Part shown: piece by piece, positions 1 to 50,846 of the stretch
How positions within the stretch are numbered: the stretch's first letter is position 1
How the letters are laid out: every line of letters begins with the position of its first letter
NCBI GenBank assembly: GCA_964420965.1
Contig: CAYQUQ010000006.1
Coordinates: 1 to 50,846, forward strand
DNA: 50,846 nucleotides
Source: an uncultured Planctomycetia bacterium
GTDB lineage: Bacteria; Omnitrophota; Gorgyraeia; Duberdicusellales; 4484-171
Reading direction: 5' to 3'
The notes under the pieces: model-generated
What the model saw: only the letters and a program-made list of their open reading frames with translations
What the model was told of the DNA's origin: nothing
Database searches by the model: none
Program-made: the position numbers and the translations under genes

Positions 1-1306
1 GTCCCAAAGCAATATCTACTACCTGGGGGTCATACTTTATACCCTTATCGCGCTCTAATTCCTGACAAGCTTCATCCAACCCCACTGCTGCCCGGTAGGG
101 ACGATGATGGGTCATGGCCTCCAAAACATCGCTTACGGCCAGAATGCGGGCTTCGGGAAGAATCTTCTCTCCCTTCAGGCGGCGGGGATAACCGGAGCCG
201 TCTAAACGCTCGTGGTGCTGGTAGATTATCTCCGCTAAAGGAAAGGGGAAATCAATCCCCTTGATCAGGTTGTAACAATTTCGGGCGTGCTCTCTAATCA
301 AACTGCTCTCTAAATCGCTTAATTTTCCGGGTTTATTTAAGATATCCAGAGGTATACTGATCTTACCGAGATCATGGAGCTCTCCGGCTAATTTTATCCC
401 CAGGAGACGCTCCTGGCCCCAGCCAAAAGCCCTGCCAATCTCCTCGGCGATGCTGGCCACATGGCGGGTGTGGCTAAAAGTATACGGGTCTCTCATCTCC
501 AGGGCCCGGCCTAAAACCTCAAGCGCATGGATCATCGTGGAAAGGCGCTGCTCTTCAAAGTTAGCGTGCGCGGTCATATCCCGGGTTATCCCCATGGTTC
601 CGATTACCTTTCCCTGGCCATTCCACATGGGGATCTTGGTAGTAATCACCTGATTTTTTCTCCCGTCGGGGAGGGTAGTTTTTTCAATCTTGCCGACGAT
701 AGACTTTCCGGTAGTTACCACATAATTGTCATCGTCAAACATCCTTTTCGCCTGCTCGTAGGGAAAAAAGTCAAAATCGGTCTTGCCGATAATTTCCTCC
801 TCCGGCCGGCCGGAACCTTCCAGGTAAAACTTATTCACCTTTATAATCCGGTTATTGCGGTCCTTAAAATAAACGGCATCGGGAATATTATCTAAAAGGC
901 TTTTTAAAAAGTCCCTCTCGATTAAAAACTGTTTTTGAATGTCTTTCTGGACGGAAATATCCTGGATGATTCCTTCCAGGGAAAGGGTGCCGTCGGTAGA
1001 AAATATACAAGAAACGGTGACGGCTACCCAGAGGGGCTGACCGTTTCTCTTCTTAAAGGTAGTCTCAAAAAGCCTGACTGTTTCGTTGCGGCGCAAAATG
1101 GCATTAAAAATCTTTCGATCCTTGGGGTTGAGAAAGAGACTGTCGATTTTTTCCTTGATAAAATCGCGGCGGGAACTATACCCCAGCATGCGGTAAAGGG
1201 CGGCGTTGGCCGACTGGAAACCCTCCTGAGGAAGAAGACTGTAGCGAAATAAACCGATCCCCAGATTATCGGCCCCGATAAGACTAAGCGAAAAACAATT
1301 ACTCAT
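1..1306 (-). CDS. PAS-PAS-HD-GYP c-di-GMP phosphodiesterase (3'-truncated by window edge; absent from ORF track)
   Basis: Hand translation from ATG 1306 (ATGA overlap with pilO stop) stays open to position 1. Two PAS/PAC segments (LDNIPDAVYFKD...GTMGITRDMT), then RDPYTFSHTRHV, ELHDLGKI and HHERLDGSGYP. Confidence 0.92.
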   Translation of the reverse strand, partial: MSNCFSLSLIGADNLGIGLFRYSLLPQEGFQSANAALYRMLGYSSRRDFIKEKIDSLFLNPKDRKIFNAILRRNETVRLFETTFKKRNGQPLWVAVTVSCIFSTDGTLSLEGIIQDISVQKDIQKQFLIERDFLKSLLDNIPDAVYFKDRNNRIIKVNKFYLEGSGRPEEEIIGKTDFDFFPYEQAKRMFDDDNYVVTTGKSIVGKIEKTTLPDGRKNQVITTKIPMWNGQGKVIGTMGITRDMTAHANFEEQRLSTMIHALEVLGRALEMRDPYTFSHTRHVASIAEEIGRAFGWGQERLLGIKLAGELHDLGKISIPLDILNKPGKLSDLESSLIREHARNCYNLIKGIDFPFPLAEIIYQHHERLDGSGYPRRLKGEKILPEARILAVSDVLEAMTHHRPYRAAVGLDEACQELERDKGIKYDPQVVDIALG

Positions 1307-1854
1307 TTCCCCTTTTCATTAGCCAGGGTAAAGGCATTAAAAACCATTTCCACTCTTACGAACGGGATTCTTTCCGATTTGCGCTGCACAGTCAAAGACT
1401 CAACCAGTATCAGCCTCTCGCTGGCCGACAACTTTTCCATAAACCCGACCAGGTCTTTGTATTCACAGAAAAATTCCGACTCAAAGGGAGCGGCTTTTAT
1501 CCCGGAAATATTGGCCAGCGCATCCGAGGGATTGTCCAGGGTTTTTACGCTCATGGTGCTGATGTTGGAAGCGGCGGCGATTTTCCTGGCTACATGGACC
1601 CCTTCAAAGTGCGATGTCCGTACCGCAGGTATCCGGCGTTCCAATTCATCTTCGGCAGCGCTTGTTTGTTTCTCATCGAAGCCTCTAATCGTAGACTCGG
1701 CGGTAACCATCTCTTTTTCCTTGTTCTTGTAGCTGGCCACTTCAGAGCTGACACCCGACGACATTTTGATCAGAATCACCAGGGCCGCAATCAAGACCAG
1801 GTCAGCGACGATAAGAATAACAACCAGTGTATTCTGGAACCAGTTTTTCTTCAT
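1303..1854 (-). CDS. pilO: PilO/GspM-like alignment protein
   Basis: N-terminal TM helix, coiled coil, C-terminal ferredoxin-like pattern (YKDLVGFMEKL...RLILVESL); follows pilMN. Confidence 0.75.
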   Translation of the reverse strand: MKKNWFQNTLVVILIVADLVLIAALVILIKMSSGVSSEVASYKNKEKEMVTAESTIRGFDEKQTSAAEDELERRIPAVRTSHFEGVHVARKIAAASNISTMSVKTLDNPSDALANISGIKAAPFESEFFCEYKDLVGFMEKLSASERLILVESLTVQRKSERIPFVRVEMVFNAFTLANEKGK

Positions 1855-3572
1855 TTCTCCCCACCCGTTATTTTTGCCGTTATGGTAAACTTACGCTCTT
1901 TAATCGGGGTCAAGTTTTCCCCGGAACCCCCCGAACTCAGCTTAAGGCTCTCTAACTTAAGGGGTGTAAATTCGGTATCCGCGAATAATCCCGAAGACTC
2001 CAGATTGTCACAGAAAATAGCCAGCTGCTTCTCAGACTCCTCGTAAGTGCCTACAATCGCTCCTTTCATTTTAAGCGAAATTCCCCCTTCACTGGTTTTA
2101 GACCCGCCGAAGGGCTCCTGGCTCCGGCTGCGCCCCTCGCCGCCGCCCATCATACCGCTCATGCCCCCCTCACTTTCACTACTGGACGATCCGCTTGCGG
2201 GAACAATCATCATCTCTTCCAAGAATATATTGGGCGGAGTCAGCTTACTAATGGCCACTAAAACTTCCTTCCAGGCCACGCCCATGGCATCGATCCTGGC
2301 GATTAAGGCCTGCTGACTTTCCAGTTGTGACTTTCGGGAATTAATGGCTGCGGCTTTACCGGTAAAATCCCGGTACTTTTCTTCCGAGAACCCGCCCTTT
2401 AACTTCCCCAGTGAAGCCTTGCCTACAAACAGCCGGGTTAAAAAAGTAAAAACGGCTATGCCCAGGATCAAGGTAACCACAAACAGACTATTCAAGGAAA
2501 CAAAGGTAATTTGCTTTTTCCGCTTTTCGACGACAACTTCCTGAGGCAAGAAGTTTAACCCCGGCCCTTTGCCGGCAGCCCCCAGGGCCACTCCGAAGGC
2601 GGTGAAAAACATGGGGCTGATAAGGGAAACCTGCTGGGGGGCAAGTTTGCCCACGGAAACATTTTTAAGCTTACTTAAATCAAAAAGGCCCAGTTCTCCG
2701 CTGATGTTTTTGGTCAGGAATTCAAAAACCGAAGGCACCTTGGCCGTACCTCCGCAGAAAGTAATCTGGTCAATCCGGTCCACCTTGGTAATTTCTTTAT
2801 GGTAGGCAAAAGAACGCCGGATCTCGGATAAAAGGTAACTCTGGCTCTCAAACAAATCTTTCTCGGTAATTTCCCCCCGGAAGAATAAATCCTCGGCTTT
2901 TTTCGCCGCCATACCTTCCTTCTTCGATATCGCGTCGATAAAATCACTCCCGCCGAAGGCAATCTGGCGCATCAGGGTCAACCGATCCTTAATAAAAATA
3001 GCCACAACCGTATTCTTAAACCCGATATCGATCAAAGCCATATTCTTGTCGGAGGGAGAAAAGCTCTCCAGGAATAAATTGATCAAGCTTACTTGGGATG
3101 CTCCGGCAAAAACCGGCTCGATTCTCTGGCTCCGGAAGAGGGAAAAGCGCTGGGAAACCTCTTCCTTGTTGGCGGAAGCGGTGAAAATGTTATAGGCTTC
3201 GGTGTCGGTCTGTACGGTGGAAAGGATGGCATACTTGACGATATCTTCGGCTGCCGGGACCGGTTTTATCCTCCGCCGGGCTTCGCGTAAAATCACCGGA
3301 TCCAGTTCCGACTTCGGCATCTTGGGTAAATCCAGGAGGCAGAAATTCAAGGCCGAAAAGGGGAGAGATATACCCACAGCCGCGCTCTTAACCTCTGCGG
3401 CCGAAACCTTCTCGAAAAGTCTTTCGAAAAATACTTTTCGGTCAATTACGCCGCTATTATCCGACGGAGTCTGAAAATACTCCAGAGTTAAAATCTCCAC
3501 CTTCTTCTGAGTGCCGATCTCTATCACTTTAGTCAAATCCGACCCGACATCAATACCGATTGCTTTTTTCAT
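1851..3572 (-). CDS. pilM: PilM-PilN fusion
   Basis: Actin-like PilM motifs GIDVGS, LIDIGFKNT, FGGSDF, CGGTAK; then PilN NFLP motif, TM helix and periplasmic domain (LSKLTPPNIFL-type segment). Confidence 0.85.
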   Translation of the reverse strand: MKKAIGIDVGSDLTKVIEIGTQKKVEILTLEYFQTPSDNSGVIDRKVFFERLFEKVSAAEVKSAAVGISLPFSALNFCLLDLPKMPKSELDPVILREARRRIKPVPAAEDIVKYAILSTVQTDTEAYNIFTASANKEEVSQRFSLFRSQRIEPVFAGASQVSLINLFLESFSPSDKNMALIDIGFKNTVVAIFIKDRLTLMRQIAFGGSDFIDAISKKEGMAAKKAEDLFFRGEITEKDLFESQSYLLSEIRRSFAYHKEITKVDRIDQITFCGGTAKVPSVFEFLTKNISGELGLFDLSKLKNVSVGKLAPQQVSLISPMFFTAFGVALGAAGKGPGLNFLPQEVVVEKRKKQITFVSLNSLFVVTLILGIAVFTFLTRLFVGKASLGKLKGGFSEEKYRDFTGKAAAINSRKSQLESQQALIARIDAMGVAWKEVLVAISKLTPPNIFLEEMMIVPASGSSSSESEGGMSGMMGGGEGRSRSQEPFGGSKTSEGGISLKMKGAIVGTYEESEKQLAIFCDNLESSGLFADTEFTPLKLESLKLSSGGSGENLTPIKERKFTITAKITGGEK

Positions 3573-3573
3573 A

Positions 3574-4773
3574 TCACCCGCCTACCATTTGCATCATCTT
3601 TATTAAAGGTAAGAATACCGCCAGGGCAATACCGCCCACCACTACCCCCATGATTACGATCAACAGCGGCTCTAAAATGGTAAAAATCTTACGGATGGTC
3701 CGGGGAACCTCTTTGTCGTAAAATTCACACAAGCGCTTAAACCCTTCGGATAAATTACCGGAGCGCTCCCCGACTTCAACCAGCCTTAACAGCAGCGGCG
3801 GGAATATGTTTTTATACCCGAACCCCATGGATAAAGTTCCGCCGGAAACCACCACCCGTTTGGTTTCGGAAACCACGAGCCCCAAATAAGCGTTACCGAT
3901 CAAATTTTCTCCTAAGGCTAAGCACTCTACAGCCGGTATGCCGCCGCCCAAACAGAGCGCCATCGAACGCGAAAACCGGGAAAGGCAGATTTTAAAAATT
4001 AATTGTCCCACTACCGGTAGGTTTATCTTAAGGGCGTCGAACTTAAGCCTTACCCCCGGGTTCTTCAATAGTAATTTTACCAGAAAAACCAGCAAAATGA
4101 TAGCCCCAATTACTAAATACCAGAATTTTCGGAAAGCGTAGCTGACCCCCATCACCATCTTAGTCATCAGCGGCAGATCCGCTCCGGCCTCTTCAAATAT
4201 GGGGATAAATTTAGGTAGCACAAATCCGACCAGAATGCATACCACGATAATCATAACCACGAAGATTATGATCGGATAAGCGGCTAACTCCGTTATTTTG
4301 GCTTTTAAATCCTGCTCCCACTCCAGATAGTTAGCGACCTCTTCCAAGACTTCGGTCAACTCTCCGGTCTTTTCTCCGCTGGAGACAATGGCCCGGTAAA
4401 GAAAAGAAAAGGTACGCGGATGCAATTCTAAAGCCTCCTGCAGCGAACCTCCGGCCTCGATGTACTCTTTTATGCTGTTAATCATCGAGTGCATCTCTTC
4501 ATCGGCCGCGTTATCTTCCGCCAATGACGACAAACTTCCCAAAAGGGAAAGCCCGCCTTTAAGCAGGGCGGCTAAATTGAACGTAAAAGCTAAAATCTTC
4601 TTGGCCTTGATCTTAACGTCTTTTTTCGTATGGGCGGTCTTGTGTTCGTAAGAAATCAATACTTGATTAATCGCATTGAGTTTATCCACTAATTCATTTT
4701 CATCGGTGGCAAAAATCGACCCGTCCACTTTCTTACCAAACCTGTCCCGCGCTACATACTTATATTTCGGCAT
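3574..4773 (-). CDS. pilC: PilC/GspF inner-membrane platform protein
   Basis: MPKYKYVARD start, two T2SSF domains (GEKTGEL, GERSGNL), AYP and LEP motifs. Confidence 0.93.
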   Translation of the reverse strand: MPKYKYVARDRFGKKVDGSIFATDENELVDKLNAINQVLISYEHKTAHTKKDVKIKAKKILAFTFNLAALLKGGLSLLGSLSSLAEDNAADEEMHSMINSIKEYIEAGGSLQEALELHPRTFSFLYRAIVSSGEKTGELTEVLEEVANYLEWEQDLKAKITELAAYPIIIFVVMIIVVCILVGFVLPKFIPIFEEAGADLPLMTKMVMGVSYAFRKFWYLVIGAIILLVFLVKLLLKNPGVRLKFDALKINLPVVGQLIFKICLSRFSRSMALCLGGGIPAVECLALGENLIGNAYLGLVVSETKRVVVSGGTLSMGFGYKNIFPPLLLRLVEVGERSGNLSEGFKRLCEFYDKEVPRTIRKIFTILEPLLIVIMGVVVGGIALAVFLPLIKMMQMVGG

Positions 4774-4877
4774 TTATCCCTCCTGCCATGATATTACCGC
4801 GGTAGCCCCGTCCGCATCCTGACCAGCACCGTTCCCCGGCGGTAATCCGGAAAGCCGGCAATACTTCCGTAATTTTC
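4774..4877 (-). pseudogene. Fused relic of a pilV-like internal fragment and a pilX-like C-terminus
   Basis: 4877-4827 encodes ENYGSIAGFPDYRRGTV (compare PilV EGYGSIADFPQYRRETV). 4830-4774 encodes GAGQDADGATAVISWQEG* (compare PilX GDGQDVDGEIAPVTWQMQ*). Confidence 0.75.
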
Positions 4878-4898
4878 GTTAATGGGATCAAGATAAAC

Positions 4899-6869
4899 TT
4901 ACTGCATCTGCCAAGTTACGGGAGCTATTTCTCCGTCAACATCCTGGCCGTCGCCGCCGCCACTGGAGCCACCCCGTTCATCATCGTCAGTCGCATCGGC
5001 ACACCCCGCATCATCGGGGAAATCAACCAGGCAATCTCCGTCATCATCAAGGTTATTACTGCATCTGGGTAAAGGATGGGAACATTTTAAGCGTTTGTTG
5101 CAACCCCCAACCGCATTGCCGGCGTTTGATCTTGAAATCCAAACTCCATTAACTGCATCGTACATAATAACATTTTCGTCAAAAGGATGGGAGTAACCAT
5201 GCCAGTACTTACAACAAAAATTAGCATACCCTAAGAGATTGCATGTACGTAATGATGTGGCATCATCATAGCCGGTACCTTTACCGAAAATAGCGTCAAA
5301 ATTGGGTATGTCCTGGCGCATCTCATCGACAACTGGTGTGGAACCATCAGCGGCTACCGCTCCATACATACTCCCGCCACAACTTCCTTTACTGCAACTG
5401 CCGCAGCTAGGGCAGCTGGGGCCGCCGCTGCCCGTACCCAGACAGCGCGTGGGGGGGATATCAATCTGATCCGCCTGTTCATCACAGCCTTCCAGGCCAT
5501 CAGGACCGGTACAAGTTTCATCGTGGGGGATTTCGCTCATATCTTCGGGCACGGCACAGCCATCATCACAGGTAGCGGCATTAGAGCCATCGGCCAGGCA
5601 AAAATCAATTCTCCCGTCGCCGTCGTTATCACTTCCGTCCGCACAGTCCACATCGGTAAAGGGGTCAATTTCTAAATCGAAAGTGCAGCCCCCGGTATTA
5701 TCATCCATCCGGCTGTCCGTAAAATAAGCGTTTAAACTGGCGGCACCGGCGGGAACAACTACATTTTGAAAACCTACAAATTCATAGACGCTTCCGATTC
5801 CGTTACCGGCGGCGTTAAAAAAACGCAGTAAGGGCGCGGACATCCCCCCGATAACCCCGGTGGCCGTGGCGCAAACTTCATTATCCCTTTCGCCGGGATC
5901 GCTGTAAATACCGGTAATATTAATTGCGCTCATGGTATCTCCGGGAGAAAAATCCCCGGCTACGGCCGCCACCATCCCCGGCATTCCCGGGGCGGCCGGG
6001 CCTTCATTGCCGTGCACACCGCAAACACCCCAGAGAGCATCTACATAAAGCCCGGGAAGGGTGGAAGGAGGAGGAGGAAGGGTACCGGTTTGTAACCAGT
6101 CAATCCCTCCGTCACCGTCATTATCGATACCATCATGGCATTCGTCGTCACAGGTAGGATCCGAACAGATTAAGTTATCCATCCAGTAAGGGCTGCTATT
6201 GCCATTAGCCATGTGCCAGGAAGATGAAGCTGTATTCCACCACCAAACCCAGTTATCACCCGGAGAACTCCACTGAGTTTGAGAATAGCCGTCCATGTTA
6301 TTATAACCGCCGAGCGTGCATACCCGCTGCGCAGTTACATCATCGCACCGGGTACTGTGGCCTTGATTGGGGTCGGGTATTCCGGCTCCGTCATCACGGG
6401 CCAAGTCGTAGATTTCCCAGTAACGAAATGTCCTGGTGTAAGCCGCACATGCGGCTTGGGGAGGGGCAGCCACAACACCATCAACCCGGATGGTAATTTC
6501 CCGGCGGGCAATCTCCTGAGCCGAAACCAGGTTGGTGCCGGCTAACACCCGGCCGATACCGGTAATATCCCGCTGGGTAGCCACTGCGCCCACATTAACC
6601 ACCGCAATTTCATAGACATAGAGAAAATGATCCCCGGCCAAGTCTAAATCAGTTTGATCCACCACTCCGGCATAATTAACGTCATTAATAACTTCGATTA
6701 TACCCCTTTCTGCTGCCGCCTGGGCCAGGTAGTAGGCGATAGAGGTATTGCGCTCATTGCTCTGGATTCGGGCTTCGTTTTTAAGGGAGCTGCCCAGGCT
6801 GGCCGCCAAGATTACCACTATTCCCATGAAAATCACTACCGATAAAACGATCTGGGTTTTTTTAGGCAT
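4899..6869 (-). CDS. PilX-like minor pilin fused to a large Cys/Asp-rich putative adhesin region
   Basis: Hydrophobic N-helix plus PilX motif AYYLAQAAAERGI; three C-x-[DN]-x2-D-x-DGD motifs; C-terminal pilin strand ending WQ. Confidence 0.75.
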   Translation of the reverse strand: MPKKTQIVLSVVIFMGIVVILAASLGSSLKNEARIQSNERNTSIAYYLAQAAAERGIIEVINDVNYAGVVDQTDLDLAGDHFLYVYEIAVVNVGAVATQRDITGIGRVLAGTNLVSAQEIARREITIRVDGVVAAPPQAACAAYTRTFRYWEIYDLARDDGAGIPDPNQGHSTRCDDVTAQRVCTLGGYNNMDGYSQTQWSSPGDNWVWWWNTASSSWHMANGNSSPYWMDNLICSDPTCDDECHDGIDNDGDGGIDWLQTGTLPPPPSTLPGLYVDALWGVCGVHGNEGPAAPGMPGMVAAVAGDFSPGDTMSAINITGIYSDPGERDNEVCATATGVIGGMSAPLLRFFNAAGNGIGSVYEFVGFQNVVVPAGAASLNAYFTDSRMDDNTGGCTFDLEIDPFTDVDCADGSDNDGDGRIDFCLADGSNAATCDDGCAVPEDMSEIPHDETCTGPDGLEGCDEQADQIDIPPTRCLGTGSGGPSCPSCGSCSKGSCGGSMYGAVAADGSTPVVDEMRQDIPNFDAIFGKGTGYDDATSLRTCNLLGYANFCCKYWHGYSHPFDENVIMYDAVNGVWISRSNAGNAVGGCNKRLKCSHPLPRCSNNLDDDGDCLVDFPDDAGCADATDDDERGGSSGGGDGQDVDGEIAPVTWQMQ

Positions 6870-8041
6870 CAGTTCCTCGTCCTCACTCCCGAACGCAAAT
6901 GATGGGTTCGGCCTCTTCTCTGGGTGGTTAATTCGATGGTTATAAAGGATGCACTCCCGGCATTGGATAAAGCCTGGATCTCGCCGGCGTCTAAGGGTCG
7001 ATTCCAGACTTTGACTTCGTCGATAAAGCCGCCCCAGAACCGGTTGTCTTCGTCGCCGTTTCTGCCGATAGAGGTCCCCCGATGGGGCGGATTATGGGGG
7101 TGGGTATAAACAATGTTGCCGGTAGCCGGGATTGAATTCTCTAAATTACCGTCAACGTAAAGCGAAGCCGTGCTACCGTCATAAGTAGCGGCCACATGGT
7201 GCCATTGGTCGTCGTTGTAATCCTGAGTTGAATCTACATTATAGCGTTGGGGAAAACCTCTGGTAAAGGCGAATCTTAAAATGCCGCTGCCGGCAGGAAC
7301 GTGAATGTCCGGCCCGACATCTCGGCACCGCTTATAAATAAACCGGGCGCCCCAGGCACCACTGAATGTCCCCGAGTATCTCACCCAGGCCGAAATAGTA
7401 ATGTTTACCGGAATTTCCAATAAGGGGGTAACCGGTAAATGAACATAGTCGCCGCTACCCGGCCCTCCGGTGCCGTGGCTGAAGCTTACTACGTTACCCT
7501 TTACCGGATCACTGACAATATGAGCCCCCCGCATAAATGTCCCGTTAATGCCGTTTTGAGGGTCATTGGCTGTGCCGTCGTCAAACAGCCAGCAGGCCAC
7601 CTCGTCCCCGGCGCAGGTTCCCGCGGCTCCGCCGGTGTCGATAGTAGCAAAAGCATTGCCGTTAGCGTTATCCACCACAAAGTCGGCTAACTCCTGGCGG
7701 GTAGCCACGGCCGTAGCCACATCCGGGCCTTGGCCGCGAAAAATACGGTCGTTGTTGGCTCCCCCGCGCCAATACCAGACCCGGACACCCCCGGTGAGCT
7801 CAAAGTGAAACCCGTCTACCCCGGCCGGGATATCGGCCTGGCTTAAGTTGGTGCCTTCCCGGGCTTCACTGATTATGGCTTCCAGAGCCCAGCGGCAATT
7901 CTGAATTACGTCTAAATCCATCCTCTGCCGTTCCCAGGAACGCTGGAGGGAGAAAAATAACCCTCCGGCGGCTACGGAGATAATGGCAAAAACGGCGATG
8001 ACTACCATCACCTCGATAAGGGTAAACCCTTTAAGCTTCAT
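6869..8041 (-). CDS. PilW-like minor pilin with LamG/concanavalin-like domain
   Basis: KG/FTLIEV prepilin motif; LamG motifs ITISAWV, WHHVAATYDG, LYVDG, GFIDEVKVWNRPL. Confidence 0.85.
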   Translation of the reverse strand: MKLKGFTLIEVMVVIAVFAIISVAAGGLFFSLQRSWERQRMDLDVIQNCRWALEAIISEAREGTNLSQADIPAGVDGFHFELTGGVRVWYWRGGANNDRIFRGQGPDVATAVATRQELADFVVDNANGNAFATIDTGGAAGTCAGDEVACWLFDDGTANDPQNGINGTFMRGAHIVSDPVKGNVVSFSHGTGGPGSGDYVHLPVTPLLEIPVNITISAWVRYSGTFSGAWGARFIYKRCRDVGPDIHVPAGSGILRFAFTRGFPQRYNVDSTQDYNDDQWHHVAATYDGSTASLYVDGNLENSIPATGNIVYTHPHNPPHRGTSIGRNGDEDNRFWGGFIDEVKVWNRPLDAGEIQALSNAGSASFITIELTTQRRGRTHHLRSGVRTRN

Positions 8042-8044
8042 AAA

Positions 8045-8446
8045 CTACCAGTTTCCTCGAAAGGTAGAGACAGTCCGGGATCCGGTCCGGGCCCCGATCT
8101 GCCAGAGTACGGTTATGTCAATTCTTCGTAATTCCAGCTGTCCGGCCGGGTGTCCGGTATGGGGATAGGTTAAGTGGGAAGTAACTACCGTCTCCCGGCG
8201 GTACTGGGGAAAATCGGCAATGCTCCCGTAGCCTTCGATAGTGGTAGCTACCGCTGGTAAAGCCGCGGGATAGCTTAGCTCTTCCATCCTTTCCCGGGCT
8301 AAACTTACGGCTACACTATCCACGCGGGAGCGGCCCAGGGCCATATAGCCCTGGCGAAAGATAACGGCGATGCCGTAAGAGACCAGCATCAGCACCATTA
8401 CCGCTACCGCCAGCTCAATAAGACTGAAAGTTCGTTTTAATCCCAT
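8045..8446 (-). CDS. PilV/GspI-like minor pilin
   Basis: KRT/FSLIEL motif, AVSLARERMEEL, RRIDITVLW. Confidence 0.8.
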   Translation of the reverse strand: MGLKRTFSLIELAVAVMVLMLVSYGIAVIFRQGYMALGRSRVDSVAVSLARERMEELSYPAALPAVATTIEGYGSIADFPQYRRETVVTSHLTYPHTGHPAGQLELRRIDITVLWQIGARTGSRTVSTFRGNW

Positions 8447-8874
8447 CGGATATAACCGGTCTGTCCGAATACGGTTACCTGCCGGGTTCTTCCTCTGTGG
8501 GTTAAGGTTATCACCAGATCCTGGGTGGTTCCGTAAAGGGCCTCAAAGGTAAGAGTGGTTAAAGCTGCCGGGTTTAAGGCCACCCCCCCGATATCCATCT
8601 GCTCGGTATCCAGCAAAGTGCCGGTGAGCGGGTCTCCCCGGTATACCTCGTACCGGAGGTTGACCGTATCGAAAGCGACAGTATGGTCGTGGTGCCGGGC
8701 CACAGCCAGATCCCGCACTGCGGCTAAATCGCTGGCCAGCTCCCGGGCCTGGGCATCGAGTTGCTTGGGGCTGAGGCTGGAAAAAGAAACCCCGATTACC
8801 CCGGTAAGCACCCCGATTATGGCTAACACCACCATAATCTCGATAAGGGTAAACCCCCTGCGCTTAAATAGCAT
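8437..8874 (-). CDS. FimT/FimU/GspH-like minor pilin
   Basis: RRG/FTLIEI motif, ARELASDL...RDLAV, C-terminal VTVFGQTG. Start moved to ATG 8874. Confidence 0.8.
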   Translation of the reverse strand: MLFKRRGFTLIEIMVVLAIIGVLTGVIGVSFSSLSPKQLDAQARELASDLAAVRDLAVARHHDHTVAFDTVNLRYEVYRGDPLTGTLLDTEQMDIGGVALNPAALTTLTFEALYGTTQDLVITLTHRGRTRQVTVFGQTGYIRWD

Positions 8875-8953
8875 TCTACCTTTGATAAAACCCCTCCTTG
8901 AAAGCACCCCGCACCCGGCATTGCCGGGTACAGGGATATTAATCTAATCGCAA

Positions 8954-9496
8954 TTAACGATGCAGGTAAACTATAATGTCATCCCGACCGGTATCAGCAT
9001 CGCCGGTATTTATACCGCAAATCAAATCTGCGCGGTTCCAACAAACTCTGTTTCCATCTGGCCCACGGCAAAGAAAGCTAGCGCAGGCGCCAGGGTGCCC
9101 AGGTTGACCCACAGGACATCTCCATTCATTAGGGTGTCCGTCATAATAGTAGTTTCTTCCCCAGGGATCCAGAGCTACGGCCTTCTGCAAATAAGGCCCT
9201 TGCCAGGTGTTAGCAGGGTAGCCATTATTGCAAAGCAAACCATAACGGCAGTCATTCAAGGCTGCGGAAGTAGTAGCATCACCCATCCATCCGCCGTCTC
9301 TTTCGCCGGGAGTTCTGCCGGTATCAGCCAGCAGAGAGAACATCGCCGTGGATGTGTTTTTGACTTCTGCTTGGGCCTTGGCAATCCGGGCCCTCTCCAC
9401 CATGTGCATGATCTGGGGCAGCATAATCGTGGCCAGAATCGCGATGATGGCCAAAACCACCATCAATTCGATTAAGGTAAACCCTTTTCTCACCAT
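8954..9496 (-). CDS. GspG-like pilin/pseudopilin, Cys-rich
   Basis: KG/FTLIELMVV motif, WQGPYL, DPWGRNY, DDI. Confidence 0.85.
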   Translation of the reverse strand: MVRKGFTLIELMVVLAIIAILATIMLPQIMHMVERARIAKAQAEVKNTSTAMFSLLADTGRTPGERDGGWMGDATTSAALNDCRYGLLCNNGYPANTWQGPYLQKAVALDPWGRNYYYDGHPNEWRCPVGQPGHPGACASFLCRGPDGNRVCWNRADLICGINTGDADTGRDDIIVYLHR

Positions 9497-9537
9497 TTTC
9501 CCTCCTTTCTGTAATCTTCTTGTTCTCCACTCTGTTT

Positions 9538-9681
9538 TTAAACTTCATCCGGCTGGACATCTTCTTCTACAGCCCTGTTGGCATTGGCCTTGATCACCTG
9601 GGTGACCACCAGCCCGATACAAAGAACAAAGATGAGAAAGGCTATAATTCCCACCATCTTGTTGTTCTTCCAGTTCGCCAT
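9538..9681 (-). CDS. 47-aa single-TM micro-protein (WKNNK family, copy 2)
   Basis: MANWKNNKMVGIIAFLIFVLCIGLVVTQVIKANANRAVEEDVQPDEV*. Preceded by SD AAGGAGGTG; paralog at 10368-10535. Confidence 0.8.
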   Translation of the reverse strand: MANWKNNKMVGIIAFLIFVLCIGLVVTQVIKANANRAVEEDVQPDEV

Positions 9682-9747
9682 CACTTCACCTCCTTAACTT
9701 TCCCGCTCAAGGCGGGGATCCCCAATCTTACTCTCCCCCCTATTAAC

Positions 9748-10326
9748 CTACTCCCGAATCAGAAAAATAGTCAACCAGTAGTTGTTCCCGAAATCTTCTA
9801 CCTGGCCGCGAGTCTGCCAACCACCCTCAACGCCGTCGATGATACCGTTTACCAGTTGTCGCACCCATTGACTCACCCCGCCGAACAGCGCTTGATTACC
9901 GTTGCCGGTAGTATCCACGGTACCATTCATGTCCAGGTCAAACCCGATTCCGCCGGCACCTGACGGCCAAACGCTTAAGCTGCGGTAAACCCCTAAAAAA
10001 TGGTTGCCAAAAGGGTTTTGGCCGGTGGTCAAGGGTGTCCGCAAATAAGGGCCATTCCAGGCAGTAGCGCCGCCGGGATTCATTGACAGCTGATGGTTAG
10101 CGGGTCCGGTATAACCCGGAGCAGCATACTCTAAACCGAATCCGCCCAGGTCATGACGGTACATCTCCCCGGCCGTGCGGAAAGTATCGGCTAAAGCCAC
10201 AATCTTGGCCGCCTTGGCTTTATCCATAGCCCGGGTAATCTGGGGAGTAATCATCACCCCCAGAATAGCGATGATGGCAATAACTACCATCAATTCAATC
10301 AAAGTAAAACCGCTTTTCATCTTCAT
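9748..10326 (-). CDS. GspG-like pilin/pseudopilin (candidate major subunit)
   Basis: SG/FTLIELMVV motif, WNGPYL, NPFG; strong SD AAGGAGG. Confidence 0.85.
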   Translation of the reverse strand: MKMKSGFTLIELMVVIAIIAILGVMITPQITRAMDKAKAAKIVALADTFRTAGEMYRHDLGGFGLEYAAPGYTGPANHQLSMNPGGATAWNGPYLRTPLTTGQNPFGNHFLGVYRSLSVWPSGAGGIGFDLDMNGTVDTTGNGNQALFGGVSQWVRQLVNGIIDGVEGGWQTRGQVEDFGNNYWLTIFLIRE

Positions 10327-10367
10327 CTTGCCTCCTTGGCTAACTACCCCCGATTTACTGGTTATTA

Positions 10368-10535
10368 TTATAGCGTAGCCTCATTCAATGCCCGCAGCTC
10401 TTGTTCTATCTTCTCCTTGTCTACGCGAGGGCCGCCCTGGCCCTTGGTCAACATGGTCACCATCAACCCGATGGCCACGATAACTACCAGTGCGGCTAAA
10501 ATTCCGATCATCTTGTTATTTTTCCAACCCGCCAT
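10368..10535 (-). CDS. 55-aa single-TM micro-protein (WKNNK family, copy 1)
   Basis: MAGWKNNKMIGILAALVVIVAIGLMVTMLTKGQGGPRVDKEKIEQELRALNEATL*. G-rich SD upstream; paralog at 9538-9681. Confidence 0.8.
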   Translation of the reverse strand: MAGWKNNKMIGILAALVVIVAIGLMVTMLTKGQGGPRVDKEKIEQELRALNEATL

Positions 10536-10579
10536 CTCTTAACCCCCTTACTAACTTTGACCTCTATTGTCCTGCTTCT

Positions 10580-12265
10580 TTAAGTAACCCGAAACACTTC
10601 ATCCACGGTAGTGATACCGGAAAAAAGCTTATTTAAAGCTTCATTACGCAAAACAGACATGCCTCCCTCGATGGCAATTTTGCGCATATTCTCGGCCGAC
10701 TCCTTGCGCAAAATAGCCGCCTGAAGCGTGGAGGAAGTACGCAAAAGCTCGTAAATCCCCAATCTCCCTTTATAGCCGGTATTACCGCAAATAGTGCACC
10801 CTTTTCCCCGGTAAAATTTTGCTCCCTCGGGTAGTTTCTCCTTTAACTTCAGAGAGGCGATTACCTCCGGAGTAGGGGTGTAAGCCTCCTTGCACTTGGA
10901 GCAGATTTTACGCACCAGGCGCTGGGCTAAAACCCCCAATAAAGACGAAGAGACTAAAAACGGCTCCACCCCCATATCGATCAAGCGGTTAAAAGCAGTA
11001 GGCGCATCATTGGTGTGCAGGGTGGAAAAAACCAGATGCCCGGTCAGCGCGGCCTGGATGGCAATCTCGGCGGTCTCTAAATCCCGGATTTCACCGACCA
11101 TGATGATATCCGGATCCTGCCGTAAAAAGCTGCGTAAAGTGCCAGAAAAATTAAGCCCGATTTTCGAGTGTACCTGCACCTGGCGCATCCCGTGAAACTG
11201 GTATTCCACCGGGTCCTCCACAGTCATGATGTTTACATCTTCTTTATTGAGCAGCTGCAGGGCCGAATAAAGGGTAGTGGTCTTTCCCGAACCGGTGGGC
11301 CCGGTGACCAGGATTATCCCGTAAGGCAGCTCAATCATTTCTTTAAACCGGGTTAAATCATTATCCGAAAACCCCAGCGATTTTAAACCGACCACCAGCC
11401 CGGATTTATCCAGCACCCTTAACACGATATTCTCGCCGTGCACGCTGGGACAGGTGGAAACGCGAAAATCGATCTCTTTGGCCTCGATCTTCATCCGCAG
11501 CCGGCCGTCTTGGGGCAGGCGCTTCTCGGATATATCCAAGGCCGATAAAATCTTGGTCCGGGAGATAATCGGGGCCTGGAGGAGTTTAGGGGCAACGTGG
11601 CGTTTATGCAAAACACCGTCAATGCGGTAGCGGATATTGACCACTTTTTCTTCGGGCTCGATATGGATATCCGAAGCTTTATCGTGGACGGCTTTACTGA
11701 TCATCAGGTTAACCAGCCGGATTACGTTGGCTTCCTGCTCCCGGTCCCCGGCTAAAAGCTTCTTATGGTCAATAGCCGAAAGCACCTCTTCCACTGTCCC
11801 CGAAGAACGGTAATGCTGTTCAATAGCCCAGGAAACATCGGCCTCACTGGCTAAAAGAGTCTTGACCTTACACCCACTGCGGTCGCGGATGTAATCAATA
11901 GCCACAATATCGTTAGGGTTGGGCGTAGCCAGGTAGAGGATATTTTCGGAGAGAAATAAAGGCACCACTTTGAATTCCCGGGCATCGTGCTCGTTGACCA
12001 GAGAAAGAACATCCTTTTCCACGATGTAATCCCCGAGATTAGCTACCTCGGTCTCCATCTGGGAAGCTAAGGCCAGATTTATCTGTTCCGACGCAGCCCA
12101 GCCGCGCTCGACCAGCAGGTCACCCAGGCGCTGGCCGGTAACTTTCTGCTCGGCTAAAGCCTGCCTGAGGACGCTTTCGGTAATTACGGATTCGGCAATT
12201 AAAAGCTCGCCTAACTTTTTTCGTACGGAAGGTCTGGATGTGTTTTTGGGGTCGCTCTCCGCCAT
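10580..12265 (-). CDS. pilB: PilB/GspE assembly ATPase with N-terminal MshEN domain
   Basis: Walker A GPTGSGKTT, LRQDPDIIMVGE, STLHTND, CxxC...CxxC. N-terminal KLGELL...LAEQ and RLGDLL...LASQ. Confidence 0.95.
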   Translation of the reverse strand: MAESDPKNTSRPSVRKKLGELLIAESVITESVLRQALAEQKVTGQRLGDLLVERGWAASEQINLALASQMETEVANLGDYIVEKDVLSLVNEHDAREFKVVPLFLSENILYLATPNPNDIVAIDYIRDRSGCKVKTLLASEADVSWAIEQHYRSSGTVEEVLSAIDHKKLLAGDREQEANVIRLVNLMISKAVHDKASDIHIEPEEKVVNIRYRIDGVLHKRHVAPKLLQAPIISRTKILSALDISEKRLPQDGRLRMKIEAKEIDFRVSTCPSVHGENIVLRVLDKSGLVVGLKSLGFSDNDLTRFKEMIELPYGIILVTGPTGSGKTTTLYSALQLLNKEDVNIMTVEDPVEYQFHGMRQVQVHSKIGLNFSGTLRSFLRQDPDIIMVGEIRDLETAEIAIQAALTGHLVFSTLHTNDAPTAFNRLIDMGVEPFLVSSSLLGVLAQRLVRKICSKCKEAYTPTPEVIASLKLKEKLPEGAKFYRGKGCTICGNTGYKGRLGIYELLRTSSTLQAAILRKESAENMRKIAIEGGMSVLRNEALNKLFSGITTVDEVFRVT

Positions 12266-12441
12266 TAATATCCTTTCGCTTATCCGCGTTCACGGACGGT
12301 TAGGATACACGCCTCTACCCACAATTAAACCATACCACATTCTAATTAATTTTTAAAGGGGAAATATCTAAATGGAAGCGCTTACAGAAACCCCGCCTCC
12401 CTCACCCTTTTTCCCTTTACTTTCAATATATTTTTTACTTA

Positions 12442-14466
12442 TTAGTTATAGGCGTCCAGGGCTCTCTCGATCTCTTCCTTCCTTTTCATCTCCCGATCGG
12501 TCCAGGAAGTACGCTCCCGTTGCAGTTGAACCTCCCGGGCTTCCTTCTCTTCTTCAATAAGCTTAGGGATTATTCTTAAGTAAGTGGCGCTGTTGGCATA
12601 CCCCGGGCTGATTCTCTCCACCTCACTAAAATAATCAAAGGCCTTAAGGTATTCCCCTTCTTTATACAGGGAGACGGCCTGGCGGTAAAGGGCATCAGCC
12701 TTGTCACTGACCTTATCGCGGGTTATTTTCTGCAATCTCTTTTCCTCTTGCTTGACCTCGCGCTGGAAAATTTTGTCTATTTTTCGCAGGTAATATTCGG
12801 TCTTTCCGTAACCCGGGCTTAAAGTCTGCAGCTGTTTGAATTTCTCCTCGGCCCGGGGATAATCTTTCTGCCCGTACAAGGTCAATGCTTCCTTATAAAG
12901 CTCTCGGACTTCTCGCTTTCTTGCGGTTTTGGCCTGCTTTTCGGCCTCAGCCTGTTGCCGAGTCTCTTCGGCAATCTGCTCCTGCTCTGCTCTCAGCTGC
13001 TCCTTTTCGGCCCGGAGCCTTTCTTGCTCGGCTTTTTTTTCCGCACTCTGCTCCTGTTTTTCCCGCTTTTTTCGCTCCTTTCGGATAAGCTTGGGCAGAA
13101 TTCTTAAGTAATAGTCAGTTTTGGCATAACCGGGACGCAATTCGTGAACCGCGTTAAATGTTTCATAAGCTTCCTCGTACCTTCTCTGCCGATAGAGGGA
13201 ACGGGCTGAACTGTAAAGCTGCTCGGCCTGCGCTAATCTCTCGGCCTCCTCTTCCTCTTCGGTAAGGCCCTTAAGCTCTTTTTCCAAAGCATCAGTGCGG
13301 GCTACTTCTTTAAGCGGTACCATCTTCAGCACTGACCTTCTTCCTTCCACCCGGGGCCTGATCCTTTCCTCGACTGCGGCGCTGTACTCAAATTCCGGCC
13401 GGGTGATAATGGTCGGTGAGACGAATATTACCAATTCGGTTTTTTCCGTTCGCGTCTTTGCGCTCTTGAACAGATAACCCAGATAAGGTATATCTCCTAA
13501 GAGGGGTATCTTTGATTCGCCATCGATAACCTTATTCTTGATCATTCCGCCGATAATCAAAGTCTCCCCGCTGGCCACGACTACTTTGGTCTGGGCCTGG
13601 CGGCTCTCGATAATCGGCACTGTATATTCTACCTCCTGATTATTGGCGGTAGTTAAAGTAATCTCGTAATCATCGGTTTTTTCGCTTACTTCCGGCTGAA
13701 GGAGCATGCTGATTTTCCCGTCCTCGTTTATGGTCGGGGTAGTTTTAAGAATAATCCCGGCCGGTTCAAAATTAACCTCCCAGCTGACTTCCGACCCGCC
13801 CTCGCTGGTGGAAACTGTCGGCTCAGCCCAGGGATAGACATCGGTCACCCTGATTTCGGCTTCCCGGTTATTAACCGTGGTAATGCTGGGAGCGGATAGA
13901 ATATCAGTATCATATTCATTGGCCAGAGCCTGCATAACTAAAGATATATTGTCATTAGCCACGGTAAGACTGAAAGGAGTCTCCGAGCCACTCGCGACCT
14001 GGTTAGGAGGATAGTAGGTGTTTTTATAAGAGGTAGCCTGGGTTATGCCCTGGCCGGCATTAGCCGAATAGACGTTAAACCCGCCCATGGTAAACCCGTT
14101 CTTATCGGCGAAAAGGGTCCAGTTTATCCCCAAAGCATTTTCGCCTTCCAGCTTAACCTCCACTATCCGGGCTTCGATGTGCACCTGCTGGGGCGGGACA
14201 TCGACCATACCCAGGTACTCTTCAACCCGCTTGATATTCTCCGGATAATCGATGACCAGGATGGAATTGGCTTCATCGCCGTAGAGAACCTCCCCCTGCT
14301 CGGAGAGAAGAGGATCGATAGCCGAAACGTTTCTGCCGGCGCCTCCGATCCCACCCGAATCCGAGCCCGCTCCGGAAAGAGCGCTGGCCGCCGACTCCAG
14401 GCCCTGGCTGAATCCGGAAAGCGCGAACGATAAACACAATATCAAGCTTAAAGCCTGCTTGACCAC
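12442..14466 (-). CDS. Secretin, C-terminal half (partial N domain + beta-barrel) with TPR-like/coiled-coil extension
   Basis: Own signal peptide. NSILVID...VDVPPQQVHIEARIVEV, ILSAPSITT, GETLIIGG, KIPLLGDIPYLGYLFKS, ELVIFVSPTII. Start may be ATT at 14496 or 14493. Confidence 0.9.
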   Translation of the reverse strand: MVKQALSLILCLSFALSGFSQGLESAASALSGAGSDSGGIGGAGRNVSAIDPLLSEQGEVLYGDEANSILVIDYPENIKRVEEYLGMVDVPPQQVHIEARIVEVKLEGENALGINWTLFADKNGFTMGGFNVYSANAGQGITQATSYKNTYYPPNQVASGSETPFSLTVANDNISLVMQALANEYDTDILSAPSITTVNNREAEIRVTDVYPWAEPTVSTSEGGSEVSWEVNFEPAGIILKTTPTINEDGKISMLLQPEVSEKTDDYEITLTTANNQEVEYTVPIIESRQAQTKVVVASGETLIIGGMIKNKVIDGESKIPLLGDIPYLGYLFKSAKTRTEKTELVIFVSPTIITRPEFEYSAAVEERIRPRVEGRRSVLKMVPLKEVARTDALEKELKGLTEEEEEAERLAQAEQLYSSARSLYRQRRYEEAYETFNAVHELRPGYAKTDYYLRILPKLIRKERKKREKQEQSAEKKAEQERLRAEKEQLRAEQEQIAEETRQQAEAEKQAKTARKREVRELYKEALTLYGQKDYPRAEEKFKQLQTLSPGYGKTEYYLRKIDKIFQREVKQEEKRLQKITRDKVSDKADALYRQAVSLYKEGEYLKAFDYFSEVERISPGYANSATYLRIIPKLIEEEKEAREVQLQRERTSWTDREMKRKEEIERALDAYN

Positions 14467-14535
14467 ACCCCGTTTAGGTTTATTTACCGTAATAATGGTC
14501 CACCTCCTGCTAATAGAACGTACTTCTACTTATCC

Positions 14536-15402
14536 TTATTCTCCGCCGCCGCCTCCGGAATCACCGCCGGAATCGCCGCCACCTTGGCCACCTACATCTA
14601 AACTATATTCTTCAGTCCTTACTTCACCTTCTTCTTCTACGCCCACCAGCTCTTTGGAGCTGATATACTTTAATTTAAAGACACGACTGGTGGTTTTGCG
14701 GTCCACAGCCTCGAGATAACTCTCGATATTCTTAACATTGGGAGGGTAATCGATGACCAACAGAGAATTAGGCAATTTTCCCAGGAATATCTTCCCCTCT
14801 TGGGAAAGAAGGTCATATATGGTATTCTCTCCGGAAACCCCTCCGCCCGAATCGCCTTCTCCGCCGGCTCCTCCGACTCCTTCGCCGCCTTCGCCGCCTT
14901 CGCCGGATTCACTTCCGCTGCTGCTGCGCGCCCCTTCCAGTAGCTCTTTAGCCTCTGCGGACCTTAAAACAAAGGTTTTAGCGATTAAATGCGGGAAAAC
15001 CCGGATGATATTCCCGTCCTTTTCCAGGGCCAGGTTATTATTCTTAAGGATTACCTTCAAGGCCTCTTCTAAAGAGATATTGGAAAAACTGGCGGTAACC
15101 TCACCTTTCACATCCTTATCCACCAGGATGTTTAAGCCGTAATCATGGGCAAATACCCGCAGGAGATCTCCGACTTCGACATCACGAAACTCCATGGAAA
15201 AACTGTCGCCGGCCTGCTGCTCCACCCGCATTAACGGCGGCTCCTGCTGGACAGCTGTTTCTCCGCCGCTGGGAGACTCAAACTCGCCCCCCCCGCCGGG
15301 AATTTCCCCGCCGGCAAAATCCTCGTCGGCTTGCGCAAAACATATTGGAGTAAACCAGAAACCCAACGCCATCAGCACAAAATAAATAACTACTTTTTTC
15401 AT
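14536..15402 (-). CDS. Secretin, N-terminal half (N0/STN + N domain + start of next N domain)
   Basis: Signal peptide; FSMEFRDVEVGDLLR...VDKDVKGEVT (N0); KTFVLRSAEA...NSLLVIDYP (N domain); ends SRVFKLKYISSKEL plus Gly/Glu tail. Confidence 0.85.
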   Translation of the reverse strand: MKKVVIYFVLMALGFWFTPICFAQADEDFAGGEIPGGGGEFESPSGGETAVQQEPPLMRVEQQAGDSFSMEFRDVEVGDLLRVFAHDYGLNILVDKDVKGEVTASFSNISLEEALKVILKNNNLALEKDGNIIRVFPHLIAKTFVLRSAEAKELLEGARSSSGSESGEGGEGGEGVGGAGGEGDSGGGVSGENTIYDLLSQEGKIFLGKLPNSLLVIDYPPNVKNIESYLEAVDRKTTSRVFKLKYISSKELVGVEEEGEVRTEEYSLDVGGQGGGDSGGDSGGGGGE

Positions 15403-15809
15403 TCTGTATCCCCCTCGAATAAGTCCGGCAAGTGCAAAATGACTTGCCCGCCCCTGTCCATTAATACTACCTGATCCCGCGTAATCGCGATAACCTGTCT
15501 GCTGCCGACGGTCTGGCCTTCGCTTAATACCTGCCCTCCGATTAAGGCTTTCTTGCCTTTATCGGATATAAAAATGGCGGTAAGATTTAAGCTTAAGCCC
15601 TCATCGTCTTCCTGGATAACCCCGGCCATCTTTAGCGCCGCTTCTTCTTCCACCTTTAAAAAAGGATTACGCAGCTCCTCACTATCCGAAACAGTATCGA
15701 TAGTATCGATAGTATCGATAGCCTCATCGATAGCCAATGCCGCCGGCATAAAAGTAAGGCTTAAACCTAAAGCCAGAGCTAAAACCTGAACCACTAAGTT
15801 AATTTTCAT
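15399..15809 (-). CDS. PilP/GspB-like periplasmic protein
   Basis: Signal peptide, RNPF, LNLTAIF...KALIGGQVLSEGQTVG; directly upstream of the secretin genes. Confidence 0.7.
   Translation of the reverse strand: MKINLVVQVLALALGLSLTFMPAALAIDEAIDTIDTIDTVSDSEELRNPFLKVEEEAALKMAGVIQEDDEGLSLNLTAIFISDKGKKALIGGQVLSEGQTVGSRQVIAITRDQVVLMDRGGQVILHLPDLFEGDTE
15693..15720. repeat. 9-bp in-frame tandem repeat (AGTATCGAT x3)
   Basis: Encodes IDTIDTIDT just after the signal peptide. Confidence 0.8.
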
Positions 15810-15994
15810 TATCCTCTCCCCAGTATTTTTCTCAGCTTCTTAATATCGCCGGCCGTATACTCCCGCCACTTATTAATCGGGTTACGCCGGGATTTAGGAA
15901 ATATACCTTTTTTCTCGTAACGGATAACCGTCTGTTTGGAAATGCCTAATTCCTTAACCACCTCTTCAATCGTAAAATAACGGCTTTTTACCAT
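15809..15994 (-). CDS. Stand-alone MerR-like/BldC-like winged HTH protein
   Basis: FTIEEVVKELGISKQTVIRYEKKG...RNPINKWREY; 61 aa with no effector domain; first gene of the operon. Confidence 0.85.
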   Translation of the reverse strand: MVKSRYFTIEEVVKELGISKQTVIRYEKKGIFPKSRRNPINKWREYTAGDIKKLRKILGRG

Positions 15995-16001
15995 TTATAC
16001 A

Positions 16002-16123
16002 CCTCAAGACTGTCTAAACGGCTCTAATACCTTAAGAAGCTTCTAATAGTGCTTGATATATCTTGATACACCCTGGTGCGTTCTGATATAGCCTAATTTA
16101 CCTTAAACCTCCGGGGAAGTCAA
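16002..16123 (-). promoter_or_regulatory. Sigma70-like promoter overlapped by a ~10-bp-period degenerate direct-repeat array
   Basis: TTGACT (16123-16118), 17 bp, TAAATT (16100-16095). Plus-strand decamers ttctaatagt/gcttgatata/tcttgataca/ccctggtgcg/ttctgatata/gcctaattta. Confidence 0.6.
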
Positions 16124-16344
16124 GAACTATTTTTGAAAAAAAAGCTTATTTTTCCATATTTTGGGGCCTTTCTTGATCCCTACCACATCTTGTGGACGGA
16201 GGAAGGCGGTCTTAGGGCCAAAAAATCGAAAAAAGGTAATGTTTTTAAGGCTAAAATAGCCTGGTGGGGATAGGGGAAGTAATCCTATGCCGAGGGCTCA
16301 AAAAGGGTATATTATATAAGGTAAGAGAGGGGGTAGAATGAGGA

Positions 16345-16399
16345 TAATTCGGGACAGACCCCCTATATTCATTCGTTAATTGGGGTCTGTCCCGAATTA
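16345..16399. repeat. 18-bp inverted repeat (REP-like) downstream of groEL
   Basis: taattcgggacagacccc ... ggggtctgtcccgaatta; no U-tract in the groEL direction. Confidence 0.7.
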
Positions 16400-16419
16400 A
16401 AAATCGAATTAGAAGCTAA

Positions 16420-18063
<1,644 letters not shown>

Positions 18064-18078
18064 TCAAACCTCCTTTAT

Positions 18079-18366
18079 TTATTCCACTATCCCTAAGACA
18101 TCCTCTTCCCGGATGATTAAATACTCATCGCCGTCGATAGTCACTTCCGTTCCGGAATACTTACCGTAAAGGACTTTATCGCCTACCTTTAAAGACAATG
18201 GTATTGCCTTGCCGTCATCGGACTTTTTCCCCTCGCCTACGGCTACGATTTCCCCCTCCTGGGGCTTCTCTTTGGCCGTATCCGGAAGAACGATTCCGCC
18301 TTTTGTCTGTTCCTTGGCTTCCAGGGGTTTAACCAAAATCCGATCCGCTAATGGTTTAAACTTCAT
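18079..18366 (-). CDS. groS: Co-chaperonin GroES
   Basis: [25 protein letters not shown] 18366 fits SD GAGGAGGTG. Confidence 0.98.
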
Positions 18367-18408
18367 ACCCACACCTCCTCAATTTTCTAGTGTTTAACTC
18401 AAAAAAAT

Positions 18409-18444
18409 GATCTCGAGCCCGCCGAAGGCGGGCGAGAGATCTTA
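18409..18444. repeat. 36-bp hairpin element (copy 1; copy 2 at 49035-49070)
   Basis: GATCTCGAG-CCCGCC-GAA-GGCGGG-CGAGAGATCTTA. Confidence 0.75.
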
Positions 18445-18465
18445 CTAACCTATCACACTCTTAAG

Positions 18466-18519
18466 TTAGCAATCTACCCTCAAGAGTGCTAATTATACTT
18501 GAGTAGAGAATATTGTCAA
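18466..18519 (-). promoter_or_regulatory. CIRCE (HrcA operator) plus consensus sigma70 promoter of groESL
   Basis: TTAGCACTC-N9-GATTGCTAA (18492-18466). TTGACA (18519-18514), 16 bp, TATAAT (18497-18492). Confidence 0.92.
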
Positions 18520-18594
18520 GAATTTTTTTAAATAATATATAATATGGCCGTATTCTGCAACTGTCTACAGAGTAAAGGGTTAAGAAAGGCGGGT

Positions 18595-19317
18595 TTAAAG
18601 AGCTCTTGTCCGGCTCAGCCGCAACAGGCCCTTAGCCACTAAAAAAGGCTCGTAATAATAAGGAAAATTTAAGGCCGGTAAAACCACTGCCGCTTCTCCT
18701 CCGGTGATAATAACTCTTTCTGTACTCGAAAGCTTAAGCTTTTTTTGGTATGTTTTTACCAAAGAGTTCGCCATCGCCGAGAAGCCTTCGCTTAATCCTT
18801 TATTGATACTTTCGCGGGTGGTGCGGGGTATACGCGTCCGGGGTTTTCCGAATTCAATCTTAGGCGGTAAAAGCGCGCACCGCGACAGCACCTTTAGGGT
18901 CGAGCCGACCCCGGGAAGGATCAGGCCGCCTAAATATTGGCCGCGCGAAGATAAGAAATCTAAAGTTATGGCCGTACCGAAATCTAAAATCAACCTGGCT
19001 TTAGGGACAAGGGCTCTGGCCGCATAGGCGCCGACTAGCCGGTCCATACCGATTTGCTTCGGATTATAATAGCTTTTGATCGGTACTTTTAAATCTTCTC
19101 CGACGATATATACTTTGTTTTTTAATTTCCTGAATATCTTATTCACGCTGGGGACAACTGAACAGACCAGGATAATTTCCCGCGAATATCCGGACAAAAC
19201 TTTTCCGGCCGCTTTCAGGGAAATGTTAGCCGTCGGGAGGCTGTACTTCTTTACAATTCTTTCGCCCCGAAACCAGACAAAACTTACATTAGTATTTCCA
19301 ACATCAACTGCAATCAT
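18595..19317 (-). CDS. coaX: Type III pantothenate kinase
   Basis: DVGNTN, IGMDRL, DFGTAIT, GGLILPG, TGG. Confidence 0.95.
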   Translation of the reverse strand: MIAVDVGNTNVSFVWFRGERIVKKYSLPTANISLKAAGKVLSGYSREIILVCSVVPSVNKIFRKLKNKVYIVGEDLKVPIKSYYNPKQIGMDRLVGAYAARALVPKARLILDFGTAITLDFLSSRGQYLGGLILPGVGSTLKVLSRCALLPPKIEFGKPRTRIPRTTRESINKGLSEGFSAMANSLVKTYQKKLKLSSTERVIITGGEAAVVLPALNFPYYYEPFLVAKGLLRLSRTRAL

Positions 19318-19347
19318 AATTTCATATTGAAAAATTCGTTTTTGCTT

Positions 19348-21324
<1,977 letters not shown>

Positions 21325-21333
21325 ATCATCCCT

Positions 21334-21356
21334 TTCCACACCGCCGCGGTGTGGAA
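21334..21356. repeat. 10-bp-arm palindrome between nadC and uvrB
   Basis: ttccacaccg-ccg-cggtgtggaa; arms resemble the element at 38791-38844. Confidence 0.55.
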
Positions 21357-22223
21357 TTATTTGATGTCTAAGGAAAAGTTGATGGCCGGGGCAGAATGGG
21401 TTATCGCGCCGGCAGCGATAAAATCTACTCCCGCGCGGGCAATGTTGCGCACATTACCTAAGGTTATGCCGCCGGAAGCTTCCAGCTTGATCTGCGGAAA
21501 GCATCGGTTACGCCAAGCTGCGGCTGTTCTGATTTTACTCCGGGTGAAATTATCGAGCAGGACTATTTGCGGTTTACATTTGGCTATCTCCTTAAACTGG
21601 GCTAAATTTTCGACTTCGATTTCAATTTTAAACCTGGTTTTTCGGCGCAGACGGCTAATCAGTTTCCTTACTTTATGTTTATCGACCCGGCCCTTAACCA
21701 TAAACCGGCCGGCTTTAAGGTGGTTATCCTTGATGAGAATACCGGTGGCTAACGAGCTGCGGTGATTATACCCACCCCCTGCTCTTACTGCATACTTCTC
21801 TAAATACCTTAAGTTAGGAGTGGTCTTGCGGGTATCCCTGATCCTTACCCCCGTACCCTTAACCGCATCCACAAGTTTACGGGTCGCCGTAGCGATACCG
21901 GAAAGATGGGATAAAAAATTTAAAGCTGTCCTTTCGCCGGAAAGAATGGCTTTAGCGTTTCCCTTTATACTGGCTATTGTTTGATTTTTCTTAAACAGGC
22001 GGCCCTCTTTTTTAAAAAATTTAACCCTTATTTTTTTATCCACCTGCTTAAAAACTGTCTGGACTATTTCCCGGCCGCACAATACCCCCTTTTCATTAGC
22101 CACAATAACCGCGGTTACCTTGCGGTCCGGGAAAATAGACAGAGCAGTGGTGATATCTCTTTTTACTCTGTCTTCGGCCAAGGCCGAATCTACCAGCGCT
22201 TTGACCCGGCTACTTAAAGGCAT
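21357..22223 (-). CDS. nadC: Quinolinate phosphoribosyltransferase
   Basis: ERTALNFL, DTRKTTP, HRSSL, LIKDNH, EASGGI. Confidence 0.96.
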   Translation of the reverse strand: MPLSSRVKALVDSALAEDRVKRDITTALSIFPDRKVTAVIVANEKGVLCGREIVQTVFKQVDKKIRVKFFKKEGRLFKKNQTIASIKGNAKAILSGERTALNFLSHLSGIATATRKLVDAVKGTGVRIRDTRKTTPNLRYLEKYAVRAGGGYNHRSSLATGILIKDNHLKAGRFMVKGRVDKHKVRKLISRLRRKTRFKIEIEVENLAQFKEIAKCKPQIVLLDNFTRSKIRTAAAWRNRCFPQIKLEASGGITLGNVRNIARAGVDFIAAGAITHSAPAINFSLDIK

Positions 22224-25005
22224 CTCTTAATTCCTTGAGTTTATTAACTTCAGTCAAAAAATCTCTACCCTTATTCCTTTCTTCCTCCACCTTTTCCGGT
22301 GGGGCCTGCTCAATAAATTTAGGATTATCCAGCCGGGCTTTATTCTTAGCCAGCAGCTCCTCGAACTTCTTGATTTTCTTATCCAGGGAACTGCGGAAAT
22401 CATCCTCATTAACCCCTTCGACCAGTAAATTCAACTTACCTAATCTGCCGGCATAAAGTATCCGTTTCAGTTTCTCTTTTTGGCGGCTATCCAGAAACTG
22501 AATCTCCTGCGAAAGGGTTAACCGCTCGATCCAGGGCTGATGGATTTTTAAAAAGGCTAACTGCGCTCCGGTTGACTGCAGTTGTAGTTTTACTTTCCGG
22601 GTGCCGATACCCAAAACAGACTTAAGGTTCCGGATGTTTTTTATGGTCTCGATTAGCTCCTCAATCTGGGCCAAGTCTTTTGGATCCGTCTTCACCTTAT
22701 GTTTCCGGGGCCAGCGGGCACAAACCAGGCTATCTTCTAAAGTCAAAGCCGTATTGTCTTTAACCAACTTAAAAATTTCCTCGGTGATGAAAGGCATGAA
22801 TGGATGGAGTAATTTCATGGCATCAATAAGCACGCTTAAGGTAACCTTGGCTTTATCCAGAGTAAAATCGTGTTTAATAATCTCGATATACCAGTCGCAA
22901 AAGGTATGCCAGAAAAAGTCGTAAATCTTTTTGGCCGCCTCATTTAAAAAGTACTTATCTAAATCGACCTCAACTGCGGCTCTAGTTTCGTCCAGTTTTG
23001 TTAATACCCACTGATCAACCTCATCAATTTCCTTAAAATCGAGGTCGGTTATGTTTAAACCCCGCTCTTTTAGGTTAAGAAAGATAAACCGGGTGGCGTT
23101 CCAGATTTTATTAGCAAAGTTGCGGCCGACCAGAAATTTCTCATCGGAAAGGTAAACATCCGAACCGCTGGCCGCCAGCAGCATCAGCGAAAACCGCAGA
23201 GCATCGACCCCGAATTTATCGATTACATCTAAGGGGTCGATGATGTTACCCAGGGATTTAGACATCTTTATTCCCTTAGCGTCTCTTACCGTTCCGTGGA
23301 TAATAACATCCTTGAAGGGAATCTTTCCCTGAAATTCTAAACCGGCCATAATCATCCGAGCTACCCAGAAAAAGAGGATTTCCGAAGCGGTAATCAAGCA
23401 ATCCGTGGGATAAAAATACTCCAGCTCTTCTTTCAGCTTATTTTTATCGGCTGACAGCTGACGGCTGACAGCTGACGGCTCAGTAAACGGCCAGTAAAAA
23501 GTGGCAAACGGCCAGAGCCAGCTGGAAAACCAGGTATCCAACACATCCTGATCCTGAACCAAATCCTCTGAGCCGCAATCCGGACACTGCCGGGGTTTCT
23601 CTGCAGCCACAATAACCCCTTTTAAATTTTCAGCTTTCAGCTTTCGGTCATCAGCTTCCTCTTGCTGAAGGCTGACAGCTGACGGCTGACAGCTCTTACA
23701 GTAATAAACCGGCAGTTGGTGTCCCCACCAGATCTGGCGGGATATGCACCAATCCTGGATGTTATGCATCCAGTTAAGGTAAACCTTCTTCCACCTCCGG
23801 GGGTAAAACTTAACCTGATCTTTCTCCACCACCTTAATCGCTTCTTCAGCCAGGGGTTTCATCTTCACAAACCACTGCATAGATACCCGGGGTTCGATTA
23901 TAGTGTGGCAACGGTAGCAATGGCCGGCGCTTATCTTGTAGGGCTCTTTTTTCTGGATAAGCTTTTTCTCCTCCAGAACCTCGATCAGAGCAGCCCGGGC
24001 TTCAAACCGGTCCATCCCGATGAAATCATCGGGGACATTTTTATTAAGCGTAGCGTCTTGGTTCATGATATTTACAAAATCCAAGTGGTATTTCTTTCCC
24101 ATCACGAAGTCAGCCGGGTCATGAGCCGGAGTTACTTTAACCACCCCGGTGCCAAATTCCGGATCCACTACCGCATCTTCAACCACTTTCAGCTCTCTTT
24201 CCACTATGGGTAAAATCACTTTAGCCCCTTTAAGCCACTGGTAACGTTTATCTTTAGGGTTTATAGCCACGGCCGTATCTCCGAGCATGGTTTCCGGTCG
24301 GGTGGTAGCCACCACGATATACTCCGTCGTTCGTCCCCTTCGGGGAGGCTCCGCTTCGCTCCGCTCTCGTTCGTGGTTCGTGGTTCGAAATACCGGATAG
24401 CGAATGTAGTAAAGGAAGCCGTCTATCTCCTTATGGGCCGCTTCTTCGTCGGAAAGTGCGGTTTTACAGTGCGGACACCAGTTGATAATATAATTTCCCC
24501 GGTAAATCAGCCCCTTACGGTATAAATGGATAAACACTGTCTTTACGGCCTGACTGTACTCCGGGTCTAAGGTAAACCGGGTCCGCTCCCAGTCACAGCT
24601 GGCCCCTAATTTCTTAAGCTGTTCGATGATGGTCGAGCCGTACTCATCCCGCCAGGCCCAGAGGCGCTTAATAAATTCCTCCCGGCCGATATCTTCTTTG
24701 TTCAACCCCTCTTTGGCTAACTGTTTCTCCACTACGTTCTGGGTGGCAATTCCGGCGTGGTCAGTCCCCGGCATCCATAAGGCTTCATACCCCTGCATCC
24801 TTTGGTAGCGGATTAAAACATCTTGAATAATATTATTTAAAGCGTGCCCCATGTGCAGGATCCCGGTAATATTGGGCGGGGGGATAACGATGGAAAAGGG
24901 CTTTTTCTGAGGATCGATTTTGGCCTTAAAAAAAGAGCGGTTCAGCCATTCGGCCAGAATTCGCGGTTCGGTATCTTTGGGGTTATAACGGCTGGAAATC
25001 TCCAT
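22210..25005 (-). CDS. valS: Valine-tRNA ligase with three repeat-derived in-frame insertions
   Basis: PPPNITGILHMGHAL, DWCISRQIWWGH, KMSKS, C-terminal coiled coil. Confidence 0.98.
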   Translation of the reverse strand: MEISSRYNPKDTEPRILAEWLNRSFFKAKIDPQKKPFSIVIPPPNITGILHMGHALNNIIQDVLIRYQRMQGYEALWMPGTDHAGIATQNVVEKQLAKEGLNKEDIGREEFIKRLWAWRDEYGSTIIEQLKKLGASCDWERTRFTLDPEYSQAVKTVFIHLYRKGLIYRGNYIINWCPHCKTALSDEEAAHKEIDGFLYYIRYPVFRTTNHERERSEAEPPRRGRTTEYIVVATTRPETMLGDTAVAINPKDKRYQWLKGAKVILPIVERELKVVEDAVVDPEFGTGVVKVTPAHDPADFVMGKKYHLDFVNIMNQDATLNKNVPDDFIGMDRFEARAALIEVLEEKKLIQKKEPYKISAGHCYRCHTIIEPRVSMQWFVKMKPLAEEAIKVVEKDQVKFYPRRWKKVYLNWMHNIQDWCISRQIWWGHQLPVYYCKSCQPSAVSLQQEEADDRKLKAENLKGVIVAAEKPRQCPDCGSEDLVQDQDVLDTWFSSWLWPFATFYWPFTEPSAVSRQLSADKNKLKEELEYFYPTDCLITASEILFFWVARMIMAGLEFQGKIPFKDVIIHGTVRDAKGIKMSKSLGNIIDPLDVIDKFGVDALRFSLMLLAASGSDVYLSDEKFLVGRNFANKIWNATRFIFLNLKERGLNITDLDFKEIDEVDQWVLTKLDETRAAVEVDLDKYFLNEAAKKIYDFFWHTFCDWYIEIIKHDFTLDKAKVTLSVLIDAMKLLHPFMPFITEEIFKLVKDNTALTLEDSLVCARWPRKHKVKTDPKDLAQIEELIETIKNIRNLKSVLGIGTRKVKLQLQSTGAQLAFLKIHQPWIERLTLSQEIQFLDSRQKEKLKRILYAGRLGKLNLLVEGVNEDDFRSSLDKKIKKFEELLAKNKARLDNPKFIEQAPPEKVEEERNKGRDFLTEVNKLKELRDAFK
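23432..23483. repeat. Heptamer-periodic repeat inside valS
   Basis: (gctgaca/gctgacg)n, encoding EPSAVSRQLSA. Confidence 0.75.
23628..23694. repeat. Inverted heptamer-periodic repeat inside valS
   Basis: tcagctt tcagctt tcggtca tcagctt ... gctgaag gctgaca gctgacg gctgaca. 25 nt identical to 23449-23473. Confidence 0.8.
24325..24388. repeat. Heptamer/hairpin element inside valS
   Basis: ttcgtgg/ttcgt repeats around cccc-ttc-gggg and cgcttcgctccg; encodes TTNHERERSEAEPPRRGRTT. Confidence 0.7.
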
Positions 25006-25062
25006 AACCTTTCCTCTCGGCAGGAAAGATTATATCTTATAGGCGGGAAAAATACAACCCTA

Positions 25063-25479
25063 TTATTCGCCGATTATCTTAATCAATATCCTCTTGGGAC
25101 GCTGGCCGTCAAATTCGCCGTAGAAAATCTGCTCCCAGGGTCCAAAATCAAGCTGCCCCTTAGTCACGGCTACTACCACCTCCCGGCCCATTACAGTCCG
25201 TTTAAGGTGGGCGTGGGCGTTATCCTCGCCGGTTAAATTGTGCCGGTACTTGCGGATATCCTCGGGGGCCAACCCTTCCAGCCATTGCTTAAAATCCGCT
25301 TTTAAACCACCTTCCTCGTCATTGATAAATACCGAGGCGGTAATATGCATGGCATTGACCAGGCAGAGCCCCTCCTGCACCCCGCTTTTAGCCACAATCT
25401 TCTCCACCATATCGGTAATGTTCACAAATTCAATCTTTTGCCGGGTATTAAAAGTGAGGTGTTCAGTACAGGCTTTCAT
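25063..25479 (-). CDS. yjbQ: YjbQ/UPF0047 family protein
   Basis: [30 protein letters not shown]. Confidence 0.93.
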
Positions 25480-26093
25480 ACAACCTCATTTTTTAGCGTG
25501 CCTATTCCCTCGATTTTCACCTCTACCGTATCTCCCGGCTGCATCGGGCTGACGCCGGCAGGGGTGCCGGTAGAGATTATATCACCGGGGAAAAGGGTCA
25601 TTATTTTAGAGATAAAGGAAACTAAATACTCCACGGAAAAGATAAAATGCCGGGTAGTGGAATTCTGCTTTACTTCTCCGTTTAGATAGGTTTGAATTCT
25701 TAAATCGGATACATCCAGTTTGGATTTAATCCCTGGCCCTACGGGGCAGAAGGTATCAAAGGATTTAGCCCGGGTCCACTGGCCGTCTTTCTGCTGTAAA
25801 TCGCGGGCAGTTACGTCGTTAAGGCAGGTATAGCCCCGGATATAACGCCGGGCTTCTTGTTTAGAAATATTGCGGGCCGTCTTTTTAATTACTACCGCCA
25901 GCTCGGCTTCATAATCCAGGCGCTTGACTCCTTTAGGGTAGATAATTTTATCCCCGGATTCGATCAGAGTTGTGGGCGGCTTAAGAAAGATAATCGGCTC
26001 CTTGGGGATCTTCATCTTTAACTCCCGGGCATGGTCTCGATAATTAAGGCCGGTAAGAATTATCTTGCTGGGTTTAATCTTCATCGCTGTCAT
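25476..26093 (-). CDS. Fumarylacetoacetate hydrolase family protein
   Basis: [35 protein letters not shown]. Confidence 0.93.
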
Positions 26094-26094
26094 T

Positions 26095-26146
26095 GTAGGG
26101 GCGCGGTTTCCGCGCCCATTTAGGGGCGGGGTTACCCCGCCCCTAC
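26095..26146. repeat. GTAG-type REP-like doublet supplying the aroA stop codon
   Basis: gtaggggcgcggtttccgcgccc ... aggggcggggttaccccgcccctac. aroA TAG is 26145-26143. Confidence 0.75.
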
Positions 26147-27429
26147 GGCAATTGGTTTATCAAGGAAATGAATTGGGGGAAAGATTTGCGGATACACCGG
26201 ACACTATCGACCACACAGCCGCCGATTAGCGAACCCAGGATAACCGCGCTCATGGCCGTGCGGTGGTCGCCGAAACTGTTGAAACTAGCCGCCCTTAATT
26301 TAGCGCCACCGGTTATACTTAAGCCGTCTTTACCGTAAATTTTAGACTCGACACCGGCGGCCCCCAGCAGAACGCGCAGGGACTTAATCCGGTCGGATTC
26401 TTTTACCCGTAACTCCCTTAAACCAGAAATCCGGGTTTTACCCCGGGCAAAGGCAGCGGCCACGCCGAGTATGGGTATTTCATCGATCAGCGACGGGATT
26501 TCTTGAGCCGTAACCCTGGCCGCCTTAAGTTCTGAACTTTCAACCTCAATATCCGCGTAAGGCTCATAAGCTTTCTTAAGCTTCTTGACCTTTATTTTAG
26601 CCCCCATCCGCCTTAAAACTTTAAGCAGGCCGCAGCGGCTGGGGTTGATATTAACATCTTTAATTAATAAGCGGCTGTTTTTTAAAATCAACCCCAAAAC
26701 CATAAGAAAAGAGGCCGATGAGAAGTCAGCGGGAACAAACAGCTTTTCCGGAGACACCAATTCCGAAGCCGGACAGCAAACAACATTTTTTTCCATAGCC
26801 GCCACCTTTACCTTAAAAACCTGAAGCATCCTTTCGGTGTGATCCCGGGACGGATGGGGCTCTTTAATAACCGTGGGACGGTCCGCGTATAAACCGGCCA
26901 ACATCAGGGCTGATTTTACCTGAGCACTGGCTACCGCCAGCTTGAACGTACCGCCGCGAATTTTATCCGCCGGCTTAATCGATAAAGGCGGGTAGATATC
27001 GGCTCTTTTTGCCCGTCCGGAAATTCTGGCCCCCATCTTGCTTAAAGGAACGATGATTCTTTTCATCGGCCGTTTATTTAAAGAAGGCTTTCCTTTGAAT
27101 TCTACCGGAAACTTCTGGGCACAAAGTAGACCGCTTAATATCCGCATAGTGGTTCCGGACTCACCGGCATTAAGGGTTACTTTTCTTTTTCCGGGAAAAT
27201 GCATTCCGCGGCCTTGGATGATTAGAGAGTCTCCTTTGAGCTTAGCTTTAACCCCCAGCTTTTTGATACACTCTAAAGTAGCTAATGTATCCTCGCTTCT
27301 TAAGAAGGGTTTAATAACCGTCTTGTCCCGGCAAAGTGCCGAAATAATCACCGCCCGGTGAGAAATAGACTTATCCGGCGGTATACTTATTGTTTTCCTT
27401 ATTCTTTTAAGCTGTTTTATTTTGTGCAT
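26143..27429 (-). CDS. aroA: EPSP synthase
   Basis: DKSISHR, GESGTTMR, SAQVKS, RDHTERM, ELRVKESDR, DHR. Confidence 0.97.
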   Translation of the reverse strand: MHKIKQLKRIRKTISIPPDKSISHRAVIISALCRDKTVIKPFLRSEDTLATLECIKKLGVKAKLKGDSLIIQGRGMHFPGKRKVTLNAGESGTTMRILSGLLCAQKFPVEFKGKPSLNKRPMKRIIVPLSKMGARISGRAKRADIYPPLSIKPADKIRGGTFKLAVASAQVKSALMLAGLYADRPTVIKEPHPSRDHTERMLQVFKVKVAAMEKNVVCCPASELVSPEKLFVPADFSSASFLMVLGLILKNSRLLIKDVNINPSRCGLLKVLRRMGAKIKVKKLKKAYEPYADIEVESSELKAARVTAQEIPSLIDEIPILGVAAAFARGKTRISGLRELRVKESDRIKSLRVLLGAAGVESKIYGKDGLSITGGAKLRAASFNSFGDHRTAMSAVILGSLIGGCVVDSVRCIRKSFPQFISLINQLP

Positions 27430-27468
27430 AGGAAAATCGCATTGGCCTGGAAAAATACTGGTTTAGAC

Positions 27469-28353
27469 TTATTCACAGATAAAATCATTAAATCTTTTCG
27501 GCAATGGAGAGGTAAACTCTACATACTTTTCGGTTCGGGGATGATGAAAGCCTAATTTATGGGCGTGCAATAACAACCCCTTACACTTATCCTTTACTCC
27601 GTATTTCTTATCGCCCGCAATCGGGAATCCTAAGAATTTAAGGTGGACTCTTAACTGGTGCATCCTTCCGGTTAAGGGTTTAAGTAAAAGAAGAGTGGCG
27701 CCTTGAAGCCGCTTAACCACCTTGACTTCGGTAAGAGCCGCTTTTGAACCCAAAAGGCTTACTTTCATCTTAAGGCGGTTTTTCTTATCCCGGCTTAAAG
27801 GCAGTTCGATTTTAAACCGCTCCTTCTTAACCTCTCCCCAAACACAAGCGTAATATTCTTTTCTAACTCTTCTCTCTTTAAATTGCGCGCTTAAGGCCCT
27901 GTGGCTAAAGCTGTTTTTGGCTAAAACCATGACTCCGCTGGTCTCTTTATCCAGGCGGTGGACCACCCCCGGCCTTAACGGGTTTATCCGGGCTAAATCT
28001 TTTTTTAAATATAAAAGAGCGTTGATGAGAGTCTTGTGATAACTTTCCTGGGGAGGGTGGGTAGTCAGCCCTCCCGGCTTAACCACTACGATTATATCGT
28101 TATCCTCATAGATAATCTTAACCTTAAACTGATAAGGCCTCAATACTTTTTTTTCTTCCTTGATCAGTACCCTGATCTCTTGACTTTGATCCAGACAGAA
28201 ACTGGGTTTTTTTAACTTGCCGTCAACGTAAACTTGCCCCTTATTAATCAAACTGATAATTTTTGTCCGGGAAAGAGAACCTAACTCCCTGGCCAGAAAT
28301 TTATCCAATCGCTCCCCTTCTGCCTTCTTAGAAACCACCAATACCTTCTCCAT
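27469..28353 (-). CDS. RluA/RluD-family pseudouridine synthase
   Basis: S4 domain, HRLDKETSG, TGRMHQLRVH. Confidence 0.95.
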   Translation of the reverse strand: MEKVLVVSKKAEGERLDKFLARELGSLSRTKIISLINKGQVYVDGKLKKPSFCLDQSQEIRVLIKEEKKVLRPYQFKVKIIYEDNDIIVVVKPGGLTTHPPQESYHKTLINALLYLKKDLARINPLRPGVVHRLDKETSGVMVLAKNSFSHRALSAQFKERRVRKEYYACVWGEVKKERFKIELPLSRDKKNRLKMKVSLLGSKAALTEVKVVKRLQGATLLLLKPLTGRMHQLRVHLKFLGFPIAGDKKYGVKDKCKGLLLHAHKLGFHHPRTEKYVEFTSPLPKRFNDFICE

Positions 28354-28363
28354 CTCTACTTCT

Positions 28364-28819
28364 TTACTTCTTTGCTTCTTTACTTCTATCCCTCCTGAAT
28401 GAACCTAAAATCAGTAGTCCTGCCCCTACAGTAATGCCAGAGTCGGAAAGATTAAACACCGGCCAAATCCTAAGGTCGATATAATCGACAACCGCACCCA
28501 GGAATATCCGGTCGACGAGATTAGAGGCCGCTCCCCCCAAAATCAACCCCGAAGCGATCCAGAAAGTTAAGTTTTTTTTATCTTCTTTTTTCATGACCAG
28601 CAAAAAGATAAAAACAAAAATTACGGCGGCGTAGATCAGAAAAGTAGTCTTACCCTGCAGGACACCGAAAGCCGCGCCCCGGTTAAAAACCAGGGTTATG
28701 TGCAGGATATTTTTTATGACCGGGATTGTCTCCAGAGGGTCTAAATTATGACGCAGATAGGTCTTGATTAAAAAATCGGAAAGAAATATCAGGGCCGATA
28801 AAAAAAGGGTTATCCCCAT
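28364..28819 (-). CDS. lspA: Lipoprotein signal peptidase II
   Basis: NRGAAFG, NLVDR, VVDYI, FNLSD. Confidence 0.96.
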   Translation of the reverse strand: MGITLFLSALIFLSDFLIKTYLRHNLDPLETIPVIKNILHITLVFNRGAAFGVLQGKTTFLIYAAVIFVFIFLLVMKKEDKKNLTFWIASGLILGGAASNLVDRIFLGAVVDYIDLRIWPVFNLSDSGITVGAGLLILGSFRRDRSKEAKK

Positions 28820-28823
28820 ATTG

Positions 28824-29267
28824 CTAACGGGATAAATTTTCCTGTTCGATTTTTTCCTGACACTTTTTACTATAGCGGGCGTAGGGGATGGCTTTTAAGC
28901 GGCTTCTGGATATCGGTTTTCCGGACATCTGGCAAATCCCGTAGGTTCCGTCGTCAATCCTCTTTATGGCCTCGTCAATCTCCAAGACTATTTTTCTTTC
29001 GCTGGAGACCATATCGAGATTGAAATCCCGCTCGTAATTATCGCTGGCCACATCGGCCATATGCAGGCCGTATCCGGAAATGTCCCCGGACATATCTTTC
29101 TGCGACTTCATTAAAGTGTCTTCGGAAATCTCCCGGATCTGTCTTAAAGTATCATCTTTAAGGTTGAGCAATTTCTCTCTATATTCCTCCAGCTCCTTCT
29201 TGGAAAACCGTTTCTTGCTCTTTTTTCCGGTTGTATTATTTTTGCTCCGGGAAGTTGCCTTTTTCAT
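28824..29267 (-). CDS. DksA/TraR-family transcription factor with a two-Cys finger
   Basis: HMADVASD coiled-coil tip; GTYGICQMSG...RLKAIPYARYSKKC. Start ATG 29267 overlaps the ileS stop. Confidence 0.9.
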   Translation of the reverse strand: MKKATSRSKNNTTGKKSKKRFSKKELEEYREKLLNLKDDTLRQIREISEDTLMKSQKDMSGDISGYGLHMADVASDNYERDFNLDMVSSERKIVLEIDEAIKRIDDGTYGICQMSGKPISRSRLKAIPYARYSKKCQEKIEQENLSR

Positions 29268-32008
29268 TTCTTGCCCTCCTTTAAAACGCGCAGACATTTA
29301 TGGCAAAGATCCGGGTATTTATCGTCTTTACCGGTAATTTCGGAAAAATTCCAGCAGCGCGGACACTTTTTACCCCGGGCTTTATCGACCCGGATTTCAA
29401 AATCACCTTCATCAACCTCAACCGCAGAAACAATAAAGACTTCTTTTAAGATATCCGGATAACCGGCTAACCGCTTATAATCGTCGGCCGGGCAGGTTAA
29501 AAAAACCCGCGCTTCCAGAGAGCTGCCGATTGAGCCCTCTTCTCTTTTTTTCTCCAGAAGCGGTAAGACCGCGTCGCGTAAAGCCATAATCCACTCCCAC
29601 TTAAGCAGCAAATCTTTATCGACCCACTCCTCCCGGCAGATTCCGTCTAGACCCAAGATAAAAACCGAAGCCGTTTTATCTTTCAAGTTGCCCCAGGCCT
29701 GGAAAGCCTCTTCGGCGGTAAAGGAAAGAATCGGGGAAATCAGCTTAAGCAAAATATTGAGAATTTGATAAAGAACGAATTGCGCGCTTTTTCTTTCTTT
29801 TGAATAAGGAGAAAAAGTATATAGCCGATCCTTTAAGATGTCAAGATAAAAAGAGCTTAAGTCAAGATTGCAAAAGTTAAATACTTTCTGGCACACTTTA
29901 TAAAAACTAAAATCCTCATAAAAGGATATGACCTCTTTGTAAAATACCCCGGCTTTGGCCAGCATGAACCGATCGACTTCCAGCAGGTTTTCCGGTTGAA
30001 AATCATTATCGCCAATATCAAAATCAGCTATATTCCCCAGGATAAACCGGATGGTATTTCTGATCTTGCGGTACATATCCACCAGCTGCTTTATGATTTC
30101 GTTAGAGATTTTTACGTCCTCGCTGTAATCGGAATAGGCAGCCCAGAGGCGCAAGATTTCCGCACCGTACTGCCGGGAAATTTCCTGGGGAGCGATTACA
30201 TTACCCAGCGATTTGGACATCTTTCTTCCCTCGCCGTCCACCACAAACCCGTGGGTCAATATAGCCTTAAACGGGGCGGCTTTCTCTTTAGCTACCGCCG
30301 GAATCAGCGAGACCTGAAACCACCCCCGGTGCTGATCGCTTCCTTCCAGATAGAGATCAGCCGGAAAAGCCAAGTCCGGATTACCCTTGACTATCCCCAG
30401 AAAGCTGGCGCCGGATTCAAACCAAACATCGATAATGTCGTATTCTTTTAAAAACTTATTGCCGGCACATTCGGGGCATTGAAACCCTTCCGGTATAAAC
30501 TCCCGCACATCGAGATTAAACCAGGAATCTGAACCCTTCTCCTTAAAAACAGCGGCGGCCCTTCCCGCTACTTCCTTAGCCAGCACGACCTCTTTGCAGG
30601 ATGCGCAGCGCAGGGCCGGAATAGGCACTCCCCAGAGCCTTTGACGCGAAAGGCACCAGTCCGGGCGGCCGACAAGCATACTCCGCATTCTTTCCTTCCC
30701 CGAAGCCGGAACCCAGCGCACCGCTTCTACTTCCTTAAGCAGTCTGGCCCGTAAATCCTGGTGATCAATCTTTAAAAACCACTGGAAAGTAGCCCGGAAA
30801 ATTATCGCTTCCTTACAGCGCCAGCAATGGGGATAAGAGTGGGTTATTTTTCGATGGTTAACTAAAAGATTCCTTTCGGCCAGCTTCTCTAACACCGCGG
30901 CCGCTGCCTTCTTTACATCCAGGCCTTTAAACTCCGGCGGTGCTTCAAATACGCCCTTGTCGTTTACGGGCATGATGACTTCTAAATCGTACTGGCGAGT
31001 AAGCGCAAAATCTTCCTCTCCGTGCCCGGGAGCGATGTGAACGCAGCCACTGCCTTCTTCTTTAGAAACGAAGTCGGCCAAAACCACCGGCACCTCTCGC
31101 TTAAGAAAGGGGTGGCTAAGTTTTATCCCCTCCAGCTCAGCCCCTTTAAACTCCTTGATCCTCTGGCCGTTAAGGTCTATTTTTTCTTTTAAAAGCGGCA
31201 GAAGATCTGAACCGACGACAAGCATCTTGTCTTGGTGTTTAACCAGGCAATAGCTAAATTCGGGATGAAGCGCAACCGCGGTATTGGCAATAAGCGTCCA
31301 GGGGGTAGTGGTCCAAATCACAAAGTGCGCCTCTTTTCCGGAAAAAATGCCTTTATCCTCTACCGCTTTAAATAATACGTATACGGAATCGGACTCCTTA
31401 TCTAAATACTCAACCTCGGCTTCGGCCAGGGCCGTCTCGCATTTAGCGCACCAGTTAACCGGCTTGCGGCCCCGGTAGACGTAACCTTCCGAAACCAGAA
31501 ATTCCAATAGCTTCATCACCGCATGTTCATAGCCGGGATCTAAGGTAAGGTAAGGGTTATCCCAGTCGCTGAATACCCCCAGGCGCTTAAAGTCTTCAGC
31601 TTGAAGCTTAACGAATTTCAAGGCATAGTCTTTAGCTTTTTTCCGGAAATCCGAAACTTTAACGTCGTGCTTGGTTAAATTAAGCTCTTTGAAAAGCTGA
31701 TGCTCTACGGGCAGGCCGTGGCAATCCCAGCCGACCACAAAAGGACAATCGTAACCGCTGAGTATTTTAAACTTGACCACGATATCTTTAAGGATCTTGT
31801 TTATGGCGTGCCCGATATGGATTAAACCGTTAGCGTAAGGAGGTCCGTCATGAAGAATGTATTTATCCCTTCCTTTACGCTCCTCTCTCAGCCTCTGGTA
31901 AATATTCAACTCTTGCCAGAAGGAAATGAGTTTAGGCTCCAGAGAAGCCAGATTGGCCTTCATCGAGAATGAGGTCCGGGGTAAATTCAAGGTATCCTTG
32001 TAATTCAT
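29264..32008 (-). CDS. ileS: Isoleucine-tRNA ligase (type 1)
   Basis: HDGPPYANG, HIGH, GWDCHGLP, EGSDQHRGWF, KMSKS, C-terminal zinc finger. Confidence 0.98.
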   Translation of the reverse strand: MNYKDTLNLPRTSFSMKANLASLEPKLISFWQELNIYQRLREERKGRDKYILHDGPPYANGLIHIGHAINKILKDIVVKFKILSGYDCPFVVGWDCHGLPVEHQLFKELNLTKHDVKVSDFRKKAKDYALKFVKLQAEDFKRLGVFSDWDNPYLTLDPGYEHAVMKLLEFLVSEGYVYRGRKPVNWCAKCETALAEAEVEYLDKESDSVYVLFKAVEDKGIFSGKEAHFVIWTTTPWTLIANTAVALHPEFSYCLVKHQDKMLVVGSDLLPLLKEKIDLNGQRIKEFKGAELEGIKLSHPFLKREVPVVLADFVSKEEGSGCVHIAPGHGEEDFALTRQYDLEVIMPVNDKGVFEAPPEFKGLDVKKAAAAVLEKLAERNLLVNHRKITHSYPHCWRCKEAIIFRATFQWFLKIDHQDLRARLLKEVEAVRWVPASGKERMRSMLVGRPDWCLSRQRLWGVPIPALRCASCKEVVLAKEVAGRAAAVFKEKGSDSWFNLDVREFIPEGFQCPECAGNKFLKEYDIIDVWFESGASFLGIVKGNPDLAFPADLYLEGSDQHRGWFQVSLIPAVAKEKAAPFKAILTHGFVVDGEGRKMSKSLGNVIAPQEISRQYGAEILRLWAAYSDYSEDVKISNEIIKQLVDMYRKIRNTIRFILGNIADFDIGDNDFQPENLLEVDRFMLAKAGVFYKEVISFYEDFSFYKVCQKVFNFCNLDLSSFYLDILKDRLYTFSPYSKERKSAQFVLYQILNILLKLISPILSFTAEEAFQAWGNLKDKTASVFILGLDGICREEWVDKDLLLKWEWIMALRDAVLPLLEKKREEGSIGSSLEARVFLTCPADDYKRLAGYPDILKEVFIVSAVEVDEGDFEIRVDKARGKKCPRCWNFSEITGKDDKYPDLCHKCLRVLKEGKK

Positions 32009-32010
32009 AA

Positions 32011-32910
32011 TTAAAATCTGGTCATTTGCTCATAGGCTGCGATCCGTTCCTGGATATCATCCCAGGTTATACTGGCCAGCCGCCTTAAGCTGAAATCTTC
32101 CACGGCAAAAGTAGCCATGACGCTCCCGCAGACCACAGCTTTTCTTAACACTGCCGGGTTGAATTCATCGGCTTTAGCCAGATAGCCTAAAAACCCGCCG
32201 GCAAAAGTATCTCCGGCTCCGGTTGGATCGCATACCGCTTCTAAAGAATAGGCCGGGGCGGTAAAAATACCTTCATCGGAAAACAGTAAAACTCCGTGTT
32301 CGCCTTTCTTTACTACCACTACTTTCGGGCCGAGGTTAAGTATCTGCCGGCCGGCCTCAATCAGGTTGGCTTCGCCGGTAAGCTGTTTTGCTTCTGACCC
32401 GTTAAGCAAAAATATATCTACTTTTTTCAAGAGCTTAAGCAGGGATTGTCTCTTTCCGGTTATCCAGTGATTCATGGTGTCACAGGCAATCAACTTCGGC
32501 TTTTCCACCTGGCTTAAAACATAATCCTGAAGGTCGGGGTCAATATTGGCTAAAAACACGTATTCACTACCTCTGTACTCCCGGGGTATTTGGGGATTAA
32601 AATCGGCAAAAACATTTAAATCGGTAGCCCGGGTCTGGGGATCCCCGAAATCAACTCCGTATTCCCCTTCCCAGTGAAAAGTCTTGCCCTTAACTATTTC
32701 CAACCCTCTTATATCTACTGCCTTCTCTTTAAAAAGATTTATGTATTCTTCGGGGAAATCCTCTCCGACTACCGCCACTAAATTTACGGGGCCAAAAAAA
32801 CTGGCCCCCAGGGAAAAGTAGGAAGCTGAGCCGCCCAAAATCCTGTTGACTTTTCCGGCCGGGGTGGTTATGGTATCAAAAGCTACCGAACCCACTACTA
32901 ATATACTCAT
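32011..32910 (-). CDS. PfkB-family carbohydrate/nucleoside kinase
   Basis: GSVAFD, GGSA, DPTGAGDTFAGG. Start moved to ATG 32910. Confidence 0.92.
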   Translation of the reverse strand: MSILVVGSVAFDTITTPAGKVNRILGGSASYFSLGASFFGPVNLVAVVGEDFPEEYINLFKEKAVDIRGLEIVKGKTFHWEGEYGVDFGDPQTRATDLNVFADFNPQIPREYRGSEYVFLANIDPDLQDYVLSQVEKPKLIACDTMNHWITGKRQSLLKLLKKVDIFLLNGSEAKQLTGEANLIEAGRQILNLGPKVVVVKKGEHGVLLFSDEGIFTAPAYSLEAVCDPTGAGDTFAGGFLGYLAKADEFNPAVLRKAVVCGSVMATFAVEDFSLRRLASITWDDIQERIAAYEQMTRF

Positions 32911-33000
32911 ACTCGCTTCGCTCGTACGCGGATACACGCGGATATCAACGCAGATTTACGCCTGGGCGTTTATCCGCGTTTCGATCCGCGGAAATCCGCT
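32911..33000. repeat. Inverted array of 9-10-nt repeats (acgcggat family)
   Basis: acgcggatac acgcggatat caacgcagattt ... tatccgcgtt tcgatccgcg gaaatccgc. Fragments recur at about 12280-12312. Confidence 0.7.
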
Positions 33001-33001
33001 T

Positions 33002-33868
33002 CTATAAATATTTTCCGATAAGAATATCCAGCTTCTTTTTGGTTTCTTCGGGGATGAATTCCGGACGCGTGACTATCGCGTATTTTAAGGCCTCGTTACA
33101 AGCGCAAGTCCGCTCCTGGTCCGCCAGGCCGACGAGCTCCCTTAAGACCTTCCTTGAATTTTCAACGTTTTTATTGAGATTGCTTAAAATCGTTTCTACC
33201 GTAACGCTGTCGTGCTCGGGGTGCCAGCAGTCATAATCGGTAACCGCGGCTAAACTGGCATAACACATCTCGGCCTCCCGGGCCAGTTTTGCCTCCACCA
33301 TATTAGTCATACCGATAATGTCCATCCCCCAGCTGCGATAGAGATTGGATTCGGCCAGAGTGGAAAACTGAGGCCCCTCCATATTGATGTAGGTACCCCC
33401 GTAATGAACATTTGCCCCGGCCGCTTCCGCGGCTTTTTGAACCATCTGGGCTAAACCCGGGCAAACCGGACGGGCAAAACCGGCATGGACTACCACGCCT
33501 TCTTCAAAAAAGGTACTGGCGCGGCCGCGGGTTCTATCCACAAATTGAGTCGGTATCACAAAGTCTAACGGCTTAAACTCTTCTTTTAGAGAGCCGCAGG
33601 CCGAAATAGAAAGTATCCGCTCTACGCCTAATTTCTTCAGCCCAAAAATATTGGCCCGATAATTAACCCTGGTGGGGTTAATCTGATGGTGCGCTCCGTG
33701 ACGAGGCAGAAAAACTATTTCCCGGCCTTCCAGTTTGCAAACCACCAGCTTTCCCGAAGGGGCCCCGAAAGGGGTATCCACCGAAATCTCTTCCAGCTTT
33801 TCGATCCCCTCTAAATTATAAAGACCGCTGCCCCCGATAATACCGATTTTAACCTCAGGTTTCTGCAT
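33002..33868 (-). CDS. mtnP: 5'-methylthioadenosine phosphorylase
   Basis: IGIIGGSG, LPRHG, EGPQFST, IGMT, VTDYDCW. Confidence 0.95.
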   Translation of the reverse strand: MQKPEVKIGIIGGSGLYNLEGIEKLEEISVDTPFGAPSGKLVVCKLEGREIVFLPRHGAHHQINPTRVNYRANIFGLKKLGVERILSISACGSLKEEFKPLDFVIPTQFVDRTRGRASTFFEEGVVVHAGFARPVCPGLAQMVQKAAEAAGANVHYGGTYINMEGPQFSTLAESNLYRSWGMDIIGMTNMVEAKLAREAEMCYASLAAVTDYDCWHPEHDSVTVETILSNLNKNVENSRKVLRELVGLADQERTCACNEALKYAIVTRPEFIPEETKKKLDILIGKYL

Positions 33869-33871
33869 TTT

Positions 33872-34708
33872 TCACTCCTTCCGGCTTAATTCTCTGCCTC
33901 TCTCTAAAGCGGCCCCTACCGCTTCAATGAGAGAACCACCTTGATGCAATACCTTTAAAGCCGCTTCCGTGGTTCCGCCCTTAGAAACGATCTGACGCTT
34001 AAGTTCTGAAGGCGACAACTTTTGCGCTTCCAACATGGCTAACGAACCGGCCACGGTAGTTTCAACCAGTAATTCGGCCTGGCTCTCCTCAAACCCTAAG
34101 GAGAGTGCTGCTTCCTTAAAGGCGCTGACGAAGCTTTTCAGCTTGGCGCAAGAAGCATCTTTATAATCCATACTTAAGGATTCTATAAAGTCATAAACAT
34201 ACCCCGGGCCGCTTCCGGATACGGCCGTGGCCGCGTCCATCATCGCTTCATCTAAAATAAGCGTCTTGCCCACGCGTTGGAATAACTCTTCGGCCAGCTC
34301 TAAATCCCGGGAACGGGCCAAGCTGCCCCGGCATAAACAAGACATGCCCCGGCCGATTTTTGCCGGCATATTAGGCATTACCCTTACCACCCTGGCTTTT
34401 CCTAAATTTCTTTCGATATAAGTGGTGGGTATACCGGCAGCTATGGAGATAAGTAACTTGCTATCGGTGCTGCCCCGGATCTGACCCAGAACAGAATCAA
34501 AATCCTGAGGTTTAACGGCCAGCAAAACCACATCGGCCCGGCTTAAGAGTTCCTTTGAATCCTGAGCGGCATTTATACCTTCAACGCTTTTAGTCTTGCT
34601 GGCATCCTGATCAAAAGCCCATATAGCATAGTCGGCTTTAAGCTGTTCGGCTAAAGCCCGCCCCATATTCCCTAATCCAATAATACTTATACTTAATTTA
34701 TTATTCAT
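33872..34708 (-). CDS. proC: Pyrroline-5-carboxylate reductase
   Basis: GLGNMG, LAVKPQ, RVMPN, SGSGPGY, SKGGTT. Confidence 0.95.
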   Translation of the reverse strand: MNNKLSISIIGLGNMGRALAEQLKADYAIWAFDQDASKTKSVEGINAAQDSKELLSRADVVLLAVKPQDFDSVLGQIRGSTDSKLLISIAAGIPTTYIERNLGKARVVRVMPNMPAKIGRGMSCLCRGSLARSRDLELAEELFQRVGKTLILDEAMMDAATAVSGSGPGYVYDFIESLSMDYKDASCAKLKSFVSAFKEAALSLGFEESQAELLVETTVAGSLAMLEAQKLSPSELKRQIVSKGGTTEAALKVLHQGGSLIEAVGAALERGRELSRKE

Positions 34709-34720
34709 TGCGGAGGGTAA

Positions 34721-34752
34721 ACCCCGTTAGAAAAAGTATTTTCTAACGGGGT
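34721..34752. repeat. ACCCCGTTAGAAA palindrome (copy 1) in the proC leader
   Basis: accccgttagaaaa-agta-ttttctaacggggt; same arms at 48367-48396; just downstream of a TTGACA-17-TATTTT promoter. Confidence 0.8.
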
Positions 34753-34781
34753 AAAATATCACAAAAAAAGAGGGGTGTCAA

Positions 34782-36752
34782 TCATTTCGCGAATTGGCGG
34801 GAGAGAGATTTCAGGAGCTCTGCGGCGGTGGTAAACTTTACCCCTTTCTTTTTCCAGAGGCTGAAAAGCTTGCGCTTCTTTGCCGGCCAGATTTCTTTTA
34901 TGGCATCTTCAACCACCACCACCGAGAATTCTTCGGCGATGAGCTTCTCCACCGCTTCCTTGATGCAGTACTCGGTAACCAGGCCATAAACGTAAATCCG
35001 GTCCGGGAATATGGCCTCCAAAAGATTGTAGGCATTGGGGTTGGAAAATAAGTTTATCACATCCTTTTCAAAAATCACCTGCGGGTAGCTGGCGATGATT
35101 TTTTTAAGCTCCCGGAGAGAGTAGGCCTTATTCAAGCTCAAAATCTTATACCGGTCTAGGACAGTACCTTCGATTTTTCGATGACCCTCTGAACCCTTTA
35201 GGCAGTGCGACCCGAACTCGTTAAATTCAGGATCGTCTTTAGCGTGGGAATCCTGAGAGGAAACTATAAGAATGTTATGCTTGCGAGCAAAACCGGTAAG
35301 TTTCTTAAAGTTTCGCTTTAATTTTTCCGCCCCTCTGACATACAGAGCACCCTTTTCTTCCACAAAGTCAAACTGCGTATCGATATCCATAAAGATAATT
35401 TTCTCCGAGGTGCGGCGCTTAATTTGGCTCTTAAGTTTTCTGGTAAGGGCCAGTAAACGCGGGCTCACCTCCACCGGGAATCGACAGCTGACCTGGGGAT
35501 TCCGCAATGGCCGGGGTAAGTGTTTTATTTTTTTAAGAAAACGGTCTCTTTTTTGGGTAAGGCTGGACTCCTTATACAGACGCCTTCCGTCCTGCATTAA
35601 TTTCTTAAGGAGTTTCTTGCCGGAAATTTTCTCTTTATCTAACCCGATACAATCCTTGACCATAAAACCCTCTGCCCCCCGGGTACGAAACACCTGCTTT
35701 CGGGAAGGAAGGGTAGTTTTGGCCTCGCTTAATTTCATAGTGGGAATAAAATCCCGGGTATTATGCTTTATCTCGACCAGCTTATATATGGTATCGCAAT
35801 AAGGGGCGTCCTCGGAGCACCCCATACGCGTACCCACCCCGAAAGCATCGATCGGGGCCCTGGCTTTAATCAGTTCTTGGATCTTGTACTCATCCAGATC
35901 TCCGGAGGCAAAAATGGATATACCCCTTAACCCTTCCTTATCCAGGAATCTGCGGGCTTTTTTGGCGTCGGAAATTAAATTCCCGCTGTCTAAGCGTATC
36001 CCTAAAATATTAATCCCTTTTTTCCGTAAAAAACGGGCTACCTTTATTGCCGAGCCGACCCCTTCTTTTACATCGTAAGTGTCCACGAGGAGTATCGATT
36101 TTTGGGGAAAGGTTTTGGCGAAACTTAAAAAGCTATCGATCTCGCGGTAAAAACTCATCACGAAAGAATGGGCCATGGTTCCGGCGACGGGTATTTTATA
36201 CAGATACCCGGCATAGACATTGGAAGTCCCCTTTGCTCCGGACAGGTATGAATATTTAGCCGCGGCCAAGGCGGCGTCAAAACCCTGAGTCCGGCGTAAA
36301 GAAAAATCATAAACTCCCCTTTCCTTAGCGGCCAGCACCACCCGGGTAGCCTTGGTGGCCAAGGTTGTGGCCAGATTAATTTTATTCAGCACCGCGCTTT
36401 CGATAATTTGAGTCTCGATCAATTTCCCGCTGATTCTTAAAATCGGCTCGGAGGCAAAAACTATTTCCGGCTCTTCCACCCCCCAGACTTCGCCGCCGAA
36501 CTTAAACTTCTTCAGATATTCTAAAAATTCATCTTCGAATAAATTCAAACTTTTCAAGTAATTCAGATCATCCTTATTGAACCTTAAAGAGCTAAGGTAG
36601 TCTAAAATCTCGCCGACTCCGCCGGCAATGTAAAAAGGACGGCGCCGGGAACGGATAAAAAGGTCAAAAGTAGCCTCGACGGCCCGCTTGTATTTGAAGT
36701 AAACCTGGGCCATGGTTAATTCGTACAAATCAACCAGAAGGGCCTTATTCAT
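34782..36752 (-). CDS. pncB: Nicotinate phosphoribosyltransferase fused to a C-terminal nicotinamidase (PncA-like) domain
   Basis: DLYELTM, GTMAHS, LVDTYD, RLDSG, FGVGT; then DIDTQFDF, GALYV, QDSH, HC, K, GLVTEYC. Confidence 0.92.
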   Translation of the reverse strand: MNKALLVDLYELTMAQVYFKYKRAVEATFDLFIRSRRRPFYIAGGVGEILDYLSSLRFNKDDLNYLKSLNLFEDEFLEYLKKFKFGGEVWGVEEPEIVFASEPILRISGKLIETQIIESAVLNKINLATTLATKATRVVLAAKERGVYDFSLRRTQGFDAALAAAKYSYLSGAKGTSNVYAGYLYKIPVAGTMAHSFVMSFYREIDSFLSFAKTFPQKSILLVDTYDVKEGVGSAIKVARFLRKKGINILGIRLDSGNLISDAKKARRFLDKEGLRGISIFASGDLDEYKIQELIKARAPIDAFGVGTRMGCSEDAPYCDTIYKLVEIKHNTRDFIPTMKLSEAKTTLPSRKQVFRTRGAEGFMVKDCIGLDKEKISGKKLLKKLMQDGRRLYKESSLTQKRDRFLKKIKHLPRPLRNPQVSCRFPVEVSPRLLALTRKLKSQIKRRTSEKIIFMDIDTQFDFVEEKGALYVRGAEKLKRNFKKLTGFARKHNILIVSSQDSHAKDDPEFNEFGSHCLKGSEGHRKIEGTVLDRYKILSLNKAYSLRELKKIIASYPQVIFEKDVINLFSNPNAYNLLEAIFPDRIYVYGLVTEYCIKEAVEKLIAEEFSVVVVEDAIKEIWPAKKRKLFSLWKKKGVKFTTAAELLKSLSRQFAK

Positions 36753-37197
36753 TTTCGTAGACGGTTCTTAACACCTCGTCGTCAAGAAAAAAAGATTGGT
36801 AGACCGGTTGGCCGTCTTTGAAGAAAAGAAAGGTAGGTATCGCGATTACCGAAAACTCTCTGCTTAAATAAGCGTCTTTGTCTAAGATAATCTTTTCGCG
36901 GACACAGCTTCTGATATTTTCCAGCTCCGCAAACTTCTTTACCAGTGACTCTTTTTGAGCCACATTTACAAAATAAACATCCACGCCCTCTAAAAATATG
37001 CACTTTTTACTTAAGCGCTCCAACTCCTCCCGACAGTACGGACACCAGGTTGTCCAGAGAAATAATACCGTCTTCGAGGCTGAAACCAACTCCTTATATG
37101 ATAAGGTATTGCCCTCTAAGGAGCTGAACTTTTTTTCCGCCGCCAAGGCCAGCGGCGCGCAGGAAATCAGCAGCAGGATTATAATTAGCTTCTTCAT
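36745..37197 (-). CDS. Exported TlpA/ResA-like thioredoxin
   Basis: Signal peptide, WTTWCPYC, IPTF. Confidence 0.88.
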   Translation of the reverse strand: MKKLIIILLLISCAPLALAAEKKFSSLEGNTLSYKELVSASKTVLFLWTTWCPYCREELERLSKKCIFLEGVDVYFVNVAQKESLVKKFAELENIRSCVREKIILDKDAYLSREFSVIAIPTFLFFKDGQPVYQSFFLDDEVLRTVYENE

Positions 37198-37898
37198 AGC
37201 AGGTTTATAAATTTAAATAAAAAATATCCGGCCATGGCCAGGAATATTAATCCGATGACCTTTCTAACAATTATAAGCCATAAACCCTGCTTTGGCAACC
37301 GCCTAATTAAAGAAGTGAATGTCCCCAGAATGATTAAGATTGTCCCGTAACCCAGGGAAAAAATAAAAAGGGCAATCCCTCCGTAAAGAATATTTTTCTT
37401 CAAGGCGATGATGCTTAAAATCGCGCCTAAAACCGGGAAATTACAGGGTATAAGCGCCAGGCCGCTGACAGCCCCGAGGATAAAAATAGAAAAAAGCTCT
37501 TTTTTCCGGCTGCACTCGTAATTAAAAGTGAAAAAAGGTATGTTGATTTTAATCTCGAAAAGCAAAACCACGCCGAGGAAGGAAAAAATCAGGACCAAAG
37601 CTAAATAGGTTACGGGGTTAATGAAAAAATTGCCCAAAAGCATCCCCAGTAACGACGAGGCTATTCCCAAACAGGTATAAATAAAAGCCACCCCGAGCAC
37701 GAAAGTCAAGCTGATGGTAAAGCCTCTGAGCTTGGTGGTGGCGTTCTCAATCCCGGCAATACCTAAAGTTATCGGAATCAGCGGGTAAATACAGGGGGAA
37801 AAACTAACCAGAATTCCGGCCAAAAAGCTGGCCCCCAGCCCTAAGAACGGGGAGGAATTAAAAACCTTTTCTAAACCGATCAGGATATTTTCAAACAT
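37194..37898 (-). CDS. CcdA/DsbD-like transmembrane electron transporter
   Basis: SFSPCIYPLIP and IPCNFP motifs in a six-TM protein. Confidence 0.9.
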   Translation of the reverse strand: MFENILIGLEKVFNSSPFLGLGASFLAGILVSFSPCIYPLIPITLGIAGIENATTKLRGFTISLTFVLGVAFIYTCLGIASSLLGMLLGNFFINPVTYLALVLIFSFLGVVLLFEIKINIPFFTFNYECSRKKELFSIFILGAVSGLALIPCNFPVLGAILSIIALKKNILYGGIALFIFSLGYGTILIILGTFTSLIRRLPKQGLWLIIVRKVIGLIFLAMAGYFLFKFINLL

Positions 37899-38202
37899 CT
37901 ACTTCGCTCTTAAGCCACTGTAAATATTCTTTACTGATTTTACCAATCTCCAAAGCAATTATTTCCGGAACCGCATAGGGATGGTTGTCTTTAATCAGCT
38001 CCTCCAACCTCGAGAAAACTTCCGGCCTGGTTTTAATAACCATAAGAGATTCCTCTTCGGTATCGATTTTGCCCTCCCACCAGAAGAGGGATTTAACTGC
38101 CGGGAGAATATTAACGCAGGCGCAGGCTCTGGCTTTGAGGATTACCTTGGCCAACTTTTCCGCTTTATCTTGAGGGATTGTAACCAGGACTACAATTGCC
38201 AT
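37891..38202 (-). CDS. cutA: CutA divalent-cation tolerance protein
   Basis: ACVNI, WWEGKI, HPYAVPEII. Confidence 0.95.
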   Translation of the reverse strand: MAIVVLVTIPQDKAEKLAKVILKARACACVNILPAVKSLFWWEGKIDTEEESLMVIKTRPEVFSRLEELIKDNHPYAVPEIIALEIGKISKEYLQWLKSEVDV

Positions 38203-38226
38203 TTTCTTCCTCCTGTCCTTAATGTT

Positions 38227-38697
38227 CTATTTAATCCTCTTCAGTAGCTTAACTAAGCGTTGGGACAGACGCCGGCAATTATCCTCGCAACGCGAATCCA
38301 CTTTTCCTACGGCTACCGGGCCGTAGTGGTCACCTTGGGGATCACCCTGAATAACCATGCCGTGGATAAGCATGGCTTCTAAAATACTCAAGACGGTGGT
38401 TTCGTTCCCTCCGGCTACGTTGGCGGCGGAAGAAAAAGCGGCCCCGGCTTTACCGTCGAGTTCGCCGTGAAAAGCCACGCTCTCATCCAACAATTGCTTT
38501 ACTTCGGCGGCCAGAGTTCCGTAATAAGTGGGCGAACCGATAACGATGCCGTCATATTCCAGCAACTGCTTCGGCTTTACCTCGCCTACCGAAAACAAAT
38601 CGCAATCCGCCCCTTGAGTTTTAACTTCTCCGGCAATGACCTCGGCCATTTTTTTAGTCGTCCCGCCCCGGGAATAGTAAATAACTACTACTTTCAT
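38227..38697 (-). CDS. Flavodoxin/WrbA-like flavoprotein
   Basis: YYSRGGTTKKMA, GSPTYYG, GGNET. Confidence 0.9.
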   Translation of the reverse strand: MKVVVIYYSRGGTTKKMAEVIAGEVKTQGADCDLFSVGEVKPKQLLEYDGIVIGSPTYYGTLAAEVKQLLDESVAFHGELDGKAGAAFSSAANVAGGNETTVLSILEAMLIHGMVIQGDPQGDHYGPVAVGKVDSRCEDNCRRLSQRLVKLLKRIK

Positions 38698-38707
38698 TCA
38701 GACCTCC

Positions 38708-38890
38708 TTCAGTGAGCAGATACGTTATGAAAATCTTTGATTTTCATAACGTATAGCCCGGCGATTATGCTTGAGGCGTCTGCGAACTGAACCCCCACAC
38801 CAATTGGTTGGTTTTCTTTAGTTACCCCCAATTGGTGTGGGGGTCAAATTCGGACAGGTAATTTTGCTGCGCTGCCGCTTGCAAAATTAC
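38708..38890. repeat. Cluster of three adjacent/nested hairpins
   Basis: 16-bp arms 38720-38754 inside an outer ttcagt..gcaga/tctgc..actgaa stem; 17-bp arms 38791-38844; 10-bp arms 38858-38890. Confidence 0.8.
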
Positions 38891-39975
38891 GTCCTCATTT
38901 GATAAAAATCATGCAGCCTTCTCAATGCCTTTACCTTATCCGTACGTTCTATTTTAGCTTTATTAATCATTTTCTCAAGTATATTTATTGAAACCTGGTA
39001 GTGATCTAAGTTAATCTTATAGGGGTAGCCGTCTTTTCCACCGTGAGCGAAGCTGAACCGGGCCGGATCGCGGAAAGAAAGGGGCTTACCGTAAATAAGG
39101 TCACCGATCAAAGCCAGGGCCCTTAAAGTCTTAGCCCCCACCCCTTCCGAGGCCAGCAGAGACTCGAAACTCTTAGGTTTTCGCGCGTAGGTTTTTAAGA
39201 AAATTCTCTCCAGATACCGGGGATTAACATCCCGGATAAGCACCTGATGCCGGCGGGGTAATTTACGCACACTACCGGTCAAAGAAGTGATTTCCCGTAA
39301 ATTAGCCTCGGCTTTGCGGCCGGCTAAAACAGCGATTAAGTCTCTCAAGGGCCCGATTTCTTTATCCACCAGATTCAAAGTTAAAAGGCTCTTATCGGAA
39401 GCTATGGCTTTATGCGGATCGGTAACGAATGAAGCTAACTCCTGGGAATGCCAGTGGTACCGTCTAGACCAGCCGGAATCGCCGCTGCTCATCCCCTGCT
39501 GGATGACCGTCCAGTTTAAATCTGAGGTAAAAATAAAGGTGTGATGGTACAAAGTAAAGCCATCCTGAAGGGCGTTGCTGTCTACCTTTGCGGTGAGGCG
39601 GGAAGCGTAAATTAAATCTTGAGGGTCAAAAGATAAAATATCGGCTACCTGCTCGATTTCGGAAGGAGTTTTGCGGGAAGTCTTTCCTTTTCCGCCGCAA
39701 AAATAGATTCCGTATCCGGGCAAGCCGCTAAACGCTTCTTTGAGGGCACCGCAGACAGTTGTAGTCAAGCCCGATGAGTGCCAGTCGAAACCCAGAACGC
39801 ACCCCAAAGACTGAAACCACAGGGGAGAAGAAAGCTGTTTTAAAAAATACTCCCGGCCGGATTCAATGATGATGGCTTCGGCTATACATCGCCCCAGAGA
39901 AACCATCTTTTCAAATAACCAACGCGGGGCCTTGCCGGTATGCAGAGGCAGGTCTAACTGGCCAGTCTTTCTCAT
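38887..39975 (-). CDS. DUF763 family protein
   Basis: LPLHTGKAPRWL, DWHSSGLTT, AKVDSNALQDG, FAHGGKDG. Confidence 0.9.
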   Translation of the reverse strand: MRKTGQLDLPLHTGKAPRWLFEKMVSLGRCIAEAIIIESGREYFLKQLSSPLWFQSLGCVLGFDWHSSGLTTTVCGALKEAFSGLPGYGIYFCGGKGKTSRKTPSEIEQVADILSFDPQDLIYASRLTAKVDSNALQDGFTLYHHTFIFTSDLNWTVIQQGMSSGDSGWSRRYHWHSQELASFVTDPHKAIASDKSLLTLNLVDKEIGPLRDLIAVLAGRKAEANLREITSLTGSVRKLPRRHQVLIRDVNPRYLERIFLKTYARKPKSFESLLASEGVGAKTLRALALIGDLIYGKPLSFRDPARFSFAHGGKDGYPYKINLDHYQVSINILEKMINKAKIERTDKVKALRRLHDFYQMRT

Positions 39976-39983
39976 TGTGACTG

Positions 39984-40125
39984 GAAGAATGCGCCCGACT
40001 CTACTTCGCCCTTTGAATCTGTCTCTATAAGCTTTGATGGGCTTCGTAGGAGCTTGGGCGCTGATTCCTTCGTAGCCCGCCAGACCGATTAAGTCTTATT
40101 CCAAGGGCGAAGAAGAATGCGCCCG
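39984..40125. mobile_element. MITE-like palindromic element at the tRNA-Arg 3' end with a 14-bp direct repeat
   Basis: gaagaatgcgcccg at 39984-39997 and 40112-40125; terminal IR cttcgccctt/aagggcgaag. Confidence 0.6.
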
Positions 40126-40191
40126 GGGTGAGTCGAACACCCAACCTTCTGGTCCGTAGCCAGACGCTCTGTCCAATTGAGCTACGGGCGC
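40118..40191 (-). tRNA. tRNA-Arg(ACG)
   Basis: GCGCCCG TAGCTCAATTGGACAGAGC...TCTGG-CTACGGA-CCAGA...GTTCGAC...CGGGCGC A; CCA not encoded. Confidence 0.96.
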
Positions 40192-40196
40192 TTATT

Positions 40197-40568
40197 TTAT
40201 CGGCAAATCAAATCCAAAGCTATTTTTAAATCGGCCTGGGTATCGACATAGGGGCTCATTTTAGGGATAAAAGCCGCAATCCCTAACCCCTTACCCCCTT
40301 CTACCGCTTTAATGCTGGGGTGGGCGGTAAACATTACCGCGGGTACGTTGGCGTCTATTTTCCTAATTTTTCTGAGCAGCTCTACCCCGTCGATATCCGG
40401 CATTAAATAATCCAGAACCAAAGCATTGACATCCCCGTTTCTTACGCACTCCATGGCTTCATCGGCCGAGGCGGCAGTTTCCACCTCGTACCCCCAGGAT
40501 TCGACTACCCGGCTCATCAGCGTTAAAAAATCTGTCTCGTCATCTACTAGCAGTACTTTTTTATCCAT
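40197..40568 (-). CDS. Stand-alone response regulator receiver
   Basis: VLLVDDE, LDYLMP, FTA, IPK. Confidence 0.9.
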   Translation of the reverse strand: MDKKVLLVDDETDFLTLMSRVVESWGYEVETAASADEAMECVRNGDVNALVLDYLMPDIDGVELLRKIRKIDANVPAVMFTAHPSIKAVEGGKGLGIAAFIPKMSPYVDTQADLKIALDLICR

Positions 40569-40596
40569 TGCCCTACCTCCGTCAATTATTGCAACT

Positions 40597-40953
40597 TTAA
40601 AATTCTTCCGCTTTCTTCAGCAACTCCTGGTAGTCGAACGGCTTTAAAATATAACCCTGGGCTTTGCACTCTTTTACTTTTTCGTCGATTCTGTCCGAGC
40701 TGGCCGTTAATATAATAATGGGTATATTCTTTAACTTGCTGTCGGATTTAAGCCGCTTAGCCACTTCAGTTCCATCCATAACCGGCATTAATAAATCCAG
40801 GATTATTAAATCGGGGGTTTCTTTTTGGGTTAAATCCAACCCTTCCCGGCCGTTTAAAGCGCATAAAACAGTATATCCTTTCTTGCGCAGTATGAATGCA
40901 ACCATTTTAAGGACATCTTCTTCGTCGTCAACTACTAAAATTTTCTTTACCAT
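40597..40953 (-). CDS. Stand-alone response regulator receiver
   Basis: ILVVDDE, LDLLMPVMDG, LTAS, KPF. Confidence 0.93.
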   Translation of the reverse strand: MVKKILVVDDEEDVLKMVAFILRKKGYTVLCALNGREGLDLTQKETPDLIILDLLMPVMDGTEVAKRLKSDSKLKNIPIIILTASSDRIDEKVKECKAQGYILKPFDYQELLKKAEEF

Positions 40954-40954
40954 C

Positions 40955-43294
40955 TTAAGCCTCTTTGCCTCCGGTGATCGGTAACGTAAAATGGAAAGTA
41001 GAACCTTTACCGATTTTAGACTCTACCCAGATTCGGCCCTTATGCCTTTCGATAATCTCTTTACAGATCGCTAATCCTAATCCGGTACCGATTATTTTTC
41101 TCCCCTTGGTTCGCTTTACCTGTTCAAAAGAATGAAAAATCCTGCCGACATCCTCTTTTTCAATCCCGATTCCGGTATCAATAACTCTCACCTGAATATT
41201 ACCCCCCTCTTTGCGGGTGGCAATAGTGACTTCACCCTTATCGGTAAATTTAATGGCATTATTGACCAGGTTTCCTAAAACCTGCTGTATCCTGTCCTTG
41301 TCAAATTTAACCCAGGGCATACGGTTAAGTTTTAAATTCAGCTTTAAACCTTTACCGGTGGCCAGAGACTTCATGGTTTCATGGGTCTCTTTAATAACTC
41401 CGTTGATATCGTTAGCTTCCATCTTGAATTCCATTCTCCCGGAATCTAACTTTTGAAAATCCAAAACATCGTTAATCAGCCGGCCCAACCGGTCGACATT
41501 TCTCCTGACTATAGCCAGAAATTCCTCTTGATCCTTGTTGATTTGGCCGGCCATACCGTCTAAAACAAGGGCAATCCCGGTTTTGATGGCCGCTAAAGGG
41601 GTACGCAGCTCATGAGAAACCATCGAGGTAAATTTGGACTTGATGGCCATGGCTTCTCTCAGCTCTTTTTCGGCTTTCTTAAGTTCCGTAATATCCCGGA
41701 TAATACCGACGATAAACTTTCTTCCATGTTTATCGGTATATAAAGTTTTTTTGGTAACGATAGTATATGTAACCTCTTTGGTATCCGTCCACTGCTCCTC
41801 GTTGATATCTTCTTTGCCGGTTTTAAAAACTAATTCGTCCCTTTCCCAGAAAACATCCGCCTCTTTCTTGGAAAAATAGTCACGGTCGGACTTACCGAGC
41901 ATCTCTTCGGTGGGGATCCCGAACATCTCAGCATGAGCCTGGTTAAGCAGAACCCAGTGGTGCTGCCGGTCTTTAACGAAAATGGGGTCGGCGATGGAAT
42001 TAATTATTTTCTGAAAATAATCCCGGGACTCCCGGAGTTCCTCAGTGCGCTCTTTCACTAAATCTTCCAGATGATGGCGGTGCTTATCCAGCTCCTCCTG
42101 CGCGTGCTTACGCCCGGTGATGTCGCGATCGATCCCCCGATAGCCCAAAAATTTGCCCTGGGAAGAGAAAATCGGTACCCCGTTGGTCTCTAAAACGACT
42201 AATCGGCCGTCTTTGTGGACGTTGGTATTTTCCAAATAGTCAATCGGACCGCGCTGGTCAAAGATCTCCCTGACCGTATCTTTTAACCTTCCGGCTTCGC
42301 CGGAAGGCATAAGATCGAAAGGGGTTCTGCCTAAAACTTCAGCGGGCTCATAACCTAAAATATCCCTCACCTGGGGGCTGACATAGGTGTATTTGACGTT
42401 ATGGTCAACCTCCCAGACCCAATCACTGGTAGTTTCCACTAAGCTGCGGAATTTCTCTTCATTTTCCCGCAAGGCAATTTCTACGTCTTCACGATGGGCA
42501 ATTTCCCGCTTCAGTTCTTCGGTGCGATTAAGTAACTGGGCCAGGTATCGCTTTAACTCATCGGTCATCTGGTTAAAAAGAATCCCCAAGTCTCCGATCT
42601 CATCCCGGTTCTTGACCTCAATATGCCGCTCAAACTTTTTGCGGGAAATAATCTCCGCGATGGCGGTGCGTAATTGCGAGATGGGGACAATGATGATGCG
42701 GGAAATGCTGTGATAAAATAAAAACATGCAGACACCTAAGGCCAGCATTAAAACCACCAGGGTCTGAATTAAATTGTCCCTTATCTTGCTGTTTATAATC
42801 TCCTGCTTTATACCGATATGGATAGTCCCCACTGCCTCCTTATGGTGAATGATGGGGATAAGGGATTCATAGTATTCGCCGATGGCCAGAGTCGTTTTCG
42901 GAATCCTTCTCGCGGAGTAAAGTTCACCGTAAGCCTCCCGGTTCAAAGAAGATTTACGGTGCCGATACTCGCTATGATACAACACCTTTCCTTCCCGGTC
43001 AGCAATAAAGCAGTAGCTGATACCTTCGTTGGACTGCACCAGACCCACAAGATAGGGATTCATCTCGGCAAAGCTGTCTAAAGGAAAATACCTTAAGCTG
43101 TTATTGACTGTTCTGCGTAAAGCCTGCCCTACGGCATAAGACTTCTCTTCGAGGGCCTTTTTGTATGCCGACCGGAAATAAAAAGTATTGATCAGCGAGT
43201 TGACGGATACGGTAATAATGAGGACCGAAAATATAACGGCGGTCAGCCTGGCTTTAATACTCAAAGATCTATTCTTCATCTCTTTTGATGACAT
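40955..43294 (-). CDS. Membrane histidine kinase (periplasmic sensor-HAMP-PAS-PAS-HisKA-HATPase)
   Basis: Two TM helices, DEIGDL...FNQM, two PAS domains, SHELRTPL, NLVNNAIKF, DTGIG, GTGLGL. Confidence 0.95.
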   Translation of the reverse strand: MSSKEMKNRSLSIKARLTAVIFSVLIITVSVNSLINTFYFRSAYKKALEEKSYAVGQALRRTVNNSLRYFPLDSFAEMNPYLVGLVQSNEGISYCFIADREGKVLYHSEYRHRKSSLNREAYGELYSARRIPKTTLAIGEYYESLIPIIHHKEAVGTIHIGIKQEIINSKIRDNLIQTLVVLMLALGVCMFLFYHSISRIIIVPISQLRTAIAEIISRKKFERHIEVKNRDEIGDLGILFNQMTDELKRYLAQLLNRTEELKREIAHREDVEIALRENEEKFRSLVETTSDWVWEVDHNVKYTYVSPQVRDILGYEPAEVLGRTPFDLMPSGEAGRLKDTVREIFDQRGPIDYLENTNVHKDGRLVVLETNGVPIFSSQGKFLGYRGIDRDITGRKHAQEELDKHRHHLEDLVKERTEELRESRDYFQKIINSIADPIFVKDRQHHWVLLNQAHAEMFGIPTEEMLGKSDRDYFSKKEADVFWERDELVFKTGKEDINEEQWTDTKEVTYTIVTKKTLYTDKHGRKFIVGIIRDITELKKAEKELREAMAIKSKFTSMVSHELRTPLAAIKTGIALVLDGMAGQINKDQEEFLAIVRRNVDRLGRLINDVLDFQKLDSGRMEFKMEANDINGVIKETHETMKSLATGKGLKLNLKLNRMPWVKFDKDRIQQVLGNLVNNAIKFTDKGEVTIATRKEGGNIQVRVIDTGIGIEKEDVGRIFHSFEQVKRTKGRKIIGTGLGLAICKEIIERHKGRIWVESKIGKGSTFHFTLPITGGKEA

Positions 43295-44342
43295 CTTCGC
43301 CGGCCATTTCCAGATATTCTATGGAAACTTTAATTCCGAACTCCGCGGTTTTATCCAGGTCAAAAGCCAGGCCGTACTCCTTGGGCCACTCGGGGATGAT
43401 TTTTTTGATATCTCTGCCGGTAAACAGTTCTTTAATCATTCTCGCGGCCTGCCGGCCCATGCTTACGGGAGAAGGATAGATGACCATTGTCGCTCCCCAG
43501 CCGAGCATAACGTCCTTTCGCCCCAGGCCGATGAGAGGTTTGGTGGCATTGGCGTAAACCATCCGAGGAAAATACTCCTGCACCCCCATCTGGTCGTTGG
43601 GGCTTAAAAAAACATCCACCCGGGAATCGAGTTCCAAAACATGCTTTTTAGAGAGCGCGGCCATTTCCTGGGTGCCTTTCTTTCCGGTTATTAAAGGTAC
43701 TTTACGAAAAATAACTTCGATATTCTTAAAATCAAGGTCGTTTTCCAGCAGGTCGTCAACCCACCCTTTATAACTGTGCGACTGGGGCATGTCGGCATAG
43801 ATTAAACCGATTGTCTTTACCCCGGGTATAAGCTCCTTAATAAACTGAAACCTTGATTTTACCTTGACCGGCCAGGATACGCCGGTAAAGTTGCTTTTGG
43901 GGGGATTAATAAAATCATCAATGGCGTGCATTCCTACCGGATCGGTAACACAGGCAAAAACAAACCTGTGCTTCGGGTGGTCCAAACCCACATTCGTTGC
44001 GGCTAAAGTCATGACCGTTCCGTTGGTGAATATTACATCGTAATCCTTCTTCATCTCCGCTTTTAGAATTTCTTCTCCTCTCTTTAAGTCGTTTTCGATC
44101 GAAAAGTATGTTGTGCGTAAATTTACGCCTTCGACATAACCCCAGCTCTTAAGCGTATTCAGCATAGCCATCCGGGCAACTTCGTAGGGCTCTCCGGTCT
44201 GCGAATCCATGATCAAAAGGTCAAACTTCTGCGCGGAACCGCGCTTAATTTTATCGGCCGATTCCAGGCCTGTTCCGTACTGCTCAGGCCCCTGACAGCC
44301 AATAAGCGCCGCTAAAGAAATAAGTAAAATTAGTTTTTTCAT
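43269..44342 (-). CDS. ABC-type substrate-binding lipoprotein without adjacent transporter
   Basis: True start MKKLILL at 44342 (the ORF-track extension runs through a tRNA); lipobox LIGC; VFACVTDPV, NFTGVS, GRQAARM. Confidence 0.85.
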   Translation of the reverse strand: MKKLILLISLAALIGCQGPEQYGTGLESADKIKRGSAQKFDLLIMDSQTGEPYEVARMAMLNTLKSWGYVEGVNLRTTYFSIENDLKRGEEILKAEMKKDYDVIFTNGTVMTLAATNVGLDHPKHRFVFACVTDPVGMHAIDDFINPPKSNFTGVSWPVKVKSRFQFIKELIPGVKTIGLIYADMPQSHSYKGWVDDLLENDLDFKNIEVIFRKVPLITGKKGTQEMAALSKKHVLELDSRVDVFLSPNDQMGVQEYFPRMVYANATKPLIGLGRKDVMLGWGATMVIYPSPVSMGRQAARMIKELFTGRDIKKIIPEWPKEYGLAFDLDKTAEFGIKVSIEYLEMAGEDVIKRDEE

Positions 44343-44371
44343 AACCCTTTGTTTATTCCTGCTAAGCAGAA

Positions 44372-44445
44372 TGCGCCCAGCAGGACTCGAACCTGCAACC
44401 CTCTGGTCCGAAGCCAGATGCCCTATCCAATTGGGCCACGGGCGC
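44372..44445 (-). tRNA. tRNA-Arg(TCG)
   Basis: GCGCCCG TGGCCCAATTGGATAGGGC...TCTGG-CTTCGGA-CCAGA...GGTTCGAGTCC...TGGGCGC A. Confidence 0.96.
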
Positions 44446-44456
44446 AAAATCATGAA

Positions 44457-45272
44457 TTATTGGTTTAATGCCTTTAAAGCTTCCTCTGCCTGTTGGAGGC
44501 CTTCGAAATTCTGATCCAGCTCATACAGCCGTTTTGATTTCAGAATATACTCCCGGGCCTTATCGGACTGACCGATGCGATAATAGACATCGCCGAGATT
44601 AAAATAAGTGGCGGCATTATAAGGATCGGCATCTAGCGCTTTCTGGTAATGCTCTATAGACTCTTTGGATTTGCCGAGAAGAATATAGACGCTGCCGAGG
44701 CTGTTGTGGGCGGATACAAGCCGAGGGTCTATCTTTATCGCCTTCTCGTAATAATGAATAGCTTTATCGTAGTTGCCGGAATAAAAGTGGATCACCCCCA
44801 GATTCTCGCAGGCCTTAATGTCAGCGGGATTGATCGTCAATGCTTTTTCCAAATGGGTTGCGGCCTCGCGAAAATTCTGGAGCATAATGTAAACGAAACC
44901 CGTGGCCGTATAGGCATCGGAAAAATTGGGATCGATTTTTATAGCAGCCTTAAATTCGGTAAGCGCCTCCTTGAATTTGGCCGTGCTAACATACTCTTCC
45001 CCTTTAAGATAGTGTTTTCTGGCTTCCTGGGAATGGGTAGCCTTTTTATCCGGGGAGGCAGAATGTTCTGGTTTTACTCCGTCGATGCTTTCAATATCTT
45101 CAAGATAGTACTTTATGGGTACGCCTCCGACCTCGATTCTTATATATCGGCCGGTCTGCTCAACAATCTTGCCCTGTATCTGGGATCCGGACTTAAGGCT
45201 GACCTTCTCGGCATAACCGGCAAATAAAAAAGCCGCATTCAGGAAGGCAAAAATCAAAAAAGCCTTCCTCAT
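44457..45272 (-). CDS. Exported TPR-repeat protein
   Basis: Signal peptide, small beta domain (LKSGSQIQGKI), about five TPR units. Confidence 0.88.
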   Translation of the reverse strand: MRKAFLIFAFLNAAFLFAGYAEKVSLKSGSQIQGKIVEQTGRYIRIEVGGVPIKYYLEDIESIDGVKPEHSASPDKKATHSQEARKHYLKGEEYVSTAKFKEALTEFKAAIKIDPNFSDAYTATGFVYIMLQNFREAATHLEKALTINPADIKACENLGVIHFYSGNYDKAIHYYEKAIKIDPRLVSAHNSLGSVYILLGKSKESIEHYQKALDADPYNAATYFNLGDVYYRIGQSDKAREYILKSKRLYELDQNFEGLQQAEEALKALNQ

Positions 45273-45275
45273 GAC

Positions 45276-45677
45276 CTACCTGACCCCGCCTTTATGCATC
45301 AGATATTTAAACCGGTCCTTCTCGGCCTGGGTTAAGTAACCTATTCCTTTGTAATTTAAATGCTTCATGCGGGTTACCTCTTCTTCGCTTAACGTCTTAT
45401 AGCTGCCGTAAACAAACTTCTCCTGAAGTTTCAGGAGTTCCTCCCTGTCGTAAGAAGGGAGCATGTTAACTCCTTTTGCAATTAATCCGTTCAGTTCGAC
45501 CACTTCGCTTTCCGACAGCCGGTCATGCATTACTTCCAACATATCATCGACTTTCTTTTTAGAATACCGCCGGTCCAAAGAAGAGCGATTTTGGCCAAAA
45601 ATCAAATAAAGAAGGCCAAAGAAAATTGCCGCCAGCGCTAAACCAATCCATATATTTCCTTTCCTGAACGAGCACAT
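45276..45677 (-). CDS. Hypothetical membrane-anchored helical protein
   Basis: N-terminal TM helix; tight operon spacing. Confidence 0.65.
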   Translation of the reverse strand: MCSFRKGNIWIGLALAAIFFGLLYLIFGQNRSSLDRRYSKKKVDDMLEVMHDRLSESEVVELNGLIAKGVNMLPSYDREELLKLQEKFVYGSYKTLSEEEVTRMKHLNYKGIGYLTQAEKDRFKYLMHKGGVR

Positions 45678-45683
45678 TTTAGA

Positions 45684-46133
45684 TTATGGCTGCACTTTTT
45701 CTACGGTAACATTACCCTTCTCATCGACAACGCTTATTTTCACTGCTGTTGCCGGGGCCAAAGAAATAACGCAATCCTGACTGCCGGAAGAAGAAAACCA
45801 GCAGTGTTTATCTTCAGTAGTCGAGCTAAAAAAGTTGGCCTCGACCCACTTCCAGCCTTCCCAGCGGACCACCGTATGTTCCAGCACGGCTTTAAGCGAG
45901 TTGTCGCTAAAGCTCATATATATAAGGGTGTGCCTCTTGTGCGGGGTAGATTCGGACTTATTCTCGGTAACGCAGGTAGCCAGCACGCTGCCGGGAGAAA
46001 TAGGCTGTTTTTGACTAACCTTAAATGATTGTACTTTTATCTCTAAAGATCCGGGGTAATTTTGAGAAAATACGCTTAAAAAGGCTAACCCGGAAACCGC
46101 AGCCAAAGGAAGAAAAAATTTTATGCCCCTCAT
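45684..46133 (-). CDS. Hypothetical exported protein
   Basis: Signal-peptide-like N-terminus; operon spacing. Confidence 0.6.
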   Translation of the reverse strand: MRGIKFFLPLAAVSGLAFLSVFSQNYPGSLEIKVQSFKVSQKQPISPGSVLATCVTENKSESTPHKRHTLIYMSFSDNSLKAVLEHTVVRWEGWKWVEANFFSSTTEDKHCWFSSSGSQDCVISLAPATAVKISVVDEKGNVTVEKVQP

Positions 46134-46145
46134 AATAGCAAATAA

Positions 46146-46466
46146 TTACTGAAAGCCTTTTTCAAACGTCCCCATGCTTTCGCCTCTAAACCAATCCACA
46201 ACTTTTTCCCGGAATAGATAAAAGGTAATCAGGTCCCCTTCCTTAAGAGTTGTGATGTCCGGAAAAGTTAAGTACTCCTCCTCTCCTTCTGTATCGGAAG
46301 TTACCAGTAAATCTTCGCTGAACCCCAGTTTAGCTAAATCGCTCCTGGGCATACCCTCATAAATTATGCCGTCTGAACTCTGCGGTCTCTTTTTCTGGGG
46401 CGCATTTTCAGCCCCAAGGAAAGAGGAAAGAAAGAGCAGCGTTACCGACAGGCAGAAAGTTTTCAT
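46146..46466 (-). CDS. Hypothetical exported protein
   Basis: Signal peptide; upstream TTGACT-17-TATTAT promoter. Confidence 0.65.
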   Translation of the reverse strand: MKTFCLSVTLLFLSSFLGAENAPQKKRPQSSDGIIYEGMPRSDLAKLGFSEDLLVTSDTEGEEEYLTFPDITTLKEGDLITFYLFREKVVDWFRGESMGTFEKGFQ

Positions 46467-46516
46467 CTTAAACTTACTCTATAAAATAATACTATCACAA
46501 CCAAGATAAGTCAATC

Positions 46517-46948
46517 CTAGAAAGACAGCCTGACCATCCCCTTTTCGATGATTATTGTTTTCATCTGTATTCCTTTAAAGCTGCCGAAAAAACGGACCCG
46601 TTGCCCCCTTTCAAACTTCAGTTTTTTCTTGGAAAAATACTTCCGTAAAAATACGATTACATTAACTGCCTCGGACGAACCCGGATCTTTCGTGGTGGAT
46701 AAAGTTACGATAAGACTATCGGAAATGTCTCTGGTGAAACTTACGACGTAGGCCCGGCCCCCCATCCTCTTATCGCGATACTTCTCGACCAGGTTCTCGA
46801 TCTCAATCTGAGGCGCCTTTTTCTCCAGGGCCGCGACCAGAGTTCTAAACGGATCTTCGCCATAAACCGCGAAGCTCAATAAACAAAATATCAAAGTAAA
46901 TGTCGCCGCGTAAGTTCTTTTCATTTTTCCCTTAAATAAATATATCAC
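46517..46948 (-). CDS. Hypothetical exported protein, OB-fold-like pattern
   Basis: Signal peptide; KYRDK...GQRVRFFG pattern. Start may be the second Met. Confidence 0.6.
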   Translation of the reverse strand: MIYLFKGKMKRTYAATFTLIFCLLSFAVYGEDPFRTLVAALEKKAPQIEIENLVEKYRDKRMGGRAYVVSFTRDISDSLIVTLSTTKDPGSSEAVNVIVFLRKYFSKKKLKFERGQRVRFFGSFKGIQMKTIIIEKGMVRLSF

Positions 46949-47023
46949 ATCACTCCAATATTTTCAATCAAAAGGAAGTAAAGATATCTTTGGGGTATAC
47001 GGCAAAAAGAAGAGCCGGTGGGC

Positions 47024-47260
47024 TTAAAAGCGGATATTAACGACTATGGCTGCAAAAACAACCCCGATCAGAATTAACCCCATAATCCGGGTATTGCGTA
47101 TTTCTTTATCCCAGGATATCGGTGTTATGCGCCAATTTATTAACTTATAAAAATTTATCTGGATCTTTATGGCCGGCTTCGGCCGAAACAGTAAAAAAAG
47201 GCCGATGATTACGCTGCAAATATTAATAATCACGAATATGGCTAAAGGCATAAAAATCAT
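47024..47260 (-). CDS. Small two-TM hypothetical protein
   Basis: Two hydrophobic helices flanking INWRITP...NTRIMG. Confidence 0.65.
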   Translation of the reverse strand: MIFMPLAIFVIINICSVIIGLFLLFRPKPAIKIQINFYKLINWRITPISWDKEIRNTRIMGLILIGVVFAAIVVNIRF

Positions 47261-47305
47261 TTCTTTCGGAGTATCTTTATCGGCGGCAACCCTCCTGCGG
47301 CCGGG

Positions 47306-47758
47306 TTACTGCACCTGGCACTCATTCTGTTTATGAATCTTATCGAACCTTATCCGGGTTATGCGGTAATTATCGTATTCCTTGATAAAATTTACCCTTA
47401 CCAGCACCCGATCATGCTTCTCAAATTTAGCCTCGTAAACCAAAAGGGGGAAATCCGAGTCCAAAGAGCTTTTATGCCGGAGGAGTTTTTTTGAATCTAA
47501 ATATCCTAAGTTCTGCCAGCATTCAGCGGTGTAAAGAGTCTTAAAGTGTTGCTTGGCGGTTACCGGATCCATCTGTTGGGCAAAATACTCATAAAACTTA
47601 ACATAATCCTGAAAATTGTACCCTTTCAGAGCCGAATCAGCCAATAGTTCTAAAACCTCCAAAAGATATTTCTGTGAAGGTTGACTGGTGGCGTTATGGT
47701 CTAAAATCAGCATATTTAAAACAAACCCGATCATAAAAACTAAAAATATCTTTTTCAT
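47306..47758 (-). CDS. Hypothetical exported protein (DUF3887-like pattern)
   Basis: Start MKKIFLV after SD GGGAGG; YEAKFEK...VNF motif. Confidence 0.65.
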   Translation of the reverse strand: MKKIFLVFMIGFVLNMLILDHNATSQPSQKYLLEVLELLADSALKGYNFQDYVKFYEYFAQQMDPVTAKQHFKTLYTAECWQNLGYLDSKKLLRHKSSLDSDFPLLVYEAKFEKHDRVLVRVNFIKEYDNYRITRIRFDKIHKQNECQVQ

Positions 47759-47936
47759 GTCGAACAAACCTCCCGTTTCTACTGCTTCTTGTCCGGGCTT
47801 GCACTTGAGCGATTCCCCCGGACTGGCATTTATCATCTATAAAAATTTTAGCGCGTAATTGCACTTTTGCAAGAAAATAATCGCATTTACATTTTTTCAC
47901 CCCAATGATATTATAAATAGAAAAAGGAGTGAAGCC

Positions 47937-48362
47937 ATGCCTTCAAAATACAACTTAAGCCCGCAGAAAGAAAGACTTCTCATCAATGAAATGAAGCGAT
48001 TGAAAATAAAGGAGTCGGATATTCGGGAGCGGTTTGTACGCGCCCGGGGGCCGGGAGGGCAAAAAGTGAACAAAACCTCAAGCTGTGTATATTTAAAACA
48101 CCTGCCCAGCGGCATCGAAGTAAAATGCCAGCGGGAACGCTCGCAGGCGGCAAACCGCTTTATGGCCCGCTGCATCCTCCTTAAAAAAATCGAGAGGATG
48201 GCTGCGGATAAAAAGCTTAGAGACCGGCAAGGGCAAGAACGATTACGCCGCGCGAAGCGAAAACGCTCCCCGGCTGCAAAAGAGAAAATATTGCGTCAAA
48301 AACGGCTGCGTTCGGAAAAGAAACGCGGGCGGCTTAAGACTGCTGGGTTTGCTGAAGAATAA
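47937..48362 (+). CDS. Stand-alone GGQ peptidyl-tRNA hydrolase (ArfB/release-factor-like)
   Basis: RARGPGGQKVNK, HLPSGIEVKCQRERSQ, very basic C-terminal tail. Start ATG 47937 after AAGGAG. Confidence 0.9.
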   Translation: MPSKYNLSPQKERLLINEMKRLKIKESDIRERFVRARGPGGQKVNKTSSCVYLKHLPSGIEVKCQRERSQAANRFMARCILLKKIERMAADKKLRDRQGQERLRRAKRKRSPAAKEKILRQKRLRSEKKRGRLKTAGFAEE

Positions 48363-48400
48363 AAAAACCCCGTTAGAAATAATTTTCTAACGGGGTTTTT
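48363..48400. terminator. Bidirectional terminator formed by the ACCCCGTTAGAAA palindrome (copy 2)
   Basis: A-tract, ccccgttagaaa-taat-tttctaacgggg, T-tract, located between convergent genes. Confidence 0.8.
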
Positions 48401-48405
48401 ATCTT

Positions 48406-48780
48406 TTAACGGATCTGCGAGCGGACGTAACTCTTAAGATAAGTCATCAACTCGATGCCGAGCTCATCGCGAGTAAACCTTCTTACGTCATCCGCTACCT
48501 GATACATGGTAATTTCCGGTTTATCTTTCTGGACTTCCTGATAAGCAGCGATCATGAACTTAGCCACTTCGTCCCGGGAGTATCCGGGATGCTCGCTGCA
48601 TACCCGGATAACATACGGCTTGAATTCTTCGGGAAAATGTGCTCCCCGGTCAAAAACAGACAGCCGCTTCTCCGGGCTATACAAATCGTCGATAAACCTG
48701 TATCCCGAATCCGCATATCCCGGCAGTGATGCCCCCAGAAATAAACCCAACATACCGATCAAGGCTATTCTTTTGACCAT
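48406..48780 (-). CDS. Hypothetical exported protein
   Basis: Start MVKRIAL after SD AGGAGGTG; signal peptide ending GYA. Confidence 0.7.
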   Translation of the reverse strand: MVKRIALIGMLGLFLGASLPGYADSGYRFIDDLYSPEKRLSVFDRGAHFPEEFKPYVIRVCSEHPGYSRDEVAKFMIAAYQEVQKDKPEITMYQVADDVRRFTRDELGIELMTYLKSYVRSQIR

Positions 48781-48983
48781 ATTCCACCTCCTTTTAAGCA
48801 ACAACAAATATAATATACCATATAAACGCCCATTTTTTCAATGTCAATTCATAACCGATTGATAATAAGCAAGTTATGACTGGGAATTTTTCAAATTACC
48901 CTAATTACGGGGGTAAGAAGGCTGAAGAGGGGACGCGGAAGCCAGCTCACCAATAGGGAATCGCGACAATATGCCTCATTTTC

Positions 48984-49011
48984 TTGATGTATTGGGAATG
49001 TTTGGTATAAT
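48984..49011 (+). promoter_or_regulatory. Sigma70 promoter of tRNA-Ser
   Basis: TTGATG, 16 bp, TATAAT with extended TG. Confidence 0.65.
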
Positions 49012-49034
49012 ACTTACAAATCTTTTACCGGATC

Positions 49035-49070
49035 TAAGATCTCTCGGCCATCTTCGATGGCCTCGAGATC
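49035..49070. repeat. 36-bp hairpin element (copy 2)
   Basis: Reverse complement reads GATCTCGAG-GCCATC-GAA-GATGGC-CGAGAGATCTTA. Confidence 0.75.
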
Positions 49071-49094
49071 CGAAAAAATACTTCGTATTTTTTC

Positions 49095-49184
49095 GGAGGG
49101 GTGGCAGAGTCTGGCTGATTGCGGTGGTCTTGAAAACCATTGTGGGGAAACTCACCGGGGGTTCGAATCCTCTCCCCTCCGCCA
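49095..49184 (+). tRNA. tRNA-Ser(TGA)
   Basis: GGAGGGG...GTGGT-CTTGAAA-ACCAT, long variable arm, GGTTCGAATCC, CCCCTCC-G-CCA. Confidence 0.97.
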
Positions 49185-49334
49185 ATTATTTTTTTTTCGA
49201 TTTTTTTCGCTTTCTGCGACCAAAGAATAGGGATTTTGGCTGGAAAAATAAAGCAAGAACACGACCAATCTTTTTGTCTTTTTATTTTGAGTAATTAAAG
49301 CTCAAAATAAAATGACTGATTCGTAATTTGCCTC
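49179..49334. repeat. Left arm of 156-bp perfect inverted repeat
   Basis: Base-by-base reverse complement of 50642-50797; begins in the tRNA 3' end (CCGCCA). Confidence 0.93.
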
Positions 49335-50633
49335 CCAGCATAGGTAACTAGCGTGGTTTAAAGAAGTTACAAAGTCTTTAGCCCGTTCGAACCAATTATT
49401 ACCCTCAGCGGCAAAATCTCGTAGCTTCTCTTGCAAGCCCTTCTTTTTGTTGATAAGTCTTTCCTTTTTCGCCTGGTATTCCTCAAGGCTAATAACCCCT
49501 TCCAGATAAATATCTATAAGTTTACTTATTTTGGCGTCTATCTTGTATATTTCCTTTTGAAGATTTTGCCGCTGAGTAAGTGATGATTGGATAAAGCCTT
49601 GTTTATCGTTGTTTAACTCTCTTAAGATATTGTTTGTCCAATCATCGCTTAAAGAAACTTTTTGAATTGCCCGCTTCACTTGCTCGGCTAAGACTTCCTC
49701 GCGAATATACTTTTGTTTGCAAGGCCCAAGCCTTTTGGTGCAGCGGTAATAATTATGGCCTTTCTGGTTCTCAGCGGTTATCATTGCTCCGCACTCACCG
49801 CATTTAATAAAGCCTCGGAAGGTGAAATATTTAGGTTGTTTCTTGTGGGGTTTGCTTCGTTGCTTTAGGACCTCTTGACACTTGTCAAAAAGTTTCTTGG
49901 TAATAATTGGTTCATGGGTTCCTTCGTAAGTCTCGCTATTGAAGCGAATAAGGCCATAGTAGATCGGGTTCTTTAGTAGATACTGGTAATTGCCTATGGC
50001 TAAGGTTTTTCCTTTCTTGCCCGTAAGTCCACAATCGTTCATGGTCTCACGCAGCCGGGAAAGAGAGTATTCGCCTGTCGAGTAGAGCTCAAAAGTTTTC
50101 TTGATAAGATGAGCTCTGTCTTTATCAACCACTATTGTTCGGGTTGTGCGGTCGTTGAGGTAACCCATAGGCGCCCACTGCGGCCAGATGCCCTTGCGTA
50201 GCTTCAAGCGAATACCGCGCTTGATGTTTTCAGACAAAGCGTCAATGTAGTATTTGCTCTGGCCAAAGGCTATTGAAAGCATAAACTTGCCTTGGGCGTT
50301 GTTATCAAAGCGATAGGTGGGAAACTTTAGATCTTGGATGATACCTTTATCGATGAGGTAAATTATTCTACCACCATCAACACTATTTCTAGCTAAACGG
50401 TCAGGGTGCCATGCAAGAATAGCTTCAGCTTCACCCTTTTCAATGCTTACGATCATAGCGTTGAATATAGGTCGGCCAGGCTCTTTGGCAGTCTTAGCTT
50501 CCACTAACTCCTTAGAGATAAAAAGACCTTCTTTCTTGGCAAATTCGCGCAGTTCGGTTAGTTGAGCTTCGATAGATAGGACTTGCCTGTCTTCGTCATC
50601 GGTGGACTTACGGGCATATAGGAAGTATCTCAT
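49302..50633 (-). CDS. Large serine recombinase (resolvase, recombinase, zinc ribbon, coiled coil)
   Basis: MRYFLYARKST, DRLARN, APMGY, HEPII, CGECG...YYRC. Likely start ATG 50633. A single TGA precedes an in-frame tail. Confidence 0.95.
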   Translation of the reverse strand: MRYFLYARKSTDDEDRQVLSIEAQLTELREFAKKEGLFISKELVEAKTAKEPGRPIFNAMIVSIEKGEAEAILAWHPDRLARNSVDGGRIIYLIDKGIIQDLKFPTYRFDNNAQGKFMLSIAFGQSKYYIDALSENIKRGIRLKLRKGIWPQWAPMGYLNDRTTRTIVVDKDRAHLIKKTFELYSTGEYSLSRLRETMNDCGLTGKKGKTLAIGNYQYLLKNPIYYGLIRFNSETYEGTHEPIITKKLFDKCQEVLKQRSKPHKKQPKYFTFRGFIKCGECGAMITAENQKGHNYYRCTKRLGPCKQKYIREEVLAEQVKRAIQKVSLSDDWTNNILRELNNDKQGFIQSSLTQRQNLQKEIYKIDAKISKLIDIYLEGVISLEEYQAKKERLINKKKGLQEKLRDFAAEGNNWFERAKDFVTSLNHASYLCWEANYESVILF

Positions 50634-50641
50634 GCTTTGGT

Positions 50642-50797
50642 GAGGCAAATTACGAATCAGTCATTTTATTTTGAGCTTTAATTACTCAAAATAAAAAGAC
50701 AAAAAGATTGGTCGTGTTCTTGCTTTATTTTTCCAGCCAAAATCCCTATTCTTTGGTCGCAGAAAGCGAAAAAAATCGAAAAAAAAATAATTGGCGG
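50642..50797. repeat. Right arm of 156-bp perfect inverted repeat
   Basis: Matches 49179-49334; continues into an attP-like tail encoding WRSVLNKVRTYFQDR* (to 50839). Confidence 0.93.
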
Positions 50798-50846
50798 TCC
50801 GTATTAAACAAAGTTCGAACTTATTTTCAGGACCGCTAACTTAATC

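Follow-up and report, generated by a model that had tools for sequence, protein, structure and literature searches.

Genes and features of the filament locus

The window analysed here is a stretch of 50,846 nucleotides from an Omnitrophota genome (G000; 1.56 Mb, 90% complete). Omnitrophota are uncultured and are thought to be host-attached or predatory, and their filament parts are little studied. The window carries a complete type IV filament locus with the gene order GspB/PilP-like, STN, secretin, PilB, two successive units of a small gene and a pilin gene, minor pilins (FimT/GspH-like and further ones), PilC, a PilM-N fusion and PilO-like (Table 1). As an earlier note on this DNA had described, the two small ORFs lie on the minus strand, encode 55 and 47 aa and share the residues that it named (43% identity), and each has an SD-like sequence and stands directly upstream of a GspG-like pilin gene; the gap from small-protein end to pilin start is 42 nt in both units. 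An in-frame GTG at 9684 would lengthen small protein 2 to 48 aa. The note took both ORFs to be unannotated, but gene callers have the 55-aa product (an identical database entry) and, for the second ORF, a 39-aa version that starts at its internal Met. Its duplicated unit stands as two units of small gene and pilin gene, but not as a recent duplication, because DNA similarity between them is limited to patches of 57, 78 and 24 nt and the two pilins fall into separate clades in a tree of 50 pilins (midpoint root).

Table 1 Features of the type IV filament locus in the window.
Feature	Position	Strand	Description
Whole type IV filament locus	1303..15809	(-)	Domain matches
FimT/GspH-like minor pilin, first downstream minor-pilin gene	8437..8874	(-)	Domain matches
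Candidate terminator or 3' stabiliser after pilin 2	8907..8935	(-)	13-bp hairpin, z -3.9
GspG/PilA-type pilin 2	8954..9496	(-)	180 aa; N_methyl match; T2SSG E 3.6e-8
Small single-TM protein 2	9538..9681	(-)	47 aa from ATG; family HMM E 5e-14
SD-like tract, small protein 2	9687..9695	(-)	AAGGAGGTG; sequence
GspG/PilA-type pilin 1	9748..10326	(-)	192 aa; N-methyl motif; T2SSG E only 0.14
Small single-TM protein 1	10368..10535	(-)	55 aa, ATG start; family motif W-K-N-N-K-M-I-G; family HMM E 5e-12
SD-like tract, small protein 1	10543..10549	(-)	AAGGGGG; sequence
PilB/GspE extension ATPase, immediately upstream of small protein 1	10580..12265	(-)	T2SSE E 2e-138, MshEN

None of 200 shuffled sequences was as stable as the hairpin behind pilin 2. 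Scans for sigma-70 promoters and terminators stayed at shuffle level, no significant 5' hairpin was found before small protein 2 (z 0.63), and no small ORF precedes the FimT/GspH-like gene. A candidate sigma-54 promoter before unit 2 was dropped, because no rpoN domain was found in the 90% complete genome.

Other genes of the window have features of their own. The protein at the PilX position (4899-6869, 656 aa) is Cys-rich, carries D-x-D-G-D repeats and has no Pfam match, and it and its relatives have Gln before the hydrophobic segment where prepilins carry Gly. The adjacent PilW-like minor pilin (6869-8041) ends in a LamG/concanavalin domain (E 2e-29) and is a candidate adhesin. The secretin is encoded by two genes (12442-15402), one for the STN/N domains (14536-15402) and one for the secretin proper (12442-14466), the latter with a C-terminal TPR extension, and this split is also kept in relatives. 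A serine recombinase at the contig end (49302-50648), with a similar fragment on contig C55, may mark an integrated element.

A family of small membrane proteins

The two window ORFs are genuine and belong to an unnamed family of small membrane proteins, in which the consensus MAxW[KR]xNKxVGIxAG is followed by one transmembrane helix or hydrophobic run and a variable tail. A word-index protein search with both window peptides returned only the peptides themselves, and the relatives emerged by HMMER, with 88 clusters (50% identity) among 1.84 billion representatives at E≤0.001 and with the match at the N-terminus. The family profile was built from 87 of these 88 members, leaving aside one N-truncated call. 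Most are short (73 of at most 75 aa, 5 of 76-99 aa and 9 of at least 100 aa). Across the 87, K8 is kept in 79, V10 in 73, G11 in 82, A14 in 79 and G or A at position 15 in 76; W4 is invariant in 73 aligned members and N7 present in 83/85, and the tails, 15-30 aa long, are unalignable. The motif shared by the two window peptides is real, as had been proposed, but its WKNNK, IGL, VT and closing K are variants of G000 and not features of the family.

Searched with the family HMM, the 7381 ORFs of G000 gave five matches at E≤5e-12, and the best of the others reached only E 0.078. The three copies outside the window (contigs C10, C43 and C55) were found by tblastn and a motif scan; these copies, the long putative zinc-ribbon forms and the GspB/PilP-like fusion described below go beyond the earlier note. 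The distribution of the family is patchy. It is present in 7/85 genomes at the order level; 8/401 gave hits at the phylum level, among which inspection confirmed G000, G443 and G110, and 11/401 at the class level, of which 7 were real, as were 2/3 metagenome loci. Inspection covered the hits other than G437, G255, G359 and seven weaker loci, and the false positives were L069, G184, G254, G045, G601, G162, G295, G097, G038, G031 C42 and G037 C5.

The earlier note knew of no filament subunit with this motif, and the searches agree: Pfam and NCBIfam gave no family at cut-off and only generic transmembrane matches below it, the PDB sequence search gave transmembrane helices only (E≥0.026) and no relative, and the best ESM Atlas score with a window peptide, 0.83, is a lead only. 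We found no description of the family in the literature searched, which lay outside supplements and the main Omnitrophota genome surveys, where a passing mention is possible. Its members are often mis-called or left unnamed by annotation. The family is real and adds to a known kind of protein, the pilin accessory membrane proteins. As a side observation, L032 4788-5057 and P0039 represent a subfamily of 89-96 aa with a different, Cys-free C-terminal extension.

Selection and expression

Codon comparisons indicate that the N-terminus of the family is under purifying selection at the protein level. Among 23 members, codons 2-15 gave pS 0.81, pN 0.24 and pN/pS 0.30 (uncorrected and near saturation) and codons 16-30 gave pN/pS 0.75; identity by codon position was 0.55/0.73/0.33, and four close pairs had pN of 0.16-0.32 against pS of 0.39-0.90.

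The stretch 8891-9793, with small protein 2 and pilin 2, is covered by RNA-library contigs in 4/4 metatranscriptome runs from one study, and a single contig of 869 nt spans both genes. Over 20 kb, 8/19 RNA pieces fell on this stretch and came from all four runs, the other 11 being scattered and 151-295 nt long. This coverage is supportive only, because the runs were found by a query containing the stretch, the contigs carry neither strand nor level, and the libraries may contain DNA. In two runs the contigs end at 8891 and 8914, near the 13-bp hairpin. Unit 1 (9794-10700) had no RNA contig in the four runs, a gap that carries no inference. At 9129, 9179 and 9182 in pilin 2, one RNA contig departs from the window sequence; one of these differences changes residue 123 and two are silent, which is strain variation.

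Linkage to pilin genes

All five G000 copies lie directly upstream of a GspG/PilA-type pilin gene; as only 0.32% of strand positions are within 420 nt upstream of any of the 24 prepilin motifs of this genome, such linkage is not due to chance. The pattern extends to other genomes in a context set of 31 motif-picked members from 15 genomes and 2 metagenome contigs, where 28 precede a pilin, 26 with a pilin motif at most 420 nt downstream by script (one FimT-like) and two more by inspection (an overlapping start and an N-masked pilin). One further member lies after two pilins and before an ABC ATPase, and two have no pilin neighbour. An SD-like tract precedes 29/31, by a permissive pattern applied without a shuffle control. 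The divergent members in G037, G072 and G041, found by neighbourhood or weak match and excluded from the 31, all precede a pilin. The earlier note had named three outcomes that would count against it, namely no conserved homologs next to pilins, no purifying selection, or a match to a known family unrelated to pili; its proposed HMM search and selection test yielded homologs beside pilins and a constrained N-terminus, and no named family was matched at cut-off.

The pair of small gene and pilin gene also stands alone, as a cassette surrounded by housekeeping genes, on G000 C10 and C43, on G443 C47 and in G041, and G443, with ten copies, has six of them in a single array alternating with pilins on contig C12. 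An unrelated gene for a membrane protein of 389 aa (L071 2758-3927) breaks that array.

The claim that each pilin is preceded by its own small protein is true of both GspG-like pilins in the window. It fails for four pilins of similar type elsewhere in the genome (C11, C19, C25 and C61), which have no family member within 700 nt. Close pilin paralogs with and without a partner coexist in G000 (154/181 identical residues and 131/170 columns, 77-85%), so an obligatory one-to-one relation is not supported. Many relatives have the same pilB-pilin-ABC locus without the small ORF, with pilB running straight into the pilins in G001, G004, G008, G009, G071 and others, and the small gene is therefore optional. 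In the clade of window pilin 1, a small or long partner lies upstream in 9/9 rows, with the long-form rows near the base (98/86).

Several side observations concern the surroundings of these pilin genes. G000 has six PilB/GspE-type ATPases (C6, C3 twice, C24, C38 and C18) and its 24 prepilin motifs, consistent with several type IV filament systems. An inverted repeat, GGGACAGACCCC ... GGGGTCTGTCCC, recurs near several stand-alone pilin genes (G000 C19, C25 and C43), on C43 close to a REP-type transposase-like gene. Four-helix-bundle genes, which we take to belong to an intervening-sequence-like family, sit among minor pilin genes with flanking AT-rich repeats (G000 C3 near 53540-53930; L099 8433-8813).

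Long forms and a fusion

Some long members carry a Cys/His-knuckle domain behind the motif (G443, 148 aa; G483, 128 aa; G069, 115 aa; G037, 105 aa; G524, 101 aa). The knuckles, together with a model of the G069 form that has one helix (residues 3-29) and a beta domain (pLDDT 77), suggest a putative zinc-ribbon. Fold searches with the long-form model gave nothing significant (best Foldseek E 0.24), the best structural Z of 3.8, to MCM zinc domains, is a weak zinc-domain likeness, and the 8-Cys form matched the FmdB-type ribbon TIGR02605 at E 1.6e-4, below cut-off. One 8-Cys long form has no pilin within 20 kb. One long-form match carries the name Omnitrophica WOR_2, and an HMM of the long forms returned no new long member from 401 phylum genomes. 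Forms of 104-117 aa in which the Cys are partly lost also occur (P0032, P0040 and P0060).

The long forms of G037, G069 and G524 occupy the slot between pilB and pilin, the place of window protein 1, which makes it likely that the small proteins are truncated forms that lost the zinc-ribbon-like domain and kept the N-terminal motif. In G004 the motif forms the N-terminus of a GspB/PilP-like protein in a pilus locus (E 2e-9). Five other genomes of that genus lack the motif there, so the fusion is probably a late event.

What the motif follows, and alternative readings

By comparing small proteins and pilins across genomes, we found that the shared motif follows the genome and not the neighbouring pilin, contrary to the pilin specificity proposed earlier. 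Likeness over residues 2-15 averaged 0.72 within genomes against 0.59 between genomes (permutation p=0.0002), pilins of the same genome are not more alike than others, and Mantel tests showed no correlation of residues 2-15 with the adjacent pilin (r -0.02 and 0.01). Weak correlations with the pilin body were seen for the transmembrane part (r 0.13, p 0.034) and the tail (r 0.17, p 0.025), and these vanished when pilins were shuffled within genomes (p 0.11 and 0.12). A motif that tracks the genome fits a partner common to all copies, perhaps the nearly invariant pilin alpha1N, or within-lineage copying of the small gene; recent copying or gene conversion of that gene could produce the same likeness without a shared partner.

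These results bear most directly on the reading in which each small protein binds and stabilises only the pilin beside it. A parallel is Geobacter PilA-C/Spc (GSU1497), a small gene paired with a pilin in a locus that has an Xap/PilGHI-type ABC trio. There, PilA-C provides a short pilin with the globular head that it lacks, whereas the pilins studied here have their full length and are accompanied by a transmembrane peptide encoded upstream. The cassette arrangement, an overlapping stop and start in G041 and the single RNA contig across small protein 2 and pilin 2 agree with such pairing, as do the weak correlations above and the clustering of partner presence on the pilin tree (9 changes versus 16.9 when shuffled). 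Several related small proteins also remain beside related pilins, including where the two genes have changed order: the G443 copy at C12:6364 lies after, and the one on C11 before, a homologous pilin, and likewise the G443 copy on C55 lies after and the G062 copy before related pilins. Such retention keeps the reading alive. However, the conserved motif shows no correlation with the pilin, the tails are too variable to align, and strict one-to-one chaperoning is unsupported because the motif tracks the genome and pilin paralogs occur with and without a partner. We regard a cognate chaperone as unlikely.

A second reading takes the small proteins as mini-pilins without Glu5, cut by prepilin peptidase after Gly11 to give a product of 35-45 aa that would enter or cap the filament. 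The earlier note had stated that a class III signal is lacking, and this holds for the canonical F+1 and E+5 but not for a looser definition. As described in passages of PMC10191384, such a signal is a hydrophilic leader ending in Gly or Ala followed by 20-25 hydrophobic residues, with Glu5 frequent, not invariant, and the family fits it, with G or A at position 11 in 85/87 members, followed by an uncharged segment whose median length, counted from K8 onwards, is 22 residues. Each small gene also has its own SD and lies beside a likely major pilin. Yet position -2 is V, I, L or M in 87/87 members, against K or R in 65/98 canonical prepilins of the same loci; the canonical N-methyl motif (PF07963) had no match in family members; G11 is replaced by Leu in the G524 long form; and W4, N7 and K8, which are conserved most of all, fall within the would-be leader, an unusual feature in a discarded peptide. 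PilFind-like and FlaFind-like patterns matched 1/87 and 2/87. A mini-pilin is therefore unlikely. No member has a lipobox Cys (0/87).

In a third reading the small proteins would be partners or substrates of a PilGHI/Xap-type ABC exporter (ATPase, permease and TPR membrane protein) that accompanies these pilins; by gene order and domain matches the trio resembles PilGHI as outlined in PMC6060248. The trio adjoins many cassettes (G000 C55, G028, G443, G110, G062, G069 and four f48 genomes), one member is placed between pilins and the ABC ATPase, and the TPR gene occurs in 6/8 motif genomes versus 12/77 others (Fisher p 0.0009), a comparison in which kin genomes are not independent and the TPR query alignment was drawn from motif genomes. 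Against this, those 12 genomes carry the TPR gene but give no motif match, G019 and G033 (77% complete) carry the small gene but no TPR gene, and the window locus has no trio. The trio probably marks a type of locus, and an exporter partnership is quite improbable. Very improbable is a regulatory uORF that couples translation of the pilin mRNA or targets it to the membrane, the peptide being secondary: the small genes are nearly always 5' of a pilin with short gaps and strong SD tracts, but selection acts on their amino acids, the long forms have a putative folded domain, some members lie 3' of a pilin, and the pilins have their own SD.

Comparison with known assembly factors

The closest parallels in working are single-pass or accessory membrane proteins of type II secretion and type IV pili, and the small proteins belong to neither family compared here. 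According to the account in 10.1101/2022.07.16.500195, PulM (GspM) of the T2SS is a single-pass inner-membrane protein that interacts with the major pilin PulG through transmembrane parts and hands it over to the platform. Unlike PulM, the small proteins have neither a periplasmic ferredoxin-like domain nor a Pfam or NCBIfam match at cut-off (no T2SSM/PilO match at E≤0.01 among 73 members), several copies occur, each beside a pilin, and the locus has a separate PilO/GspM-like gene.

The TfpY gene lies downstream of pilA. In the description given in PMC11841053, TfpY, TfpZ and FimB of Pseudomonas and relatives are membrane proteins encoded beside the major pilin, strain-optional and not strictly cognate, and TfpY aids assembly, cross-complements and is absent from the fibre. 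TfpY-like proteins there have 170-245 aa, three transmembrane helices and a globular C-terminal domain, in contrast to the 46-77 aa and one hydrophobic run or helix of the small proteins.

Amuc_1100, a pilus cluster protein of the PVC superphylum according to 10.64898/2025.12.30.696933, provides a weak lead. Its family (NF038287, PilO/PilN-like) matched 5/73 members at E≤0.01, in register and within its first 28-53 positions, with 12-20 bits against a cut-off of 180, and in 4/4 cases the match was lost when residues 1-8 were removed. The match thus depends on the motif. An unrelated membrane family was matched by 10/73 members, as often or more, the small proteins have no periplasmic domain, and the motif is absent from 15 Omnitrophota Amuc_1100-like loci. 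Amuc_1100-like genes occur in 18/251 Omnitrophota genomes, after a PilM-like gene (L163-L177). Unnamed clusters of hypothetical proteins with a transmembrane part and a zinc-ribbon from Planctomycetota and Lentisphaerota in the ESM Atlas resemble the 148-aa long form (0.92 by features, TM 0.50 by structure), a domain that the small forms lack.

A proposed role as pilin escorts

The genes are real, their N-terminal motif and hydrophobic helix are conserved, their linkage to pilins is tight, and Cys-rich long relatives lie in the same slot. By analogy with the factors above, we propose that the small proteins are uncleaved, N-in, single-pass and non-essential escorts that act via a partner common to all pilins, a reading to which we give a probability of about one half. 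The small protein, encoded first in its cassette and co-expressed with the pilin, would keep that pilin in the inner membrane and then deliver it to the assembly platform. With a cytoplasmic, uncleaved N-terminus, W4, N7 and K8 at the membrane surface and the small-residue patch G11-x-x-A14-G15 would pack against a partner identical for all copies in a cell. This partner would be either alpha1N of the pilins or a component of the platform, for example PilC or PilO, and the variable tail would be a remnant or a fine-tuner. The G004 fusion and the weak Amuc_1100 matches, taken as Rosetta-type hints, point to a link with the assembly machinery. Net charge averaged +1.3 before the helix and +1.9 after it and does not settle the topology, conservation on one helix face was not significant (p=0.09), and when small protein 1 and pilin 1, each given as an alignment, were modelled as a complex, the score was 0.01, which speaks neither for nor against contact.

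How pilins are selected from the membrane pool and handed over to the platform is an open question, and cells with many paralogs must choose. A factor of 50 residues with a single helix, tied to pilin genes, would be the smallest testable handle on the hand-over step, and even if the small proteins are only an optional accessory, they make a modest but real addition to the accessory proteins of pilins. More speculatively, and in our view tentative and on the improbable side, pilin selection in Omnitrophota might be modular: many interchangeable pilin genes, in arrays or scattered, might each carry a detached 50-residue anchor that admits the pilin to one shared machine, or co-assembles with it. 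The anchor would be a stripped PilO/Amuc_1100-like or zinc-ribbon assembly factor, and filament type would be switched cassette by cassette; if true, type IV filament assembly would gain a new and minimal component.

Several points count against the escort proposal: the family is patchy, many relatives do without the small gene, the window's PilO-like protein lacks the motif (homology to its N-terminus was considered and rejected, E 2.4), and in G097 a similar stretch, NKxxGIxAG, occurs in an FtsB-like protein.

Follow-up and report, generated by a model that had tools for sequence, protein, structure and literature searches.

A secretin divided between two adjacent genes within its barrel-proximal N domain in Omnitrophota

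Secretins are usually viewed as rings of a single kind of polypeptide, the subunits of which bear an export signal and assemble as 12- to 17-mers in the outer membrane, and N3 is regarded as the domain needed for assembly. [quoted passage not shown] Split secretins are known from rhizobia and mitochondria. [quoted passage not shown] The mitochondrial type II secretin is described as several polypeptides, namely GspD, GspDL, and GspDN1-3 (PMC8134430, PMC10128026), of which GspDN2 matches the C-terminal half of an N domain and GspDN3 its N-terminal half (PMC8134430); complementation of these halves is not reported in the accessible portions of the two papers. In the type IVb bundle-forming pilus, BfpB is accompanied by a separate N0-like partner, BfpG, located near the N3 ring, and in the N3 domain of BfpB strand 1 is separated from helix 1 by an insertion (PMC12531336). 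The accessible portion of PMC6532946 contained nothing on N3 loops. A literature search that covered a minority of the subscription papers found only the rhizobial and mitochondrial cases, and none of a bacterial secretin cut within the barrel-proximal N domain.

We analyzed two genes, termed here A and B, in a window of 50,846 nucleotides (the whole stretch of DNA that was analyzed). The hallmark domains of the secretin superfamily, the barrel (PF00263), N0, and N domains, are all present but spread over the two genes. The single-chain secretins of type IVa pili and competence, PilQ/HofQ (TIGR02515; PDB 9sh1, 4av2, 6w6m, and 6ve2), have N0, the N domain(s), and the barrel in the same order and provided the best sequence matches among the solved structures, and PilM, PilB, and PilC homologues are encoded at the A/B locus. 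On the other hand, A/B is encoded by two genes, each with a predicted signal peptide of its own, has a cut in the last N domain and a TPR extension, and, unlike PilQ, showed no match to the AMIN domain. Against the TIGR02515 (PilQ) cut-off of 284 bits, B scored 200.8, A 74.9, and a fused relative 277.2. GspD/PulD/XcpQ (TIGR02517; PDB 5wq8, 6hcg, 5wln, and 5mp2) share the stacked N domains and the barrel with A/B, near which GspG- and GspH-like pilins are encoded, but A/B has two N domains after N0 instead of three and is made of two chains, and both B (221 bits) and the fused relative (267 bits) fell below the TIGR02517 cut-off of 351 bits. RhcC1 and RhcC2 are not described, in the accounts cited above, as sharing one domain, whereas A and B are adjacent halves from one gene. 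A Tad-origin pore gene with BON and a T3SS cluster characterize the rhizobial system; A/B is surrounded by type IV filament genes, fused forms of it exist, and B, which gave 221 and 201 bits with the GspD and PilQ models, showed no match to BON. Mitochondrial GspDN is the nearest earlier example of an N domain that has been cut internally. Nevertheless, the mitochondrial proteins stem from eukaryotic nuclear genes, lack N0, and have a fragmented barrel domain, whereas A/B forms a bacterial operon with N0 present and the barrel whole, and we infer that the two splits originated independently. The insertion in BfpB is close to the cut site in A/B, but it is a structured third barrel (PMC12531336) and does not interrupt the chain of BfpB, which is complete by itself.

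Gene A (14536..15402; this and all features below are on the minus strand) encodes 288 amino acid residues (aa). It begins with a Sec signal peptide predicted heuristically from the sequence (aa 1-23, 15334..15402), which is followed by the N0/STN domain (aa 66-139, 14986..15207; PF07660 with 37.9 bits, and PF21305) and an intact N domain, N1 (aa 140-236, 14695..14985; PF03958 and alignments). The corresponding Pfam matches are STN/N0 at 90-137, above the cut-off, and Secretin_N at 143-235, slightly below it. Of the barrel-proximal N domain, only the first strand and the first helix turn follow (aa 237-254, 14641..14694; hereafter the stub), and the C-terminus of A reads SRVFKLKYISSKEL followed by an acidic, Gly-rich tail that varies among relatives (14539..14640). 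N1 contains, at the position matching the split site, a loop of Gly, Ser, and Glu residues (about aa 158-190); the first-pass annotation of this DNA had noticed a Gly-rich loop there. The junction (14497..14538) contains, also in agreement with that annotation, the TAA that ends A (14538-14536), another TAA in the same frame (14532-14530), and a Shine-Dalgarno (SD) motif, AGGAGGTG, at 14508-14501; no terminator was found between the stop of A and the start of B by a promoter/terminator scan that performed overall at chance level.

Gene B (12442..14496) encodes 684 aa from ATT 14496, or 674 aa from GTG 14466. There is no ATG behind the SD; ATT 14496 lines up with the ATG that follows the same SD in three close relatives and is likely the start, while the alternative GTG is aligned with the GTG start of two other relatives. 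Such ATT starts may be missed by gene callers (protein P0004 begins at residue 18), and the split accounts for the incomplete annotation of these genes, several B proteins being labelled hypothetical. B starts with a second heuristically predicted Sec signal peptide (aa 1-30, 14407..14496) and a Gly/Ser/Ala linker delineated from the sequence and its low pLDDT (aa 31-57, 14326..14406), which comprises only a few residues in most relatives. The last N domain's C-terminal portion follows (aa 58-102, 14191..14325; PF03958; pLDDT 96-98), and its Secretin_N match, slightly below the cut-off as in A, spans profile positions 14-69 only. The secretin barrel domain (aa 103-364, 13405..14190; PF00263) scored 155 bits against a cut-off of 27.5, and its fold matches PilQ, GspD, and InvG (Foldseek E of 4e-16 with PilQ 6w6m). 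The C-terminal extension, which also occurs in the relative L040, consists of three TPR-like helical repeats (Pfam TPR) and charged coiled-coil spacers (12445..13269).

The split is real, with conservation across genomes as the decisive evidence, and the first-pass annotation had its anatomy right. Among 55 non-redundant relatives (collapsed at 95% identity and mostly of Omnitrophota), 52 are cut at the same point and three are single chains; the relatives sharing the cut are 37-71% identical, with both halves conserved. In total, 109 loci were examined, and 84 of them, leaving out L088 (with a further stop inside N1) and 24 incomplete loci, had both parts, 79 split and five on a single chain. 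The family-wide survey of 74 genomes detected a match in 24 (none in the other 50), of which 22 were split, one was fused, and one was broken by a contig end; most close relatives encode the secretin in two adjacent genes. An even draw across the phylum gave a split form in 11 of 12 cases. The best 120 protein matches to B comprised 115 short sequences with a hydrophobic leader and no stub, four fused sequences, and one partial sequence; the searches were seeded from split-form sequences including the stub motif, so that split forms may be over-counted. The genome itself is a low-depth metagenome assembly. Contigs of the X1 and X2 runs bridge the junction (14298-14611) with zero differences, supporting the stops, but both runs may be the source sample filed twice; those of X3 and X4 do not reach it, and X6 and X7 gave no aligned contigs. 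RNA contigs, from small shares of the RNA runs, cover only 13615-13924 of the locus. The heuristic was positive for 54 of 55 A-type proteins, and the B leader appeared signal-like in 51 of 52 cases, whereas none of the 48 control stretches did, nor any of the junctions in the three fused loci. Both chains are therefore predicted to be exported separately via Sec, each with its own signal peptide as annotated earlier.

The stub is among the best conserved parts of A, at the level of N0. F242 is found in 46, K243 in 45, L244 in 43, and Y246 in 45 of 48 sequences, and the mean entropy is 1.03, versus 1.60 for the equivalent first element of N1. The tail past the stub is unconserved (entropy of 2.81), with 16 to 56 residues between the stub Phe and the C-terminus across the 52 split loci. 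All four split loci without N1 retain a stub-type sequence, implying that N1 is not the partner of the stub. In the natural single chains (L082, P0010, and P0022), a stub-type element is followed by a Ser/Thr loop and then a B-type half, and in loop-free secretins such as P0027 the N domain is continuous. In a mirror-distance test, covariation corrected for overall distance was barely higher between the stub and B (0.23) than between the stub and N1 (0.19), which does not discriminate between the two.

In the X-linked A-B read-through model by AlphaFold, stub residues 1-20 formed a paired strand with a pLDDT of 90-95, while the linker was disordered. Residues 3-173 of the model superposed on one N domain of XcpQ (5mp2_A) with a Z score of 10.4 and 1.6 Å over 65 aligned residues (1.4-1.6 Å being the overall range for the rebuilt domain), about 20 of which must come from the stub because B gives only about 45. 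The stub and the B half are thus predicted to fold into one standard N domain. As the two parts were linked covalently by about 105 read-through residues and the alignment included 50 rows of secretins with a continuous N domain, the model attests that the rebuilt domain resembles intact ones rather than that the two parts bind in trans. The complex prediction of B (N-domain half and barrel) with A (N1 and stub) yielded an ipSAE of 0.16 against a mark of 0.32, a value that counts neither for nor against the pairing. A single-sequence fold of the fused relative L033 was discarded (pLDDT of 38).

Altogether, we propose, with a probability of roughly 0.7, that A and B constitute a two-chain type IV filament secretin cut in the barrel-proximal N domain and joined by fragment complementation. 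A and B would leave the cytoplasm separately by Sec, and the terminal strand and helix turn of A would slot into the incomplete N domain at the start of B, giving an ordinary N0-N1-N3-barrel subunit from two pieces and hence a pore with two different chains. The pairing in the periplasm would be stable, non-covalent, and 1:1, and the paired chains would assemble into the ring in the outer membrane, and N0 of A may dock on the PilP/GspC-like protein encoded upstream; the tail of A and the linker of B would remain as loose ends where the single-chain relatives carry a low-complexity loop. Fold complementation, already suggested by the first-pass annotation, is the likeliest link in light of the conserved stub, the single-chain relatives, and the X-linked model. 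The same annotation had envisaged a detachable or exchangeable periplasmic gate. This part is unsupported, as the gate lies in the barrel domain, wholly within B, and the separate piece is an N0-N1 docking module. N3 is described in PMC8134430 as needed for pore assembly, and this speaks for a join that is stable rather than exchangeable; RcpA of Pseudomonas aeruginosa, described in PMC10499894 as assembling without N3, counts against our proposal.

RcpA would instead fit a pore made of B alone, with A as a periplasmic adaptor, either optional or exchangeable, that would attach through its stub, possibly below 1:1, similar to the role proposed for RhcC1 (PMC3459982). The detachable element of the first-pass annotation corresponds to this reading. 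The separate SD and the predicted signal peptides permit independent expression, and the two genes are 245 nt apart in L044. Nevertheless, we regard this alternative as unlikely: B retains a conserved two-thirds of the domain (entropy of 1.23) that misses a core strand, and in all complete split loci A and B lie side by side and in one order, whereas rhcC1 and rhcC2 lie apart. Less probable still is an arrangement in which the stub stitches the ring together, either by completing the N domain in the adjacent subunit or by swapping into N1 of a different A chain. N1 and the last N domain share 41-50% identity over their second halves, swapping is open to separate chains, and a single-chain model cannot distinguish pairing within a subunit from that with a neighbour; on the other side, N1 has its own first strand, the loci without N1 retain the stub, and among B partners the difference is mainly one of ring register.

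Two further explanations, which deny a genuine division into two chains, appear highly improbable. Stop read-through, frameshifting, or subsequent joining might yield one polypeptide, with the second signal peptide being incidental, as A and B share a frame in this genome and no ATG follows the SD of B. However, two stops intervene here, the 52 split loci are distributed 19/18/15 over the three relative frames with gaps of -29 to +245 nt, and the signal-like leader marks 51 of the 52 junctions in split loci but none of the fused ones. The frame offsets imply that read-through is not the rule, and the frame shared by A and B here is incidental. The low depth of the assembly and the possible common source of the bridging contigs could point to a sequencing error, and the ATT start to early decay in this one genome, but the conservation of the same cut across genomes rules out an error or a pseudogene for the family as a whole.

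The cut likely arose once, within a low-complexity loop, where the lack of structure likely made it tolerable. The best trees placed single-chain forms at three positions inside the split group and P0003 and P0022 outside it, requiring four to five changes, which suggests re-fusion of split forms into single chains. AU tests rejected neither one clade of split forms (p of 0.114 and 0.357) nor one clade of fused forms (p of 0.351). More speculatively, and doubtful as a pair, the strand of A may act as an assembly licence and the strand-1/helix-1 loop as a recurrent natural break point in secretin N domains. B would then have to wait for docking of the N0-N1 adaptor through strand complementation before it could complete N3 and form a pore, tying pore formation to the inner machine, and the loop would have been used independently in Omnitrophota and mitochondria. 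A lineage in which N3 is cut and both pieces are kept offers a natural tool to uncouple the formation of the pore and the docking onto the inner machine, in which B alone, A alone, and stub mutants are directly testable with the natural single-chain relatives as controls, and provides a bacterial parallel to the half-domain GspDN2 and GspDN3 of the mitochondrial type II system.

Judging from the neighbouring genes, the machine is probably a pilus or a type II secretion-like type IV filament system. The operon is headed by a small MerR-type HTH gene (15809..15994; Pfam MerR), present in 41 of 54 related loci, and a gene for a 136-aa exported protein (15399..15809) that has no Pfam match and homologues in 23 of the 54. 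The latter protein is likely a PilP/GspC/GspB-type partner of N0, and the ORFs at its position in L035 and L041 showed a weak T2SSB match below the cut-off. Downstream of B are a PilB/GspE assembly ATPase with an MshEN domain (10580..12265; 45 of 54 related loci), a cluster (4899..10326) that comprises two genes for major-pilin-like proteins, GspH-like and other minor-pilin-like genes, one of which encodes a LamG domain, and a gene of 656 aa lacking any family match, and then a PilC/GspF platform protein, a long PilM-type protein (573 aa), and a 183-aa membrane protein that may occupy the position of PilO (1303..4773). The PilB/GspE, PilC/GspF, and PilM-type genes all scored below the NCBIfam cut-offs. 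Elsewhere in the genome, which encodes seven secretins, two PilT-family genes were found above the cut-off.

Gene A (15402-14536, minus strand) encodes 288 amino acids comprising, in this order, a signal peptide, an N0/STN domain, a whole Secretin_N domain, the stub SRVFKLKYISSKELV (the first strand and helix turn of the last, barrel-proximal N domain, N3; residues 237-254) and an acidic Gly-rich tail. In its whole Secretin_N domain, a Gly/Ser/Glu loop follows that domain's own first strand and helix turn. Gene B (minus strand, ending at 12442) is in the same frame as A, and the spacer reads TAA, GGA and TAA, followed by the Shine-Dalgarno (SD) sequence AGGAGGTG at 14508-14501. The product of B comprises a signal-like leader and a Gly/Ser linker, followed by a partial Secretin_N domain (the half-domain), which matches the Pfam profile only from position 14, and then by the secretin barrel and TPR repeats. 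Contigs from two of six runs, perhaps of the source sample itself, spanned the A/B junction with no differences. The C-terminal extension of B (13269-12445, minus strand), three TPR-like repeats with charged coiled-coil spacers, is a feature of one subgroup; it was also found in the related locus L040, and the B genes of L035, L073 and L078 are long. We speculate that this extension may be a built-in pilotin or scaffold.

No ATG is present after the SD of B in the window. An ATT at 14496-14494 (minus strand) lies 6 nt downstream of AGGAGG and shares an alignment column with the ATG of L040, L073 and L078. The alternative GTG at 14466 lines up with the start codons of L035 and L068, which are also GTG, and has no well-spaced SD. 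Among the strong-SD gene starts of the window's genome, ATG or GTG occurred at that spacing in 95 of 113 (the remaining 18 were mostly misplaced matches), and an ATT start would therefore be unusual. Judged from the alignment, B likely starts at the ATT, which could lower its output in this genome.

Relatives were collected by a protein search of 60 genomes, 16 of which had orthologue-level matches, and by pattern searches adding 39 genome and 53 metagenome loci. The labels on the 39 titled loci were Omnitrophota/Omnitrophica (25), Planctomycetes (11), Deltaproteobacteria (1) and 'bacterium' only (2). Both parts were detected in 84 of 109 loci, namely 75 split with N1, four split without N1 and five single-chain (A and B in one ORF); L088, bearing an extra stop, and 24 incomplete loci were left out of these counts. 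At 95% identity, 55 non-redundant loci remained, of which 52 were split and three single-chain, and this rules out sequencing error as the explanation for the family. A simple signal-peptide heuristic recognized the B leader in 51 of 52 split loci versus none of 48 control stretches and none of three fused junctions. The frame of B relative to A was 0, +1 and +2 in 19, 18 and 15 loci, respectively, and the 14 junctions inspected by eye ranged from a 29-nt overlap to a 245-nt gap, with B starting at ATG in 12 and GTG in one of the 13 relatives among them. Given these leaders, frames and variable gaps, read-through is likewise ruled out for the family. Thus, the secretin is encoded by two conserved genes, in line with the first-pass annotation, which called it naturally split. 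In L088 (8-952), on a single metagenome contig, one more stop lies within N1 of gene A, representing an error or a second break.

The same split recurred in related genomes. In a family-wide search, 24 of 74 genomes had an orthologue (22 split, one fused and one truncated where its contig ends). In an even draw across the phylum, 12 of 301 genomes had one (11 split, one fused), so the split secretin is a patchy subfamily rather than a phylum-wide trait. Because split forms served as search seeds, their share may be overestimated, but barrel-based searches agreed with the seeded counts. In these, 115 of the 120 best matches were short chains with a hydrophobic leader, and of 23 representatives with E < 1e-50, five were fused, two were fragments and most started at the half-domain. 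The six other secretins of the window's 1.56-Mb genome (contigs C9, C12, C18, C24, C38 and C41) are all single-chain, and that on C18 bears a Gly/Glu loop at the matching site in its N domain. In quick trees, the split group excluded the long-loop single chains P0003 and P0022 and contained other single chains at three positions. This pattern suggests one split and later re-joining, a history not established because neither a single clade of all split forms (p = 0.114 and 0.357) nor a single clade of all fused forms (p = 0.351) was rejected in AU tests.

Selection acts on the stub. Mean entropy was 1.03 over stub residues 240-250, 1.60 in the equivalent N1 element, 1.17 in N0 and 2.81 in the A tail, and all four split loci without N1 retained a stub-type element. 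In the single chains L082, P0010 and P0022, a Ser/Thr loop lies between a stub-type element and a B-type half; P0001, P0002 and, weakly, L111 bear N1-type elements instead, the pattern expected from deletion between two repeats. In distant secretins, the chain at the cut site is continuous or a loop is present. N1 was lost several times (L043, L084, L130 and L132), and P0001, P0002 and L111 are single chains with the N1-type element beside the barrel. In a well-supported clade (L032, L034, L039, L041, L084, L115, L117 and L132), a conserved charged helical A tail replaces the low-complexity tail, and the B half-domain carries a distinct motif.

We modeled the region from the A stub through the barrel end with X replacing both stops and a 135-row alignment. 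The pLDDT was 90-95 for the stub, in which residues 7-12 formed a paired strand, and 96-98 for the B half; the 105 linking residues were disordered. Residues 3-173 of the model superposed on a single N domain of XcpQ (5mp2_A; Z 10.4, 1.6 Å, 65 residues; 4e9j_B, 1.4 Å over 63 residues), and approximately 20 of the superposed residues must be those of A, since B contributes only approximately 45. From its first residues onward, the model aligned with the N3-plus-barrel region of GspD, PilQ and InvG. As the chains were covalently linked and 50 alignment rows had a continuous N domain, the model indicates that the pieces fit a known fold, not that they bind in trans. Fold complementation, also put forward in the first-pass annotation, is likely given the conserved stub, the natural single-chain relatives and this fit.

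We propose, with a probability of roughly 0.7, that both chains would be exported through Sec, that the strand of A would complete the N3 of B, and that the pair would form a normal secretin ring serving a type IV filament machine. The main alternative, in which B alone makes the pore and A is an optional adaptor, seems to us improbable. N3 is described as needed for pore assembly (PMC8134430), although RcpA manages without N3 (PMC10499894). Under the proposed completion of N3 by A, the loose ends (A tail and B linker) may face the lumen, by analogy with BfpB, whose N3 domain is described as having an inner barrel built from residues inserted between its strand 1 and helix 1 (PMC12531336). No sign of exchange was seen in the present data for the 'detachable or exchangeable' periplasmic gate of the initial interpretation, and 'gate' is misplaced for the split part, as the secretin gate is part of the barrel.

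Split secretins as such are already in print. Rhizobial rhcC1/rhcC2 are two genes of different origins lying apart (PMC3574062, PMC3973906, PMC3459982, PMC4500985). In the mitochondrial type II system, GspDN2 and GspDN3 each correspond to one half of an N domain (PMC8134430, PMC10128026). Literature covering few subscription journals and hardly any bioRxiv supplements yielded no bacterial secretin cut within the barrel-proximal N domain and no paper on Omnitrophota secretins.

Besides pilins, the operon encodes a PilB/GspE ATPase, PilC/GspF and a PilM-type protein. No product of these genes passed the NCBIfam cut-offs for either type IVa pili or type II secretion; PilT-family genes lie elsewhere in the genome. 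The long PilM-type gene (1851-3572, minus strand; 573 aa) is likely a PilM-PilN fusion. A PAS/HD-domain gene (2-1306, minus strand) follows the filament cluster and, together with the MshEN domain of PilB, hints at c-di-GMP control. A MerR-type HTH gene (15809-15994, minus strand; 61 aa) stands first in the operon, as it does in 41 of 54 related loci; L036, L037 and L045 carry two copies of it in tandem. A gene for an exported protein of approximately 650 aa directly precedes A in L035 (11078-13048), L038 (10780-12735), L041 (9452-11404) and L044 (10756-12723); its match to metallopeptidase-like DUF6782 was weak and below the cut-off, and its product is a candidate substrate or accessory protein. 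A membrane spermidine-synthase-like gene, possibly for pilin modification, recurs beside secretin or PilB genes (L032, 3490-6800; L039, 3569-6917; L038, 652-2961), accompanied in two of these loci by a radical SAM gene.

Follow-up and report, generated by a model that had tools for sequence, protein, structure and literature searches.

The locus studied here raises the question of why a recombinase gene should be enclosed by a long, perfect inverted repeat that begins inside a tRNA gene. The window, meaning the whole stretch of 50,846 nucleotides that was analysed, is a complete contig (G000:C6) that ends 49 nt past the right arm of this repeat. The repeat search gave 49179–49334 and 50642–50797 as arms of 156 nt with 100% complementarity and 1307 nt between them, and the second-longest inverted repeat in 47000–50846 has only 25 nt at 80%. 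On combinatorial grounds, a perfect repeat of this length cannot have arisen by chance in 50.8 kb. The layout described in the original prediction was also recovered in its details. The left arm opens with the last six nucleotides of the tRNA, CCGCCA, since tRNA-Ser(UGA) is placed at 49095–49184, and it contains the 3′ end of the recombinase gene; the right arm starts at 50642, close upstream of the ATG at 50633; the sole long open reading frame between the arms is the minus-strand recombinase gene; and the flanks outside CCGCCA/TGGCGG are unlike. The repeat is not a plain fold-back but a real, recombinase-associated structure. The features of the region are as follows, B, P and R denoting the tRNA (host) arm, the conserved tRNA-mimic arm and the repeated arm, respectively.

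48984–49011, plus strand: promoter-like site (TTGATG and TATAAT 16 nt apart, the latter preceded by TG) upstream of tRNA-Ser, with 10 of 12 consensus matches
49095–49184, plus strand: intact tRNA-Ser(UGA) (ARAGORN; Rfam tRNA, 49.4 bits), the host half-site B
49179–49184, plus strand: common core CCGCCA (end of the acceptor strand, discriminator G and CCA), the sole stretch that tRNA-R, P-R and P-host junctions share
49179–49334, plus strand: proximal repeat arm (core and R), an attL-type junction with the tRNA, holding the last 10 codons and the stop codon of the recombinase
49302–50633, minus strand: large serine recombinase (LSR) gene, 443 amino acids, catalytic Ser10, ATG at 50633, stop codon at 49302–49304
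49388–49914, unstranded: four-way junction of long-range complementary segments in the coding sequence, helices A to D
49388–49403/49899–49914, unstranded: helix A, paired in 75% of cells
49404–49420/49560–49576, unstranded: helix B, paired in 91% of cells, with 226 cells changed on both sides
49582–49591/49637–49646, unstranded: helix C, paired in 89% of cells
49652–49665/49885–49898, unstranded: helix D, paired in 98% of cells
50018–50032/50602–50616, unstranded: helix E, 15 nt, perfect, paired in 63% of cells and weaker than A to D
50642–50797, minus strand: distal repeat arm (R and core, the latter at 50792–50797), starting 8 nt upstream of the recombinase ATG
50798–50846, minus strand: P arm, an element-borne mimic of the tRNA 3′ half, with TTCGAA at 50814–50819, 16 nt from the core; ended by the contig end

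The most probable answer, which we hold with good though not full confidence, is that the cassette represents the attL end of an island inserted by an LSR at a tRNA 3′ end, and that this island keeps an inverted attP-like copy before its integrase gene. By its sequence, the window gene is a large serine recombinase with all catalytic residues. Its product has a catalytic domain with a serine nucleophile, PF00239 (Resolvase; 1.1e-17), followed C-terminally by PF07508 (Recombinase; 1e-15) and PF13408 (Zn_ribbon_recom; 1.2e-11), and the residues Y6, R8, S10, Q17, D78, R79 and R82, which are invariant in 114 relatives, are all present in the window copy. The C-terminal domain of A118 integrase (4kis) matches at an E value of 3.5e-5; 4kis and 6dnw align to residues 167–416, and the 4kis alignment extends, as a sequence alignment only, over the region of the zinc-ribbon coiled-coil motif. 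The gene also holds conserved, strand-symmetric long-range helices. Pairing was counted across 98 distinct relatives, for which random placements give ~36%, and the values listed above for helices A to E range from 98% for D down to 63% for E, the same pair as E being present in L075; there is no strand bias, with 309 GT versus 281 AC cells.

The two junctions have the geometry of integrase attachment sites. The left one reads tRNA arm (B)-CCGCCA-R, and the right one, on the minus strand, reads tRNA-mimic arm (P)-CCGCCA-R, the distal arm and the P arm together forming an inverted attP-like site. The tRNA T-loop contains TTCGAA at 49162–49167, 11 nt before the core, and the same motif lies 5 bp farther from the core in P. 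This difference between 16 and 11 nt is found in all 74 loci in which P was typed 5′ and B 3′ of the gene. In the available part of Rutherford et al. (2013; PMC3783163), the motif for the zinc-ribbon domain is described as lying 5 bp nearer the centre in attB than in attP, which is the shift of serine integrase sites seen here in the window and in the 74 typed loci. It seems likely that the zinc-ribbon domain of the enzyme reads TTCGAA and that the crossover falls within the 6-nt core. The motif-symmetry centres of the unoccupied site and of the P-core-R site are 2 nt apart and thus do not single out one dinucleotide of the core. R may be a true integrase half-site as well; inspection of R by eye revealed no TTCGAA-like motif at a set position, the distance varying from one element to another. 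The P arm is closed by a 7-bp stem. RNAalifold gave no consensus structure for 76 P arms because the 5′ strands failed to align, and an anchored stem count was used in its place. An Rfam scan of 48900–50846 by E value returned the tRNA only; two further matches at E values of 0.3–0.8, far under their gathering scores, were rejected as chance.

Comparison was extended to 121 loci, i.e. the window and 120 relatives. An inverted repeat between the two 500-nt flanks of the gene is present in 105 of the 121, and a tRNA with its 3′ end facing the 3′ end of the gene in 93. Across the family, the repeat enclosing the integrase gene measures 79–161 nt, and in relatives its arms are often 88–99% identical. 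In two relatives (L035 and L045), the recombinase frame extends across the arm and enters the tRNA. The LSR island family is widespread in Omnitrophota; no relative was found among viral contigs, and therefore no phage origin is claimed. Whatever the host and whichever tRNA is targeted (Ser with five anticodons, Asp, His or Pro), the distal flank stays conserved, and the conservation of the P arm across hosts indicates that it travels with the element. Both sides could be typed in 77 of the 121 loci, and 74 of these have the window orientation, with the tRNA at the 3′ end of the gene and the mimic arm at its 5′ end. The three exceptions are one flipped locus (BP; L116), one with tRNAs on both sides (BB; L043) and one with mimic arms on both sides (PP; L110). 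Although arms vary from element to element, the two arms of one element usually match exactly over their outer ~85 nt; this identity is not explained by the island model by itself.

In the preferred reading, the island would run from tRNA-Ser(UGA) as the B arm through the core CCGCCA, R, the recombinase gene antisense to the tRNA, R′ and the core to the P arm, and would continue from there through cargo beyond the contig end to another P arm, the core and host DNA, as at the end of contig C54 of the same genome. The left junction, B-core-R, would be attL, and the far junction, P-core-host, would be attR. The right junction, P-core-R on the minus strand, would then be an intact attP sequence, inverted inside the island and directly upstream of the integrase gene, so that the 156-nt inverted repeat would represent two copies of the R arm of the attachment site. 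Excision would join attL and attR and release a circle in which two inverted attP copies flank the gene.

Two relatives contain the whole arrangement, attL and attR being directly oriented with the core in common, whereas the window has attL only. Their far P-core-host sites, in direct orientation, lie 15 kb (G041:C2:142406) and 5.6 kb (G043:C23:68097) from the internal site, and the DNA between the internal and far sites contains genes for a DNA methylase, an XRE-type HTH protein, an EcoRI-type methylase and GmrSD. An unoccupied tRNA-Ser(GCU) in a further genome (G042) reads tRNA-core-host. In the genome of the window, contig C54 ends host-core-P, and its last 55 nt are common with the window end, as expected if inverted P arms flanking the cargo were collapsed in a k=55 assembly graph. 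This common 55-mer is the only tie between the attR-type end of C54 and the window, and no contig of the bin continues from it; we infer the cargo and attR of the window's island from relatives and from C54, not from one continuous piece. A second island end lies at tRNA-Ser(GCU) on contig C55. Four of the 13 sequencing runs found were examined as Logan contigs, which are short and of low depth and cannot phase a 156-nt inverted repeat. They contain no excised-circle or empty-site joints, their uncovered parts being uninformative, and two 'skip' joints (49666–49885 and 50294–50398), with sides under 30 nt, were left out.

Two roles for the spare copy could be considered. The first-ranked is that of an integrase-binding site that would control the gene behind it, with read-through from the tRNA giving an antisense RNA in the integrated state. 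The second-ranked is that of a live attP that would occasionally recombine with other tRNA sites or with attL, giving rare flipped or hybrid forms, and occasional recombination at the internal site would be expected to yield the BB, PP and BP loci. Equivalent attP copies should integrate both ways, so that the 74:1 bias needs an extra assumption, which could be either selection or an arm-specific inner motif.

One alternative, which is improbable, extends the island into two modules with inverted half-sites, namely an integrase cassette bounded by R arms and a cargo bounded by P arms. The spare attP would then be a natural device for cassette exchange and re-docking, and the helices in the gene, together with the tRNA-like leaders on both sides, would report integration at the DNA level, as a cruciform or single strand, or as RNA from both strands. 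If the two-module reading were true, the integrase could flip or move its own gene, swap its cargo, or recombine with other free tRNA ends and so reshuffle the chromosome.

Also unlikely is the self-inverting switch that the original prediction put forward, in which the recombinase flips its own cassette, the gene being silent and antisense at present and read from the tRNA-Ser promoter when flipped. The recombinase does lie inside an inverted repeat whose outer ends are its own recombination cores. The idea that a flip would place the gene behind the tRNA-Ser promoter holds in so far as the promoter-like site at 48984–49011 precedes the tRNA, and precisely such a flipped layout occurs in one relative, L116, whose gene ends have kept their arm-specific inner motifs. 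The scan detected no promoter-like site in R on the strand of the gene, a weak argument in favour of the switch. It also returned no terminator in the stretch from the tRNA to the gene; it was a consensus matching only, for promoters as for terminators, and the promoters of Omnitrophota are themselves unknown. However, a working ON/OFF flip-flop is not supported by the typed loci, 74 of 77 in one orientation, one flipped and two hybrid, when a repeat longer than the assembly word should otherwise assemble either way. Within their outer 40 nt, the arms of L116 have 7 differing positions and those of the two-tRNA locus L043 several; the differences make these loci look like exchanges between different elements rather than flips of one cassette. 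The nearest relative of L116 is only 86% identical, too distant to date the flip, which does not look like a simple recent event, and the retention of the inner motifs on the same gene ends places the exchange near the core or in the outer arm. Moreover, serine integrases are reported to recombine only attP with attB, or attL with attR in the presence of a directionality factor (PMC3783163, available part), and the far third site and the cargo are not needed for a switch. Across the typed loci, the orientation of the gene is essentially fixed, which does not support a free flip-flop.

It is very unlikely that R-gene-R′ is an autonomous minimal transposon, that is, an IS-like element with 156-nt terminal inverted repeats that inserts itself at tRNA-like CCA ends independently of the cargo. 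Inverted repeats ending in the same six nucleotides do bound the cassette, and contig C18 joins, at 389–418, a P arm directly to a short stretch resembling a tRNA end, a similar junction, also lacking the cassette, forming a loose end in run X3. However, these cassette-less junctions, which have a 4-nt direct repeat in common, would fit a palindrome-stimulated deletion equally well. The cassette has a tRNA on one side and a P arm on the other in each of the 74 typed loci and was found nowhere else, the P arm moves with the element, and the genome has only two copies of the cassette, both at tRNA-Ser ends, rather than the copies at several unrelated targets that mark an insertion sequence. An assembly or amplification artefact at the contig end, with one arm copied or with integrated and excised forms joined in a chimera, can be practically dismissed: the right arm does lie close to the contig end, the arms are perfectly identical and the contigs derive from a k=55 graph with collapsed repeats, but the 105 related loci with such a repeat come from many assemblies and different assemblers, often with non-identical arms, and some lie inside long contigs (183,623, 190,713 and 133,936 nt). 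The R-to-gene junction at 49334/49335 is also spanned by Logan contigs (record 18 of X3, record 26 of X4), and further ones extend 30 nt across 50641/50642 (record 8 of X1, record 16 of X2); the four runs may include the source sample, and this support is therefore not independent. Of the chimera that had been suggested, one part stands, i.e. the right junction has the attP sequence of an excised form, but this is real DNA inside the integrated island.

The tRNA-integrating island therefore remains the preferred reading, and several consequences follow from this family. Host sites of a single integrase family can be compared with their element sites in about a hundred natural pairs, each of which has the 5-bp motif shift; this shift had been deduced from one crystal structure, and the attachment-site model can now be tested by natural variation. 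For the design of site-specific integration tools, enzymes that target the conserved 3′ ends of tRNA genes are of interest. Restriction and defence genes are carried in the islands, whose repeats break Omnitrophota assemblies at these points and thus matter for the reading of such genomes. Current accounts of serine integrases explain neither the spare inverted attachment site nor the self-complementary gene, and no description of the spare-inverted-attP layout was found in the literature searched.

Phage serine integrases such as A118/LI, phiC31 and Bxb1 resemble the present system in the order of Resolvase, recombinase and zinc-ribbon domains and in a short common core, and A118/LI integrase also in the sequence of its C-terminal domain. 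In contrast to them, the integrated element here contains a second, inverted attP-like site, the gene is enclosed by an inverted repeat and threaded with conserved long-range complementary segments, the targets are 3′ ends of tRNA genes, the P arm mimics a tRNA 3′ half, and the system is known from sequence alone. For LI integrase, too, the conserved motif of the host site has been described 5 bp nearer the core than that of the element site (PMC3783163). The Dehalococcoides ssrA islands with the serine integrase DsiB have, in the available part of McMurdie et al. (2011; PMC3146451), direct repeats of the target end, 20 bp long, and an integration module of six genes. Like the present islands, they occupy the 3′ end of a tRNA-like gene, with the integrase gene on the reverse strand beside attL and with an open frame into the complementary strand of the RNA gene (PMC3146451, same part); in relatives here, the frame enters the tRNA. 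The window gene likewise reaches 33 nt into the arm whose start is in the tRNA. The far sites, in contrast, share only the 6-nt core and the shifted motif instead of a ~20-bp direct repeat, and the internal site here is inverted, whereas the term 'inverted repeat' is absent from the main text of PMC3146451 as far as available.

Engineered cassette exchange (MiMIC and others) is alike in that two inverted attP sites flank a cassette that can be exchanged or inserted in either orientation, but the available descriptions concern laboratory constructs in flies, worms and cell lines, whereas here the pair would occur only in the putative excised form. Hin/hix, Gin/gix and Cin are small invertases of ~190 amino acids with a C-terminal HTH, 26-bp sites and an enhancer, and both of their orientations coexist. 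A serine recombinase gene in or beside a segment with inverted crossover sites is what they have in common with the window, and this analogy lies behind the switch idea; the window, however, has an LSR of 443 amino acids, the arms reach up to 161 nt, and a single orientation prevails. The LSR transposons Tn4451 and Tn5397, with TnpX and TndX, insert at many sites and have short end repeats. In them, too, an LSR moves a discrete element via a circular form whose joined ends serve as the site, but in the present islands the targets are tRNA ends, and the long inverted repeat encloses the gene rather than the whole element.

The anatomy of the original prediction, a large serine recombinase gene enclosed by an inverted repeat, was borne out. 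A repeat search of the window recovered a perfect 156-nt inverted repeat at 49179-49334 and 50642-50797, with a spacing of 1307 nt. The left arm starts with CCGCCA, which are the last six tRNA bases because tRNA-Ser(UGA) ends at 49184, and it holds the last ten codons of the recombinase gene; the right arm starts 8 nt upstream of the ATG. As had also been claimed, the recombinase is the content of the interior, being the only long open reading frame between the arms, and the flanks beyond the core differ. The tRNA lies on one side, and an element-borne, tRNA-like arm (P) on the other. The encoded protein of 443 aa contains Resolvase, Recombinase and Zn_ribbon_recom domains.

49095-49184: tRNA-Ser(UGA)
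50633 (ATG) to 49302-49304 (stop), minus strand: recombinase open reading frame
50798-50846, minus strand: P arm, with TTCGAA at 50814-50819

The search for relatives of the protein covered 40 related genomes, a set with a single genome for each species (35 loci, in Candidatus Omnitrophota plus a small number of other PVC-group bins) and metagenome contigs (80 loci). With the window counted, an inverted repeat between the two 500-nt gene flanks was found in 105 of 121 loci, and a tRNA with its 3' end facing the 3' end of the gene in 93 of 121. The arms are 33-161 nt long across the listed loci (79-161 nt, with 88-100% identity, among the 35 one-per-species loci), and the 16 loci without the repeat are mostly truncated by contig ends or fall in a more distant group (~50% identity).

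Beyond the arms, the flanks differ from each other, but each has its own pattern of conservation. The flank on the 3' side of the gene (arm B) is the tRNA, with the T-loop TTCGAA 11 nt before the core CCGCCA, and the flank on the 5' side (arm P) carries TTCGAA, with up to one mismatch, 16 nt before that core. Arm P is conserved across hosts and across target tRNAs for Ser (five anticodons), Asp, His and Pro. A paired test, which demands identical sequence after CCA on both sides, assigned P to the 5' side and B to the 3' side in 74 loci. In LI integrase, the outer motif is 5 bp nearer the centre in attB than in attP, according to the published account (Rutherford et al. 2013, PMC3783163), and the spacings of 11 and 16 nt match this 5-bp shift, so B is read as the host half-site and P as the element half-site. 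The zinc-ribbon domain may read TTCGAA, the remainder of the repeat arm next to the tRNA (R) is a putative half-site, and the crossover is likewise placed provisionally within the 6-nt core.

An acceptor-like stem, in which at least 6 of the 7 nt preceding GCCA pair with an upstream segment, is present in 43 of 76 distinct P arms, compared to 9% in shuffles, and has 19 distinct stem sequences. With this pairing, the P arm mimics an acceptor stem and T arm. In the window P arm, a 7-bp stem was seen by eye, 2 nt nearer the 3' end than the position used in the anchored stem count.

Among the tRNA genes of the window's genome bin (G000), only 12 of 37 passed a loose test for CCA at or close to the 3' end, several of them doubtfully. 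CCA is present in both island-occupied tRNA-Ser genes, with R directly after it, and in these genes it may come from the element. A similar leader precedes both genes (window 49018-49094 and G000:C55:7380-7420), and its hairpin CCGAAAA...TTTTCGG has a 3' strand that abuts the first tRNA bases.

The far end of the island was scanned for in three relatives with long contigs (G041, G042 and G043). G041 has a P-core-host junction in direct orientation at 142406, 15 kb past the internal site, and G043 has one at 68097, 5.6 kb past the internal site, where the P arm matches the internal one exactly for at least 33 nt. The scan of the long contig of G042 found no far P-core-host junction; its unoccupied tRNA-Ser(GCU) shows tRNA, core and host DNA. 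The far junctions therefore give an island of the form tRNA(B)-core-R-gene-R'-core-P(inverted)-cargo-P-core-host, R' being the arm distal to the tRNA. By sequence, the island appears to have three sites, namely attL, an inverted internal site with attP sequence, and attR. Between the internal site and the far end, locus L035 carries a DNA methylase and an HTH-type gene (the latter by reading the sequence), and locus L045 carries HTH_3, EcoRI-type methylase and GmrSD genes. At G041:C2:155808, 13 kb past that island's far end, a T-loop-like motif is followed by the core and the first R-like bases, possibly as a remnant of another island.

The window itself contains one island end only. The host-core-P end at G000:C54:8695-8752 has its final 55 nt in common with the end of the window, as inverted P arms around the cargo would bring about in a k=55 graph; this would account for the window contig stopping at this point. 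No contig of the 64-contig bin continues from this common 55-mer, so the window's cargo is unseen. Other contigs of the bin carry a second, diverged (88%) site of the attR kind (G000:C42:2889-2930) and a lone 30-nt P arm that abuts a short tRNA-end-like stretch without an intervening cassette (G000:C18:389-418), possibly a relic of cassette loss. A second island end lies at tRNA-Ser(GCU) (G000:C55:7421-8257); 75 nt of its R-like arm are 99% identical to the window's arm before diverging, and its recombinase is represented by the 3' part only (91% identical in protein), the contig ending inside the gene.

Collectively, the window probably carries part of a serine integrase island that sits at a tRNA end and has retained an inverted attP-like copy in front of the integrase gene. 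We infer the functional steps of integration, excision, control and live-site use as follows. Integration via the attP copy adjoining the 3' end of the gene would give the observed layout, and the excised form would be a circle in which two inverted attP copies flank the gene. The spare copy could be a binding site controlling the integrase gene and occasionally a live site, and tRNA read-through would be antisense to the gene in the integrated state. A promoter scan found a promoter-like site at 48984-49011 and none in R.

The original prediction was a self-inverting ON/OFF switch. Both sides could be typed in 77 of 121 loci, the other 44 being truncated by contig ends or failing the motif rule. 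One cassette orientation dominates: 74 of the 77 share the window's layout, and among the untyped loci readable on one side all but two fit it (the exceptions are L016, with a P-type site at the 3' side, and L061, whose 5' flank has a B-type site). The flipped layout does exist in L116, with the tRNA at the 5' side and P at the 3' side, whereas tRNAs flank the gene on both sides in L043 and P arms do so in L110, indicating that exchange at the arms occurs in nature. However, the two arms of L116, whose nearest relative is 86% identical, and of L043 differ at several positions within the outer 40 nt, so these loci look like exchanges between elements or sites rather than flips of a single cassette. 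Recombination of the internal attP with another tRNA site would be expected to yield forms such as L043 and L110. In L110:2246-4334, on a 12-kb metagenome contig, the repeat extends to 396 nt at 80% identity, and the layout is that expected of an excised circle or a reciprocal rearrangement product. Thus, the flipped layout has one instance in L116, but a freely flip-flopping switch is unlikely given the single prevailing orientation. Still less probable, in our judgement, is an autonomous minimal transposon. An assembly artefact or amplification chimera had to be considered, because the right arm lies 49 nt from the end of the contig (the window spans all of contig G000:C6, from a bin of 64 contigs and 1.56 Mb) and contig ends in the bin overlap by 55-mers, but it is practically excluded by the conservation of the layout, which includes several repeat loci inside 134-190 kb contigs made by different assemblers. 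Logan contigs, possibly including the source sample, span the junction of R with the gene and extend 30 nt across that of the gene with R', and are blind to orientation.

The two arms of one element have a median identity of 96%, compared to 75% for arms of different elements, and the best match of an arm is its own partner in 75 of 86 cases. In 13 loci inspected, the two arms usually agree fully over their outer ~85 nt, and an arm-specific difference recurs near the inner end (3' arm GTTCGAAC versus 5' arm GTTCTTCAC); the window's arms are identical throughout, inner end included. Breaks at the core might start gene conversion that keeps the arms alike.

An inactive enzyme, which the original prediction had named as a point against itself, seems unlikely for the window copy: Y6, R8, S10, Q17, D78, R79 and R82 show no variation across 114 relatives, of which two have internal stops, and all are present in the window's protein. 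Among solved structures, the nearest matches are the C-terminal domain of A118 integrase (E 3.5e-5) and the catalytic domain of a recombinase from a conjugative transposon. At L035:6001-7533 and L045:6001-7554, no stop codon closes the recombinase frame within the proximal arm, and it reads on into the strand antisense to the tRNA, for predicted lengths of 510 and 517 aa, respectively, versus 443 aa in the window. A gene for a more remote large serine recombinase (27-29% identity) at G000:C1:99357-100805 is likewise convergent with a tRNA (tRNA-Gln CUG) and has more element-like genes beyond it; a long inverted repeat was not seen there by eye.

The recombinase coding sequence also contains long-range perfect complementary segments, and folding of the gene interior gives z = -3.6 relative to dinucleotide shuffles. 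A four-way junction at 49388-49914 is made up of four helices, whose pairing among 98 distinct relatives reaches 75, 91, 89 and 98% of cells, compared to ~36% for random placements, although defining the helices on the window's own fold biases the observed values upward relative to the slid controls. Helix B (not the tRNA arm) has 226 cells altered on both sides. A fifth helix (E) is paired in 63%, and a sixth, at 50%, is not conserved. GT (309) and AC (281) cells are equally rare among 5514 Watson-Crick cells, so no strand is preferred for pairing, which points to a DNA-level structure or a function in both transcripts.

A search of the literature on large serine recombinases, inverted repeats, tRNA genomic islands and attP turned up no description of this layout, and one on Omnitrophota serine recombinases yielded no paper. 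Records listed for an inverted, duplicated, second or internal attP were, with one exception, engineered cassette-exchange or landing-site constructs, none with the layout; the exception reportedly concerns tandem integration of the Salmonella island SGI1. The nearest published system found is that of the Dehalococcoides ssrA islands (DsiB), which has the integrase gene in the same position and on the same strand, and whose dsiB frame likewise runs into the RNA gene, as in L035 and L045 (PMC3146451). In contrast, direct repeats of 20 bp are described for the ssrA islands, and 'inverted repeat' as a term is absent from the main text of that paper (PMC3146451). Judged from sequence, the serine integrase island itself would be of a known kind, and what appears to be new, as far as the papers searched go, is the inverted attP-like copy retained before the integrase gene.
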